Shown: positions 1-64,000 of the stretch, piece by piece
Layout: every line of letters begins with the position of its first letter
Position numbering within the stretch: the stretch's first letter is position 1
Assembly: GCA_020891255.1 (NCBI GenBank)
Contig: BQFW01000011.1
Location: 2,036,618 to 2,100,617 of the forward strand
Direction: 5' to 3'
Source of the DNA: Entomortierella parvispora E1425
Taxonomy: Eukaryota; Fungi; Mortierellomycota
Length of the DNA: 64,000 nucleotides
Made by a program: the position numbers and the translations under genes
The notes under the pieces: model-generated
Seen by the model: only the letters and a program-made list of their open reading frames with translations
Databases searched by the model: none
Told to the model about the DNA's origin: nothing

Positions 1-1448
1 GTCCAGAATAATCATGACCTCGCTGTTCTTGGAGCACTAACCAACGCTCGTACCGGCGTCGGAGAAGAGCTGGCTGGAACTGCTCCCATGAGCTGTTTTC
101 ATCTCCCCACTTGATGTCAAGAGAGAGAGGGACGTTTCCAGAGGTTGGCGTAGATTCGCGACGCGCCTGATCGCCTGTCCAAGCGTGGTTGACGCCACCA
201 AATTGTTCTGTGCTGCGTAGATCCTGGATTGACATCCACTCTTGTCCGAGTGGACATCGAGAGGGATCCCTAGATTCTGAAATCTGGTCCTGCTTTGTAG
301 AATGGACGTCCACTGCCATGAGCCTGGCCTCAAGATTCATAGCCATGTTCTTTGTAGAAATACTCTTGGTTCTCTCGTTCTCAATCAAGTCCGAGAGGTA
401 GGACTGTTCTGACGACTCTGAGATATCTCGAAAGTTACCCGGAACTCCACAATAGCCCTCCAGGTAGGCGCTAAAGGACTCGCGAGCTGCCATTTCGCGC
501 CTTGTCCGTGATATCAGTTGATGGAGCCTTTGTCCCAAGATCATGACTTGCTTGTCGGCTTCCTGCACCTGATGTGTCGCCACAAGGAGTCGTCGAAGTA
601 GTTCTGATGTCTGTAGATGAGGGGATTCTGATAGCCCCAACATTTCTTCGAGCAAGAGCGTGTTTTCCAATGTAATCCTTGCATTCATGAAGCGCCTTTG
701 CCGCGGGAGGAGGGGGTCGATATTTCCTCGTACCCTAAAGTCGAAATCGTGGTGATGGGTCACAAAGGGAAGCGATGCCATCACGCAAATCATTCTGCTA
801 GTTCCCGTGTATTCAGGAAGCAATGCCATACATGATGGGAGAGGAGTCGGAAATGGAGTCGGCATGATGTGTGTAGGGAGAGAGTGGAAGCGGTCCTGGA
901 CATGAGAAAGTATGTTGATCGTCGCGAGAGTTTGCACCGCTGTAGAAACAAAACAGAGTGGGTAGATGCGTCCCTGATACTCAACGCCCAATCTCTCCGC
1001 TGACTCTGAGAGAGAAAGAGAGAGCCAACGCGCTAGAACTTCACGAGGCAAGTCCACTGTTTCCACAATCGACTCTCCATGGTATTCCATCTCCCAGCAT
1101 GTTCGTGAGGGGTGGTGGTTGTCGCCAGATCCTTCCCGGAGAAGATCTAAAGCAAGCAGGCGTTCCTGTTAGTTCGAGAACAAGGATGACTGCAGGAGGC
1201 ACGAGCGATAGAGTTTTACCAGGAAAAAGCTCTTCCAGCTCGCAGTCTGCAACGATAATTTCTAAAGAACAGGGGACCATAAGTATGAAGTATGGAGTGG
1301 CGCACTTTGTAGACGATGTCCAAGCGAGGTCCCTTCTCACCATCCATAGCGTGCTTCGAGCAAGTAGAGGTAGAGGGTAGTGGCTGTGAAGAGTGGTTGT
1401 CCTGGTTGAAGGAGAAGGGTGTTTGTCCAGGGTTTCGTGCTGCTTCAT
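1..1448 (-). CDS. Hypothetical protein, 5' part; the CDS runs off the left edge of the window
   Basis: ATG at 1448 (MKQHETLDK...EELFP), intron 1219-1147 (GTAAAA...CTAAC...TTAG, 73 nt), then a stop-free frame from 1146 to base 1 (DLLREGSGD...PLLPRQRRFMNARITLENTLLLEEML...QEQRGHDYSG). The ORF track omits it because there is no stop in the window. No family recognised; start uncertain. Confidence 0.6.
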
Positions 1449-1522
1449 TTTGCCACGTGACACCCTCTTGATGCGTTGATTCGCGAGCTGCATTTCGGGT
1501 TTGTTCCATCACTGCTTCATCA

Positions 1523-2206
1523 ATGTCATTCTGGCGCAACAAGGACTACAGTTCATACCCTCAACCCGTTGTCGTCAACCCAGACAGGCGCGAAGGAGAC
1601 GATTCCACTACTCATGATGTGACAGGACAAGTTTTTTCCTCACCGAACGTAGGTTCTCGTTCAGTAGGTGAAACAGCACCTTCAACTTCACTCAACTCAG
1701 GTCCAGCGACAGAGGTCAACACAGCCAAAAACAGTGGAGATATGCCCCAAGAACGGCAGGATGTACAGCAGGCAGACAACCAAAGCACACATACCCACAC
1801 CCATGACTCAAATAGGATACCACAACAACAAGATACCACGAGACTTGCGGACGGTATCATGTCGCTTCTAGGACCAGTTGTGCAGGAAATGGATTTCAAC
1901 ATTGTGAGTGTCCGCAAAAGTCAAACAGAGCTCGAAAAGGAGATTGAGCGACTCATGGCCGGTATGTATCAAAGAGGACTGTAAGCAAATGCGTTTTTTT
2001 TTCTGCTGTGGATGGCCCACTGATGAATGTATTTTATTCTAATAGAACTACAGCTTTTTATGGCATCTTCTGCCTGTCCGCCCGAGGTAGAACCTGCGGT
2101 TCAAAAACTGGTCAAGGCAAGGAGGCAAATCATGTCTGCCAATTCGACTCTAAAATCAGTGCAGGATCGTGTAGACAGGATGCAGACACGTTTAGAAAAG
2201 AAATAA
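1523..2206 (+). CDS. SNAPIN: SNAPIN (BLOC-1 subunit)-like coiled-coil protein
   Basis: LADGIMSLLGPVVQEMDFNIVSVRKSQTELEKEIERLMA, intron (GTATGT ~1962 to AATAG ~2045), then ELQLFM...VQKLVKARRQIMSANSTLKSVQDRVDRMQTRLEKK with TAA at 2204-2206. The start could instead be ATG 1742. Confidence 0.8.
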
Positions 2207-2245
2207 AAACAAGTTGCAGGAACTCGAATTTTATTCAGTGATCAA

Positions 2246-2495
2246 CTAATTTGAGCTCTTTTCGCTCTGGTTGGGGTGGGGGGAGGCGTCCTTCCATTCT
2301 GCATTCTTGGCAGCCTCCTTCATTTTTTCCATGAACTCGTCCTTCAGGCAATATTGCGTGTTGATCCGAGAGAGAATTGCATTCTCATGGGTGCCAAGGA
2401 CGGAGGTTTTGGACTATTATCATCAACAAATTGTCAGAAGAGAGGAGGACAGGAATGATTTGTGTAGATGACCTCCCATGATGCAGCGCTCCACA

Positions 2496-2534
<39 letters not shown>

Positions 2535-3251
2535 AAATACCTCGTCCTTGTAGATGGTGAGTTTTACAGGGTGAAGTCCACAGGTCAATGTCTCCAGCCG
2601 AGGCGAAAGGACGTAGAATCGACGGTTTGACCTGAACATAACGCGAGGAATAAAAGTCTTGTTAGGACTGAGACTGCACATATATCAATCGAGTGGTCAT
2701 CAAGAAGTGAGTGTTACCATGGAGACTCCCCGTCTTGAGCTTGGAGTTCTATGGCCGCTACTTTGAGCGGTTTCGCGAAGTCCGCAGGGTTGTGTAGTTC
2801 AGCTTCAATTACGGCATTCTTAGGAATATCCCTCCGCGCCTCTACCAGCCACGAATAGCTACAGAAGAGAGCAAAAAGGGAGTAAGTTGACTTCAGTCCA
2901 AGATAGTAGAAGATCAGAACTGTGCACCACCGTGGCGGCCTTACTGCGCGTAGAGTGTCTAGAGGGTAAGATGCGGAGGCAGCAGAAGCGTATCAATACA
3001 AAGACACCATACGCAAGAAGCTGAGGGTTCTTATATGCATACCTGATATTTCGTGTTTACGGCAAAGCTTGCTGCAATATCCTCCTGTAAAATGGCAACA
3101 ACAATGATAACAACAACGGACGGGTCAGGAAAAAACAAAAACAAGCGTCAACAGTGAAAGTCGTGTCAGTAAAGCTTACAAAGTACTTTGTCTTCTTGAA
3201 TTGCGGCTCCTTTGGCTGATTAGTGCTATTACAACCACAGGAAAAGGACAT
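2246..3251 (-). CDS. Uncharacterised ~175-aa protein, 6 exons
   Basis: Five canonical GT-AG introns splice into one frame: MSFSCGCNSTNQPKEPQFKKTKYF|EDIAASFAVNTKYQ|TLYAH|YSWLVEARRDIPKNAVIEAELHNPADFAKPLKV...ESPW|SNRRFYVLSPRLETLTCGLHPVKLTIYKDE|SKTSVLGTHENAILSRINTQYCLKDEF...SSN*. Confidence 0.85.
2498..2530. repeat. (CA)n microsatellite in an intron
   Basis: About 16 CA units read directly. Confidence 0.95.
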
Positions 3252-3490
3252 TATGAGTAATCTGTGAAGTGATTATGAGAGGAAATGCCATGAACCACCC
3301 ATGCATGTGGGCATGACTGAAAAATCCATGTTGATGGACGGCGTACGTGATTTGCGGGCCTCTCAGGATGCCCTGCCTGCGGGGCAAATTCACGTACATG
3401 ATGCCAACTGCAGGGACACGATCCCATGCTGCTCATTGCATGGGAACTGGATCTCTGTTCTTGACACACAACCACGCCGATTGAAATCGA

Positions 3491-6297
3491 ATGGACGCTG
3501 CACAGGACATCGCTGCCGTAAGCCCTGCCGCCAAGTCTGGTGCGTACTTGATCATGGACAAACACCTGTTCAAAAATGCCCCCTTCACTCACATGCACTT
3601 CTGTTTCCTAGGTGCTACTGAACGCGACAACGAGAGCAATGACAAAGGCAATGCCTCCATTTGCGATGCACCAGCACTCACAACCACAGACCCGAGTTTG
3701 AAAGAGTCATGGAATAAGAACTGGGCCACTGTAAAGTCTACTCCCACAGATTTCGACTCTTGGGAAGAGCTTTTACGTATGATTGACGGCCAGGATGGAG
3801 GCTATGGACCCGAGGCCCCAGCATCGAATGTTGTCACGATGAGAACGGTGTATGACGCGTTTCTCGGACAATTTCCCCTCTGTTTTGGATATTGGAAAAA
3901 GTACTCGGATCTCGAGTTTATGTCCAGCGGCGCACAGGGCGCAGTTGAGGTAAGTCTTGACACTGGTGCCTTACATCCCTTTGATCAATCGAACGTATAT
4001 TGATTCGACCCAATGGCTCAATAGATCTTTGAAAGAGGAGTGAAAAGCATATCGTCATCTGTTGACCTCTGGGTTCACTATTGCTCCTTTATTATGGAGC
4101 ACAAGCGGGATGACCACGGAGCGATTGAACAGTGAGTGTTGGTTTATTTTGCATTTCTCCTCTTTATCTCGCGGAAAACTGGACTTTTCCTCATACTCCC
4201 ATCAGTCTGCATTCTTGATGCTCGAGAAACAATGGATCTCTATCATTGAGGCAACCTCTGCAGCTACGTCTGGTACCACAACCGCCCAAAATCAGAAAGA
4301 ACGGCCGCGAACTACAGGACTCTTAGGAGGCAAAAAAGGGCTCATCAGGCGAAAGTGGATAAACTTCTGCATTCTCAGTGACTTCAGGGCGCCTTCGTAA
4401 ACTTTGCTTTCCAGCCACGTCTTTCTGAAAAAAGTTGTCGACCTGCTTAACTAACCTCTTCAGCTATCTTATTCTAGGATTCTTGAACGAGGAGCAGCGA
4501 CTGTGGGAATGGATTTTATGCCACACGTCTTTTGGGACAAATACCTGGAATATTATGAGCAGAAAGGGGATCATGTCCGATTATTCACGGTTATGGGCCG
4601 TATTATCACTATCCCCATGCACCAATACGCTCGGTTTTATCAACAGTAAGCGCCCTTCTTCAAAGTATGGTCATCTCCACGTCCAAGCTAACATATACTC
4701 CGTTTTTTTTGTGACTAGATACACTCATCTCTTGGGTTCTCGACCCCTGAAAGACCTCCTTTCTACCGAGGATTATTCAAAGCACGAGGAGCAGTTGAAA
4801 GAGAGGAGTGCAGACGGACAGGAACATCCTCAAATGTCCAAAGAACAGCTTGAGCAGGAGATGAGGCAATTACTCTTAAATTCCAGCGCCTTGATCTATG
4901 CAAAAACAGCGGAAGAGACGAACAAGAGGTGGCCATTCGAGGCTGAAATCAAACGACCCTACTTTCACGTCAAACCAATTGATCCAGCACAGCTGCTGAA
5001 CTGGCGTCGTTATCTGGATTTCGAGGAGACAGAAGGAAATGTTGAAAGGATCCGTCTGCTCTACGAACGATGCCTTGTTTCATGTGTATGTCCCTATCTC
5101 TGATCAGTGATTTGATTCGCCTTTTGCATCTTCACATTAACATTCGGTCTGAATTTCCGGTTAGGCACTATACGAGGAGTTTTGGTTGAGATACGCAGCT
5201 TGGACTCGCTCACAAGGAAGACTCGAGGATTTAAACGGCATTTACATCCGCGCCACTCTAATGGTACCCCCTACAAATCCTTCCGTTCGATTTGCACTGG
5301 CCATGTTGCAAGAAGAGCGGGGAGAGACCGACCTTGCTCGCCAGCAGTACCAGGCAATTCTTCAAAGCTGTAAGTTCTGAACCGGCTATAATCTAGCGCA
5401 TGTTTGTATGAATGCATGCTAACAAGGTTGTCCCTCCCTTTCCTACAGTGCCCGGGCATATCGAGGCTATCGTTCGGTTCGCCAACTTTGAGAGACGCTC
5501 TAATCCACAGGGTGTTGCTGCTGCCGAAGTCGTGTACGCATCCCAAATCGGATTGGATACTATTGATGAGCTGGCACAAACCACCATTGTAACAATGTAC
5601 GCCAAATTCCTTTGGCAATGCAAGAAGGATGTGGATGCCGCCCGTGCCATCTTCAAGACTGGCGAAGGAAAGTTCCATAGCCGTTTCTATTTCTCAAATT
5701 ATCTCAAGTTTGAAATGGATCAGCCAGGTAAGAGTTACACAATAGACTGCTTAGTCGATACTGCAATGTCACTCACTTCTGGCCCATGGTTGTTTTTAGG
5801 GGAGGATTACGAGGCGCGGGTATGCGACGTATTTGAGCAGATTCGACTGTCAGGACTGCCTGAGAATATCAAGAACGATTACAACCAAAACTATCTTGAT
5901 TTTCTTATGGAGTTTGGATCATCGGCTGCAAAGTACAACGAGTTGGAGGCACAGTTACGACCAGTACCAGTCGTTGTGGGAGAGTCGTCCCGAAAGAGAG
6001 CGGCGGCTGTCGAGCCTAATGAATACCCAGAGAAGATCCACCGACCAGAGGAAGCAGTTGCTGGATTAGAAGTGCCTACAGGAGCGTCAGCGGTAGCAAT
6101 TACGCCTGATTCTCAGCACTGGCCATATTCGCAGCATTCACAGACATCCTACGGATATGCCCCCTCGGTAAGAACACGGACACAGGCTGTATGGGGGACT
6201 CGATGCTGAACGTACGCGCGTCACTGACCATTGTCCTTGTTCTCGTCCACAGGGTGGTCATCCGTACGCTGCGCCCAATGGTACCCAGTGGAGCTGA
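3491..6297 (+). CDS. PRP39: U1 snRNP HAT-repeat protein Prp39
   Basis: Motifs DFDSWEELL, YDAFLGQFPLCFGYWKKY, IFERGV...SVDLWVHY, VGMDFMPHVFWDKY, FEAEIKRPYFHVKP, NWRRYLDFEE, LYERCLV. Multi-exon; last exon 6253-6297 (GGHPYAAPNGTQWS*). Confidence 0.93.
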
Positions 6298-7111
6298 GCG
6301 TGGAGTCAAGGAGACACGGAGAGGAGACGGAAAGAAAATGAAATCTTGCGCGCGGCGGTTGAGGTAGGCGCACATGGACCATAAAACCAGAATTGATGGG
6401 ACCGACGCTTCCATGGGCCAACTGCGGTCCTGGCGCCCTCCCTTCCCCGGGAGGCGGGGCTGTCGATCGTTTCGTCGGCGGAGGTGGAGCGCAAAAGAGC
6501 GACGGGCTGAAATAAAGAGGGTTTTTTTCCTTTTTTCCTTCTTTTCCCTGTTCCTTTTCTGTCTTATCACACGGGACGCGTTGTGGCGTCTTGGGATGTC
6601 ACCTTCCTTTCTTTCTCTCTCATTCTCATTCGTCATCCCTCTCCTCTCTTTCTCTGTGTCCCTCTGCTTTCCTTTCCTTTCCTTTCCTTTGCGTCCATTC
6701 AATCATCCATCTCTTTCGACTCTTCTCGCCTTGCCACGCACTCATCCATCGCTCATTCCCGGGAACAGGCTCCTTGCTTGCCCCACTCCCGCTGTTTCCA
6801 CTATCCCTTATTGACGCTAGTTCGCACTTTTATCCCGTGTTCACCAGCGCTGTTCTATTCATATTGGTTTTGGCAGTAGTCGCACTACCCTTCCCTTGAG
6901 CCTTCCTTCCTTCCTTCCGTCCTTCCTTCTTTCATATCGCCGCCCCTTCCACCCCTCCACCCCGGTTCACTCACTCCAGCGTCGGCCAACTCGTGCTTCC
7001 CGCCTCCGCCCCTCGCCCTCGCCTGTTCCTTCTCGCGCGGGTGCGCGCCATTTGTCGGTTCTTTCATCTCTTCCTTCCTTCTTTCCTTCTTCCACCTCTC
7101 ATTCCACGCCA

Positions 7112-7150
<39 letters not shown>

Positions 7151-7213
7151 CGCCCTTTCTGCCCGTCTCTCTTACTTTTCTGTACCCGAAAGTTTTGCTC
7201 CCTTCCATCAATC

Positions 7214-9757
<2,544 letters not shown>

Positions 9758-9822
9758 AGTCTGAGACGTATTTTTTTTCTTTCTATTTTTTCCCCTTGGT
9801 TTATTCGAAATAAATAAGCGAA

Positions 9823-11100
9823 TTATTGCAGGGTAGTTGGCTTCCAGTTCTCGTCGAGAGGGTCTTCGGGATTGACATCCAAAAAGCCGGCGTTGGACTT
9901 GTTGTGTCTTGATAGCATGTAGCTGTACTTCTCCCTATTTTCGCTCACGTAAACGGGTATATCATTGTTGTCCGGCACGTATACAAATTGATCGACAGGC
10001 CGTTCAAACAGATCGCGCCCTTCCTTGATGGCGTCAAGAATCCATTGACGGGTCTTGTATTTCTCATTGTTATGCTCCTGGTGAGAGTAGGCCTCCACTT
10101 TGGAAATGATCTGAGTGATATTGGAGAAGCACCAAGTGCAATGGAGACAAGAGTCGTCGACATAGGTGGCGTTCTCACTGATTCGAAGAGCCCGCAGGCT
10201 ATCTCCAGCTTCTCTCCAGTCCTTGGCCGAGACCTTGCGCATGGTGTCGACTTGAGGATGCTTAGATTGAGCGTCGTCGAGCCAGTAACTCGAGGGGTGG
10301 TACCGAATCGCCACGGGGCCTACCCAGAGTCCACCGGTGTGGCGGTATTCATACGAGTAGTAGTGGAATTGGCATCCAAACCGAAACAGATCTCCTCCGG
10401 AGCCAGGAGTCCCATCTCCAAAGAGCCGGCCCATCTCTGACTGTGGATTCTGGTCCTTCATCTCCTTCAGGATCGATCGCCTTGGCAGCTCATCCAGATC
10501 TGAAATCATGAGCCAGTCTCCTTCTTGCGGCCGGTGGATGTCAAGCATCATCCAAAATCCGAGATTCCTAGTCTCTGTTTCACGTCCCCAGGTCCATGTC
10601 TTAACCTCAAGCGCACTGGCAGGGACAACGACATGGAGAATCTGGCGCCGGAACTTTTCAAACTGAGGCTCCTTTAGACGGTAGTTGAGAGGTTTTTGTT
10701 GACCAGAGAACGTCATTTCCGACTCGATAATGACAAACCAGTCCACGAACGGAGATAGTTCATTTAGCCGGATCTCCAGCATGTTGAATTCGCTGTTGAA
10801 TAAAATCACATCATAGATCTGGGGCCCTTTTGGTCCAATGGTTGTAGATGTGGTATTGGCAACCAAAGCGTCATGGTGAGAGGTCAGATCTTTTAGGTTG
10901 AACACAATATCGTGGCGTTCCTGGACCAAAAGAAGGAGTGAGATGGCCATGAGGAGGCCCATTGCCAGTTTTGCTGTGAGTGAGAATGAGCCTCGAGCTC
11001 TGGAAGAGACAGGGGAGAGTCGTTGTCGCCAGGTAGAGGAAGCTGTGGAATGTCTCTCGACCGAGCTGTTCACTATCGTGGGCAGCAATGGAGCTGTCAT
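9823..11100 (-). CDS. Glycosyltransferase family 17 (MGAT3/GnT-III-like), type II membrane protein
   Basis: TM segment LAMGLLMAISLLLLV; GT17 motifs IYDVILFNSEFNMLEIRLNEL...VDWFVIIESEMTFSGQQKPL, WLMISDLDELP, HCTWCFSNI...KVEAYSHQE. Intronless. Confidence 0.88.
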   Translation of the reverse strand: MTAPLLPTIVNSSVERHSTASSTWRQRLSPVSSRARGSFSLTAKLAMGLLMAISLLLLVQERHDIVFNLKDLTSHHDALVANTTSTTIGPKGPQIYDVILFNSEFNMLEIRLNELSPFVDWFVIIESEMTFSGQQKPLNYRLKEPQFEKFRRQILHVVVPASALEVKTWTWGRETETRNLGFWMMLDIHRPQEGDWLMISDLDELPRRSILKEMKDQNPQSEMGRLFGDGTPGSGGDLFRFGCQFHYYSYEYRHTGGLWVGPVAIRYHPSSYWLDDAQSKHPQVDTMRKVSAKDWREAGDSLRALRISENATYVDDSCLHCTWCFSNITQIISKVEAYSHQEHNNEKYKTRQWILDAIKEGRDLFERPVDQFVYVPDNNDIPVYVSENREKYSYMLSRHNKSNAGFLDVNPEDPLDENWKPTTLQ

Positions 11101-12059
11101 TTTGGAAGTCAGGGATAAAGCCAGTGCGGTGTTGAAGAGAGAAAACAAGCAGTTGTTTGTGTTTGTAGTTTGGTTGTGACGGGAAATGGTGAGGAATTGA
11201 AGAAATGGAAGAGAAGAGACAAAAATAGGGAAGAGCGAGGACTTGAAGACGGCGTCGAGGGCAGGACGCTAAGCAACAGGGCAGTAAGTGTGTCGGCTGT
11301 TGCAATAATTACATTATTTTTGACCAACTTCTTAAACACGACGCAAGAACATCGGAACATTGTTGTACACGACAAAAGACCGAAGATCTTATCTCTATAG
11401 TTGGTGACCAAAGAGCCCTGGCCAGATCCAGACCCTGCGTTGACCTGTGCAAAATACGCCCTCGCCCCCTGTGTGGGCGATTTATGAAGTTCATCATTCA
11501 GTGTACAGTATAAATACAGTACTTCATTGCTTTGAAGTCTGAACCACTAATTCACACGCTCTCAGTAGCCTCAGTTTTGCTGAGGCCTGCCAGTGACCTA
11601 CAGCGCAGTAACTTGGGTTCCGATTGACAAAACTCTGCTCTTGTGCAAAATGTCTTTTTTTTTTTTTTTTTTTGCTAAGTTTACAAACGAATTCAGCCAC
11701 ATCTGGATTTTCACCTTCGATCCAGTGCGAAAACCAGGATCTGTTCTACTGCCAACGGTGGCAACAATGGGGCTTGGACAGGACGAGGTGTTTCCGTGGA
11801 CACGTTGCAGGTTACACGATCCGATACACTTCCAAGAAAACAAAACAAAAACAAAGGAAATCATACCTCCAGCAGGTCTTGATCTGTCAACAGTTACAGC
11901 TGCTGCTAGTGAGCTGCAAGTGGGTTTCAATTGATTTGCCCTTGCTGACCCCTCTGATTCACTGTAGCGCAGTTGTAGTTTTTCTTTTTTTTTTTTTTTA
12001 AATTTTATTGATTTTCATTTATGTACTTTCTCCTTTCACAGAGATCACAAAACACCTAC

Positions 12060-12400
12060 CGTTCCTGGGGAAGAATGGACGAAAAAGGGAAGAGAAGCGA
12101 AACCAAGGGCGATGGGGCACAAATCTAAAGCGAGAAGAGACGGTCAGAACTCTGCTGTTTTTATACATGGCGTCATATGCAAGACAGGTGTCATGTGTGG
12201 AAAAATAGTCAGATAGGAGCGAAAGATGTGCTGTGTTGTTCCCCATTTAGACCAGGCGCCAACCCGGTTCATTGTCGGGTGAACTATGTAATCATCAGAT
12301 GCAATTGGTCCACAAGTGGCAAAAGAGAAAGATGTGGGGGCAAGAGAAGGTTACTTACCAAGTGAATAGGAACAAAGATATTTGGCCGAGGACAGTTAGG
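12060..12400 (-). ncRNA. Non-coding spliced snoRNA host transcript, divergent from RLP24
   Basis: Intron 12358-12125 (GTAAGT...CTGAC...TTTAG) encloses the snoRNA. Flanking exons are short with no convincing ORF. Further downstream introns are possible but unconfirmed. Confidence 0.65.
12205..12300 (-). ncRNA. snR60: Box C/D snoRNA, snR60/SNORD80(U80)-type, predicted to guide LSU rRNA Am817 and Gm908 (yeast numbering)
   Basis: C box TGATGA (12297-12292). Guide CATAGTTCAC + D' CCGA pairs with LSU GUGAACUAUG. Guide CTTTCGCTCCTAT + D box CTGA (12212-12209) pairs with LSU AUAGGGGCGAAAG (one G-U). The fifth-nucleotide rule falls on A817 and G908, using the yeast 25S sequence from memory. Confidence 0.9.
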
Positions 12401-12439
12401 AATGGGTGTTGGGATAAAGAGAAAAGGAAGAAGAAAACA

Positions 12440-12488
12440 TGAAAAACTTTTTCGCGATTTTATCGTGGGAACGCGAAGATCACGTGAT
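12440..12488. promoter_or_regulatory. Bidirectional ribosome-biogenesis-type promoter: RRPE-like TGAAAAACTTTTT and palindromic ATCACGTGAT
   Basis: Motifs at 12440-12452 and 12479-12488, between the snoRNA host and RLP24. Resemblance to yeast RRPE (TGAAAAWTTTT) is by eye only. Confidence 0.4.
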
Positions 12489-12598
12489 AGAGTGACTGCT
12501 GAAAGGTTGTTTACTTCTTTTTTTTTCTTTTTTTTTGTGCCTGTTGCCACCATCAACTTTCATCCATCCATCCATACTCCATACGAAGCACTTCGACA

Positions 12599-13373
12599 AT
12601 GAGATTAGAAAAGTGCTACTTCTGTTCATCCACCTGCTATCCAGGACACGGCACTCTCTTCGTCAGAAACGATTCCAAGGTTCGTAGCAGCCTCCATATC
12701 TTTGCACTTTTGTTCTCATTCCTCGGAAGTTTCTGCATCCCATCTGCGGCTTGAGCAAGGAAAAGAGGAATAGAGGAGCAGAGAACAGCAAAACCTCATG
12801 AAGAGAGGGAGAAGCAAACCCAGTAAACATTAATAACCAATATCTACTTTGTGGCTCTTTGATAGACGTTTAGATTCTGCCGGTCAAAATGTCACAAGAA
12901 CTTCAAGATGAAGCGTAACCCTCGTAAGGTCCGCTGGACGAAGGCCTTCCGCAAGGCAGCTGGCAAGGAGATGACTATTGTACGTACACAACTCATGGAA
13001 CGATGACAGGACGGTGCCTATGAATGGACGAACAGAAACAGGACTAACGACTTCTTTTTTTATTTTTTGCGGGAACATCTATTAGGACTCTACTTTCCAG
13101 TTCGAGAAGCGTCGCAACATTCCAGTCCGTTACGATCGGGACCTGATGGCGACCACCATCAGAGCATTGAAGCGTTCGCAGGAGATCAAGGCCAAGCGCG
13201 AGCGTGTGTTTTACAAGAACAGGATGTCGGGCAACAAGCTGCGACAAAAGACCGAGAACCAGGCCCTGGTTCAAAAGCACATCCACTTGGTCGATACGCC
13301 AGCAATCAAGAACCTGGCCCAGGTCCAAAAGGTGGCGCAGAAAAACAAGCTCATGGACGTCGATATGTCTTAG
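12599..13373 (+). CDS. RLP24: Ribosome biogenesis protein Rlp24 (L24e family)
   Basis: [27 protein letters not shown]|[38 protein letters not shown]|[30 protein letters not shown]...; two introns. Confidence 0.95.
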
Positions 13374-13738
13374 GAAAGAGCTCTATTCCCGTCTGGCTGC
13401 CCGTGCATCATCTCACCATCGAAATAAAGAAAAATACTTTTGTACTCCCACGCAAGGTGAAAGACCACATGCTCTCGGAAGAGGATTTTTATCGCAACTG
13501 CTGCGTCTCCTCTCCTGGGTTCCTGTTGCCATCATCATTCTTGCCATCATCATCATTATCCTCATCGTTGTCGTCGTTCGCCCCTTCCTCCGTATTATCA
13601 CCATCAACAGCTGTAACATCACCTCCAGACAACTGCTGAATCCATTGCATCGTCGTCTCTTGCCGTTCTCATTCTCCCTCCGCCGCGGGTCTCATACAAG
13701 AACAAGACAGTCCTCCCAAGATACCCTGAAACGCGACC

Positions 13739-15163
13739 ATGGCCCTCGAAAGCAACCCAGACCTGGAGCAGTCCATCAGTGCTCTCTCAATAGGTGATGG
13801 CACTTCTAGCAAGAGTCCATCCGCGGGCACGTACCATCCCTACTCGAGTCCGTACCATTTCGGTGGTAGCAGTAGTACCTTTAGCACCATTGACAGCGGG
13901 TCCTCCGCTGACCTCCATCAACTTTCCCCCGCCCCAGGCACGGTTGGAATCCAGTCCCTGAAGCCCTCGCTGTTGCGATACATCTTTTCCTTCCTGGCCG
14001 TGCAGCATTACGACTACCTCAACCACCGAACACACACTCTTTACAACAACCTGGGCCCCGTCAGTTTGGTGTGTAAAGCCTGGAACAATGTTGCCTCGCC
14101 TCTTCTCTGGCAGGAACGCACTTTTCACGGCTGGAAGGCAGGCGAAGAACTGAACGTTTTCTTACAGTTGACCGAGAACGCCGACTTCTCGTCCACTCAC
14201 GAGTATGGCGAGTTTGTAAAGAGGATTGAGATCATTGATTCACATGATGTCGTCGATAAGCAAAATGGACAGTTCGTCATCAATTGGATTACACCTGACG
14301 TTGTCCTGGCCCTGTCAGAGCACTGCAGCAAGCGTTTGAGGGATCTGACATTAGTCTTTGCGACAGGACGACAGACATCAACCGAAACAGAGGAGGGATT
14401 GATCCCTTGGGGAGCACTGGCAGAATCTTGTCGTCGACTGTTCATGTTGTCGCTCGCCAACTATTTGTGTCCAACCCTGCCTGTCGGTAACTCCCACCCG
14501 TTCCACATGTTTGCCGCCCATACGAACCCATTGACAGAGCTGGTACTCAAGCGGTGCAAGAACATTCCAGCAGAGACGTTCCAACAATTGGCACGGACCT
14601 GCGGCAAAGCCCTTACAAAGTTGGTGTTGCTGGATTCGGACGAGTGCCTCGGCGCGGCCGAGATAATCGAGTTTGCTCGCCACTGTCCGGACCTGCGACA
14701 TTTGAATGTGTCATGGATCGAGTCGGTTCCGCCAAAGATTAACGACGAAGCCATGCTCGAGCTGACAGCCAACTGTCTTCGTCTCGAGTACATTTCACTG
14801 TTGGATGCCAACGAGATTTCGGATATCTCTTTTCAGACCCTCCCCAAGCTGCGATACCTCCGTAATCTGATCCTGCCCCGTGCAGGAACTGCTCAGAGCG
14901 GCATGGCTTACCGACAAGAATCACTCGTAGCGTTGGCCAAGAGCTGTAAGCGCCTTGAGCAGCTCCATTTGGTCGCACCTGGAGCGACGACAAGCCGATT
15001 CTTTGAGGCGCTTCTTTACTGCCCTCACCTCCAAGTTTTGGTCATTGTGGAGCTTTGCAAAGGACTGTTGATCGACCAGCGGTTCAAGACTCTTGGCCTT
15101 GCCAAGTATGTTGACCCCGAGACCACCGATGCCTACAAGCTTGTGTGGCACAAGAAGACCTAA
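13739..15163 (+). CDS. F-box/RNI-like leucine-rich repeat protein
   Basis: Intronless 474 aa. F-box-like LGPVSLVCKAWNNVASPLLW; repeated LxxLxL..C LRRs (HCPDLRHLNV, NCLRLEYISL, SCKRLEQLHL). Confidence 0.8.
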   Translation: MALESNPDLEQSISALSIGDGTSSKSPSAGTYHPYSSPYHFGGSSSTFSTIDSGSSADLHQLSPAPGTVGIQSLKPSLLRYIFSFLAVQHYDYLNHRTHTLYNNLGPVSLVCKAWNNVASPLLWQERTFHGWKAGEELNVFLQLTENADFSSTHEYGEFVKRIEIIDSHDVVDKQNGQFVINWITPDVVLALSEHCSKRLRDLTLVFATGRQTSTETEEGLIPWGALAESCRRLFMLSLANYLCPTLPVGNSHPFHMFAAHTNPLTELVLKRCKNIPAETFQQLARTCGKALTKLVLLDSDECLGAAEIIEFARHCPDLRHLNVSWIESVPPKINDEAMLELTANCLRLEYISLLDANEISDISFQTLPKLRYLRNLILPRAGTAQSGMAYRQESLVALAKSCKRLEQLHLVAPGATTSRFFEALLYCPHLQVLVIVELCKGLLIDQRFKTLGLAKYVDPETTDAYKLVWHKKT

Positions 15164-16129
15164 GCCAGAGGCATTGCTTTTGGTCCTGCCGCCCTTCGGT
15201 CAAAGGGGTGGATCGTTCCTTCTAGTCAGGAATGATGTTTTTTTTATTGAAACCGTGGATGTCGAACCGCCGAGGAAGTGAGAACTCCCAGAGAAGGGGA
15301 GAGAGAAGGAGATGACTCTTGTAGGAGCAGGATTGAAGGAGAGTAAATGAGATCAGGGACAGGAAAGGAGAACGACGGACGAAGGAGACGGGTCGGGACA
15401 AAAGGGGTACTGAGGCGAGACAAAAGAATCCTTTTCGCGAAGATCGTCAAGTTGGCATAGCAAAAGGGGACGACGCTATGCTGGGTGGCCGACTCCTTTA
15501 TCTTTTCTTTGCCTCTGCCACTGCCCTTTTTTTCTTTTCAGTCTTGATGCTCAGCTGTAGTAACAGTAGCAGCAGGATCTTCAAGATCATCATCATCAAC
15601 AACAACAACAACAACAACAACACAACAACAGCACCACTACCACCACTACCAACAAGGGACAGCAGCAAAAATGAAATAAAAAAATGAACTTTGATTGATC
15701 TCAAACCGAAACCCCCACACGCTCGGATAGGTCCGCTTTCCACGACGAGCAGCAAGGGAGGATGTCCAGCTCGGACGTGGATTGGACCAGGTTCATTAGA
15801 TCACGGGAAGATGACACAATGGGGTGGGATGGGTGCGATCCCCCGCGTTCCCGTTCCTGGCTGTCAGTTTCAGTGTTCTCAGTGTTCTTCTCAGTGTTCT
15901 GTCCGGTGTTGTCTTCCCTCTCTTTCTCTCTCTTTCTCTCCATTCACACTCTCCACTTTCTCACACTCTCCACTTTCTCACACTCTCCACTCCCTCACAC
16001 TCTCCTCTTGCACTCCCTCACACTCTCCTCTCACACTCTCCCACACTCTCCCACTCTCCCATCGTCTCACCCCCACTTCAATTGATCTCACACTCTGCAC
16101 TCTCCACTCCACACACAAACTAACTTTCC

Positions 16130-19037
16130 ATGACTCCGCCTTTGAACATCAGCACCCTTGCTGGTTCAGCTTTTGCTTCCATTGTCTCCTCCTCACCGCC
16201 TGCCGTGGACTCTTGTACATTCTCTGCTCTGGATGCCAAGACCGTCGTACAGGACTCTGTCATGGACAAGGGCCAGGCTGATCTGCCCTCACTGCCAATC
16301 CCCCCTTTGGACCAAACACTGGATCGGTACCTCGAATCCATTCGCCCCCTGACCACCGATCAAGAGTACAATCATCAACGCGCTGCTGTCCAGACCTTCC
16401 GAGGCGAATCCGAACCCTCTGAAGGTGCGGATCAGACGGAGGAACCGATCGGACGGCACCTGGATCGTCGACTCCGAGAGCATGCTCAGGACTGTGAGAA
16501 AAGAGGCACTAGTTGGTTGGCGGAATGGTGGGACGACTGGGCCTACTTCTCACACAGGGACTCGTCAACATTCTTTGTCAACTACTACTTTGGCTTCCAG
16601 GATGATCCCAGAATGCCCACACAGACGGCACGAGCAGCCCTGCTCGTCAGTCTTGCCCTCGAGTTCCGTCAACTTATCGCAACGTAAGTCTTCATTTTCA
16701 AAAAAAAAAAAAAAAGAAGGAAAGGGGGTTTGCCGGAATCTGTGCTGCTGTCATTGCCACCCTGCGTCCCATGCCCATGCAAGACCAAACGTGAAGAGTG
16801 AGCGCAGACTTGCTTCATACATCTGCTCTGCATGCTGGTGGGGAAGATAGTGGTTATCTTTGTGGGCTCTGTGGCCCTTGTACCACACAGGGCGCAGTGA
16901 TGAAAGCGATTAGATCTGCCAACCAAGCACCGTCAACCCATTGGTTTTTTTTGAGGATTCCGGATTGGGATTTCCGAAAGAACAGCATCTGCTCCGGACC
17001 AGTTACTAACAGTGACTCCTTGCATTCCCTTGTAGGCGGACGTTGACGCCTGACATGGCCAGAAACGCCCCTTTTTGCATGAACATGTACAATTACCTCT
17101 TCAACTACTGTCGCATCGCGGGCTCGCCCGCAGATTCCGCTGTTGGATACCCCACGGCGACCAACAACCATATTTGCGTTGTCAGGAACGGTCGTTTTTA
17201 TATCTTTGAAACCTTGCATCTGCCTGGAAAGCCGACTTCGGTCCTCAGTCCAAGGGAGATCATGATCCAGCTCGAACGTATCAAGAAGATGGCCGATGAC
17301 GACAAGTCGACCTCTCCCTCCATCGGCATCCTCTCCACTGGCCAGCGCGATCAAGCGGCCAAGGACAGACTTGTCCTTTTTGAAGCTCACGCAAACAACA
17401 AGGCTCACATGGCCAAGATCGAGACTTCTATATTTGTGCTCTGCCTGGACTCTTCATCGCCCTCGACCTCTGAAGAATTTTCTCGGGCATGTTGGCACGG
17501 CGATGGGGCTAGTCGCTGGTTCGACAAATGCTTCCAGCTAATTGTCTTTGCCAACGGCCGTGCCGGAATGAACGGGGAGCACTCAAAAATGGACGCCACT
17601 CCGACCTCTCGACTTTGTCGTTACATGATCGACGAGGCCCAGGCTCGTGCCCTGCCGGATTTCCGAAATTTGAATGCCGAAGATCTTTACGAGTGCGCCT
17701 CTGCTCTGGACAAGCCTGTGGCTCTCAACTTTGTCAGGAGTCCTGCTTTGGAAAAGGCCATCGAGGCGGCCCACGTGGCCTTCAAGAAGACTGTCGATGA
17801 GCACGAGATGGTTCCCACAGAGTACAAGGGCTATGGCAAGGGTCTAATCAAGTCATTCAAGATGTCGCCAGATGCCTATGTCCAGATGGCACTCCAGCTC
17901 GCCTATTACCGCAAGCATGGAGAGCTCGTCGCCACCTACGAATCTGCAGCCACACGCAAGTACCGCCATGGACGTACAGAGACTGCTCGCTCGTGCTCAA
18001 ATGAGAGCAAGGCCTTTTGCGAAGCCATGGATGATCCAGAAAAGAGTCTCAAAGAACGTGCTGCTGCCTGCCGTGCAGCAGTTGCCAGGCACGCGCAGTA
18101 TACCGCCTGGGCTGTGGATGGACAGGCAATTGATCGTCATCTGTTGGGTCTTCGCCTGATTCGCAAACCGGATGAGCCAGTGCCTGAACTTTTCGCCAAT
18201 CCCGTGTTTGCAAGGACCTGTCGCTGGCGCTTGTCAACTTCACAAATCTCGGATGATTGCTTTATGGCCTACGGATGGGGTGAAGTGGTGCCCGACGGTT
18301 ATGGTTGTGCGTACATGGTCAAAGAGTCTGAGCTCTACTTTTGTATCACAAGTCTGAAGTTGGGATCCAAGGAGCTCGGTCAATTCATTGTTGACGCCTT
18401 GGAGGACATGCGCTTTACATTCGAGGAGGTCCGAAAGGTCGAGAAGGCCGAGGCAGCTCAGGCGGCCATGGTGGCAGCAGCAGCCCACGCCCTTACACAG
18501 GCAGAACAATCAAGCGAGCTGACTCAAGCTAGTTACGACAATCGTCAAGCATTGGCCCCCTCCTCTGTGCCACTGGAGGGTCATCTTCGTGAAAACCGAT
18601 TTGCAGTTCCCGCCTACGCCCTTGTCGCTCGTAGCCCTTCCCCTGCACGGCCCATGCTTCCTGCTCCAAGAACAAGTCTCTTCTTTCAAAAACACGATCC
18701 CGTCCTTCGTACTGCACTCGCCAGAAATGCAATGGCTATGGCTCAGGAACGTTACTGGTCCGGTATTGACGAGATTGCATTCGACGATATGCCTCCAGGA
18801 TCGCCCCAGATTCGAATTCAGAAGGCTCTCCCCAGTCAGGCGGCTGCCTCCTCTTCGGAGGCCCAGGACGTCCCTGAGGCAGGGTCGACAAAAGCGATCG
18901 GGTCTAGAAGTCGATCTGCAAGTCAAGCGAGCGAAACTGGATCAGTCCGGACCTTTATGGCCATTCTGATGGGAGAGGACTCTGTGCTGAGCCGCCTTCG
19001 ATCCAGACGAGGACAAGGCCCTGCTGACAAGCCCTAA
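16130..19037 (+). CDS. Carnitine O-acetyltransferase
   Basis: LPSLPIPPLDQTLDRYL, WLAEWWDDWAY, NRWFDK-like SRWFDK, catalytic NGEHSKMDATP, SPDAYVQMALQLAYY, YESAATRKYRHGRTE, GQAIDRHLLGL. One ~350-nt intron (16685-17036). Confidence 0.93.
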
Positions 19038-19268
19038 AGGCATTCGTCAACCCAGAGCAAGAAAATGGAACAAGATAAAAAGTAAATATACCGTGAACCA
19101 ACGGCAGTGTCGATCTTCCTGGCAATGCCAGCAGGAGAGAGAACTGCTCGTTGGTAGAAGCAATTGAATTGAACCGAAGCTCCCGCAAGATTAAAATAAA
19201 AATCAAAGGCCGCCACGCCTACCTTTTTCTTTCTTTCATCGACACCTACGTTTTACTTCAACATCATC

Positions 19269-20043
19269 ATGCGCAGAAGCCAGCAAAGCGACCCAATTGC
19301 ACCTCACTCGCAGGCACTGTGCGACTACATGAATGGACGCCCTGCCGTGGTGCTCTCGTACGCCAGATATTTCGGGGAATTCACAGAGGCAGAGTCTGCG
19401 ACCATGGACCAGATTGACAAGGATGGCTTCATTGTAAAATGCATGGAAGGAGGCCAAGAACACGAGGTGCGCGTCGCATTCACACATTCATTGCATGCCA
19501 TCAGCCAGGTCAAGGACATGCTCACATCGCTAGCAAAGGAGGCCGAGCTTGCCCTTCGTGGACCAGACCCCAAGGCCCAGGTATCGTCCGTTTGACCGCG
19601 CTTTCCACCATTTTTTTTAATGTTCTTTCAGAGGCGCACTTTATTAACAGGACCATTCGTAACTTCCTCAGGGAAACATGCCAGACAGCAAGTTCTTTTG
19701 GCCCGCATTTGACACACCTTATCTTGCAATAATCGTGATTGTGTCAACCCTTTTATATCTGGACTTCATGCCCCATACCACAAGCCCAGCACTCCAGTGG
19801 CTTCTTCAACTTGTTGGTCCGGATATTGTGCACTTGATCATCCAGGTACTAGCAGGGGTCCACGTCCTCGAGGCGTTGGTTTCCATCTATCTCACTGTCG
19901 TCGTGGGGCAAGGATTCTTTGAGCCGACACATGTAGTGCAATGGGGCCTGGCTATCTTGGTCTTTGGATACCCCTTCCTCTCTGCTCTGATCCCAGTCGC
20001 AAAAAGGCAGCAGCAGGCAGCAGCCAGAAAGCAGAACCAATAA
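19269..20043 (+). CDS. DUF2470 domain plus C-terminal transmembrane (TMEM254-like) protein
   Basis: ALCDYMN...VLSYARYFG...ATMDQIDKDGF...VRVAF (DUF2470 pattern), intron near 19581-19671, hydrophobic C-terminus with VHVLEAL...QWGLAILVFGYP. Confidence 0.75.
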
Positions 20044-20396
20044 AATAGCACGTGATGAAATCAAGCCACCCAGTCTTTTGCACATCTACCGCGCCTGCTT
20101 GTTGCATGTTGCATTTCAGCATCTCAGCATCTCACTCCTCCCCTCGTACCTCGAAGCTCTTGTTCCCTTGTTTGTCGGCAGCATCCATCATTGCGCACAC
20201 AACCCCGGCAACTCCATTTCAGCAGTTGGAACAGCAGTTGGAACAGCACTCACTTTGCAATGGAATCACATCTGACTCATTGGAAGGAGACGGGTTCGCA
20301 GGAGCACCTGTAAGGCTCATGTGCCCCCGCCTGGCCCTGATCGCGGCACGGTCCCTCGTTGATAATCTCGCTCATGACTGACAACCGCAACTCTTC

Positions 20397-23300
20397 ATGT
20401 CTAGGTTCGAATATGCAACAACTCTCCTCAATACGCCAACAGACGAGATCCCTCATCCTGTCGCGTCTGTTGTCCAGAGAGTTCTACTTTCAGAGCTTGC
20501 GGATGAACTACCAACAGCAAAAGCGACGAGTTTCCTGAAGCATCTGGCGACACAACAAATCGGTGCCAGCAATATTGATGTGGCCGAGATATTGGTCGAT
20601 CTTCTCTGGGTCATGGATATCGAGAACGAGACTTGCCGAGAAGACCGGACGGAGCGTATGCGTCGTTTAACAACAGCCATCATCGTAAGATAATATTCAA
20701 CTTATGCACCGGGACCTTCGACTTTATCAGGGATCCATGAGGGACTCTAAATTAACCATATTTATTTTGATGGCATCAGGCGGAAGGCTTTATTCCCATG
20801 GAGATAATGAAGGAGCGTTGGGAGTTGTCGTTCCTAGAGCTGGTGGGACTCATTCCCAGCGCAAAATTGTTTCAAAAGCGAGTTATCCGTGTAAATACCG
20901 CACAGCTGTAAGTCAAAGATCCTTATGACCATGAGCATTGTATGGATCTCGGAAACGTTAGCTTGCCATTTCAACTCTTGCTCACAATATTGCACTTTCC
21001 ACTTTATATATTCCAGGTACAAGCAGCAAAAGTACAACCTTCTCTGGGAGGAATCAGAAGGATACTCAAAGTTGATCACAGAGCTATCGACAGATACTGC
21101 AGACACGGATAATGTCGCGGAAACATCACAAAAGGCAGCCATGGTGCTCAGGAATGTGCAGTCCCTTATTGGTGAGTCTCCTTCAAGCCGCATGGGATTG
21201 GTATGCCAGGATCGCTGCACTCACGGATGATGCTAACATTACTTGCTTTCAGGCTACTTTGATCTGGACCCGAATCGTGTGCTGGATCTCGTACTCGATG
21301 TCTTTGCAGCCAATATCACAAGCCACTATCGATTCTTCCTCGAGTTTCTTCAAATATCACCATGGAACTCGCAATCAAAAGGGCAAGGACTGACCAGCAG
21401 AAACAGGGCATGCGCACAAATACTTGGCTTCAAATTTCAAAACCTGCAGGTATGTTTAATCCCAAGTCATTTCGGATTCCAGGAATTCATCAAGAACAAC
21501 CTCTCATCAGCAACTCCATTCTACTTGGTCCATCATTTTAGCGCCCCGAGAACCGGCAAAGAACCGCTACTGAGATGTACACTGTGGCAGCTGTGCTGAT
21601 CAAGCACTCTATTTTGCAACTGGAGGATTTGTACCCACATGTAAGATTCTATATGATTTCAGAACGCAGAAAAATCCCAGAGTGAGGACTTGCTTGCTAA
21701 TGTGTGATCGTTGGATCATATCCTATTATAGCTCTCGCTGCCGGATGAAGACATGGAGAAGGAATACGCAGCTTTCGAGGCAAAAATGAAGCATGACGCA
21801 GAGTCATTGAAGAGCAATCCCTTGGCAGTAAGTCATGTTTTCACTCCTACAATATTATTTTTATTTTACCGTGTCATCTAAAACTAATCTCATAATTTCT
21901 TAGATGGCAGGCGCACTATCGGATGATGCCCCCCCAGGAGCACCAGTAGCAAACGAGAGCAAGGATGTCACCATGTCTGAGAGTGGGCCACCAGAAACGA
22001 CTGTGGATCCACCACTTCCGAACCAAAAGGTCGGGATTTTAATGGCTCTACTGTCCCTTGGCGACATGGAGCATTCCCTGTTCATCTTGAGTCAATATCC
22101 AAAACTGACGGCATCCTACCCTGAGCTTGCGGACCTTCTCTGTCGCCTGATTCATGTGATGATCGAGGACGTATATTTGCCCTTTTCGCCAAACTCGCGG
22201 CATCCAGAGCTATCCAAAAAGACGTCGTATGCTTACCGATACCCTCCACAATCAAAGTCTCGCGAAATTTCCGTGGTCCGCACCTTGTCGCCAAATCTTC
22301 CTTTATCGACATCTTCACATCGCTTCGAATACTTTTACGACAACTGGAAGCAGGATCTTGTCCAGTGTCAGACAGTGCGCGATATCATTGAATTTGTGAA
22401 CCCGCTTCTTTCATTGGTGGGTGTACGTATCCACCGCGACATTGTCCTTGTGGCCAAGCTCTGTAGAATCGGCGCTGGAACACTTGCCCAACTTCGAGAC
22501 AGGATCAAATCTCTTTCTAACAGAGTCGACTCGGCGGAACAGGACATTTCTGATTCTACTGTGGACTCTTCACAACTTGAGGCCTTGGAGCTGGAAAAGA
22601 TGACGGTAGAGACGACTTGGATTGACATGACGCGTTCGCTATTCTTACCATCGATATCGCTGGTATACTCAAATCCAGGTATGTCCCTTCCGTCCGATGT
22701 TGGCGTCTTCCAAATTGGTTTGTAAATTTTTTTTAATCCATGATATTTTCTATCTAGGGCTTGTGAACGAAGTGTGGCAAATCTTGAAAGGTCTGCGTTA
22801 TGATGTGCGATTCAGTCTCTATGGCGAGTGGAAGACAGAGTCAAAGCTGCGGTACCCAGAAATGAGAGTCGCTGTATCTGCTACAGAGAAGGATGCAAAG
22901 GACATCATGCGTCGCCTAAACAAGGAGGACGTGAAGAAATTTGGCCGCCTGTTCGCCAAATATTCTCATTCCAACCCAATGATCGTCTTTGCCGCAGCCA
23001 TCAAGCAGCTCGAGGGAGGGTACGACAACATGATCCAACCGCTCGTGGATGCCTGTAAATATCTTACCGACTTTGGGCACGATGTTCTGGGATACGCTCT
23101 TCTTGAGTCTCTTTCCAAAACCAGCTGGAGCAAAGTTCAGGAGGACGGCACGACTGCAGCGAAATGGATGAGCAGTAAGTATCCTTATCCTACAATAGAG
23201 GTGAATACAACCATCACGTATACTCATTCAAAAATCTTTCATCCATTAGCTCTCGCATCGTTCTGCGGGCATCTCTATCGAAAGTACACTTCGGCGGGTA

Positions 23301-26300
23301 TTGCGGGTATTCTCCAATACATCGTGAATCAGCTGCGAGTGGCGAATGGCCACGACCTCATCGTGCTGCGGGAGTTGCTTCAAAAGATGGGCGGTGTCGA
23401 GGAGACATCGAACCTTAACGCGGCACAGATTCTGGCCATGGCCGGAGGTGACAGTCTGAAGAATGAGACCATCTTTGGCGGAGTTGCTGGAACCGTCATG
23501 AAGAAGAATGCAAGAAGTTGTCATCACCTTCAGGAGGCTATGCTCCATGACGATATCGCGAGCCAGTTACTCGTTCTGATTGCCCAGCATCGACAACAGT
23601 GCATCTTTAGCAGCAGTGACATTCCACATTTGAAACTTCTCAGCAACATGTCCGATCAAGCCCACGCGATTCTAGTCCAGTTGATGGACTTTTTGTCCGC
23701 TAATCTGCAGAGGGACTACCCGCGCCTTGTGCCTTCGCTCACCGATCTCTGTGGGAATTACAAAATCGAGCCCAGTGTCGCTATGGCTATTATTCGACCA
23801 AGGATCCAGGACCTGATAAAGGTATCATTCGCCAATGGTGGATAGAATGCAGCCACTCTGATGTCTACAATGGACGCCCAGAACATTTTCTAATTTGCTC
23901 CGTGAACTGTTGTGTATTGATTTATAGAAAGAGCAACAGCACCTCGACTCTCAAACGGACAGTGCCCGAGATATAGCGCTGACGGTCAAGAGTGGCAGCA
24001 CTACGACTTCTACGGGCGCGGTTTCCGAGGCAACATCTGCAAAGAGCATTTCGGAAGCATGGCTACCGGCCTTGGCACCGATTTTGGAAGAGTTGAAAGA
24101 TATTCTTCCTCCAAGAGCCTGGCGAGCTATGAAGCCCCAGTTTTACGCTACGTTCTGGCAGTTGACACTCTACGACATTTTCATTCCAACGGATCAGTAC
24201 AACTCGGAAATATCACGACTCACGACCCAAGCGCGAAGTTTCGACAACGATCGGACCCCGCAGACATCCAGCGTGATGACTAAACGCAAGAAGGAACGCG
24301 AACGACTGCACGGCGCTGTGAATAGACTGAAGTCTGACCTGGCGCGGCAGGAACTCAATCACGAGGCTGTTCAAGTATGGCTTAAGCACGAAGGGCAACA
24401 TTGGTTCCAGGACTGTAAGTAGTGATCGGTATGAGGCCGGTTCTGTCGTAGTTTCCATTCAGGGATGACACACTGACATGTATTTCCTTGTAATAGTGGT
24501 TATGGAGCGACAAGAAGTTGCTATTCAAGTCATACAGTACTGCATCTTCCCAAGAGCCATTTTGTCTGATCTGGATGCGTTGTTTTGCGCAAAGTTCATC
24601 CAGCGAATGCACTCCCAGGGCACATTCAATTTCTCTACATTGACTCTTTACGACAAGGTAATGTGCACATCATGTTGAGGGAGAACTTCCATTGGGAACT
24701 AATGCGTAATCTCGTTAACACTTTGTCTTGTATCATAGATCTTCATGGAGATTCACCGCCTGATCTTTATCTTATCAGAGACGGAGGCAAAGACGTTTGG
24801 AAGGTTCCTTTCTGAAATTCTATCAAATCTCGGAAGGTGGCATGCTGATCGTTCTGTCTATGAAGATGAGGCTTGTGGCGACAGGCTGCCTGGTTTCCAA
24901 AAGAAGTGGGGACCTGTTAGTGGAAAGGTCAACAAAGATGACGTTCTCGACTTTGAGGACTTCCGACATGCTCTGTTCAAATGGCACATTGTGCTTTATC
25001 GAGTATGTCATTGACAGGATGCATCGCCGATATTGTATTACATGGGATTGTACCTATGACTAACAAATCGTTCAATCCATGTCCATGTGTAGATGAGCGT
25101 GGCAAATCTGGAATCAAAGGATTACATGAAGATCAAAAACACTATTGTGATCCTTCGTGAGGTAGCAACCTGCTATCCTGTCATTACGCCTATCGGAACT
25201 CGTTTCCAGGCACTCTTCCAGAATATTGCTACCACAGATGAACGAGGTGATCTCAAACTCCTGGCAAATGCCTATCTTGGTGTGTTGAAGCGGCAGAGCG
25301 ACCACAATTCCTGGATGCCTATTTCGCAGTTCCATATTACCAAGACCGCCCCAGATGCTCCAGGGGGGTCTGATTCGAAGGCTCTGGATGGAGCCAGTGG
25401 AGGAAGCACTACTACAGAAACATCACTGACGACTTCGTCAAAAACGAATACATCAAGAGAGACAGAGGATCGAAGGTATGGTTCTTGAGCGCAGAAGTTG
25501 TCCCCGTGTGCGTTGGATTCTAACTTTTTTTTTTTTTTTTTTTGTGGATTCTGTAGTGGACGAACCGTCTCTTCCTCAAATGCATCCTCGACCTCAAAGG
25601 ACCGTGTCTCGTCCGTCAAAGATTCAAGGATCGGAGGCACTGTCTCTCCTAGTTCTTCAAGTCGAAGAGTTGTACCACTCCCTCCAAAGCCAGGAACGCC
25701 ATCGTACGAACAAGCGCGTCAGGATCCTGTTTCTTCAACATCCAGCCGTGATCAGCGTGAGGCGAATAGTAGGGATGCTCCGCCAGTCAATCCTTCAAGA
25801 GCAGAAGCCATGCCTGAGCTACTTGTGATACCGCTTAAAGGTGGGCCTTCCCGTGAGCCGCAAGAGTCTACAAAAGATTCTGCCAAGGATTATAAGCGGG
25901 ACGCAGCCAAGGAGCCGGCCAGAGAATCCACTCGAGATCAAGGCAGAGACAACAGAGAACACTACCGAGATGGCCCCAGGGAAATCATCAAAGAGAGTCC
26001 TCGTGATCGAATGCGCGATCTCTTGGAGAGCACGGACCGTGATTTACGAGCTAGCAAACTCGCCTCGGCTCAACAAAATGATTCAAGGGACCGTCGCGAT
26101 CCAAGGGATCCTGCAAGTCGAAAGGACATTAGGGAATCCGCACCTCGTGATCCTCGCGACAGAGGAGATGGAAGAGAGCAAGCCAGGACCGATGGACGGG
26201 ATGGCCGCGAGAGTCGAGACGGTCGTGATAGCCGTGATATCCGTGATATCCGTGATAACCGTGAAAGCCGCGATGCTCGGGACTCTCGTGAGGGCCGTGA

Positions 26301-28308
26301 CAGTCGTGACAATCGTGATAGCCGTGATCTCCGAGACGGTCGCGATGGACGAGAGAGTCGACGAGATCTGGTTGACCCAAGAGATTCACGAGGCCCTCGC
26401 GATACGCGTGAAACTCGAGAGTCGCGAATTATCTTTGCGCCAAAAGACCCTCGTGAGGTAGCCAGAGAGGAATCGGCTGAAACTAGGGAGAGCCGAGATG
26501 GATCTTCTCGTGCTGATGTTCAGAGGGACAGTGCCTCCGACCTGAGAACCAACCAAGTCGAGAATTCTGCTGCATCTACAGCGTCTTCTGCCAACTCTGA
26601 TGGCAAAGCTCAGGAGCGTGACCAGCGAGATGGAGATAGGCACCGGGACGACGATAGGAGAACAAGGGGACGTGAGTCTGACAGAGGTCGCGACAAGGAT
26701 CTTCCTAGCGATGACAGAGCAGGAGAGCGTGATAGACGTCCACAGGGGCGTGAAAGAGTCCGCGACGATCCAAGAGAGCAAGACAGGATTGAGGCTCAGT
26801 CAGGCAGCGGAGGAAGAGACCGAGCGAGGGATCTTCCACGCGAACAAGACCGATCCTCATCAGATCGTCGAGGACATCAACGCGACAGGCGTGATCGGGA
26901 TGGAAAAGAGACCCCCCCAATCTCTTCATCACGAGAGAAGGCAGCCCGATCGAGCCCAAGAGATCAGGAGTATGGTCGAGAGGAAGCACAGTCACGCGAG
27001 GATGGTCGAGAAGACATTCGCAATCTCCTCTCTCGCACGGGCTCGTCTGCTGGTTCAAGGCAAGAGGGCTCTTCGCGAGATCGTGATAGCCGCCGGCGTC
27101 AGGATACTGTCGATGAGGGTATGGGCCATATAATGTCGAGTGAGTGTGAATCATATAGAATGGTGGATGTTGACCATGTTTTACAATTCTTTATATGTCT
27201 AGCTCCACGGTCCTCTAGAGAGCCATCGAACAGGTCAAGCCGTCCCGATTCGGCAGATCGTAAGCGCGGCCGTGAGAGCAGGGATGTAAGCGCTGACAGA
27301 GAGAAAGATTCAAAGCGGCGTCGAGAAGGCTCAAGTTTGGCGGTAAGCATAGCAGAGGTGCATTATCTTCTCTTTCATGGAGAATCTTCAACTGACTTGT
27401 AACATTGTAATCCAATTGTAGGACGGTGGTCGCAGTGATAGCAGAAGCAGAAAGCGTCATATCGAGCCTGATAGTGCCAGTAAGATCCCAACCTTTTTGC
27501 TGTTTCTGCTTCCCTCCATTTGTCTGTTAAATATCATCTAATGTTCAACTACCCCCATAGACCGCGACTCTCCCAAAGATATCCAGCGAGAAGAGTCATC
27601 GCCTTCATCTTCCCTGGAAGTGACCAGAGACACCATGGCCATGCCGCCGCCTGTACGGTTCGATGCGAATGCCTCGTCGCCATTGTCGACAAACGTTAGT
27701 CTCGACGAAACTTTTTTTTTTTCTTTTTTTTTGTCATTGGGATTGATTCTGATCGTTTTACTCCCTCATTTTACCTCTTACAGGAGCCGAATTTGAGATC
27801 CGCCCCGGCTTCAGCAGCAGTGAACCCTTCAGCCAGCTCAAAGAGGATCAAGTTGAACCGACCGACGGATGGTGACAGTCCCCTGGAATCTCCTGCTATC
27901 CACAAGGGTGGATCCCCATCTCTCAATGACCGCAGAGAGGAGCAGTCACCGTCAAATCCGCTCGAATCTGGTCTGTCCACGAGCTCATTGCGTTCCCGAT
28001 CTTCCAGAGGTCCTGACGTTGGTATTTCAACAGCCAGGCGGCCTGAAGAAGAGCATGGTAGAGAGTAAGTGTCATACTTCTCTGGTTGATCTTATTGAAA
28101 GAGGGTGTATTTAATCAGCCGTACAAACTAATTCGTTTGAAACTCTAGTCGTAGGAATGATGGCAATCGCCCAAGAGGCTTCAACGATAGCCATGGAGGA
28201 AGGGGTGGTCCAGGTGGCTCAAATGGCCGAGGGGGTCAACGGGATCAAGGATCCTCTGGCCAAGGGTCTGGAGGAAGATCTGGCGAGAAGCGACGAAACC
28301 GCCGCTGA
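20397..28308 (+). CDS. THO2: THO complex subunit 2
   Basis: KYNLLWEESEGYSKLITEL, LIGYFDLDPNRVLDLVLD, AQILGFKFQ, RFSLYGEWK, GRLFAKYSHSNP, QFYATFWQLTLYDIFIP, YMKIKNTIVIL; many introns; very long R/D/S-rich tail ending ...GEKRRNRR* at 28308. Confidence 0.93.
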
Positions 28309-28423
28309 AGAACATGAATCCGGCGCGTTTGAATATTGGGCACATTTCGTTTATTTCCAAAGACCCATGTCTATAGAGCTCGCTTCTCTGTAAATGTCAA
28401 TAACGCAAAATATATCGCTTTTA

Positions 28424-30804
28424 TCAGTTCATGTTGCAAATGATATGACCACTCAATTGATGATACCCAGTATTCGCAAATGACCTACCATCATAATACC
28501 AAGTCCTGACTGTCCGATCATCACTGGAACTCACAAACATGCTTTGTTTCGGAGACCAGACTGCATTGTAAACCATGGCTTCATGGCCTTCCAGCTTCTG
28601 CAAAATGTCACCAGACTCTTGGTCCCAAATATAAATTAAGCCGTCCTCAGATCCTCCAACAATCAGAGAGTTGTGGGCAAAGCCGGCTCGAATGAAGTTT
28701 TTAGACGTGTTTTGATGACCCTTGAGCTTTCGCAGAGGACGAGTCTATCGTAGAGCAAGGTGCATGTAGGTTAGTCCACGTAATGGTACGTTGCCTCGGC
28801 TAGATTTATGGATAATGTCAACGACAGCCTTACCATGCGGACATCCCACAGTCGGTTAGAGTTGTCTTTGGAGCTACTCAAGAGGTAGGTGCCGTTCGAG
28901 TTCATGGCCACAGATGTTACCTCACCCAAATGTGAGGTGATGGTCCGGATACAAACGCCCGAGACAAGGTCCCAAAACTTGATCGTGTTGTCTTTTGATC
29001 CACTCACGATCAAATTGCCAATCGGATTCAAAATAACCTTGGATACAGCGAGGTGGTGACCGCTAAACGTTTTCACAACTTGACCAGTTGTCAAGTCATG
29101 AAGACGCACGATTTTGTCATAACCTCCAGAAACGACATGGCTCTACAGAGGTAAATCAGGTCGGAAATAGACGAAACGCACGTTAGATATACGTCTGATG
29201 AAAAAATATCATAAAGATACAGACAATGTCCTTCTTACGCTTGTAGGATGGTATTTCACCGTGTAGACATCTCCCGAGTGACCACCAAGTGTTGCACGAC
29301 AAGAAGTCTTTGATCCTCTGATATCCCAGATTTTGACGGTAGAGTCTCCACTGGCACTAGCCACGGTGTTTCCTGCCTCATTTGAAGATACATCCCAGAT
29401 CCTAGAAGAATGGCCTTCCAAGATATGGAGACAATCGCCCGATTCTGTGTCCCATACGCGGAGGGTATTGTCACTATGAAAATCAAGAATGATGATTAAT
29501 TGTCGGATAAATGACACAGTCGCAGGCCGCAAGATGATGTCCAGTCATCCATGCATTACCTCGATCCGGAAATGATTGACCGCCCTTCACTTCCCAAAAA
29601 TTCTGCGCATTTAACGTTGCCACGATGTCCTTGCATGATTGTCCTGGTGGCGTTAGGAATGACGAAAGGCGAAAAATCCTGAAGAAGGGTTTCCACGATG
29701 GGCGATATCCTTGGATGGTACCGCGATACTTCGATCTGGTAGGCAACAGCCTGCCTCAAGAGGTTCAGCAGCCTATTTGGAGGAATATACACTGAACCTG
29801 AAAGATAGTTGTCAGTGCCTTGATATTTGTCCCAACATGCATATAACCAAGCATCCATATGGGTGGGAGATGGGGAGGGGGCACCTACCATCCTTGACAG
29901 AATTCTCGACCTCGAGCATGCTCTGAAACTGCTCTACCAGACGATCACGACCTTGAGCAATCCCTTCCCAGTTCTTGAATGAGGGTGCGTCGTGGATCGA
30001 CTTTGTCGTCAGCAAGTAGCACAGGTCTTTAAATTCGATGGGTGTCTTTTGATGCTGCTCCAAGGGTTTCAATCTCTTTTGCAGAAACGTGAAGGCCTGT
30101 TGATGTAGATCCACAGTCATATCGTTAGCCTGATCCTGTTTGCCTCTGAGTTCAACTTGCATCCATGTCTCCACGGTCATTCTCGCCTTGATCAAGAACA
30201 TTGTTGGAGGTTGATCTCTTACCTTCTGCATCTCACGATGCTCGATATGCTCGAGATATTGCTGCTTGTAAACGGCAAACAAAAAGCTCTTTTGATTCTT
30301 GAACAATGGTTTTGAGCAGATTTTATCTACTTCTGCCCATTCTCCGTCTGTGCGGTTGAAAACGAGAGACAAAAAGGAGTCGACTGAGGTCAGAGAATCA
30401 CTTTGTAGTTGAAAGACAAAAAGACCTGGACAAGGTAACATCAGTGGTGAAGTTTACCTAGGATGGCCTTCTTCAATCGACGAGTCTCCTTCATGTTCTC
30501 TTCCCGATCATGCCATTTGACATTTGATTCGTCCTGTATCGTCATCTGTGAAGCGTTGTAGCCCTCGTCTGCCAGATACTGCATGATCATCCGGATGATG
30601 TCCTATTGCCATTACGTTGCGCAAAAAGTAGGTCAGATATCCGAGGTAAGGTTCATGTCTCGTTGGCTTTTCCGTTCCTGGAGCTCTGAAAGTATAGATC
30701 CAATCACCCACCTCTCGAATCTGGGGATCTTGGGGGTTGAAGATGTCCTCGGTGGGTCTCGTCCGGTTGGAGTTCATACCGACATGGCTATGAGTTGCAG
30801 CCAT
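28424..30804 (-). CDS. LisH/CTLH plus WD40-repeat protein (SMU1/WDR26-like architecture)
   Basis: LisH DIIRMIMQYLADEGY; CTLH KKAILDGEWAEV...FAVYKQQYLE; PPNRLLNLLRQAV; WD repeats (GHRGNVKC, SDNTLRVWD, GDSTVKIWD, SKDNTIKFWD, DRTVRTW); multi-exon. Confidence 0.85.
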
Positions 30805-31407
30805 GGCAGACGGCCTGTCATTGTTCGGAGAGAGTATGTTCAGTTGAGATGACTACAGTTGGTGGATCCCATCCATTCCCTCCTTCGCTCCATGGTATCC
30901 ATCAAGGCACGACATCAAAACAAGCCCTACATTCGAGTGGATTGCGGACCATTCTCCTGATCAGGGTCGAGATGGACTCCTCCAAGGGCATTGGCGAGGT
31001 GGAGGACCGAGTCTGTGGGGAAGGGGTCGTGTCGGTCCGATGACATTGTCTATGGCCGAGAGTCAGTCAGTCGGTCAGTCGGTCAGTCTGTTTTGCGTGT
31101 GTTGTGTGCGTGTGTCTGTCTATCCGTCTATCCGTCTACCCGTCTATCCGTCTATCCGTCCGGCGTGTGTGTGTGTGTGTCCAGAGCAAAGAAGAGCAGA
31201 CGAACGCATGCACCGCGTCCAAGGGAAAGGTGAAAAAAGAGGCAGTCACTCTGAAAAGCATGGGAGCAAGACACGCCTCACTCTCCTACTCTCCTTCCCC
31301 CGCTCCCTCTGCCTGCAACACTTCAACTCAAGGACAAACGACAAGGACTGCACAGAGCAGGACAGGACAGCAACCCCATCCAACCCCATCCAACCCATAC
31401 AGCCACG

Positions 31408-34400
31408 ATGATGAACAGGGACATGCTGAAGCTGCGCAAGGATCCCACCATCCCCCCATCCTCTGCGACTGTCACCACCTCAAACACGAATGCATTCTCT
31501 GTCTCGCCGCGCCTGGGAAGCTCCAATGCGGACAGCAGACGCTCCGGTGGTCGTCAGCGATCGTCTCCGAAAGGGTCAGGACCGATCCAGAGTCTAAGTC
31601 CGTCTGCTGTCCCCAGCGGCTCTGTGGCTGGGTCAACGGCCGCACTCATGGCTTCAGTAGCGGCGGCAGGTTCCCAAGTCTCTGCCGTTACCGTATCAAA
31701 TATGATGGGCTCTGGACCAACAACAACCTCTGGAGTAGGGTCGGCGGCATCCGTCTTGTCATCAGGAAGCAATCACCCACGGTCAAACCGCCAGATGGGT
31801 AGTCCCACCCGTTCAAACAAGAGACCACTCAACAACAGGTCCAATACTTTCAAGTTTGACACAAACGGAACATTATGGGCCCTTTCTGCGTCACCAGACT
31901 TTTCCATGGTGGCAGTTGTCGGTCGTGATGGTGAGATGCTGACTATTGCTGACTAGTCCTGACGACCGCCTCGTAGATTGACTGTTGAGTATGCTGACAA
32001 GATTCGGTTGTTTGAATAGTCTTGAAGATCCTTAGTGTAACCGAGAGTGGCGCTGAAGAATCCGTTAATTTAAAGACTGTCGGGATCAGGAATAATTTTG
32101 CAGGGAGCATGGATGTCAAATGGGGACCGACAACAGGTACTTTGACTTGGCAGAGAAATCGGAAGGTTAGCCCGTCGCAACATTTGTTCACTCACAGATC
32201 GTACATTTCCAGGACGAGATGCAAAGATTGCCACAATAGGAACCAATGGACCCATCGTCATTTGGGATGTTGGAACGCAAAACAAGATAGGTAGGTGGAA
32301 ATTTCTGATGACTGTTGACAGCAACTGGATGCATGCTCATAGTGGAATTTTACAAATTTGCCGATAGATCGTACTATCAAGGAGCACACCCGTGCCGTCA
32401 ACCGGATATGTTTTTCACCACAGGAGCCAAACCTGTTGCTCAGTGCATCCCAGGACGGCACTATCCGCCTTTGGGTAAGATTTCGGATGATTCTTCGTAC
32501 CTCACTGGCGATGAATGACTGGGGAATTGGGGGCTGACTCGTGTTTTATATATCAGGATCTACGAACTAGAGGCCGCCCTGGCCAGGTGATGGAGGCCAA
32601 AGATGTTGTCCGAGAGGTGCAGTTTAATCCAGTATCCATGAACGATATTGTTGCTGGCTATGAAAGTGGCAACATCCAGGTAAGATGTAATCTTGCAGAT
32701 TTGCTCAGAGTCCTCTTTTTTCGTTTGTTATTGACCATCAATTCATCTCGTATGTCTTGAGCAGCGATGGGACCTCCGAAATTTGAGTACATGTGAAAAG
32801 AAATTCATGGGACATATGGGATTTGTTACCTCTTTGGATTACCACCCCTCTGGGAGATTCCTTGCCAGTGGCGGTCGAGACCGGACGATAAAGGTATGTT
32901 GGTGCTGTGATATCCTCCTGCTCTGCTGCAAGTCGCCTCAATCTAACGTACTTTGGGAAAAATCAACCTTAGGTTTGGGACATGGAGGATGAAAAGCGCC
33001 GTGAGCTGCACAATATTCCCACTATTCAGTATACTTCAAAGGTGCAGTGGCGTCCAAACAAGCCATACCACCTAGCAGCGTGCTTCAAGGATGAGGCGAC
33101 TGTTCAGATATTCGACGTACGAAGACCCTATGTACCCATTCATGTACTGTCCCAGCATGACAAGGACGCCACCTCTATCCTCTGGAAAGATACGGATGTA
33201 CTTTGGACAGTTTCCAAGGACAAGACCTTTTCGTCAACGCTCATACGTGGTCTACCTCAATCAGCCGACCTCCTACCTGCTGGAAAAGCCGCAATGAATT
33301 GTTACGGTCAGCTGGCGTTTACAATGACTACCAAGGGAGGGGTGGATTCTTTCGAAAAGGATCTCGTTCCAAAACCAGGTCGACCGAATGCAAAGTCAGT
33401 TGCGCTCGATGGAAGCTCAGAGGTATGTTTGTGTGCGCACCCTGTTCTAGATCGCAATGTCTTGAGATACAATCTCGTTTTAACAAACCCACAACCCCTC
33501 TGGCACAATAGGCAATGATTTATCGGACTCGGCAAACGGGAGGCATCTTTGACTGCGAGATGTTCAATCACGAAGCTTTCATTTACTGTGCCCAAAACTA
33601 CTCTACAGAAGCAGGGAATATCCGAGAAGCATGTGAACATAATGCAAACATTGCTTGGCAAGCCAACAGGTATCGTGATTCACAAACTTGGATGGCCATC
33701 AAACTTTTTTACAGTGATATGGCAGAGCCTACCATCGTTCTGTCCCAAGGTAAGGCCTGTAGTTTTCAAATGGTTTCTTCCTTTGAAAGAAACACTCTGA
33801 ACTGCCTCTAACCACGTCCACCTTATTTGTCTTGTAGCAGAGACGTCGACAACTGATCCAAAAGTGAGTGGACAAAAATGTCTGCTTTTTTTTTTTTTTT
33901 TTTTTTTTCTTTTTCATTGACAGTTTATCCATTCAAATTTTTCTAGGCGATTTCAAGTCGAAAAGGAGAGGCAACAAGAGGCGAAGATGGAAGCGACTCG
34001 GACGACTCGGTAAAGCCTCATTCCAAACTCAACATGCCGAGTTTGTTCGCCATCAAAGTGTCTGATGAGCCTGTACGACGCGATTGGTCGCATCAGGAAC
34101 AAATCAGGACGATGCTGGAAGACTATGCGGAGCAAGGGGATGTTCAGATGTGTGTGACGATATTACTTGTACTTGCAAAGGAGAAAGGAGTACCGGTGTT
34201 CAGCCGCTCCCAGCAGTGGTTCGGTTCTTACATCGATTTGCTCTCCAGATTCAAGCTATGGAGCATCGCCACTGCTGTGGCACAGGCTTGCGACGATCCT
34301 GGTATCCACAGCATGAATCAGGACTCTACCACCATTCACACATCTTGCTCCAGTTGCATGAAACCTTTGGCGACAGGAGCTCCGGATTCATCTGGATTCT

Positions 34401-34768
34401 GGGCCTGTGATCGATGTAGAAAGGTGCTAAGCTCCTGCTCTGTTTGCCACAAGACTGTACGAGGAATCTTTACATGGTGCACACACTGTTCTCATGGCTT
34501 TCATCTGCAGCATGCACAAGAATGGTTTTCACAGTCGGCCGAGTGTCCAACCGGCTGTGGCCATCAATGTTTCCCTGAGATGCTTAAAATACAACAGGAA
34601 CAAGAGGAGCTACAACAGCAACAGCAACATCAGCAGCATCAGCATACCGCGTCAGAAACTCTCCATACCCATCTTCCATTAGGTTCTGCTTACAACGGCT
34701 ATCGCTTGCTCGATGCAGAGTCAAAGGATGGAAGCCCCATCCCGTACATGGTAGCGGGGGCGACTTGA
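31408..34768 (+). CDS. WDR24: GATOR2/SEACAT subunit WDR24 (Sea2/Rtc1)
   Basis: N-terminal WD40 ([39 protein letters not shown]) and C-terminal GDVQMCV...[11 protein letters not shown] plus the Cys-rich zinc-finger/[14 protein letters not shown]...[16 protein letters not shown]...CPTGCGHQC. Confidence 0.9.
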
Positions 34769-34818
34769 ACAAATAAAAATATGAAGCGAATTTATTAAGA
34801 GCAATCGGTACTCATTGT

Positions 34819-36743
34819 TTACAAAGGACGCATGGCAGGGAAAGCAAGAACCTCCTGGATACGGTGAGAATCAGTGAGGAACATGGTCAAGCGATCAATA
34901 CCCATACCCCATCCACCGGTAGGGGGAAGGCCGAACTCCAAGGACTGGCAGAAGTTCTCGTCAATCAACTGAGCCTCGTCATCACCAGCGGCCTTATCGC
35001 TGGCCTGCTGCTCAAAGCGCTGGCGCTGATCAAAGGGATCGTTCAACTCGGTGTAGGCATTGCAAATCTCCTTGGTGGCAACGAAGCACTCGAAGCGCTC
35101 GCAAAGACCAGGAACGCTGCGATGGCTCTTGGCAAGAGGAGACATCATCTGGGGATGACCCATGATGAAGGTAGGGCTAATGCACTCAACCTCGATAAAG
35201 TCACCAACAAGCTTGTCCAAAAGACGGGCGCTGGTGCGAGGAGCGCTGCAGTCAACCTCGTGCTTGATGCAGAGGTCGCTCAAGAACTTGGTGGCCTCGG
35301 GAGTGTGCAGGGTATCTGCGGGAGGGAAGGTGGTGTTGAGCTTCTCCTCCAAGTACTTGATCATGTCAATGCGTCTGAAAGGAGGGGTAAAGTCGATCTC
35401 CATGGCGGGACCATCCTTGCCCTGAGGGTGGTAGGTGATCTTGGTGGTGCCGGTGATGGCCTTGACCATGCCGACGAGAAGGGACTCGGTCATCTCCATG
35501 ACATCGAACATATCAGCGTAGGCCATGTAGAACTCTGCTGTGGTGAACTCGGGGTTGTGGGTCAAATCCATGGACTCGTTTCTGAACTGGCGACCAATCT
35601 CATAGACACGATCAAGACCTCCGACAACCAACATCTTGAGGTAGAGCTCAGGGGCGATACGCATGTGGAGATCCTGGTTAAGGTCGTTGTGGTGGGTGAC
35701 GAAGGGCTTGGCGGTGGCGCCTCCAGCAATCATGTTCATCATGGGGGTCTCGACCTCCAAAAAGTCCTGATCATCCAAGAACTTGCGAAGGTAGTTGATG
35801 ATCTTGGCTCTGGTCTTGAAGATGTCGCGAACATGGTTGTTCATGATCAAGTCCAAGTAACGCTGTCTGTAACGCGATTCCTGATCCTTGAATCCGAAAT
35901 GTGTGGTGGGCAACATGCGGAGACAGGGCGCCAGAAGGGTGATATCGCGGGGGAAGATCGAGAGCTCTCCATCACCTCCCTTCTTGGGCTGAGTGCGACC
36001 AGCGAATCCCTTGACACCAATAATGTCACCACGGCGAAGGCTGTCATGGACCTCGGCAAAGTCACGCTCAGAGTCCTGAGCCTGGGCAGTGATCTGGACC
36101 TTGACACCGTCGGCATGAAGATCGTAGAAGCGAAGCTTGCCCATGGTGCGCATGTTGTGAAGACGTCCAGCAACGGTGACAATCTCCTCAGTGGTCTCTC
36201 CAGCCTTCAATCCGCTGTACTTCTCAATAAAGGCGGGCAACTGCATCGAGACCTCGAACTTGTGGGGGTAAGGGTAGGTCTCCTTGTTGGCACGAAGGCC
36301 ACCAACTCTCTTGGAGCGGATCTCAAAGTATTGCTAGAATCGAGGGAGCCATGAAATTAGATTTAGCCATTTCAGCCCAGGTGGACATTCATGCCTATGC
36401 ATCAACACAAGACGTACGTTGGGGTTCAAGTTCTCCTCCTCCTCAGCAGCAGAGACAGTCTTCTTGGCCTTCTCGGAAGCAGCGGGGGCAGGGGCGCTAG
36501 CAGCCTTCTCGGCCTTCTTGGCCTCCTTCTCTCTGTTCTTGATTCTCTTCTTGAGCTCGCTGTGGTCAGGGATCAAAGGAGAGTGTGAAGAGGTTAGCTG
36601 TGATTCGATCCAGTCCATGGATCCATCTGATCGAGAGCAGCGACATACGACTTGGAGATCATCTCGCCAGTGGCCTCATCGAGGTGGAGCTTGACATCCT
36701 CGGCAAGAGATGCAGCGGCGGCAGCGTCAGCAGGGGCAGACAT
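34819..36743 (-). CDS. KRS1: Cytoplasmic lysyl-tRNA synthetase (class II)
   Basis: SELKKRIK N-terminus, OB-fold [30 protein letters not shown], motif 2 [15 protein letters not shown], motif 3 [15 protein letters not shown]; 2 introns. Confidence 0.97.
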
Positions 36744-37179
36744 GATGGTGATGTAGAGTAATGAAGAGAAGCTTCTTTGGATCAGCGAGAACGGCCCCCT
36801 TTTCTTTCTTCCAAGGAAAACATCCCAGTGCGATGCGATTCGATTGTGACTCAGTTTTGAGAGACCACAGCTCAGCCACCGTCTGTCCGTCTGTCCGTCC
36901 GTCGTGGAGTGAAAAAATGAAAAAAAATGTGGTGCCTGGGCCTGTGGTGCCTGGGTGCTGTCTCAGAGGGTGGCTTGAGCTCACTCGCTCGCTCGCACTC
37001 ACTCGCACTCACGTTGCACTCACTTTGCACTTGCCTTGCTCTCACCATGCACGCTTTCCACTGCTTCCTTGCTGCTCTTTTTATCTCTTCTGATCCATCA
37101 CCTACACTCCTTTGATAGAAGGTAGAACAAATGAAGTTTTGCATGGCTGTGGCTGGACCTCTACAGACAATACTCCAAG

Positions 37180-37530
37180 ATGGGCTCCAGCTATGTCGTT
37201 ATGATTCTTGCTGCCCTAGTTTCCGCTGTGATACTGCCCTGGTTTCCACGGATTCTCACTCCCCTGGTTTCCACTGCAATGGGTGTCGTTGCTAGAGGAT
37301 CTTGCCCGCCGATAGAATCGGGTATGTTTGGAGTGTGCGCAATAACTTGCAGTGAAGGTGCCTGTCCAGAGGGCAAAAAGTGCTGCCCACTCACTCTTTC
37401 TTGTAGTCGTAAACCTCGTAAACCCACCCAAAAAAAAAAAAAAAAAAAAAAAAAAGAATGGTCGTACCATGCATCAGATGACCGATCCCAGACACAGGGC
37501 AAAGCAAAATATCTTCGCCCTGGCGTGTGA
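37180..37530 (+). CDS. Candidate small secreted Cys-rich WAP-like peptide
   Basis: Signal-like N-terminus MGSSYVVMILAALVSAVILPW, then RGSCPPIESGMFGVCAITCSEGACPEGKKCC (WAP spacing, 7 of 8 Cys). The C-terminus crosses a long A-run and is unreliable. Confidence 0.45.
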   Translation: MGSSYVVMILAALVSAVILPWFPRILTPLVSTAMGVVARGSCPPIESGMFGVCAITCSEGACPEGKKCCPLTLSCSRKPRKPTQKKKKKKKKEWSYHASDDRSQTQGKAKYLRPGV

Positions 37531-37614
37531 ACTTCTTTCTCTCTTACAACCTCCTCTCGTTCAATTCCTCACTTCCCTTTCTCACGATTCTCAAGACTGT
37601 CATCGAAACCACCG

Positions 37615-40406
37615 ATGGATACGACTCAGTCGATGCGCCTGTTAGGCCGGACGGATATTGAAGAGATCACTGTGGAGCGCATCTGTGGGGAGAATGTCGT
37701 CTTCTGGGAGGATATCGAGGTCGTGTTCCCTGGTATACAGCGTATCAAGAACGGAAGAGCAACCCTCAGCATGCTAAGGTCATCGGACGGCCACAGGTAA
37801 ACAACGGATGAAAAAGATGTTTGTATTCCAAACCCATCACTGACATGGAAGGTCTGTTCTCTTGAATTTTGCTCTAAAGACTTGTGCCTCACCGAATCAA
37901 GTATCGGCCAGGAGTCGACGTAGTGTTGTTCGATACTGAAGTATCCACCCAGGAGCAGTTATCGAATCAAGGGCTGTTCAACGATCAAGCGGCGTCATCC
38001 ACTATGCAATTAGCTGCAGCGAATCTCGTCCAAGACCACATGCTCTTGCCACGTTCTGAACGCCAATCTTCAACAGTATCGTTATCAGCTGGTGGTCTCA
38101 GCCCTGCAATCATGGCTGCTCCCGATACACTGTCAGCGGCTGAATCCCAAAAGCCCAGAGACGCAGCAGATCCCTATAATAATCATCAACCTGGAGTGCC
38201 ATTGAACCCCAACAAACTCCCACCGATATCCAATGCAACACCGATTACATCGCCAGTGGCGACTGATATAGAGGCTGCTACAGACCGACCGCACTTTCAG
38301 CAGTCTATGGTTAGCCCGGTGGAAAAACCCCACATTTCTACATTCAGCACCAACAAGATGGCAGCCAATGCAGATAAACCTACTATTATACAGGAAAAAG
38401 CAGAAGCAATATTTACGCAACACTGTGACATCGATTCCGCCATGCCGAGGTTCTTCATTGTTCTTCCTGAGACGCCAGCGCCTTGGGATCAAATGTCAAT
38501 GGCCCAAGCAACATTTCGTCTCTATTTCATCTGTGCCTGTGATGAACACACCAAACATACCAAGTCGACGAAGCTTGGATCAGACGTCAGGATCGCTCGA
38601 ACGTTACATATTCCCAGCCATGAAGGTTATATTGTAAGGAACCCAATATCGCTTTTTCGGGAACACGGTCCTTTTCTTCTGGTGGCGCTTGAGACATTTA
38701 AGGAGATTCTTGCCAACGCCAGTGCAACTTACCCTATCGCTACCGGAATTGGAACCGACGTCTCTGAGAGAGTCGAGTATTCCCTCCAGTATCTGAAGGA
38801 AGTTCGATTCAAAGTACAGGACTATACTAGTGCCGAGGTACGATCAAGAGCGTCGAAAGAAGATCTTCGTAATTACCTCAGTGGAGTGGAGGTATTGGGC
38901 AAGGCAACCCTCAATCAAATTGGGCCCTATTTAATACCGAACGGTCCAGGCAAATTCCTAGGAAACATATTCCGAATAGTCGCTGAGGACGGGCGTCTCT
39001 GCTGGGTTTGCAGGGAAAAATACCGACATCATCATCATGAAAAGAACACCCAGGATCTATACGATGTAGTTGAGCTGGCGGGAGGAGAGTTCAATGAGCA
39101 ATTGGGAACAGTAGGAATTACCAAAAACTCTGGCGTGCCAGCCGCAGAACTCTACGATGCGATGCAGCGGGCGAAGCGATCGCTCAGCCTCGGCCTTTAT
39201 ATGAGCGAAAATAACGACGTGGACGACTTCGAATCTTTGATACTGGCCCTCACAATATCAGGAGTACTCGCTCTTCATTTGGATCTATCCGCATGGGATT
39301 TTCAGCGTCATGTCGACGAAACTGTGTCCATTACCACAGTATTCATGAGTCTTCGCCGCATCCAACAAATCCTTACTATGAGGTCGATAACCGTCTCTGT
39401 ATCCGCGATGAACTATGTTGATTTTCTTTCCTTTCAGTCAGACGAACCACATCATTCCTGCAAGGTGCGGGTTGAATTGGCTTATCAATATTATGAGAAG
39501 AAAAAGGTGCAAGCTATTGCAGAGGCTCTCATGACCGACTCGGCACTAGCTGTTTTGAGCGTAACAGGGGGCATTTAGTGCCAGAACGTTCGGACACTTG
39601 CTGGGGCGCTCATTGTTAATTCGACACTGACCACCTTGTGCCTGGACGGAAATGATATCCAGGACAACGGCGCTAAAGCCTTGGCGGCAGCACTAAGGTC
39701 CAATTCGACCTTGATCTACTTGAGCCTGCAAGAGAACCATTTGAAAGAAACCGGAGCCAATGCTCTGGCCAATGCCCTGAAAACCAATTCGGCGCTGACA
39801 ACTTTGGTATTGACATTGAACCGCATCGGACCTCAAGGAGCCCAAGCTATGGCCTTGGCGCTAAAAGAAAACTCTACCCTGACCACCCTGAACTTGGAGA
39901 ATAACGGAGTTGAAGACATCGGAGCCAAAGCCCTGTCCGAGGCACTCAAGACGAACTCGACTCTCGTCAACCTGGCTTTGGGAACAAACAGTATTGGAAG
40001 GGCTGGAACTCAAGCGTTGTTCGAGGCCCTCGAGTTTAACTCGAGCTTGGTCACACTATCCTTAGAAGACAGTAGCTTTGCATTCATTGGTCTTAAGCTG
40101 GCTAAATCACTCCTGACGAACTCAACCCTTTTAGAATTGAGGTTGGATGGTTGCATCATGCTTGACGAAGACCTCGAAGCTCTAGCCGAAGCTCTCAAGG
40201 TCAACTCGACACTAGAAGCACTCTATCTTCAGTCCAACATTGCCGGGGACGGTTCAGCTCAGGTATTTGCTGAAGCACTTAAAGTTAACAGGACCCTGAG
40301 GATATTGGACTTGGATAATAACAAAATTGGATCAATTGGAGCCCTTGCTCTGCTTGAAGCACTGAAGATGACAGAATGCAATGTCATTTTCGCCATGGTT
40401 AAATAA
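37615..40406 (+). pseudogene. Mortierellaceae-type N-terminal domain plus RNI-like (NLRC3-like) LRR gene, interrupted by one in-frame TAG
   Basis: Exon 1 MDTTQSMRLLG...VFWEDIEVVFPG; PRFFIVLP...FRLYFICACDEHT...HEGY motif; ~28-aa repeats GAxALAxALKxNSTLxxLxL. ORFs 37884-39578 and 39636-40406 share a frame and are separated only by TAG 39576-39578. Confidence 0.75.
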
Positions 40407-40799
40407 ACATGATTATTTCTACTTTGCAGATAGCTACAGATGGATTTGCATGTCACCTCGAGCAACCGAACAAGAGAGAGAAATGTATATAAAAGATTTT
40501 ATTTTCCAGCTTTTCCTAGTCTTGGCCACGATGCAGAGCCCGCTACTAGTTCCTGAAGATTATCATCAGCAGTCCATGGGACTAATGGCAGCACATATTC
40601 GATCCTTATGAGTACCCATAATTACAATGCCACTGGCACCAATTATCGTCCGGGAACGAAGTTGAGAGAGGTCAAGCCACATTCAGAAAAAAAAAAAAAT
40701 GCAGCACATTCGTCTTTTTCATCCAGACATTGTCAGGCCAGTGTCTTAGCAGTTTGTGGTCGCGATGGAGTGTCTGTAGATTCTTGATAGACAGATCTA

Positions 40800-42760
40800 T
40801 AAACCAAGAGAGAAACTGATACTACTTTGTGGCAGTATGGCGGGATTGCCGCGACAAGTCCTATATTGCTCAGACAGTTTCTTCGTCTCACGCTGAGATA
40901 AGAGGAGCCATCCCGAAAACTTCCAAGTAGTGACGGTTGTCATGCTGATAATCTCTGCATGCCAACACTGGTCCTTTGAATAAAGTTTCCGCCCCGGGTG
41001 ACATGCCAATTATCGATAGCTCTTGGTCTGCTGGGTATTCCTTTCAATTTGCTGATAGAATGAATTCCCAATTATTCCTACGATCAGCCACCCTGAGAAC
41101 ATGTTGCTTGTTGGTGCCGAAAGTATCCAGGATCCGTCCTACAAAAAAAAAAAAAAAAAAAAAAAGAGATGCTTCCATGAACATACCACTGGTAGGTCAT
41201 TGAGTAGCCTGAGTCCTTGCAACCGTCGCCAACTGCAGGAACCCATCTTTGAACGCCAAGAACCCGCCCTCCATGACAAAGGCCAATCTGTTCTTGATGC
41301 TTTGAAATCGCAAGGCAAATGTCTTACGACTCCCCTGGGACGAGCACCGACGAGTTTGACACAGAGGTCATTGTGGATCTGTTCCTTGTCAACAGTGCTG
41401 ATTGAGATAAATCTATCGTTCGATACATAAAATCGTTAAGGCGCTTTGTCCACATCATCGAATCGTTGCTCCAAGCAAGTCTTCAGTAGTGGATATGATA
41501 GGCAGAATTGGTAACGCAAGTCGCAATAAAGCCTTTCGACCACATCCTGATGAAAAGACTGGCGAGCCGAGCCTTTGCTCCAAAGTCCAGTGCTCGATCC
41601 TGATCTAACAGATTTTGCTATTCGTGCATCCAGAAAGTCAGCAAACCATACTGGAAGTCTTTGCGGTCGCAGGGTCATTTGCTGAAAAATTGGTACCTGA
41701 TGAAGAGCCACTAGACCATTCCAGCTCATAGTAGCTCAATCCCGCGTCTCATGGTATGGAGGCGAATCTTGACCTCGTCCTACATTGAAGCTCGCTGGAG
41801 TTTGTGGAGTGAAACCAGTATGGCGGAATGGTTGTATGGTCAATGTTGAGGCAGTCCATCGGAAGCCTTCCCAGCACTTGAACATCATCCAGAATCAAAA
41901 TAAACCTGGCCTTGCCTGTGGTGCACGTTCAAGAAGTCGTCTTAGTGTCTCTTTCGCACAGGGTTGGTGATATTGAGCTTCCAAGAGTCGGAAGCCGTGA
42001 GCCACCAGTCTGACATCCTTGAAACGGCCCCCAAGCACATACAGTGCTGCCTTGCAGGAGTATATCCACCTTCTGCAGGAGAGCAAGGGCGAATCTGGTG
42101 GATGCTCCAGAAGGCCGAATGTCAAATCTCGCATGCGGTCTGTGATTTGCTGTTTGTTGTTCGTTGAATGGATGTTTGGGGTTATCTGACAACGCCCGTA
42201 CAACGCAAGCATGTCGTTCGATCCGGGATCCTTCTTATCCACTTTGACGTAAAGGCCACATGTTTTCAGCTGCATCTCGGGACGTTGATGGACCCACGGA
42301 TAGTTGGTGAGAATGTCATCTGCGCCACTTGTTGAGTTTCTAGAACGTGCAGATTTTGGCAAGCCAGAAACAATGGCGGTGTAATTTCTTCAGCCATCAC
42401 TTGTCCGCGCTCTCCTGCTCCTGAGATCCTGCCCCATGCGATAATTCCTGTTCCTATGGCGGTCAATGTGACTATTTTGAAGAGATGAGCAAAACGATAA
42501 TAGACGCAGCTGAGAAGGACACGCGCGATTAACTCACCAGGTACATCTGAGTATAGAGAAGGGGAAGCGGGGAGACCTTGGAGAGAGATGAGCAGATACT
42601 GGAGTATGGACATCGGACTGAGCGCTGCTGCCACCGTCACGTTGACGCCCTGATACCCAACCATTACACCTAGAAGCAAGAGTAGTTTGTATGAGCGCAC
42701 GTACAAGGGTTTTCGCAGCATTAACGAAAAACGCAGACATTACCTGATGGTGGTCCTTGG
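40800..42760 (-). pseudogene. Decayed relic of a probable P-loop NTPase-like lineage-expanded gene (possibly Crinkler-associated)
   Basis: Protein-like fragments in shifting frames: LQGLPASPSLYSDVP, DMLALYGRC (possible Walker A remnant), FILILDDVQVLGR (Walker B-like, 41904-41866), GLSYYELEW, VERLYCDLRYQF. Many stops and frameshifts. Family is inferred from memory. Confidence 0.35.
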
Positions 42761-45700
42761 GCAATGAAGTCGGTGTGGTCATCGAGATTCTCGGGAAACA
42801 ATCGTCCGTTTGTTCTGCTTGGTCTTCACTTCAATCATTTCGACTGAGTCCTGATTGGCATCCGGATTGGAAACGCACCAGAGGAAAGGTATGTGTGTTC
42901 GAGGTTTTTGCAAGTCTCTTGATTTTTTTGACGTTGATTGAAACGTTGAGGTACCAACTGTAATGGCAGAGTGCATGTCGACAGGGATGGCTTTCCACGA
43001 AACAAAGCAGCATGTTGCGAGTGTCTCTGAGAAGGGGGAAATGAAATGGAGGTTCGAGATGAGAAAAGTAGGAGCTAGGAAACAGCGTCGAGATGGGAAT
43101 GGCGTGGAAGAAGGAGGACCAAGAGGATGATGTGTGGGTGTGTGGGTCTCCGATGTTTGTTGGAAGGAGACGGAAGGAGGCATCAGAAGCATCAGCATGG
43201 TGCCAGTTACTGTCGTTATTTCCTACTCTGCAGGGAAATAAAAAGACCATGCCTGCCTGGACCGGCACTTACTTTTTTTTTTTTTTGTGGGTTCAGCATC
43301 GACCTTTGTCTTTCTCGCTCCCCTCTACATCCTTGAATCCCGCTTCATGGACTACCGCGATAGATATCGATAGACCATCCCGCCTGGCTGACTGACTGAA
43401 GAACAATGATGACAAGATATGGCCATTGAGGTCACGGTTGACCATGCCTTTGCACTTCCTTCTCCTTGATAATCGCCAGACACCACGCCACTCCAGCAGA
43501 ATGCAGGGCCATCTGGAAACAAAAGAAGCTGAAAGTTGGCCATAATGTCAACGCCTCAGAGCTGGTTGTAGACCCGACAGTCAAAAGCAACACTTGCAAG
43601 TACACGTGAAATCCACCAAGTGCAGAAAAAAGAAAATGAGAAAATGGCTATCATGGATCGACCTTGAAAAGGCTGCCTTGATCTCATGATCCGTGTCGCA
43701 ATATCGGCGATGTATGTCCCTGCCCCTTCTCGAACCACCAGGAACTTGGATCGAACTTGGCATGCATTTCCGTTGTAAGATTGTTATTATCTCTCAGAAA
43801 TATCGACATGGCATAGGTCCCGCTCTCCTTCGTCAGGTCCAGCTTGTTATTATTACCTGCCGGATTATGAGTCACTTTCCCCTAGTTCGCTTTGATTCAA
43901 CAGTAGGCCTGTACATCCTACACCACACAATTGTATGTGGCTCCTTACCTTGTCCTCCAGTCTGCAATTCATAATAAACCATGCCTTTCGGCCCTTTTCT
44001 TATTCTTGCCCTGTCTGGTCGTGACAACGACTCTTTGTCTCCTCGAGAAGTCCTGGCTCATGAGTTGTCTCCCTTGCACTTCAGATAAGTCATGGGAAAA
44101 GTAAATCGAGACAGAGTGTCTTGGGGTTGCACTTGAGGAACAAAGTCAAGTCGTGTCAGCTTTCTTCTCATGTATCGCTGTCCTCCCAATTCTTTCTTGC
44201 CTTTGTCTCTCCCTTCGTTTCATCTTTCTTCCATCTTGCCTCTTGCATTCCACTCGGCCGCCAACCAAGTGGATATATGAACTACATACCCATTGATTGG
44301 GCCAGGTTCGGCCGCTTGTCTTCTGTTTATATTCCTGATTGTTGATGTGCCGCGTTTCGCGTGGAGCCCATCTCTTCTGTTAATAGACTGCCAAACCAAA
44401 ATGTTCCTCTACATTGTCCTCTTCTAGCTTTCGTGGCCTCTTTCTCTGTTGGAGCACCACTGCCTAAACCAAGATCGTTTCATCTTGAGGTAGGCGAGTG
44501 CCATAAGCAGGGCAAGGACAGTGAGGAGCGGAAAAATACACGATCCTGTGCTGCGGTTATCTGCTCTTGCGGGACAGATCAATCTCATTTAGAAGAAAAA
44601 GCGGAGGAACTGCCTTTTGCGATTGCCTGCTGAGAAGGCGTCGGAGCGAGGAAGTTCCACGAGACTCGAAAGAAATAGTTGTTCTTTTGATGCCCCTCTC
44701 TGTCGAAGCCTTCATCTTTCTTGCCTAGTGAGAGGATAGCCTGCTCAGTTGTCTTTGTCGTGCGTGCCCTTCTCTTCAGTCCCTGGATCACTGAGGGAAG
44801 CAGCACAGATACATGTCAAATGGAAGGGTGCGATCGATGGGTGAGCGCGCAGGAAGAGGCTATGGAGGTAGATTCAGAGCATTCGTTCATGGTCAGATTA
44901 ATGGAGACCCGCTTGTCCTTGACTTGGAGCCCTATTCCCAGTGGGACCTGTGGAAACCGGATGCGGAATCCAAAAAAAAAAAAAAAAAAAATCGCGTCTT
45001 GACGCGCTTTCCTCTCCGCCAGAGCACAACAAACCGAAGGGACTTGGAGGAAGAGGTCGCATCATCCACTGTGACAACTCTCGCACCGTGCCTGCATCGA
45101 GATGCACATGTCCATCCAAGGTCTAAAGAAGGAGCAATCTTGGAGAAGCACTTTGCGGCCGCTGGCACAAAAAAAAAAGTAAACGACTCTTCACCGTGTT
45201 GTCGTTTGTTGTCCGCATCGCATGGACTGATCGTTCCTGAACTCTTTTGCCCTTCTCTTCTCTTTCCTCTTGTCCCTATCTTCTCTTCCCTTCCATTCCC
45301 TCTCGACAATTATCCCAAGACCATTGTAGAGGGGGAGAAATGCGCGTTGTTGTTTGTTGCCGTTGGGACTGATCATCCCTGAACTAGCCTCTTTTTCTCT
45401 CCCTTCTCTCCATCTCTCTTTGTCTCTTACCTTCCTAGGCTTGCCATCTCGTCTCTTCCATGCCTCTCATCTCTTCCATACCTCCTCTTCCATTACAGCA
45501 TCCGCTCATGCCGGACAGATGGGTGCTAACCTGACTTTGACTTGTTGGAAACAAATGCCCTTCAGCTCCAGCAGCAGAGGAAACTTCAAAAAAAAGGGGA
45601 CAAATGTCCTCATATTCTGACAAGTCGATCCAGTCCATTCCCTGCGGCGCGACAACGAAGAGAACTGGAAGAAGATATTGCGCTGCCGACTGCAGAGTGG

Positions 45701-46536
45701 ACATGTCCATCCAAGGGAGAATTACAGCTGCTGGCGAGGAAAAAAAAAGCAAGAACCCTGCCCCCCTTTTTCCTCTTCTCTTCTCTCTTGCTCCACCGTT
45801 TTCTTCCTCTTATTTTCCTTGAACTTGTCAACTGTCCCTTTCTTCTCTCTCCCTTCTTTCCTCTCTTCTCTTCCCTCTTGATCGTCTTTCGTCTTCTCAT
45901 CTCTCTTGTTCGTCAGTCTTGATCCTTTCTTGTCTTCACTCTTGCACTTTTTGGTCGCACGACGTGAGTTTCCCTCGGGATGACAGCGCAAAAAAAAAAA
46001 GCACAAAGGGACCCGCAAGGGGGTCGTTTGTCTCAGCTGTTGTTGGATCCGCTGTCCGTCTCTTCTTCTTTTCCCTCTCGTCCCTCTCTTCCTCTTGTTC
46101 CTCCTCCTCTTCTCCTTCTTGTCCCTCCTCTTCTCTTTCCTCTTGTTCCTCCTCTTCTCCCTCTTGTCCCTCCTCCTCGCTTTCCTCTTGTTCCTCCTCT
46201 TCTCCTCGCTGTTGTCCCTCCTATTCTCTTTCCTCCTTTCCTCTTCCCTCCCAAGACCACTGTTCTTTTGGATGGGGCGAGTGCAGCCTCCATTTGTCCA
46301 AAAAAAAAAAAGGCCGAAGGGGGGGGGGAGAAACGGGCGGTTGTTGTTTGTTGGATGGAGCGTCCCTGAACTTCTGTCTTTTTCTCCGGTCTGTCTCCCT
46401 CCCTTCTCTTGCCATCTCAACCCATCCTCCTTGCATCCCTCTCGTCCCTTGCATTCATCTCGTCCTCTCCTTCTCGTCTCTTGCATTCATCTCGTCCTCT
46501 CCTTCTCGTCTCTTACATCCATCTCGTCTCTTACAT

Positions 46537-46914
46537 CCATCTCGTCCCTTGCCTCCATCTCGTCCCTTGCCTCCATCTCGTCCCTTGCCTCCATCTCGTC
46601 CCTTGCCTCCATCTCGTCCCTTGCCTCCATCTCGTCCCTTGCCTCCATCTCGTCCCTTGCCTCCATCTCGTCCCTTGCCTCCATCTCGTCCCTTGCCTCC
46701 ATCTCGTCCCTTGCCTCCATCTCGTCCCTTGCCTCCATCTCGTCCCTTGCCTCCATCTCGTCCCTTGCCTCCATCTCGTCCCTTGCCTCCATCTCGTCCC
46801 TTGCCTCCATCTCGTCCCTTGCCTCCATCTCGTCCCTTGCCTCCATCTCGTCCCTTGCCTCCATCTCTTCCCTTGCCTCCATCTCTTCCCTTGCCTCCAT
46901 CTCTTCCCTTGCAT
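46537..46914. repeat. 18-bp minisatellite (CCATCTCGTCCCTTGCCT) x ~21
   Basis: Near-perfect units from 46537; the last three are a CTT variant; degenerate units upstream. Confidence 0.97.
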
Positions 46915-47176
46915 TCATGCTGTCTCTTGCATCGTTCGACCTTCTCGTCTCATGCATTCAATTCTCGCATCCCTCTTGCCTCCTGCATCCCTCTCTCTCG
47001 TCTCGTTTTTTGCATCCCTTTCCTCTCGTCTCTCTCGTCTCGATTCCTGCATCCTTCCTTTCTCCTCGACTCTTGTATCCTTACCCTGTCCTCCCGTGTC
47101 TTGCATCCGTCTTCTTTTTTGGATCTTTCTCCTCTCTTGCATCTCTCGTCTCCTGCATACCTTTTCCTTTTTGTAT

Positions 47177-47250
47177 CTCTCTTCTCTGTTGCATCTCTCT
47201 TCTCTGTTGCATCTCTCTTCTCTGTTGCATCTCTCTTCTCTGTTGCATCT
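47177..47250. repeat. 18-bp tandem repeat (CTCTCTTCTCTGTTGCAT) x ~4
   Basis: Read directly. Confidence 0.9.
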
Positions 47251-48289
47251 CATCTCGTGCATCCTTCTCCTCTCATGATTCGAACTCACATCTTTCACCT
47301 TTTGCGGCCGCCGTCTCAACCGACCCAATGCATCCAACTCGACTCTTACATCAAACATCAGCGGGTCTTTTGTGCCCCTGTCTTCGTTTTCGCTCTCTTC
47401 TTTTCGTGTTGACGCAAGCTTGGGCGTTTCCTCTCGCTTTCTCCTTCCTTTCTCACGCGTTGCTCGCTACTCCTTCCCTTTGTCGTCAACAACTTCTTTT
47501 ACATCTAATCATACGGAGAGAGCTCATTCAATCTAGCCATGAACCAGACTGGACCTGCGACCAACGAGATGCATGTAGGAAACGTGGTCATTAATTCAGG
47601 CGCGCACTTCTCAGGTAAGTCCTCTCTACCATCAACTGCTAGATTTCTCAGCCCCTCAGGTATAGCATGCAGTAGCGAGGAATGAGTCCGTTCCAGGGCA
47701 AAGTCACCGCAGTCTCATGTGTTTTGCGCCCTCGTCTCTGCCCTCTTGTTCCTACTTTTGTCTAGCGTGTACAACTTTTAATAAAAAAACTACGTGACAA
47801 CTGCACGAGCTGATGTTCTTGTCTGCATGCACGATGAGGAGAGTAAACACTGCAGACTTGGCTCTTTTTCCTTCTCGTACTTCATGAAATGCAGCCACGA
47901 ATTGTCGTAAGTGGCTAGCTCTCGGCTCCTGTCACCACTTCACTCCTCCAACTTAGGAGAGAATTTTTTTTTCCAAAAAAAAAAGAAATCTAAGAACAGC
48001 AGTTACGCATCAACCACCTTGTCAATCGCCAATTTTTCTTCATGAATACAGTCCTTTGATGAATAGCCACCTCCCCATATGAAAATCACGTTGGTCGTCA
48101 ACGTAGATATCAAGGAATAAGCGTTCGATTTTCACAAAAAAAGAGAATAAAAAATGCAATTGCCCAAGATCTACCTTATGGATTGACGATTTTTTTGGCT
48201 TGATAGAATACTTATGAGGAGAGCTCTCTGATGCACCGTATCTCATATCTCTACGAAGGAAAAAAAGCACCTTGTTTTTATATCTTCAG

Positions 48290-48375
48290 AAAAGCAAGGC
48301 CGAAGCCGGATTCGAACCTGGGAGAAAAAGTAAACAAAAGGATTTACCTAATAGTCCAGAAAGTCTAAGCCACCC
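48290..48375 (-). other. Degenerate tRNA-like Pol III promoter (SINE head or tRNA relic)
   Basis: B box GGTTCGAATCC (48318-48308), A-box-like TGGCTTAGACT (48372-48362), GGC-TTCG-GCC hairpin, then TTTT. No cloverleaf. Confidence 0.3.
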
Positions 48376-48591
48376 TAATATCAGACATTTCCTTTTTAGG
48401 ACAAAACAGAAACTGTATCTTACGGTCGGTCAGAATGGCGCAAACGATGCATAGACGCTCTAGGACGTCGTTAAACTGTTCAAATACGCGAGTTTAGGGC
48501 GAATAAACCCTAAATTAAGGTTTAGGGTTTTTTAGGTTTTAATTCTTTAATGGGGTATGCCAGTCGGCTCAATGCTTGATGGTTTACGGGG

Positions 48592-49428
48592 CTATCTGGG
48601 GCCACGCCTGGAGGCGGGGCGGGAGTGGTATGGTTTGGGGCGGGAGTGGGCACGCTTGGGCTTGGGATGGGCCTGTGGCCTGAGGCGGAAGAGGTGATGA
48701 GAGATCTGATCACTCAAATCCATGAACTGGTCCTCCAGGTCATCCAAGCCTTGCATCGCCGAATGTTCGCCTACTTGGGCTTGCTCGTGTATCCTGAGGC
48801 GCGCTTCGACATACTCGAAGCGCCTTTGGAGAGTCTGAACGAAGGTCTCCAGGGCCTGGGTATATTGCCTCGGATGCATAGGGGTTGGGGCGTCTTGTGG
48901 TTGGTGAACGTCAACCACGGGCGCCTGGTCGACAGTGCCAGTCGCTGCCTGTGACAGGGGGGGGAGTCCACCCCCCATTGTCTCCAGCGGGCTCTGTGGC
49001 ACCATCTCCAACAGGTCTTGTTCTTGCTCGAGCGCCGGCAATGGTTGGGTAGCCTCATCGTCCGCATCAGCCACGTACGTGGTGTCAGCAACGTGATGGC
49101 CTTGCCCCGTCTCGTCCTCCTGTCCCGAGGGAGGGTCCGTTATCTCGGCGTCGTCATCTTGGTGGTTGTCCTCCTTGAGTCCTCGCTCCCCTGCCCCTCG
49201 TCATCGGACCCGCCGAAGACGGTGTGGGTGGGGGGGGCCCGCCTCTGGCGGGGGCGGAGGTTCATGGGTCTAGGACTCATCATGGAGCCCTTAAGGTGGC
49301 TGTGGGCCTGTGTTAAGGGAACCAGGCCATTCTCGCCAACAAAGTCGTCGATGGTGACCTTCTTGGGGGTTTGGACAACTGTCTTGAAGCTCACTGGGGG
49401 AGTGCTGGGGGGCAGCGTGGCGGTTCAT
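48592..49428 (-). CDS. Hypothetical acidic/disordered protein with coiled coil and basic tail, apparently frameshifted
   Basis: CCACC-ATG at 49428 after a CT-rich leader. Adding one base in each of three short homopolymer runs joins MNRHAAPPALPPVSFKTVVQTPKK...SDDEGQGSEDSKEDNHQDDD...LETFVQTLQRRFEYVEARL...RPASRRGPR*. Confidence 0.45.
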
Positions 49429-50199
49429 GGTGGGAGTGCTGTTGTTGGTGGGGGTGGGTGGGTGGAATGGAGGAATGGAGAGAATGGAGAGAAGAGAAAG
49501 AGGTCCAAATTGGGTTGGGCATCTCTTTCATCTTTTCCATCTTGCTCCATCTTACTCCATCTCAATCCACCCTGACGATGGCGTGATCGATGGAACCCGA
49601 TCGGACCAATCGCATGCATCCACGACCCTGACAAGATGCATGAGGGCATTCTCCAACTCTTGGTCTCTTGGTCACACCCAAATGACCCCCCTGAGTGGGG
49701 GTCAGGGGGAAAGTTGGGGTCTCTGGGGGGAGACTGGGTGGACGGACTTTAGGGTGAAGAAACCCTACAATGGGGAAACCCTGCAATGGGGAGACCCTAC
49801 GCTGGGGACACCCCAGATTGGGGTGAGCCATGCCCAGGGCACCCAAGTTAGGGTGCAAGGTGGGGAAAGTAGGGTGTCCTTGTCTTGTCTTGTCTGCCTG
49901 CATGGGAGGAAAGCCCCGCCCATGTCACCCCAAGTAGGGGTGAGCGGGGAATAAGGAGTCCTTGCTTGCGCGCTCGCATGGGCGAGCTGGGATGCGCAAG
50001 CTGGCAGAGTCTTGAACGGCAACGGTGAGCAGAAAGGCGCAAGAAGAAGCTGCAAGTGCAAGCTAATGGGATAGCTGATGGCGAGTGGCCTCCCGAGCCC
50101 CATTGCCACGGCTCACGAGTGGGCTATGGATAGGGCTGCTAAAACCTCCTCTGGCCCCCAGTCCCCGGGGGAAGTGGGAGGAAGCCGGCCAGAGGGGGG

Positions 50200-50990
50200 G
50201 CAAAACAGACCAACTTGGAGCAGTCAGTCTGCAATGGGCTTGAAGGATGGACCGCAGGGAGCGTCCATCGGTGGTATCTGGGGCAGCCGCGGCAGAGGGC
50301 AGCAGCAGCAGAGTCAGCCCCAAATCTCTATTTCTCACAGGTGAGGAAGATGAGCAAGTGGGGAGAGAAGAGAAGAGAACCCCCTCCTGGACTCCATTCC
50401 CTCAGAAGGGAGTGGGGTGGCGAGTCCGGCCAGGGGGGAAGATCCACGTCGAGATCAACAACTTGACCGAAGGGAATCAGCATGCAGCGACATGCGACGG
50501 GCTTGAGTGGATGGCGCGCAGGAAGCGTCCATCGGTGATATCTGGGGCAACAGCAATAGAGGCTGCTGCAGCAGAATCAGCTCCCAGTCCCAACTCCCAT
50601 CCCTCACACAAAAGGGATGGGCAAGTGGGGAGAAAACCCCCTGGCCCCCAGTCCCTCGGGGGGGAGTGGGCAGGAGCCGGCCAGAGGGGGAGGATCCGCG
50701 CCGAGATCAACAACTTGGCTGAAGGGAATCAGCATGCAGCGACATGCGACGGGCTTGAGTGGATGGCGCGCAGGAAGCGTCCATCGGTGACATCTGGGGC
50801 AATAGCAATAGATGCTGCTGCTGCAGAATCAGCCCCCAATCCCAACTCCCATCCCTCACACAAAAGGGATGGGCAAGTGGGAGAAACCCCCCTGGCCCCC
50901 AGTCCCTCGGGGGGAGTGGGTGGGGGCCGGCCAGGGGGGAAGATCCGCGCCGAGATCAACAACTTGGCCACAGGGAATCGACATGCAGTG
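50200..50990. repeat. Three tandem copies of a ~252-262-bp G-rich unit
   Basis: GGGCTTGA..GGATGG..CGCAGG.AGCGTCCATCGGTG recurs at ~50237, ~50499 and ~50751. Confidence 0.9.
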
Positions 50991-51407
50991 ACATGATGGT
51001 CATAATTGAATGGAGCGCCAACCAGTGACAACTAGAGCAAATAGAGGCAAAGACCAAGATCGACCTCCTAGCTCAGTCTCCAAAGGGAGAGAAGGCCCAA
51101 CCAAAAGACCACTGAAGCGAGAAGCCCGGCTGGCTGTGGTCTATGTGAACAAGAAAACAAAAAGGACATCAGCATGGATTCTTTTTCCAAGAAGAGAGCA
51201 ACACCAAGCGCTTGAGAAGCAACACCTACTGCAGAAGTGGACAGAACAACACGCTGGAGTGAAGCTTTTTTTTTGTTTCCGCCAAAAAAAAAAAAAAGAT
51301 CAAGCCCGCAGGACAGAAGTGAATAGCAACTATGCAGGGAAGCGAAAAGTCCGTCCATTGTCAGATCCAGTCAGGAGGGTTTGGCCAAGAATAATGAGCC
51401 AAGAGGA

Positions 51408-51745
51408 GGACCAGGGCTAGGAAGAGCCAGGACCAAGAAGAGGGCCAGGACTAGGAAGAGGGCCAGGACCAAGAAGAGGGCCAGGACCAGGAAGAGGGCC
51501 AGGACCAGGAAGAGGGCCAGGACCAGGAAGAGGGCCAGGACCAAGAAGAGGGCCAGGACTAGGAAGAGGGCCAGGACCAGGAAGAGGGCCAGGACTAGGA
51601 AGAGGGCCAGGACCAGGAAGAGGGCCAGGACCAGGAAGAGGGCCAGGACCAGGAAGAGGGCCAGGACCAGGAAGAGGGCCAGGACCAGGAAGAGGGCCAG
51701 GACCAGGAAGAGGGCCAGGACCAGGAAGAGGGCCAGGACCAAGAA
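51408..51745. repeat. 18-bp minisatellite (GGACCAGGAAGAGGGCCA) x ~18
   Basis: Read directly; a second, shorter 17/18-bp array of the same unit is at ~53050-53238. Confidence 0.95.
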
Positions 51746-52149
51746 GAAAACCCCCGACCTCGACCTGATCCGAAACTTCAGTCGACTCAGAACCAAGGTC
51801 AAGGTCACTGGCTAGGTTGGCAACAGCAAGAAGAGACCACGTTAGAATGCATTTCGTTTTTTTTTCCCTTTCCGCTGTCCGTGACTTTTCGCAGCACTTT
51901 TCTTTCTTTTTGCCTTTGCGGCTCTGAGAAATCACTCTTTCCCCGTTCTTCAAAAGATACTCTTCTCAAACTTACCGTACGAACGGATGCAACATCCAGG
52001 ACAGCAAGGACAGCAGGGTGCAACCAGTCTATGTCTTCTGTGCGAATGTGGACCCATGCAACAAAAAGTACTAGACTCGAGGCATGGCTCCGGCGTTTCA
52101 GAAATCAGAAACTTCATGATGGCATGTAATGTCACATGCAACAGGCATT

Positions 52150-52410
52150 GAGTCGGCAGGCAACGACAGGCAACGACAGGCAGCAACTTGACTGAGTGGG
52201 CCAAGCATGGAGTTGACAGGCAACGACAGGCAGCAACTTGACTGAGTGGGCCAAGCATGGAGTTGACAGGCAACGACAGGCAGCAACTTGACTGAATTGG
52301 CCAGGCATGGAGTCGACAGGCAACGACAGGCAGCAACTTGACTGAATGGGCCAGGCATGGAGTCGACAGGCAGCAACTTGACTGAATGGGCCAGGCATGG
52401 AGTCGACAGG
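52150..52410. repeat. 50/40-bp tandem repeat x5
   Basis: CAGCAACTTGACTGA anchors at 52181, 52231, 52281, 52331, 52371 (40-bp core plus a 10-bp CAACGACAGG subunit). Diverged copies at ~54090-54250 and ~55550. Confidence 0.92.
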
Positions 52411-55400
52411 CAAGACAGGCAACGGTTCGACCGAAAGACTCCAGGAAGTAGCCACAGGGCAAAAGCCAACAGAGTCGGTCCTGGTGCCCTAGTCCCAGCT
52501 CACATAGTCTCAGCCTCCATCCCCCACATGTGGGGGAGATGGGCAAGTGCCCTCTGGCTAAGGAGATTGGTGACAGGCGATGGGCTTGAATGATGGAGCA
52601 CAGAGAGCGCCCCTAGCGACAACTGGACCAGACAGACCCAAAGACCCAAGGCCCACAATGGACAATCTGGGGAGACCCACCAGAGGAGATCTGCTCGACT
52701 GAAGGACCAAAGGAAGCAAGGGGCCCAACCAAAATACCACTGAAGCAAGCGCGGGCAGGCGCTAGGTCTATATGGACAAAAACCAAGAGGACATCAGCAT
52801 GGATTCTTTTTCCAAGAAGGAACATCAAGCGCTTGAGGAGCAACACCTACTGCAGGAGCGGACAGAACGACACGCCTGGGGTGAAGCTTTTTTTTTTTTT
52901 GGCTCCGCAACCAAAAAAAAAAATCAGGGCCGCAGCAGGTCGGAGGCAGACACAGCCTGACAGAACGGCATGGCAGAAGCGGACAGAAAAGTCCTTCGAT
53001 TGCTAGATCCGGCCATAGAGGGTTTGGCCAGAATAATGAGCCAAGAGGAGGACCAGGACCAGGAAGAGGGCCAGGACCAGGAAGAGGCCAGGACCAGGAA
53101 GAGGCCAGGACCAGGAAGAGGCCAGGACCAGGAAGAGGCCAGGACCAGGAAGAGGCCAGGACCAGGAAGAGGACAGGAAGAGGACCAGGACCAGGAAGAG
53201 GGCCAGGACCAGGAAGAGGACCAGGACCAGGAAGAGGACGCTGTTGACTTCCTAACTGCGTAGACAATAAAACGAAGAGAACGTCAGAATGAGCGTTTCT
53301 TTTTTCTCTTCCTCCTCTCTCTCTCTCTCTCTCCTCTCTCTTTCTCTCTCTCTCCTCTCTCTCTCTCTCTTCTTTCCTTGGGAGGGATTTCAGACGCGTG
53401 AAGAGTCGCCTTGCTTACCAGAGGAGCGGGCAGTGCAGAAAGTCGTTTCATTTTGCAAAGCGTCAGACGGACCACACAACCAGAAAAAACCCCCCGACCT
53501 CGACCTGATTCGAAACTTCAGTCGAGTCAGAACCTAGGTCAAGGTCACTGGAGAAGGAAACGGAAACCCTTGTCCGCAAGCCAAAAGAGACATGCTGGCC
53601 TGAACATGCTTGGCTAGGTTGGCAACAGCAAGAAGAGACCACGTTAGAATGCATTTCTTTTTTTTCCCTTTCCGCTGTCCGTGGCTTGTCGCAATTTTCT
53701 TTCATTTTGCCTTTGCGGCTCTGAGAAATCACTCTTTCCCCGTTCTTCAAAAGATACTCTTCTCAAACTTACCGTACGAACGGATGCAACATCCAGGACA
53801 GCAAGGACAGCAGGGTGCAACCAGTCTATGTCTTCTGTGCGAATGTGGACCCATGCAACAAAAAGTACTAGACTCGAGGCATGGCTCCGGCGTTTTAGAA
53901 AACCAGAAACTTGAATCGAGACCGTGCAGAAGCAGGACAACGCAGGTTTTCATGCAAAACCTCAAGACCCACAGGTGCAGGTTATGGGCTCATCCTTCTG
54001 ACATCCGGTCCTCGGAAGGAGCAGGAGCGGAGGGTCAAAGGAGGGCAATCCAGCTTGGCTGGATGGACAGCATGATGATGACATGTAATGTCACATGCAG
54101 CAACTTGACTGAATAGACCAGGCAGGAGTCGACAAGCAACGCCTGGCAACAACTTGACTAAGCAGACCAGCATGGAGTTGACAGGCAGCGACAGGCAACA
54201 ATGTGACTGAGTGGGCCAACATGTGGTTGACAGGTAACGACAGGCATCAGTTCGACCGAAAGACTCCAGGAAGCGGCCACAGGCGACAACGGTAGCAATT
54301 CTCAACGGAGATCCAGGATTCTTGAGTACCGATTGGGTGATGGATTCACCCTTCATCGCCTTGGTATCGATGAGGGTGATAAACTTGACTGAGAAATCAT
54401 CACGGAGGCAATATTCAACGGCTCGACCCCAAGGAATACTGGAACGAACTTATCGACGACGACCCAGCAACGGCCCTCTCCTCTTGCTATTTTGCGTGGA
54501 ATCAGACCACACCTAGTCAAGTGTGCGAGTTTGTCTAGGACTCATGCAAAAGCCACTAGGCGCCGTCTCTAAAGCAGGAATCGTAGTAGGCGAAAAAGAA
54601 TCAGCCCACTTGGATTGACGGCAAGGAGCTCAAGGATCGAGGAGAATGGATACCGTTGACGCTCTTGACTATATCGACAATAAAATCAGCTAAAGTCGTT
54701 AGAACGATTGCTTTTTTTTTTTCTATCCCTCGAAAGGGATATCACAGTATCACAGGCGTGGCAGACACTTACCAAAGGAGCGAATAAAACGGCGGTGTGA
54801 ACAAAGATAAGTAGCCTGCCTGATTATATCGACAACATGGGAAGGGTTAGAACGATTGTCCCTCCATTTGTCTTTTTGCACGAGAGGCTTTCAAACGCGT
54901 GAGGAACAACACTTACCATAGAAGCGGATTGAACAAGTGGGATTTGCAACAAAGCAGGCCAGGAACTCTTTTTTTCTAAGCGGGCAACGAACCACACAAT
55001 CAAGGACCCCTCCTCCGAACTCCTGTCGACTAGACCAGTGCTGTGAGGTCTGAGGCTGAGGATACCCTGTCTTCCTGAACATGCTTGGCTGCGGACAAAA
55101 AAAAAAAAAAAAAAAAACGAAAAAAGGCACATCACGTGCGTCAACCATCTCGTACTCGATTCTCGTCCTCGTTGGAGCTGCCCATCCGTCTTTGTCTCTT
55201 TTCAACGACACGCCCCAAAAAACTTACCATACGAACGGATGCAACTTCCAGGACTGCAGGAACGGTAGGAACGGCAGGATACAGCCAGTTTGTTTCTTTT
55301 TTGCGAATATGGTTCACGAAACAGACCCAAGATGTAGCTCCCAGCGCTTCAGAAAACCAGAAACTTGAGTCGAGACCGCGGAGCAGCAGGAACAATGCCA

Positions 55401-57187
55401 GTCTTTCATGCCAAAAACTCAAGACCCATATGGGCGGGCTTTTGGGTTCAGCCTTTGAACACCCAGTCCTCGGAGGTAGTAGGAGAGGTTCTTCAAAGGT
55501 GGGCAGATCAACCTCATCGAAAGAGCGGCTTGGAGATGACATGTAATGACACATGCAACAGCTTGATTGAAAGAGCCAGCATGGAGTCGACAGGCAACGA
55601 TAGGCATTTCGACTGAAGGACTCCAGGAAGCAGCCATAGACGACAACGAGGGCAGACCTTAACCCAGATCCAGGACTCACGCATGCGAATCGTGAATGTG
55701 GTTTCATCCCCTTGGTGCCCCGACCCGACAGGGGCAGGAGGGATTTCTGGCCAGCATAAAGTTGGTATTCAACGATTCAGCGGAAGACATGGACCGGACC
55801 AGACATGGGACAACAGAACTGTGACGGCTGCCCCTCCTTTCTTTTTTTTGAGCGGAGACGGACCTCGCCATCAAAAAGAACCAGCGCCCGATCCAGAGTT
55901 CCGGTCAGTCAAAAACTTAGGGCAATGATCGCAAGGAACATGGAACTGGCTAGAGCCGAGGCGAGCAGACGCTGTCAACATGCCCGACTACATGGACGAT
56001 GAAACAAGAGGGGGCGTTAGAATAAGTTTTCTTTATCTCTCTTCCATACAAGCCAACTTCACTCACCGCAGGGAATAGACATGGAAGCAAGACAGAAAGG
56101 ATGTGTCCAAACCATGTAACAAAGCTCCTGTGGTCCATGCCATGATGAAATTACGACGTCTACTCCCAGGAAACCGTAAAGTTGAGTCAAGACCGCAAGT
56201 TGCCGCTACAAGAGGAGTAAGCAGGTATGAGTGGGCTGAAAAGACCAATTGGCCAGGATGGAAGTCCGGAGAGAAGACCAGAAAAGGGCGCCTTTGACAT
56301 GGTAGGAGCAATCACAATGACAATGTGGCAACGGTCTGCAAGGAAGAGGCGGAAGAATGGAAACATCTCACCTGAATGGAGGACCGAAGACCAGACGCTG
56401 GGTCAGACTACGTAGGATATAAAATCAACTAAAGCCGTCAGTTGAAATACTTTCTCCGTTTATCTTCCTCAGTAGGGAACATCGAATGTATGAATTGTAG
56501 GCTGCACTTACTGAAACTAGAGCAGATATAACAACCGGGCAGGAACAGCCGCCATCTGCAGCTTGGAAGCTGAATGTTTTTTTTTTTGGAGCAAAAAAAA
56601 AAAAAAAAAAAAAAAAAAGAGGCCCAGTCTCGACCCCAGAACCCCTGTCAGTTCAGATCATGTCAAGGCCGCAAGGCGCCGCCACGGAAGCAGGGAGCAG
56701 AGTAGGCGAAAAGGAGACAGCCGCTTGAATTGACAGCAAGGATTCAAAGGACCGAGGAGATATATACCATTGACATTCTTAACTCTATGGACAAAGCAGT
56801 TGAAATGGTTAGAACGATTGCTCTTTCTTTCTATCTCTCTTCCATTGAAAGGGGTATTGTAGGCGTGAAGAGCAGATGCTTACCAAGGGAGCGAATACGA
56901 GAAGTGTGAGGACACGGGCAAAAAGGAGCAGATGTCATCAACTGGATGGACTAATTGCTGGACAATATGGACAATAAAGACCATGGAGGTCGTTAGAATG
57001 AGATATCTTCTTTCGTAATGATCAACACTTACTAGGAGAGAAGACATGGGGCAGCAACGATCTGAGCAGGGTGGCAGCAATTGTAGTCAATTTTTTTATT
57101 TTATTTTTTTTCTGGCGCGAGGGAGCACGAACAAAAAAAAAAAAAAAAAAAAAAAAAGACTGACTGACTGACAGACAACATCCAAGA

Positions 57188-60100
57188 CTATACATCGTAG
57201 TTTTCCCGAGGACGCATCCAGAATTCCAACCAGCCAAATGCCTCGGCCAAGGAGGCAAGGTGCCTCTCCTTGAGGAGGAAGTCGACGAAGTTGGGACGAC
57301 ACTTGTTTGGTGCAAGCGGGGGCAGAGCCAAGAAGGTGGCAACAACTTTCGGAGGGGCACGATCAAGGAGCTTTTCTTGCCAGCCGCAATCGACAACATG
57401 GGTTTGATGAAAAATGTTGTTGCATTCCGAACAGCGCGCTCCACAAGCGAATTTGTTCAGGTGCCAAGCAATTGCGTTCTTGCGTAGGCGGAGTGACTTG
57501 AAGTAGATGGCGGTAACAGGCCCTATACCTCTCGTGCGCATCTGAGGCTCGAAATACTTGCAAAGCCGCAGCGTCCGGAAGCACTCGTCAAGGAACCTCT
57601 TCCGCAGCCAGACCTTCAATGAATCGACTTTTTCTTCTCTTCTAAGTCTTGCCAGATAATTTTGATACAACAGGCGGTCCGGGTGCTTGTGGCACTTTGG
57701 AAGAATCCGGTCCTTATTTCGGCCAACATTGCCGAAGAGGACATCACGGAGGGTTCTTGCTGGGTTGTTCCCATCCATTCCAATAAAGTGGTCCGTAAGG
57801 AGGCAGGCCAAGTCGGAGAATCGCACGTAGATAGTTGGCAAGGCAAGAAATGAGTGAGTAACCTTTGTAGGGTCCTTGAACTCCAAAATCCATTTCAGGG
57901 CCGCGTCTTGGACTGTCGCTATAGCCTTCAAGTGCTCTGTCCTAGACTTGCTGTCATTCTGGATCCAGTGGTACATGATGCCTGCACCATATTCCATTCT
58001 AGAGCGGACAAACGCGCGATACAAAGCTAGCCGTAGACCTGCAGACCACTTGGAATTACCCCTGGCTTCGCAGAACTTCAGAGTCTTTGATGCTTTTAAA
58101 GCCATGGATTTCAAGTGTTCAGCCCAGTCGATCCCTCTGGATTTGTATGGGAATCCAAGGTAGTTGTAGCATTCAACCCGAGGGATTGGGCCAATACCGC
58201 GAAGGACCAAGTCACGATCACCATGGGTCAGACCAACCACCCCGCATTTAGCGAGATTGATCGTCATACCGTTCTCGTGGCACCAGTCGACCAAGTCATT
58301 GGAAGTAACTTGCAAGTGGTGCAGTGCATGGGATCCAGCTGTTATATCGTCGGCGTACAACAGCGCTCGCGGTATTTTCTTCGGGTCCGGAGTATCCTTG
58401 TTAAGCTTGTGAGCCAGGTCGTCGATAAAGATGTCAAACAATAGAGGAGACAAGATGGAGCCTTGGAGCAGGCCTCGGCTCAGGGGAATAGACTCTGTCT
58501 GCCTCCCATTGACGATAACCTTAGTAGATGTGCCGACAAAGAGGGCGTCTACGAGCGACAAAATCTGAGCGGATGCTCCTCGGGTTTTCATCTTTGAAAG
58601 TAGCAGAGGCACTGGGACTGTATCATATGCTTGGGCAAAATCGTAAAAGACACGATACTTTTGTCCGCGGATAGCACAGTCGTCAGCAACCAATGCATGA
58701 GTCAAAGTTGAAAATCCGTTACGGAAGCCAGCTTGAGTGTGATGAAGCTTGGAGGCATCAGACTCCAAAAGATGTCCCAAAAGAACTTTTCGAAGGTCCG
58801 CCGAATCATCAATGTAAGGGAAATTGGCCGGAATTTGTCAATGGTCGTAGCACCCTCTGTCTTCGGAATAGGATTGATTACGGAGACATTCCATGATGAT
58901 GGCGTGACACCGAGCAAACAGCAAATCCTGAAAAGGCCAGCAATGTGTTCTGGAAGCTCGGTGCCTTGAAGTGCTCGTAGGAGTTGGACATGGATCCCAT
59001 CCTCTCCACCAGAGGCGTTGGTCGGGTATTTCTTCCAGATTGCTTGCATGTTATCCTTCGTAAACATATCGTCCAAGCCAGGATCAGGCTCAAAGGAGAT
59101 GCCACGGTAAGGGGATCGAGCCGCAGGTAGGAATCGTGGATCGGGCTGAGTGAAAACAGACCTGTAGTGCGAGACAACATCTGCCACTGGAGAGATGGTA
59201 GGGTCCCGAGATTTCAGAGCCACCACCTGGCTGCGACACGCTCGTTTGAAGATACGGATGGCGTCATTCATCTTCGGGACCGAAGACAAAGAATCAGAGA
59301 GCTTGTCTGGAGTAGTACGAATGACGCTGGGGACATAAGAGCCGCATGCTTCTTCAGCCGCTGTCAAGATAGCTGAAGAAAGACAATCGTCAAGATGATC
59401 CACCACTGCTTGTCTGTCTTGGAGGAAACTCCATCCAAAGAACGCGCGTCAGAGAGTCGCCGTACGCGCGATACAGTGTCCATGATAAACTTGTCGAATT
59501 GGTTGGCCAGTTCCATGTAGTAACCACAGCAGAGAGAACGAACTGCTTTTAGTTCCAAGTACTTCAGACTGATACGGTAACACTCGTCGGTAGTGCCAGT
59601 ATCATGTATATCACGAGGCGTGAACTTGCAAGACATGAGACTGTGGTCCGTATCTGTCCATACTGAGGGGTCAACCCGTTCATACCTCCAAGAGAAGTCT
59701 GGGTGAAAGCGAGCCAATACATGATGGTTCTTGGCGTAGACAGAAGAGGGAAAACTCGGTTGTAATGGTAATGATGGACCAGCTCCTGAACTATGGTGAC
59801 ACGTTCACCGATAGGGGGGGAAGGTTTGGTTCTCCTAGCTTGGTGTTGATGTCTCCGAGAAGAATATCTGGACGAGATCTCGAAGAAAGGTGGGCGACGG
59901 GATCGAACAAAGCTGAACGGAAGCTGGGGTTCTTGAGAGAAGGAGGAAGATATAAGGCGCGGATGTTGGTGCCAAAGATGGACACGTCAATTGAGTGCCG
60001 AGTGACTGAAAAGGTGCAGTGTGATCGCTTGAGTTGGTGGGAGACAACACAGATGATACCACCATAAAGCCGGCCATTAACTGGTCGACTTCCAGGTATG

Positions 60101-60282
60101 GGCGTAGAACAAAGGAAGAGAGGATGGCGACTGTAATAGTCAGGGCAGATATACCATGTCTCTGATAAGAAGATGATATCGAAGGGGGATGGGCCAGAAA
60201 CGAAAGAAACGATTCTGTCAAATGAACCTGCCTGAAGACCGCGGCAGTTCAAGTAACCAGTACGGAGGACCTGATTATTCAT
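57188..60282 (-). CDS. LINE ORF2: AP endonuclease, reverse transcriptase, CCHC zinc knuckle (4 apparent frameshifts)
   Basis: EN: YLNCRGL, IFLSETW, YGGII, ALYLPPS, LLGDINTKLG, TDHSL. RT: IPK...FRPISL, QAGFR, FYDFAQAYDTV, GLLQGSILSPLLF, LLYADDI, KCGV, YLGF. C-terminal CSECNNIFHQTHVVDC. Confidence 0.93.
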
Positions 60283-62697
60283 GAGAGGAAGCGGGGCGTG
60301 TGGGTTCCTCATTAGCGCTTAGAGCGTCAGCACTGGCACCAGCTGTGTCTTCGGCAGCGGGATGCGTATGAGTGTCAACTAGCTCAGAATCAGAGGCGGT
60401 TGCAGTAGCAGCCAGGGGGGGATCAATATCCATTGCAGCAGAGGCGGCTTCAGAAGCAGCACCAGTCAGAGGGATATCAGTTTCCACCAGCCCGGAAGAA
60501 GCAGAGGCCGTCGCGGCAACAGTGCCAGTGTCCATCGGTCCAGAGAGATCAGGGAGATCTGTGGCAGATGTGGGAGCTGTGGGATCTGCTGCAGCAAGCA
60601 TGCTCAGGAAATCATCTCGCACGAAATCGCGGTTGGTCGTTGAAGCCGTTGTTTCAAGGCGGCGAATGTACGCCCCTCTCAGAAGCTCTGCAGTCTCTTC
60701 AGTGACATTGGGATCTTGAGGAACGGCTGGGTCATAGTTGGGCAAGTGTCTGAAAGTGAAGCTTTTCATAGACTCAATGAACTTGGCTCGGTAGGCAGCA
60801 TCGACCAAAAATTCGCACATAGACTTCCCAACAAATGAGATGTTGTAAATCAGTGAGGTACAAATTCTCAAACCACGCAACTTTGCCTTGAAAACCTTGA
60901 GAGGCCCGGACTGAACACCAGAAAAATATACTCGGACAGGAGCAATCGTTGGTCTTGCGGCCTCGGCAGCAGTTTTGCGTGCTCTGAAAGGTCTTGGAGG
61001 CTTCATGGACTTGACAATGTCCATCTGAGCCTTACTAGGACCTTGGCGAGCAGCACCAGCGTTAACTGTTGCCTTGGTTCTTGCTTTGGCAGGCGAATTG
61101 GACTGCGAGGCAACAGCAGAAACTGCTGCCGGTGATCTGGCTGCAGAATGGGACCGAGGAGAGGCAGGCTGAGCTTGGCGCGGCCGAACAGAGTCGATAC
61201 GAACTCGAACAGGCTTTGCTAGACCGGCCTGGACTCGAGTTGCGGGAATGACAGGTGGCCGGGAGTCTGCCTCCGCTGTCAGTGGTGCTTGGTTGGACTC
61301 GCGTTGCAGACGGAAGAGCTCTGTCACTTCTGCTTGGATGACGGCTTGAAGTTGGGTTGCAAGTTGGACTTCGAGTCGAGCTTCCAATTGCGCCAATTGG
61401 GCTGTAAATAGCTCGACAGCCTGCTCTCGGAATAAAGGTTGACCCTCAGTACGCTGTGGCTGCTCCTTTTGACAGGTAGTTTCCTCCATGCAGCCCTCCG
61501 CGTGGCGTCGTATTCCCAATGCAGCAGATGATAGTCTGGGAGGGGCATGCTGACGCGAGAGCTCTTGATCCGCCCCAGGCGGAAAACTCTGCGAATCTGG
61601 CTCAGTAGATTCAGGAGTCTCCGCGCGACGACGTTTCCCCAATGCAACAGATGATGGCCTGGGAGAGGAACTGTGTGTGTGCGAGAGCTCTTGACCCGCC
61701 CTGAGAGGAGAACTTTGGAAGGCTGGCAGAGTGGATCCAGATGCCAAGGCTACAGTCTGTATCGGAGTTCCCCTGACATCGGTGTCCACTGTGAGGGGTG
61801 GAGGCTCAAAGTGGGGGATGAGGAGCCCATCTGGCTTGCTTGTGGATCAATTTGTGACTGATCATCAACGATGAAGCTTAACGATGACTGACTGTTGGCA
61901 ACTGACTGAGAGGGCTGCAGAGAGTCAGGCGACCAGTGCGGGTACTGGGAGTGCCGGTGCTGCTGTGTCAGGGGAGATCCAAGGCGAGAAATTTGGGTAC
62001 CCAAAGCAGGTTGCAGCGGGGTCGAGGAAATCACCATTGTGCCAGAATCGTAATCGTCAAGCTCGTGCACTGATTCGGTGTCTGACAGCAGGCTATGACC
62101 GATCAAGTGCCATGGGGTACCATTATGATCCGCAGAGGCCCCATCTTGAGTGGCAGGGTGTTCTGCATGGTCCACAGAGGCCCCATCTTCAGTGGCAGGA
62201 TGTACCGCATGGTCCGCAGAGGCTCCATCTTGAGTGGCAGGGTGTTCCGCATGGTCCATAGAGGCCCCATCTTGAGGGGCAGGGAGTTCCATATTGTCAA
62301 CGGAGCATACAGCGTGGGTAGTAGGGTGTACAACATTAATAAGGACCCCTGTCGTCGCCTCCCTCCTATACGCTTCCGCATTTCTACGGACTACTCGTTC
62401 AGCTTTTGCGGGATCACGACTAACGACACGCAGAGTCTCCAGCATTTTTTGGACTTTAAAGGTACTTTTACAACCGCCACAACGGAAGCGGCGGATGTTT
62501 GAGCCCTGCGAGCACACTTGATCCTTGTAGAAGGACCGTGGGAAACGCTTATTGCAATCGGCATTCTCACAGCGTGTAGGCCAGAGTCTGCCAAATCTCT
62601 GGACGAGTTCCTCAGCCTCTAGTCGATTCACGTTTTCGTTCCAAGGTAAAGGTGGGGCCATGGCGAGAGCTTGCTCTATATTGTTGAAAAGGATCAT
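60275..62697 (-). CDS. LINE ORF1, probably a single ~800-aa protein split by one missing G
   Basis: N-terminal CENADC...RCGGC zinc-ribbon-like region; central S/P/Q-rich region; RVYFSGVQSGPLKVFKAKL...IYNISFVGKSMCEFLV core. One extra G in the run at 61770-61773 fuses ORFs 62697-61750 and 61789-60275. Confidence 0.75.
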
Positions 62698-63448
62698 CTG
62701 TCAGTATTCAGGACTTTCGACCTTTTTGATATTTTGATTTTGTGCTGCATACCCGACAAGGAATACTGGACAGTTGGAAGGAATCTCGTGTTTTTTGGGG
62801 TTTGGGAAGGTTTTTTTGAAGCGGACAGTTACTCAAGAACAATTGCTCGGCATGAACCTGTGGATAAAAGTTTGGTTTAGGGAGGGTCCAGAAGCAAGTA
62901 GATAGATGAAGAAGCACCCTGTAGTTACATACCTCTGACGATCAATAGGTAGATTTCTTGGTCTTCAGAAGGGAGGCCTTTGAGGCAGACCGGTACTCTG
63001 CGAAGGAGGAACCAAGCACTAAAATCGAGGTCGAACTTGAAGATAAAGAAGTGTTTTTTAGTATTAGTTCCGAAGCTGGTAGATACATGTAGATAGAAGA
63101 ACAGATGGATACTCTTGGTAGACGTGCTTGGAGATCCAAAGAGAGGATCTGGTCTTCGAGAGGGTCTTTGAGGTAGATGGCACTTTTCTCAGGGAAAACC
63201 AACAGCAGGTCTGATAGAAAATATTGATGTTAGAGAGAATTCTGAGGCAGGCTGGTAGATGAACAGATATCTCACATCACGTACCTGACAAAATATGATT
63301 CAGAGCGGCCTTTGGGTCAGACTGGCACTCAGATCAAGGAAAATCAGGTGAAAGCTCGGGAAGAGATGATGGTGCTGGAGGTTTTAAGGTAGAGAGTTGA
63401 GTCAGAAACTGCAGAATGGGCGTGGGCGCGATCGAGGCGACCTGGATG

Positions 63449-63456
63449 TATTTATA
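63449..63456 (-). promoter_or_regulatory. TATA box (TATAAATA) upstream of the spliced leader of LINE ORF1
   Basis: Perfect TATAAATA on the minus strand, followed by a pyrimidine-rich ATG-free first exon. Confidence 0.6.
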
Positions 63457-63548
63457 CCGCAAACAAAGCTGGAACGAGACAGCAGCAGAGGGAGCTGGCG
63501 ATGAACTATCATTGGTTGATCTTGATTAACTTTAATCCATTCACCAGC

Positions 63549-63704
63549 CCATCAGTTGCCCCATGATCTACCTTGTCCATCTTCCGCCCATCAATTGCTC
63601 CATGATCTACCTTGTCCATCCACCGCACCATCAGTTGCTCCATAATCTACCTTGTCCATCCACCGCCCCATCAGTTGCTCCATGATCAATCTTATCCATC
63701 CACC
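63549..63704. repeat. ~40-bp tandem repeat x4
   Basis: CCATCAGTTGCTCCATGATCTACCTTGTCCATCCACCGC-like units start at 63549, 63588, 63628, 63668. Confidence 0.93.
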
Positions 63705-64000
63705 ACTGTCGGGCAGCTCTTGAATACAGGTAAATCAAAAGATTGGCCTCTGCAAATTGTCTATTCGCTTAGGATGGTAGGATGGTCGAGAACACACTAC
63801 TCTACTCAGTTGATGGAGGCTTCAATGACCCCCTGCTCACGCAATTAATACAGTAGACTATACAAGTCAACCCTCACGCCTTTTGTTCTGCCATGGGACG
63901 AATGTCCAAAGAATAAATCCCTTCCATCTTGCCTATGAAGTCATGACTAAGTGCCCTTGTTGTAACCCGTCGCGATCACCCCATCATTGAAACAAAGAGG

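Follow-up and report, generated by a model that had tools for sequence, protein, structure and literature searches.

The region from 62698 to 63456 on the minus strand of the window (the whole 64-kb stretch of DNA analysed) lies directly upstream of a LINE at a chromosome end of Entomortierella parvispora. Judged from sequence comparisons, this leader is best read as a species-specific variant of a monomeric LINE 5′ UTR, and it is possibly spliced. We consider the chances about even that it is the expanded monomeric 5′ UTR of a telomere-associated LINE, made up of stacked promoter or regulatory modules, which would not be obligatorily spliced.

The window is the terminal part of contig C11, with position 64000 as the contig end. 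The E. parvispora genome was assembled from Nanopore data with polishing by Pilon, and a stranded RNA-seq library is on record as DRA013164 (PMC8759367).

An earlier note had described the leader as a TATA promoter followed by several introns. The leader was inspected on the minus strand from 62400 to 64000, and what the note had observed, both motifs and coordinates, is real. The TATA motif TATAAATA is at 63456–63449, and ATGs are present at 63088 and 62697. The coordinates are exact for intron A (GTACGT...CTAAC...CAG, 63284–63211, 74 nt), intron B (GTATGT...CTAAAC...CAG, 62932–62858, 75 nt) and intron C (GTATGC...CTGACAG, 62752–62698, 55 nt). The interpretation that the note placed on the leader is partly supported, as described below.

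The LINE and its relatives

The element directly downstream of the leader is a non-LTR retrotransposon, as had been proposed, namely a LINE with an ORF1, an APE-like endonuclease and a reverse transcriptase (RT). ORF1 (60275–62661, minus strand) encodes about 796 residues, with a Cys-rich motif at the N-terminal end, a conserved domain at the C-terminal end and an internal 42-bp (14-residue) repeat. It has one frame change in the window, near 61770, and is open over 796 codons in the second copy on contig C15. The internal repeat, at 62125–62290 of the window, is made up of in-frame units of the HPATQDGASADHA type, and the ORF1 proteins of the relatives do not have it.

ORF2 (57188–60312, minus strand) encodes the endonuclease and the RT, and is spread over four frames in the window. 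Its RT domain matches the Pfam family RVT_1 with an E value of 4.5e-26 and is of LINE type; the nearest solved RT chains, using the relative L046 as query, are those of L1 ORF2p (E 1.9e-18). The endonuclease gives a weak match to the Pfam family Exo_endo_phos (E 7.7e-4), which is below the cut-off, and the catalytic N, E, GDxN and DH motifs of APE endonucleases are conserved in the alignment with the relatives. Penelope-like elements have a GIY-YIG endonuclease and a telomerase-like RT. The comparison with these elements made in the earlier note fails, and a Penelope-like identity was rejected, because the endonuclease has APE motifs, the RT is L1-like, and there is no GIY-YIG. Right after the ORF2 stop, at 57098–57160, the sequence (TCAG)3 is followed by about 28 T and then by A-rich sequence, AAAAAAAATAAAATAAAAAAA, a combination that may mark the original 3′ end of the LINE.

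The annotated gene model EMPS_07226 starts at ATG 62661, and this ATG aligns with the ORF1 starts of all the relatives (M..(P)W). On this alignment, the conserved ORF1 start is ATG 62661 and not ATG 62697. The statement that the AG of intron C stands directly before the ORF1 ATG therefore holds for the window copy only: the conserved start is at 62661, and three of the four copies have a 1-nt difference at 62670 (an extra C relative to the window), which puts ATG 62697 out of frame.

Relatives were found using a piece of the RT, the full ORF1 and a profile of ORF1; the N-terminal 315 residues of ORF1 gave none in a word search. Six relatives were examined: L044/L045 (one element in two metagenomes), L046, L047, L048, L049/L050 (one element in two runs) and L051. 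Two of them, L047 and L051, are from Gryganskiella cystojenkinii, and the others come from assemblies of metagenomes or of sequencing runs. On contigs that extend far enough, the order is invariably the 3′ end of an element, a short telomere-like run, 120–290 nt of sequence, a TATA-like box, CAGGTA(C)G within a few bases, 60–80 nt, and the ORF1 ATG. The 60–80-nt stretch ends in GAGGACCCCCGGGACCCCC in most relatives, and is a diverged C-rich stretch in L044. The conserved 3′ terminal motif ends in CTTAAAG or CTTAAC. The 3′ end is joined to telomere repeats at the E. parvispora ends and in L044, L045, L046, L048 and L049.

In the L046 array, the element upstream of the full-length copy (L046:3-860) has an ORF1 that is 52% identical to that of its neighbour, and has no ORF2. 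Its ORF1 is followed by about 100 nt, the 3′ terminal motif of the family, and telomere repeats. This ORF1-only partner recalls HeT-A beside TART. In L046 (824-861), L047 (1-20) and L048 (1096-1145), the 5′ region comes after variant repeats, CCCTTAAAAATCCCGAAAG or ...CCCAAAG. Because they are common to three different relatives, these repeats may belong to the 5′ end of the element rather than to telomerase-made DNA. Comparable variant repeats occur at the 5′ end of MoTeR.

Predicted core promoter module and monomers of the leader

The TATA box TATAAATA is separated by cat from CCAGGTCGCC (63445–63436), and together these form a predicted core promoter module at 63436–63456 on the minus strand. 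It is homologous to the TATA-like box and CAGGTACGC motif that are found 60–80 nt before the ORF1 ATG in the six relatives. The TATA box noted earlier thus belongs to the LINE, since a TATA-like box with the CAGGTA motif precedes ORF1 in all six. The difference is one of distance: the core module of E. parvispora is 795 nt before ATG 62661, compared to 60–80 nt in the relatives.

The extra sequence is roughly 700 nt long, and consists of three diverged tandem monomers of about 175 bp plus a fourth unit, all given here as read on the minus strand. Monomer 1 (63211–63345) contains the core GAGTGCCAGTCTGACCCAAAGGCC, an ATATTTT stretch, CAGGTACG (63287–63280) and intron-like part A (63284–63211, 74 nt). 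Monomer 2 (63036–63210) contains the core, followed by CAAGCACG in the window and by CAAGTACG in the other three copies; its intron-like part (63127–63036, 92 nt) has a branch-like CTAAT and ends in AAG, and ATG 63088 lies within this monomer. Monomer 3 (62858–63035) contains the core GAGTACCGGTCTGCCTCAAAGGCC, GAGGTATG (62935–62928) and intron-like part B (62932–62858, 75 nt). Unit 4 (62676–62857) does not align to monomers 1–3. It has a T-rich stretch and CGGGTATG (62755–62748), and an upstream ATG at 62853. Its intron-like part is either C (62752–62698, 55 nt) or C′ (62752–62676, 77 nt), within which the length of an A run varies among copies.

Pairs of monomers score well above shuffled sequences, with z values of 4–7.6 for the exon-like parts and 2–5 for the intron-like parts, and are 75–84% identical at aligned positions. 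Units 1–3 share an element-specific core, AGTGCCNGTCTGCCTCAAAGGCC. The motif CAGGTAYG is present in every unit, its copies being 158–195 bp apart. When the promoter, the four units and the six relatives are aligned, CAGGTA is nearly invariant, and in each case is located just 3′ of a T/A-rich box. This alignment identifies the splice donors of the earlier note as repeated copies of a promoter-proximal motif conserved in the family. The motifs that it had listed as three introns and a degenerate one are present, but A, the degenerate intron and B occupy homologous positions in three tandem monomers, and so are not independent events.

In the relatives, CAGGTACGC is located 31–52 nt from a conserved GAGGACCCCC block. 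A short intron between the two was considered and rejected: the CAGGTA motif is not an intron donor there, because 31–52 nt is too short and has no branch motif. A possible homology between CCTTTTCAAC, which precedes the ATG in E. parvispora, and the CCCTTTCAACC-ATG of the relatives was also dropped, as it conflicts with the protein alignment. A leader comparable to that of E. parvispora is absent from all six relatives, which have short leaders, and the intron positions are not common to them.

The monomer core motif has no occurrence elsewhere in the 38.9-Mb genome, and a search of the genome for a host donor gene found no other copy of either the leader or the core motif. We conclude that no host gene was captured. 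No snoRNA or other known RNA was found in the leader by comparison with Rfam.

We suggest that the ancestral layout was that of the relatives, with telomere repeats, 120–290 nt, a TATA-like box with CAGGTA(C)G, 60–80 nt and the ORF1 ATG, and that in E. parvispora about 700 nt would have been added between the core and the ATG by tandem duplication of a module of 158–195 bp. The 5′ UTR of mouse L1 is composed of A, Tf or Gf monomers of about 200 bp. By analogy, the monomer array of E. parvispora may work as a series of promoter or regulatory modules ahead of ORF1. The two systems are alike in having tandem units of about 160–200 bp between the 5′ end of the element and ORF1, in repeating a promoter-type sequence in each unit, and in that the array is lineage-specific. 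They differ in that E. parvispora has three to four diverged units, in the same number in all copies, and in that its motif also resembles a splice donor and its units end like introns; the promoter role is a prediction. Two observations count against the array being composed of promoter modules. The number of monomers is invariant, being identical in all four copies (which are DNA duplicates), and a convincing TATA-like stretch before CAGGTAYG is found in monomer 1 only (CAGGTACG). To our knowledge, monomeric LINE 5′ UTRs are known chiefly from mouse L1. If the monomers are promoter modules, this fungal, telomere-associated element would therefore have a monomeric LINE 5′ UTR of independent origin.

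The subtelomeric unit and its spread between chromosome ends

The LINE is carried in a unit of 15.2 kb, at 48541–63756 of the window, and telomere repeats, (CCCTAAAAAA)n, adjoin the 3′ end of the unit. From its 5′ end, the unit consists of a 300-nt stretch containing a 40-bp tandem repeat, then the TATA box and leader, ORF1 and ORF2, and a tail of 8.6 kb. The tandem repeat (63523–63705, minus strand, about 4.3 copies) is inside the unit, 70 nt upstream of the TATA box, and there is a CCAAT sequence between the two. Distal to the unit is a flank of 244 nt (63757–64000, minus strand), which is a copy of ordinary subtelomeric (X-like) sequence. The 5′ junction of the unit falls between 63757 and 63756 (...GAATAGACAA joined to TTTGCAGAGG...), which is exactly where two LINE-free paralogs on C15 cease to be homologous. 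A LINE-free paralog of the distal flank is located at C15:22675-24764.

The tail (48541–57187, minus strand) is rich in tandem repeats. It contains many arrays, with periods of 18, 50 and 252 bp, as well as internal duplications, and ends with ...CCCCATTAAAGAATTAAAA directly against the telomere repeats. Searches of the tail for genes or a decayed LINE gave no tblastx or blastn match, no Pfam family and no ORF that could be assigned to a family. It may represent a very long 3′ UTR or, alternatively, subtelomeric DNA of older origin. No repeats common to the 5′ region and the 3′ tail were found when a TART-like arrangement was looked for.

The telomere repeat has a 10-nt unit, CCCTAAAAAA, of the TTTTTTAGGG type. 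It forms arrays at seven contig starts (C2, C4, C8, C9, C12, C13 and C18; L025, L027, L031, L032, L035, L036 and L041 respectively), where it is joined directly to sequence matching window 48540 and below. The length of its A run wobbles in the Nanopore assembly, and the repeat is also found in other assemblies of relatives. There is no TTAGGG array in the assembly, and the only published use of this telomere motif that we found is for the plant Cestrum elegans. A remnant of an interstitial telomere tract, CCTAAAAAACCCTAAACC, is present at 48516–48537 (minus strand) of the window. The tract is variable at other ends, with about 6–9 repeats, and at the short ends the terminal telomere begins at the same point of the X sequence as this interstitial tract. 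One variant 3′ junction was found, on C16.

Copies were located by DNA and protein searches of the genome, and the contig starts were surveyed in full. Eight copies of the LINE could be placed, seven at contig ends and one internally on C15, each oriented with its 5′ end outward: at the end of C11, the start and end of C10, the start of C15 with a second copy 39 kb in, and the starts of C16, C3 and C1. Two further contig starts, C6 and C14, begin inside the tail of the unit. Homology to the window is 98–99.5% from the contig end (64000) to about 48540 at seven further contig starts or ends, and falls to 83–92% between ends inward of this point. Between the two C15 copies (about 16–39 kb; L009-L011, L007) there is X-like sequence together with about 20 kb of other DNA.

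All four copies that are complete at the 5′ end have an identical 5′ junction against X-like flank, and the proximal block is common to all the copies. Compared over 7.1 kb, the copies show 0–6 mismatches and 10–41 gaps, and their reading frames are broken at different places. The truncations seen among copies are contig ends. No dispersed copy with flanks of its own was found in the genome, all copies being within one shared subtelomeric block. The leader is present only four times in the genome, and is unspliced in all four of the 5′-complete copies.

The copies are therefore DNA duplicates between chromosome ends, because they share both flanks and are nearly identical. The earlier note started from the premise that the LINE is copied through RNA, and should thereby lose introns and an upstream TATA box. 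This premise is not upheld for these copies, in that the four 5′-complete ones share the distal flank and junction, and all share the proximal block. Nor did we find the progeny lacking the leader that the note envisaged: there is no leaderless or spliced copy, and none of the eight placed copies is dispersed. Spread of the unit as DNA does not require the loss of introns or of a TATA box, and their persistence would follow from multiplication of the 15.2-kb unit between ends, the likely routes being break-induced replication or gene conversion and not RNA. A TATA box and introns in a LINE are then no longer paradoxical, because the TATA box is conserved in the family and is inside the element, and the copies are DNA duplicates.

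The breaks in ORF2 are likely to be assembly (homopolymer) errors, in multi-copy DNA that is beyond short-read polishing. This is because the breaks differ from copy to copy, the differences are almost all indels, and the assembly is from Nanopore data.

The Y′ element of yeast is a large block found on a subset of ends, distal to the core X, which encodes a helicase. The unit described here resembles it in being distal to X, with interstitial telomere repeats between the two, and in being homogenised between ends, and differs in that the block encodes ORF1 and ORF2 of a LINE. LINEs associated with telomere repeats have been described as TRAS and SART in Bombyx, MoTeR in Magnaporthe, and HeT-A and TART in Drosophila (PMC10088271). 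As with these, the E. parvispora element is at chromosome ends in a fixed orientation, with its 3′ end against telomere repeats, and its relatives occur in head-to-tail arrays separated by telomere-like repeats, one of which includes the ORF2-less element mentioned above. It differs from them in belonging to a fungal lineage, the Mortierellaceae, with a 10-nt telomere unit, in the 15.2-kb unit with its 8.6-kb tail, and in having spread as a block of DNA, with no visible independent insertions. It also differs from MoTeR in that its enzyme is of APE type. A literature search gave no description of such a telomere-associated LINE in Mortierellaceae. More notable than the leader itself is this wider setting, in which telomere-repeat-associated LINEs form a family across Mortierellaceae and the genome has telomeres of the TTTTTTAGGG type.

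Possible splicing of the leader

The chief alternative to an array of promoter modules is that the leader really is spliced, with three or four short introns removed (A, the one in unit 2 where GTACGT is present, B, and C or C′). We regard this as a real but lesser probability. Transcription would start about 30–60 nt after the TATA box at 63456, and splicing would leave a leader of about 450–600 nt. With all four introns removed, using C′, there would be a single upstream ORF of six codons before ATG 62661. The exon–intron module would have been multiplied by tandem duplication, and the introns would survive through spread of the unit as DNA.

Introns of the window were calibrated by joining ORFs across GT..AG. 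The joins were mostly false, and about nine plausible introns were picked by eye; these are about 79–96 nt long, with CTAAC or CTGAC 15–35 nt before YAG. The intron-like parts of the leader are 74, 92, 75 and 77 nt long (the last being C′), with a branch-like CTRAY 17–27 nt before YAG (AAG in unit 2), so that the arrangement of GT, branch site and YAG and the size are those usual for the genome. A strict regular expression for introns missed B and C, and a looser pattern was therefore used to count triplets of donor, branch and acceptor. There are three triplets in the 779 nt of the leader, against 0–0.2 per kb elsewhere in the window, a density roughly 20-fold higher than in the gene-rich part. 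None of 5000 Markov simulations reached three triplets, and the probability of two or more was 0.004, although the data had been seen before the pattern was fixed.

The density of complete signal sets of the right size, and the failure of any simulation to reach three, argue for splicing. The retention of branch-like sites and of sizes of 74–92 nt is not predicted by the promoter-module idea, and unit 4 keeps all three signals even though it can no longer be aligned to units 1–3. The intron called degenerate in the earlier note has a GC donor in the window copy, but the other three copies have an intact GTACGT at 63127. Intron C has the motifs described at 62752–62698, but its branch A is only about 3 nt from the AG; the acceptor at 62676 gives an intron of 77 nt, with the branch at a canonical 25 nt upstream. 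This intron, C′, would remove ATG 62697, an ATG that most copies have out of frame. Of the six upstream ATGs, five are inside intron-like parts; the exception, 62853, begins the six-codon ORF in an exon-like part.

Against splicing, a single repeated motif is the source of all four donors, and in six relatives this motif is beside a TATA box, where an intron would not fit. The likeness to donors thus has another cause, and the events are not independent. The pattern was chosen post hoc, and tandem duplication multiplies any chance match. Some of the signals are weak: B has CTAAA rather than CTRAY, the acceptor in unit 2 is AAG, and the branch of C is 3 nt from its AG. In addition, no relative has a comparable leader, and no spliced or leaderless copy is present in the genome.

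A fuller version of this alternative is that the 5′ UTR became a true multi-intron leader by way of the duplicated module, the promoter motif doubling as a splice donor, and that the unit, spreading as DNA, behaves like a spliced host gene in a form of domestication at telomeres. We consider this rather unlikely. If the leader is spliced, it would show how tandem duplication can give rise to introns and multiply them once a retroelement has come to spread at the DNA level.

It is improbable that the whole unit is inert subtelomeric DNA, a dead retroelement kept by recombination between ends, in which the TATA box, monomers and splice-like signals have no function. ORF2 is broken in every assembled copy, there are no dispersed copies and no visible independent insertions, and the 8.6-kb repeat-rich tail has no recognisable gene, all of which would fit such a relic. 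However, the breaks differ among copies and are mostly indels in a Nanopore assembly, and are thus likely errors; one copy has an open ORF1 of 796 codons, the endonuclease retains its APE catalytic motifs, and the core promoter module is conserved with the relatives.

Introns might instead have been retained through RNA-mediated copying, as in Penelope-like elements, for instance if unspliced RNA were reverse-transcribed. This would account for the unspliced leader in all four 5′-complete copies, but is very improbable given that the copies are DNA duplicates with common flanks, that the element is an APE-type LINE and not a GIY-YIG Penelope-like element, and that the relatives lack the leader. 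Spliceosomal signals inside retroelements are known from Penelope-like elements, from splicing of L1 and from antisense introns of TART. The E. parvispora element resembles Penelope-like elements and spliced LINE transcripts in containing such signals, whose use here is putative, and differs from the former in not being of that class.

The window copy differs from the other three in two C-for-T changes, at 63126 and 63117, and in the 1-nt deletion at 62670. One of the C-for-T changes destroys the GT of the donor-like motif of unit 2, and the deletion brings ATG 62697 into frame. These differences may be real variants or assembly errors.
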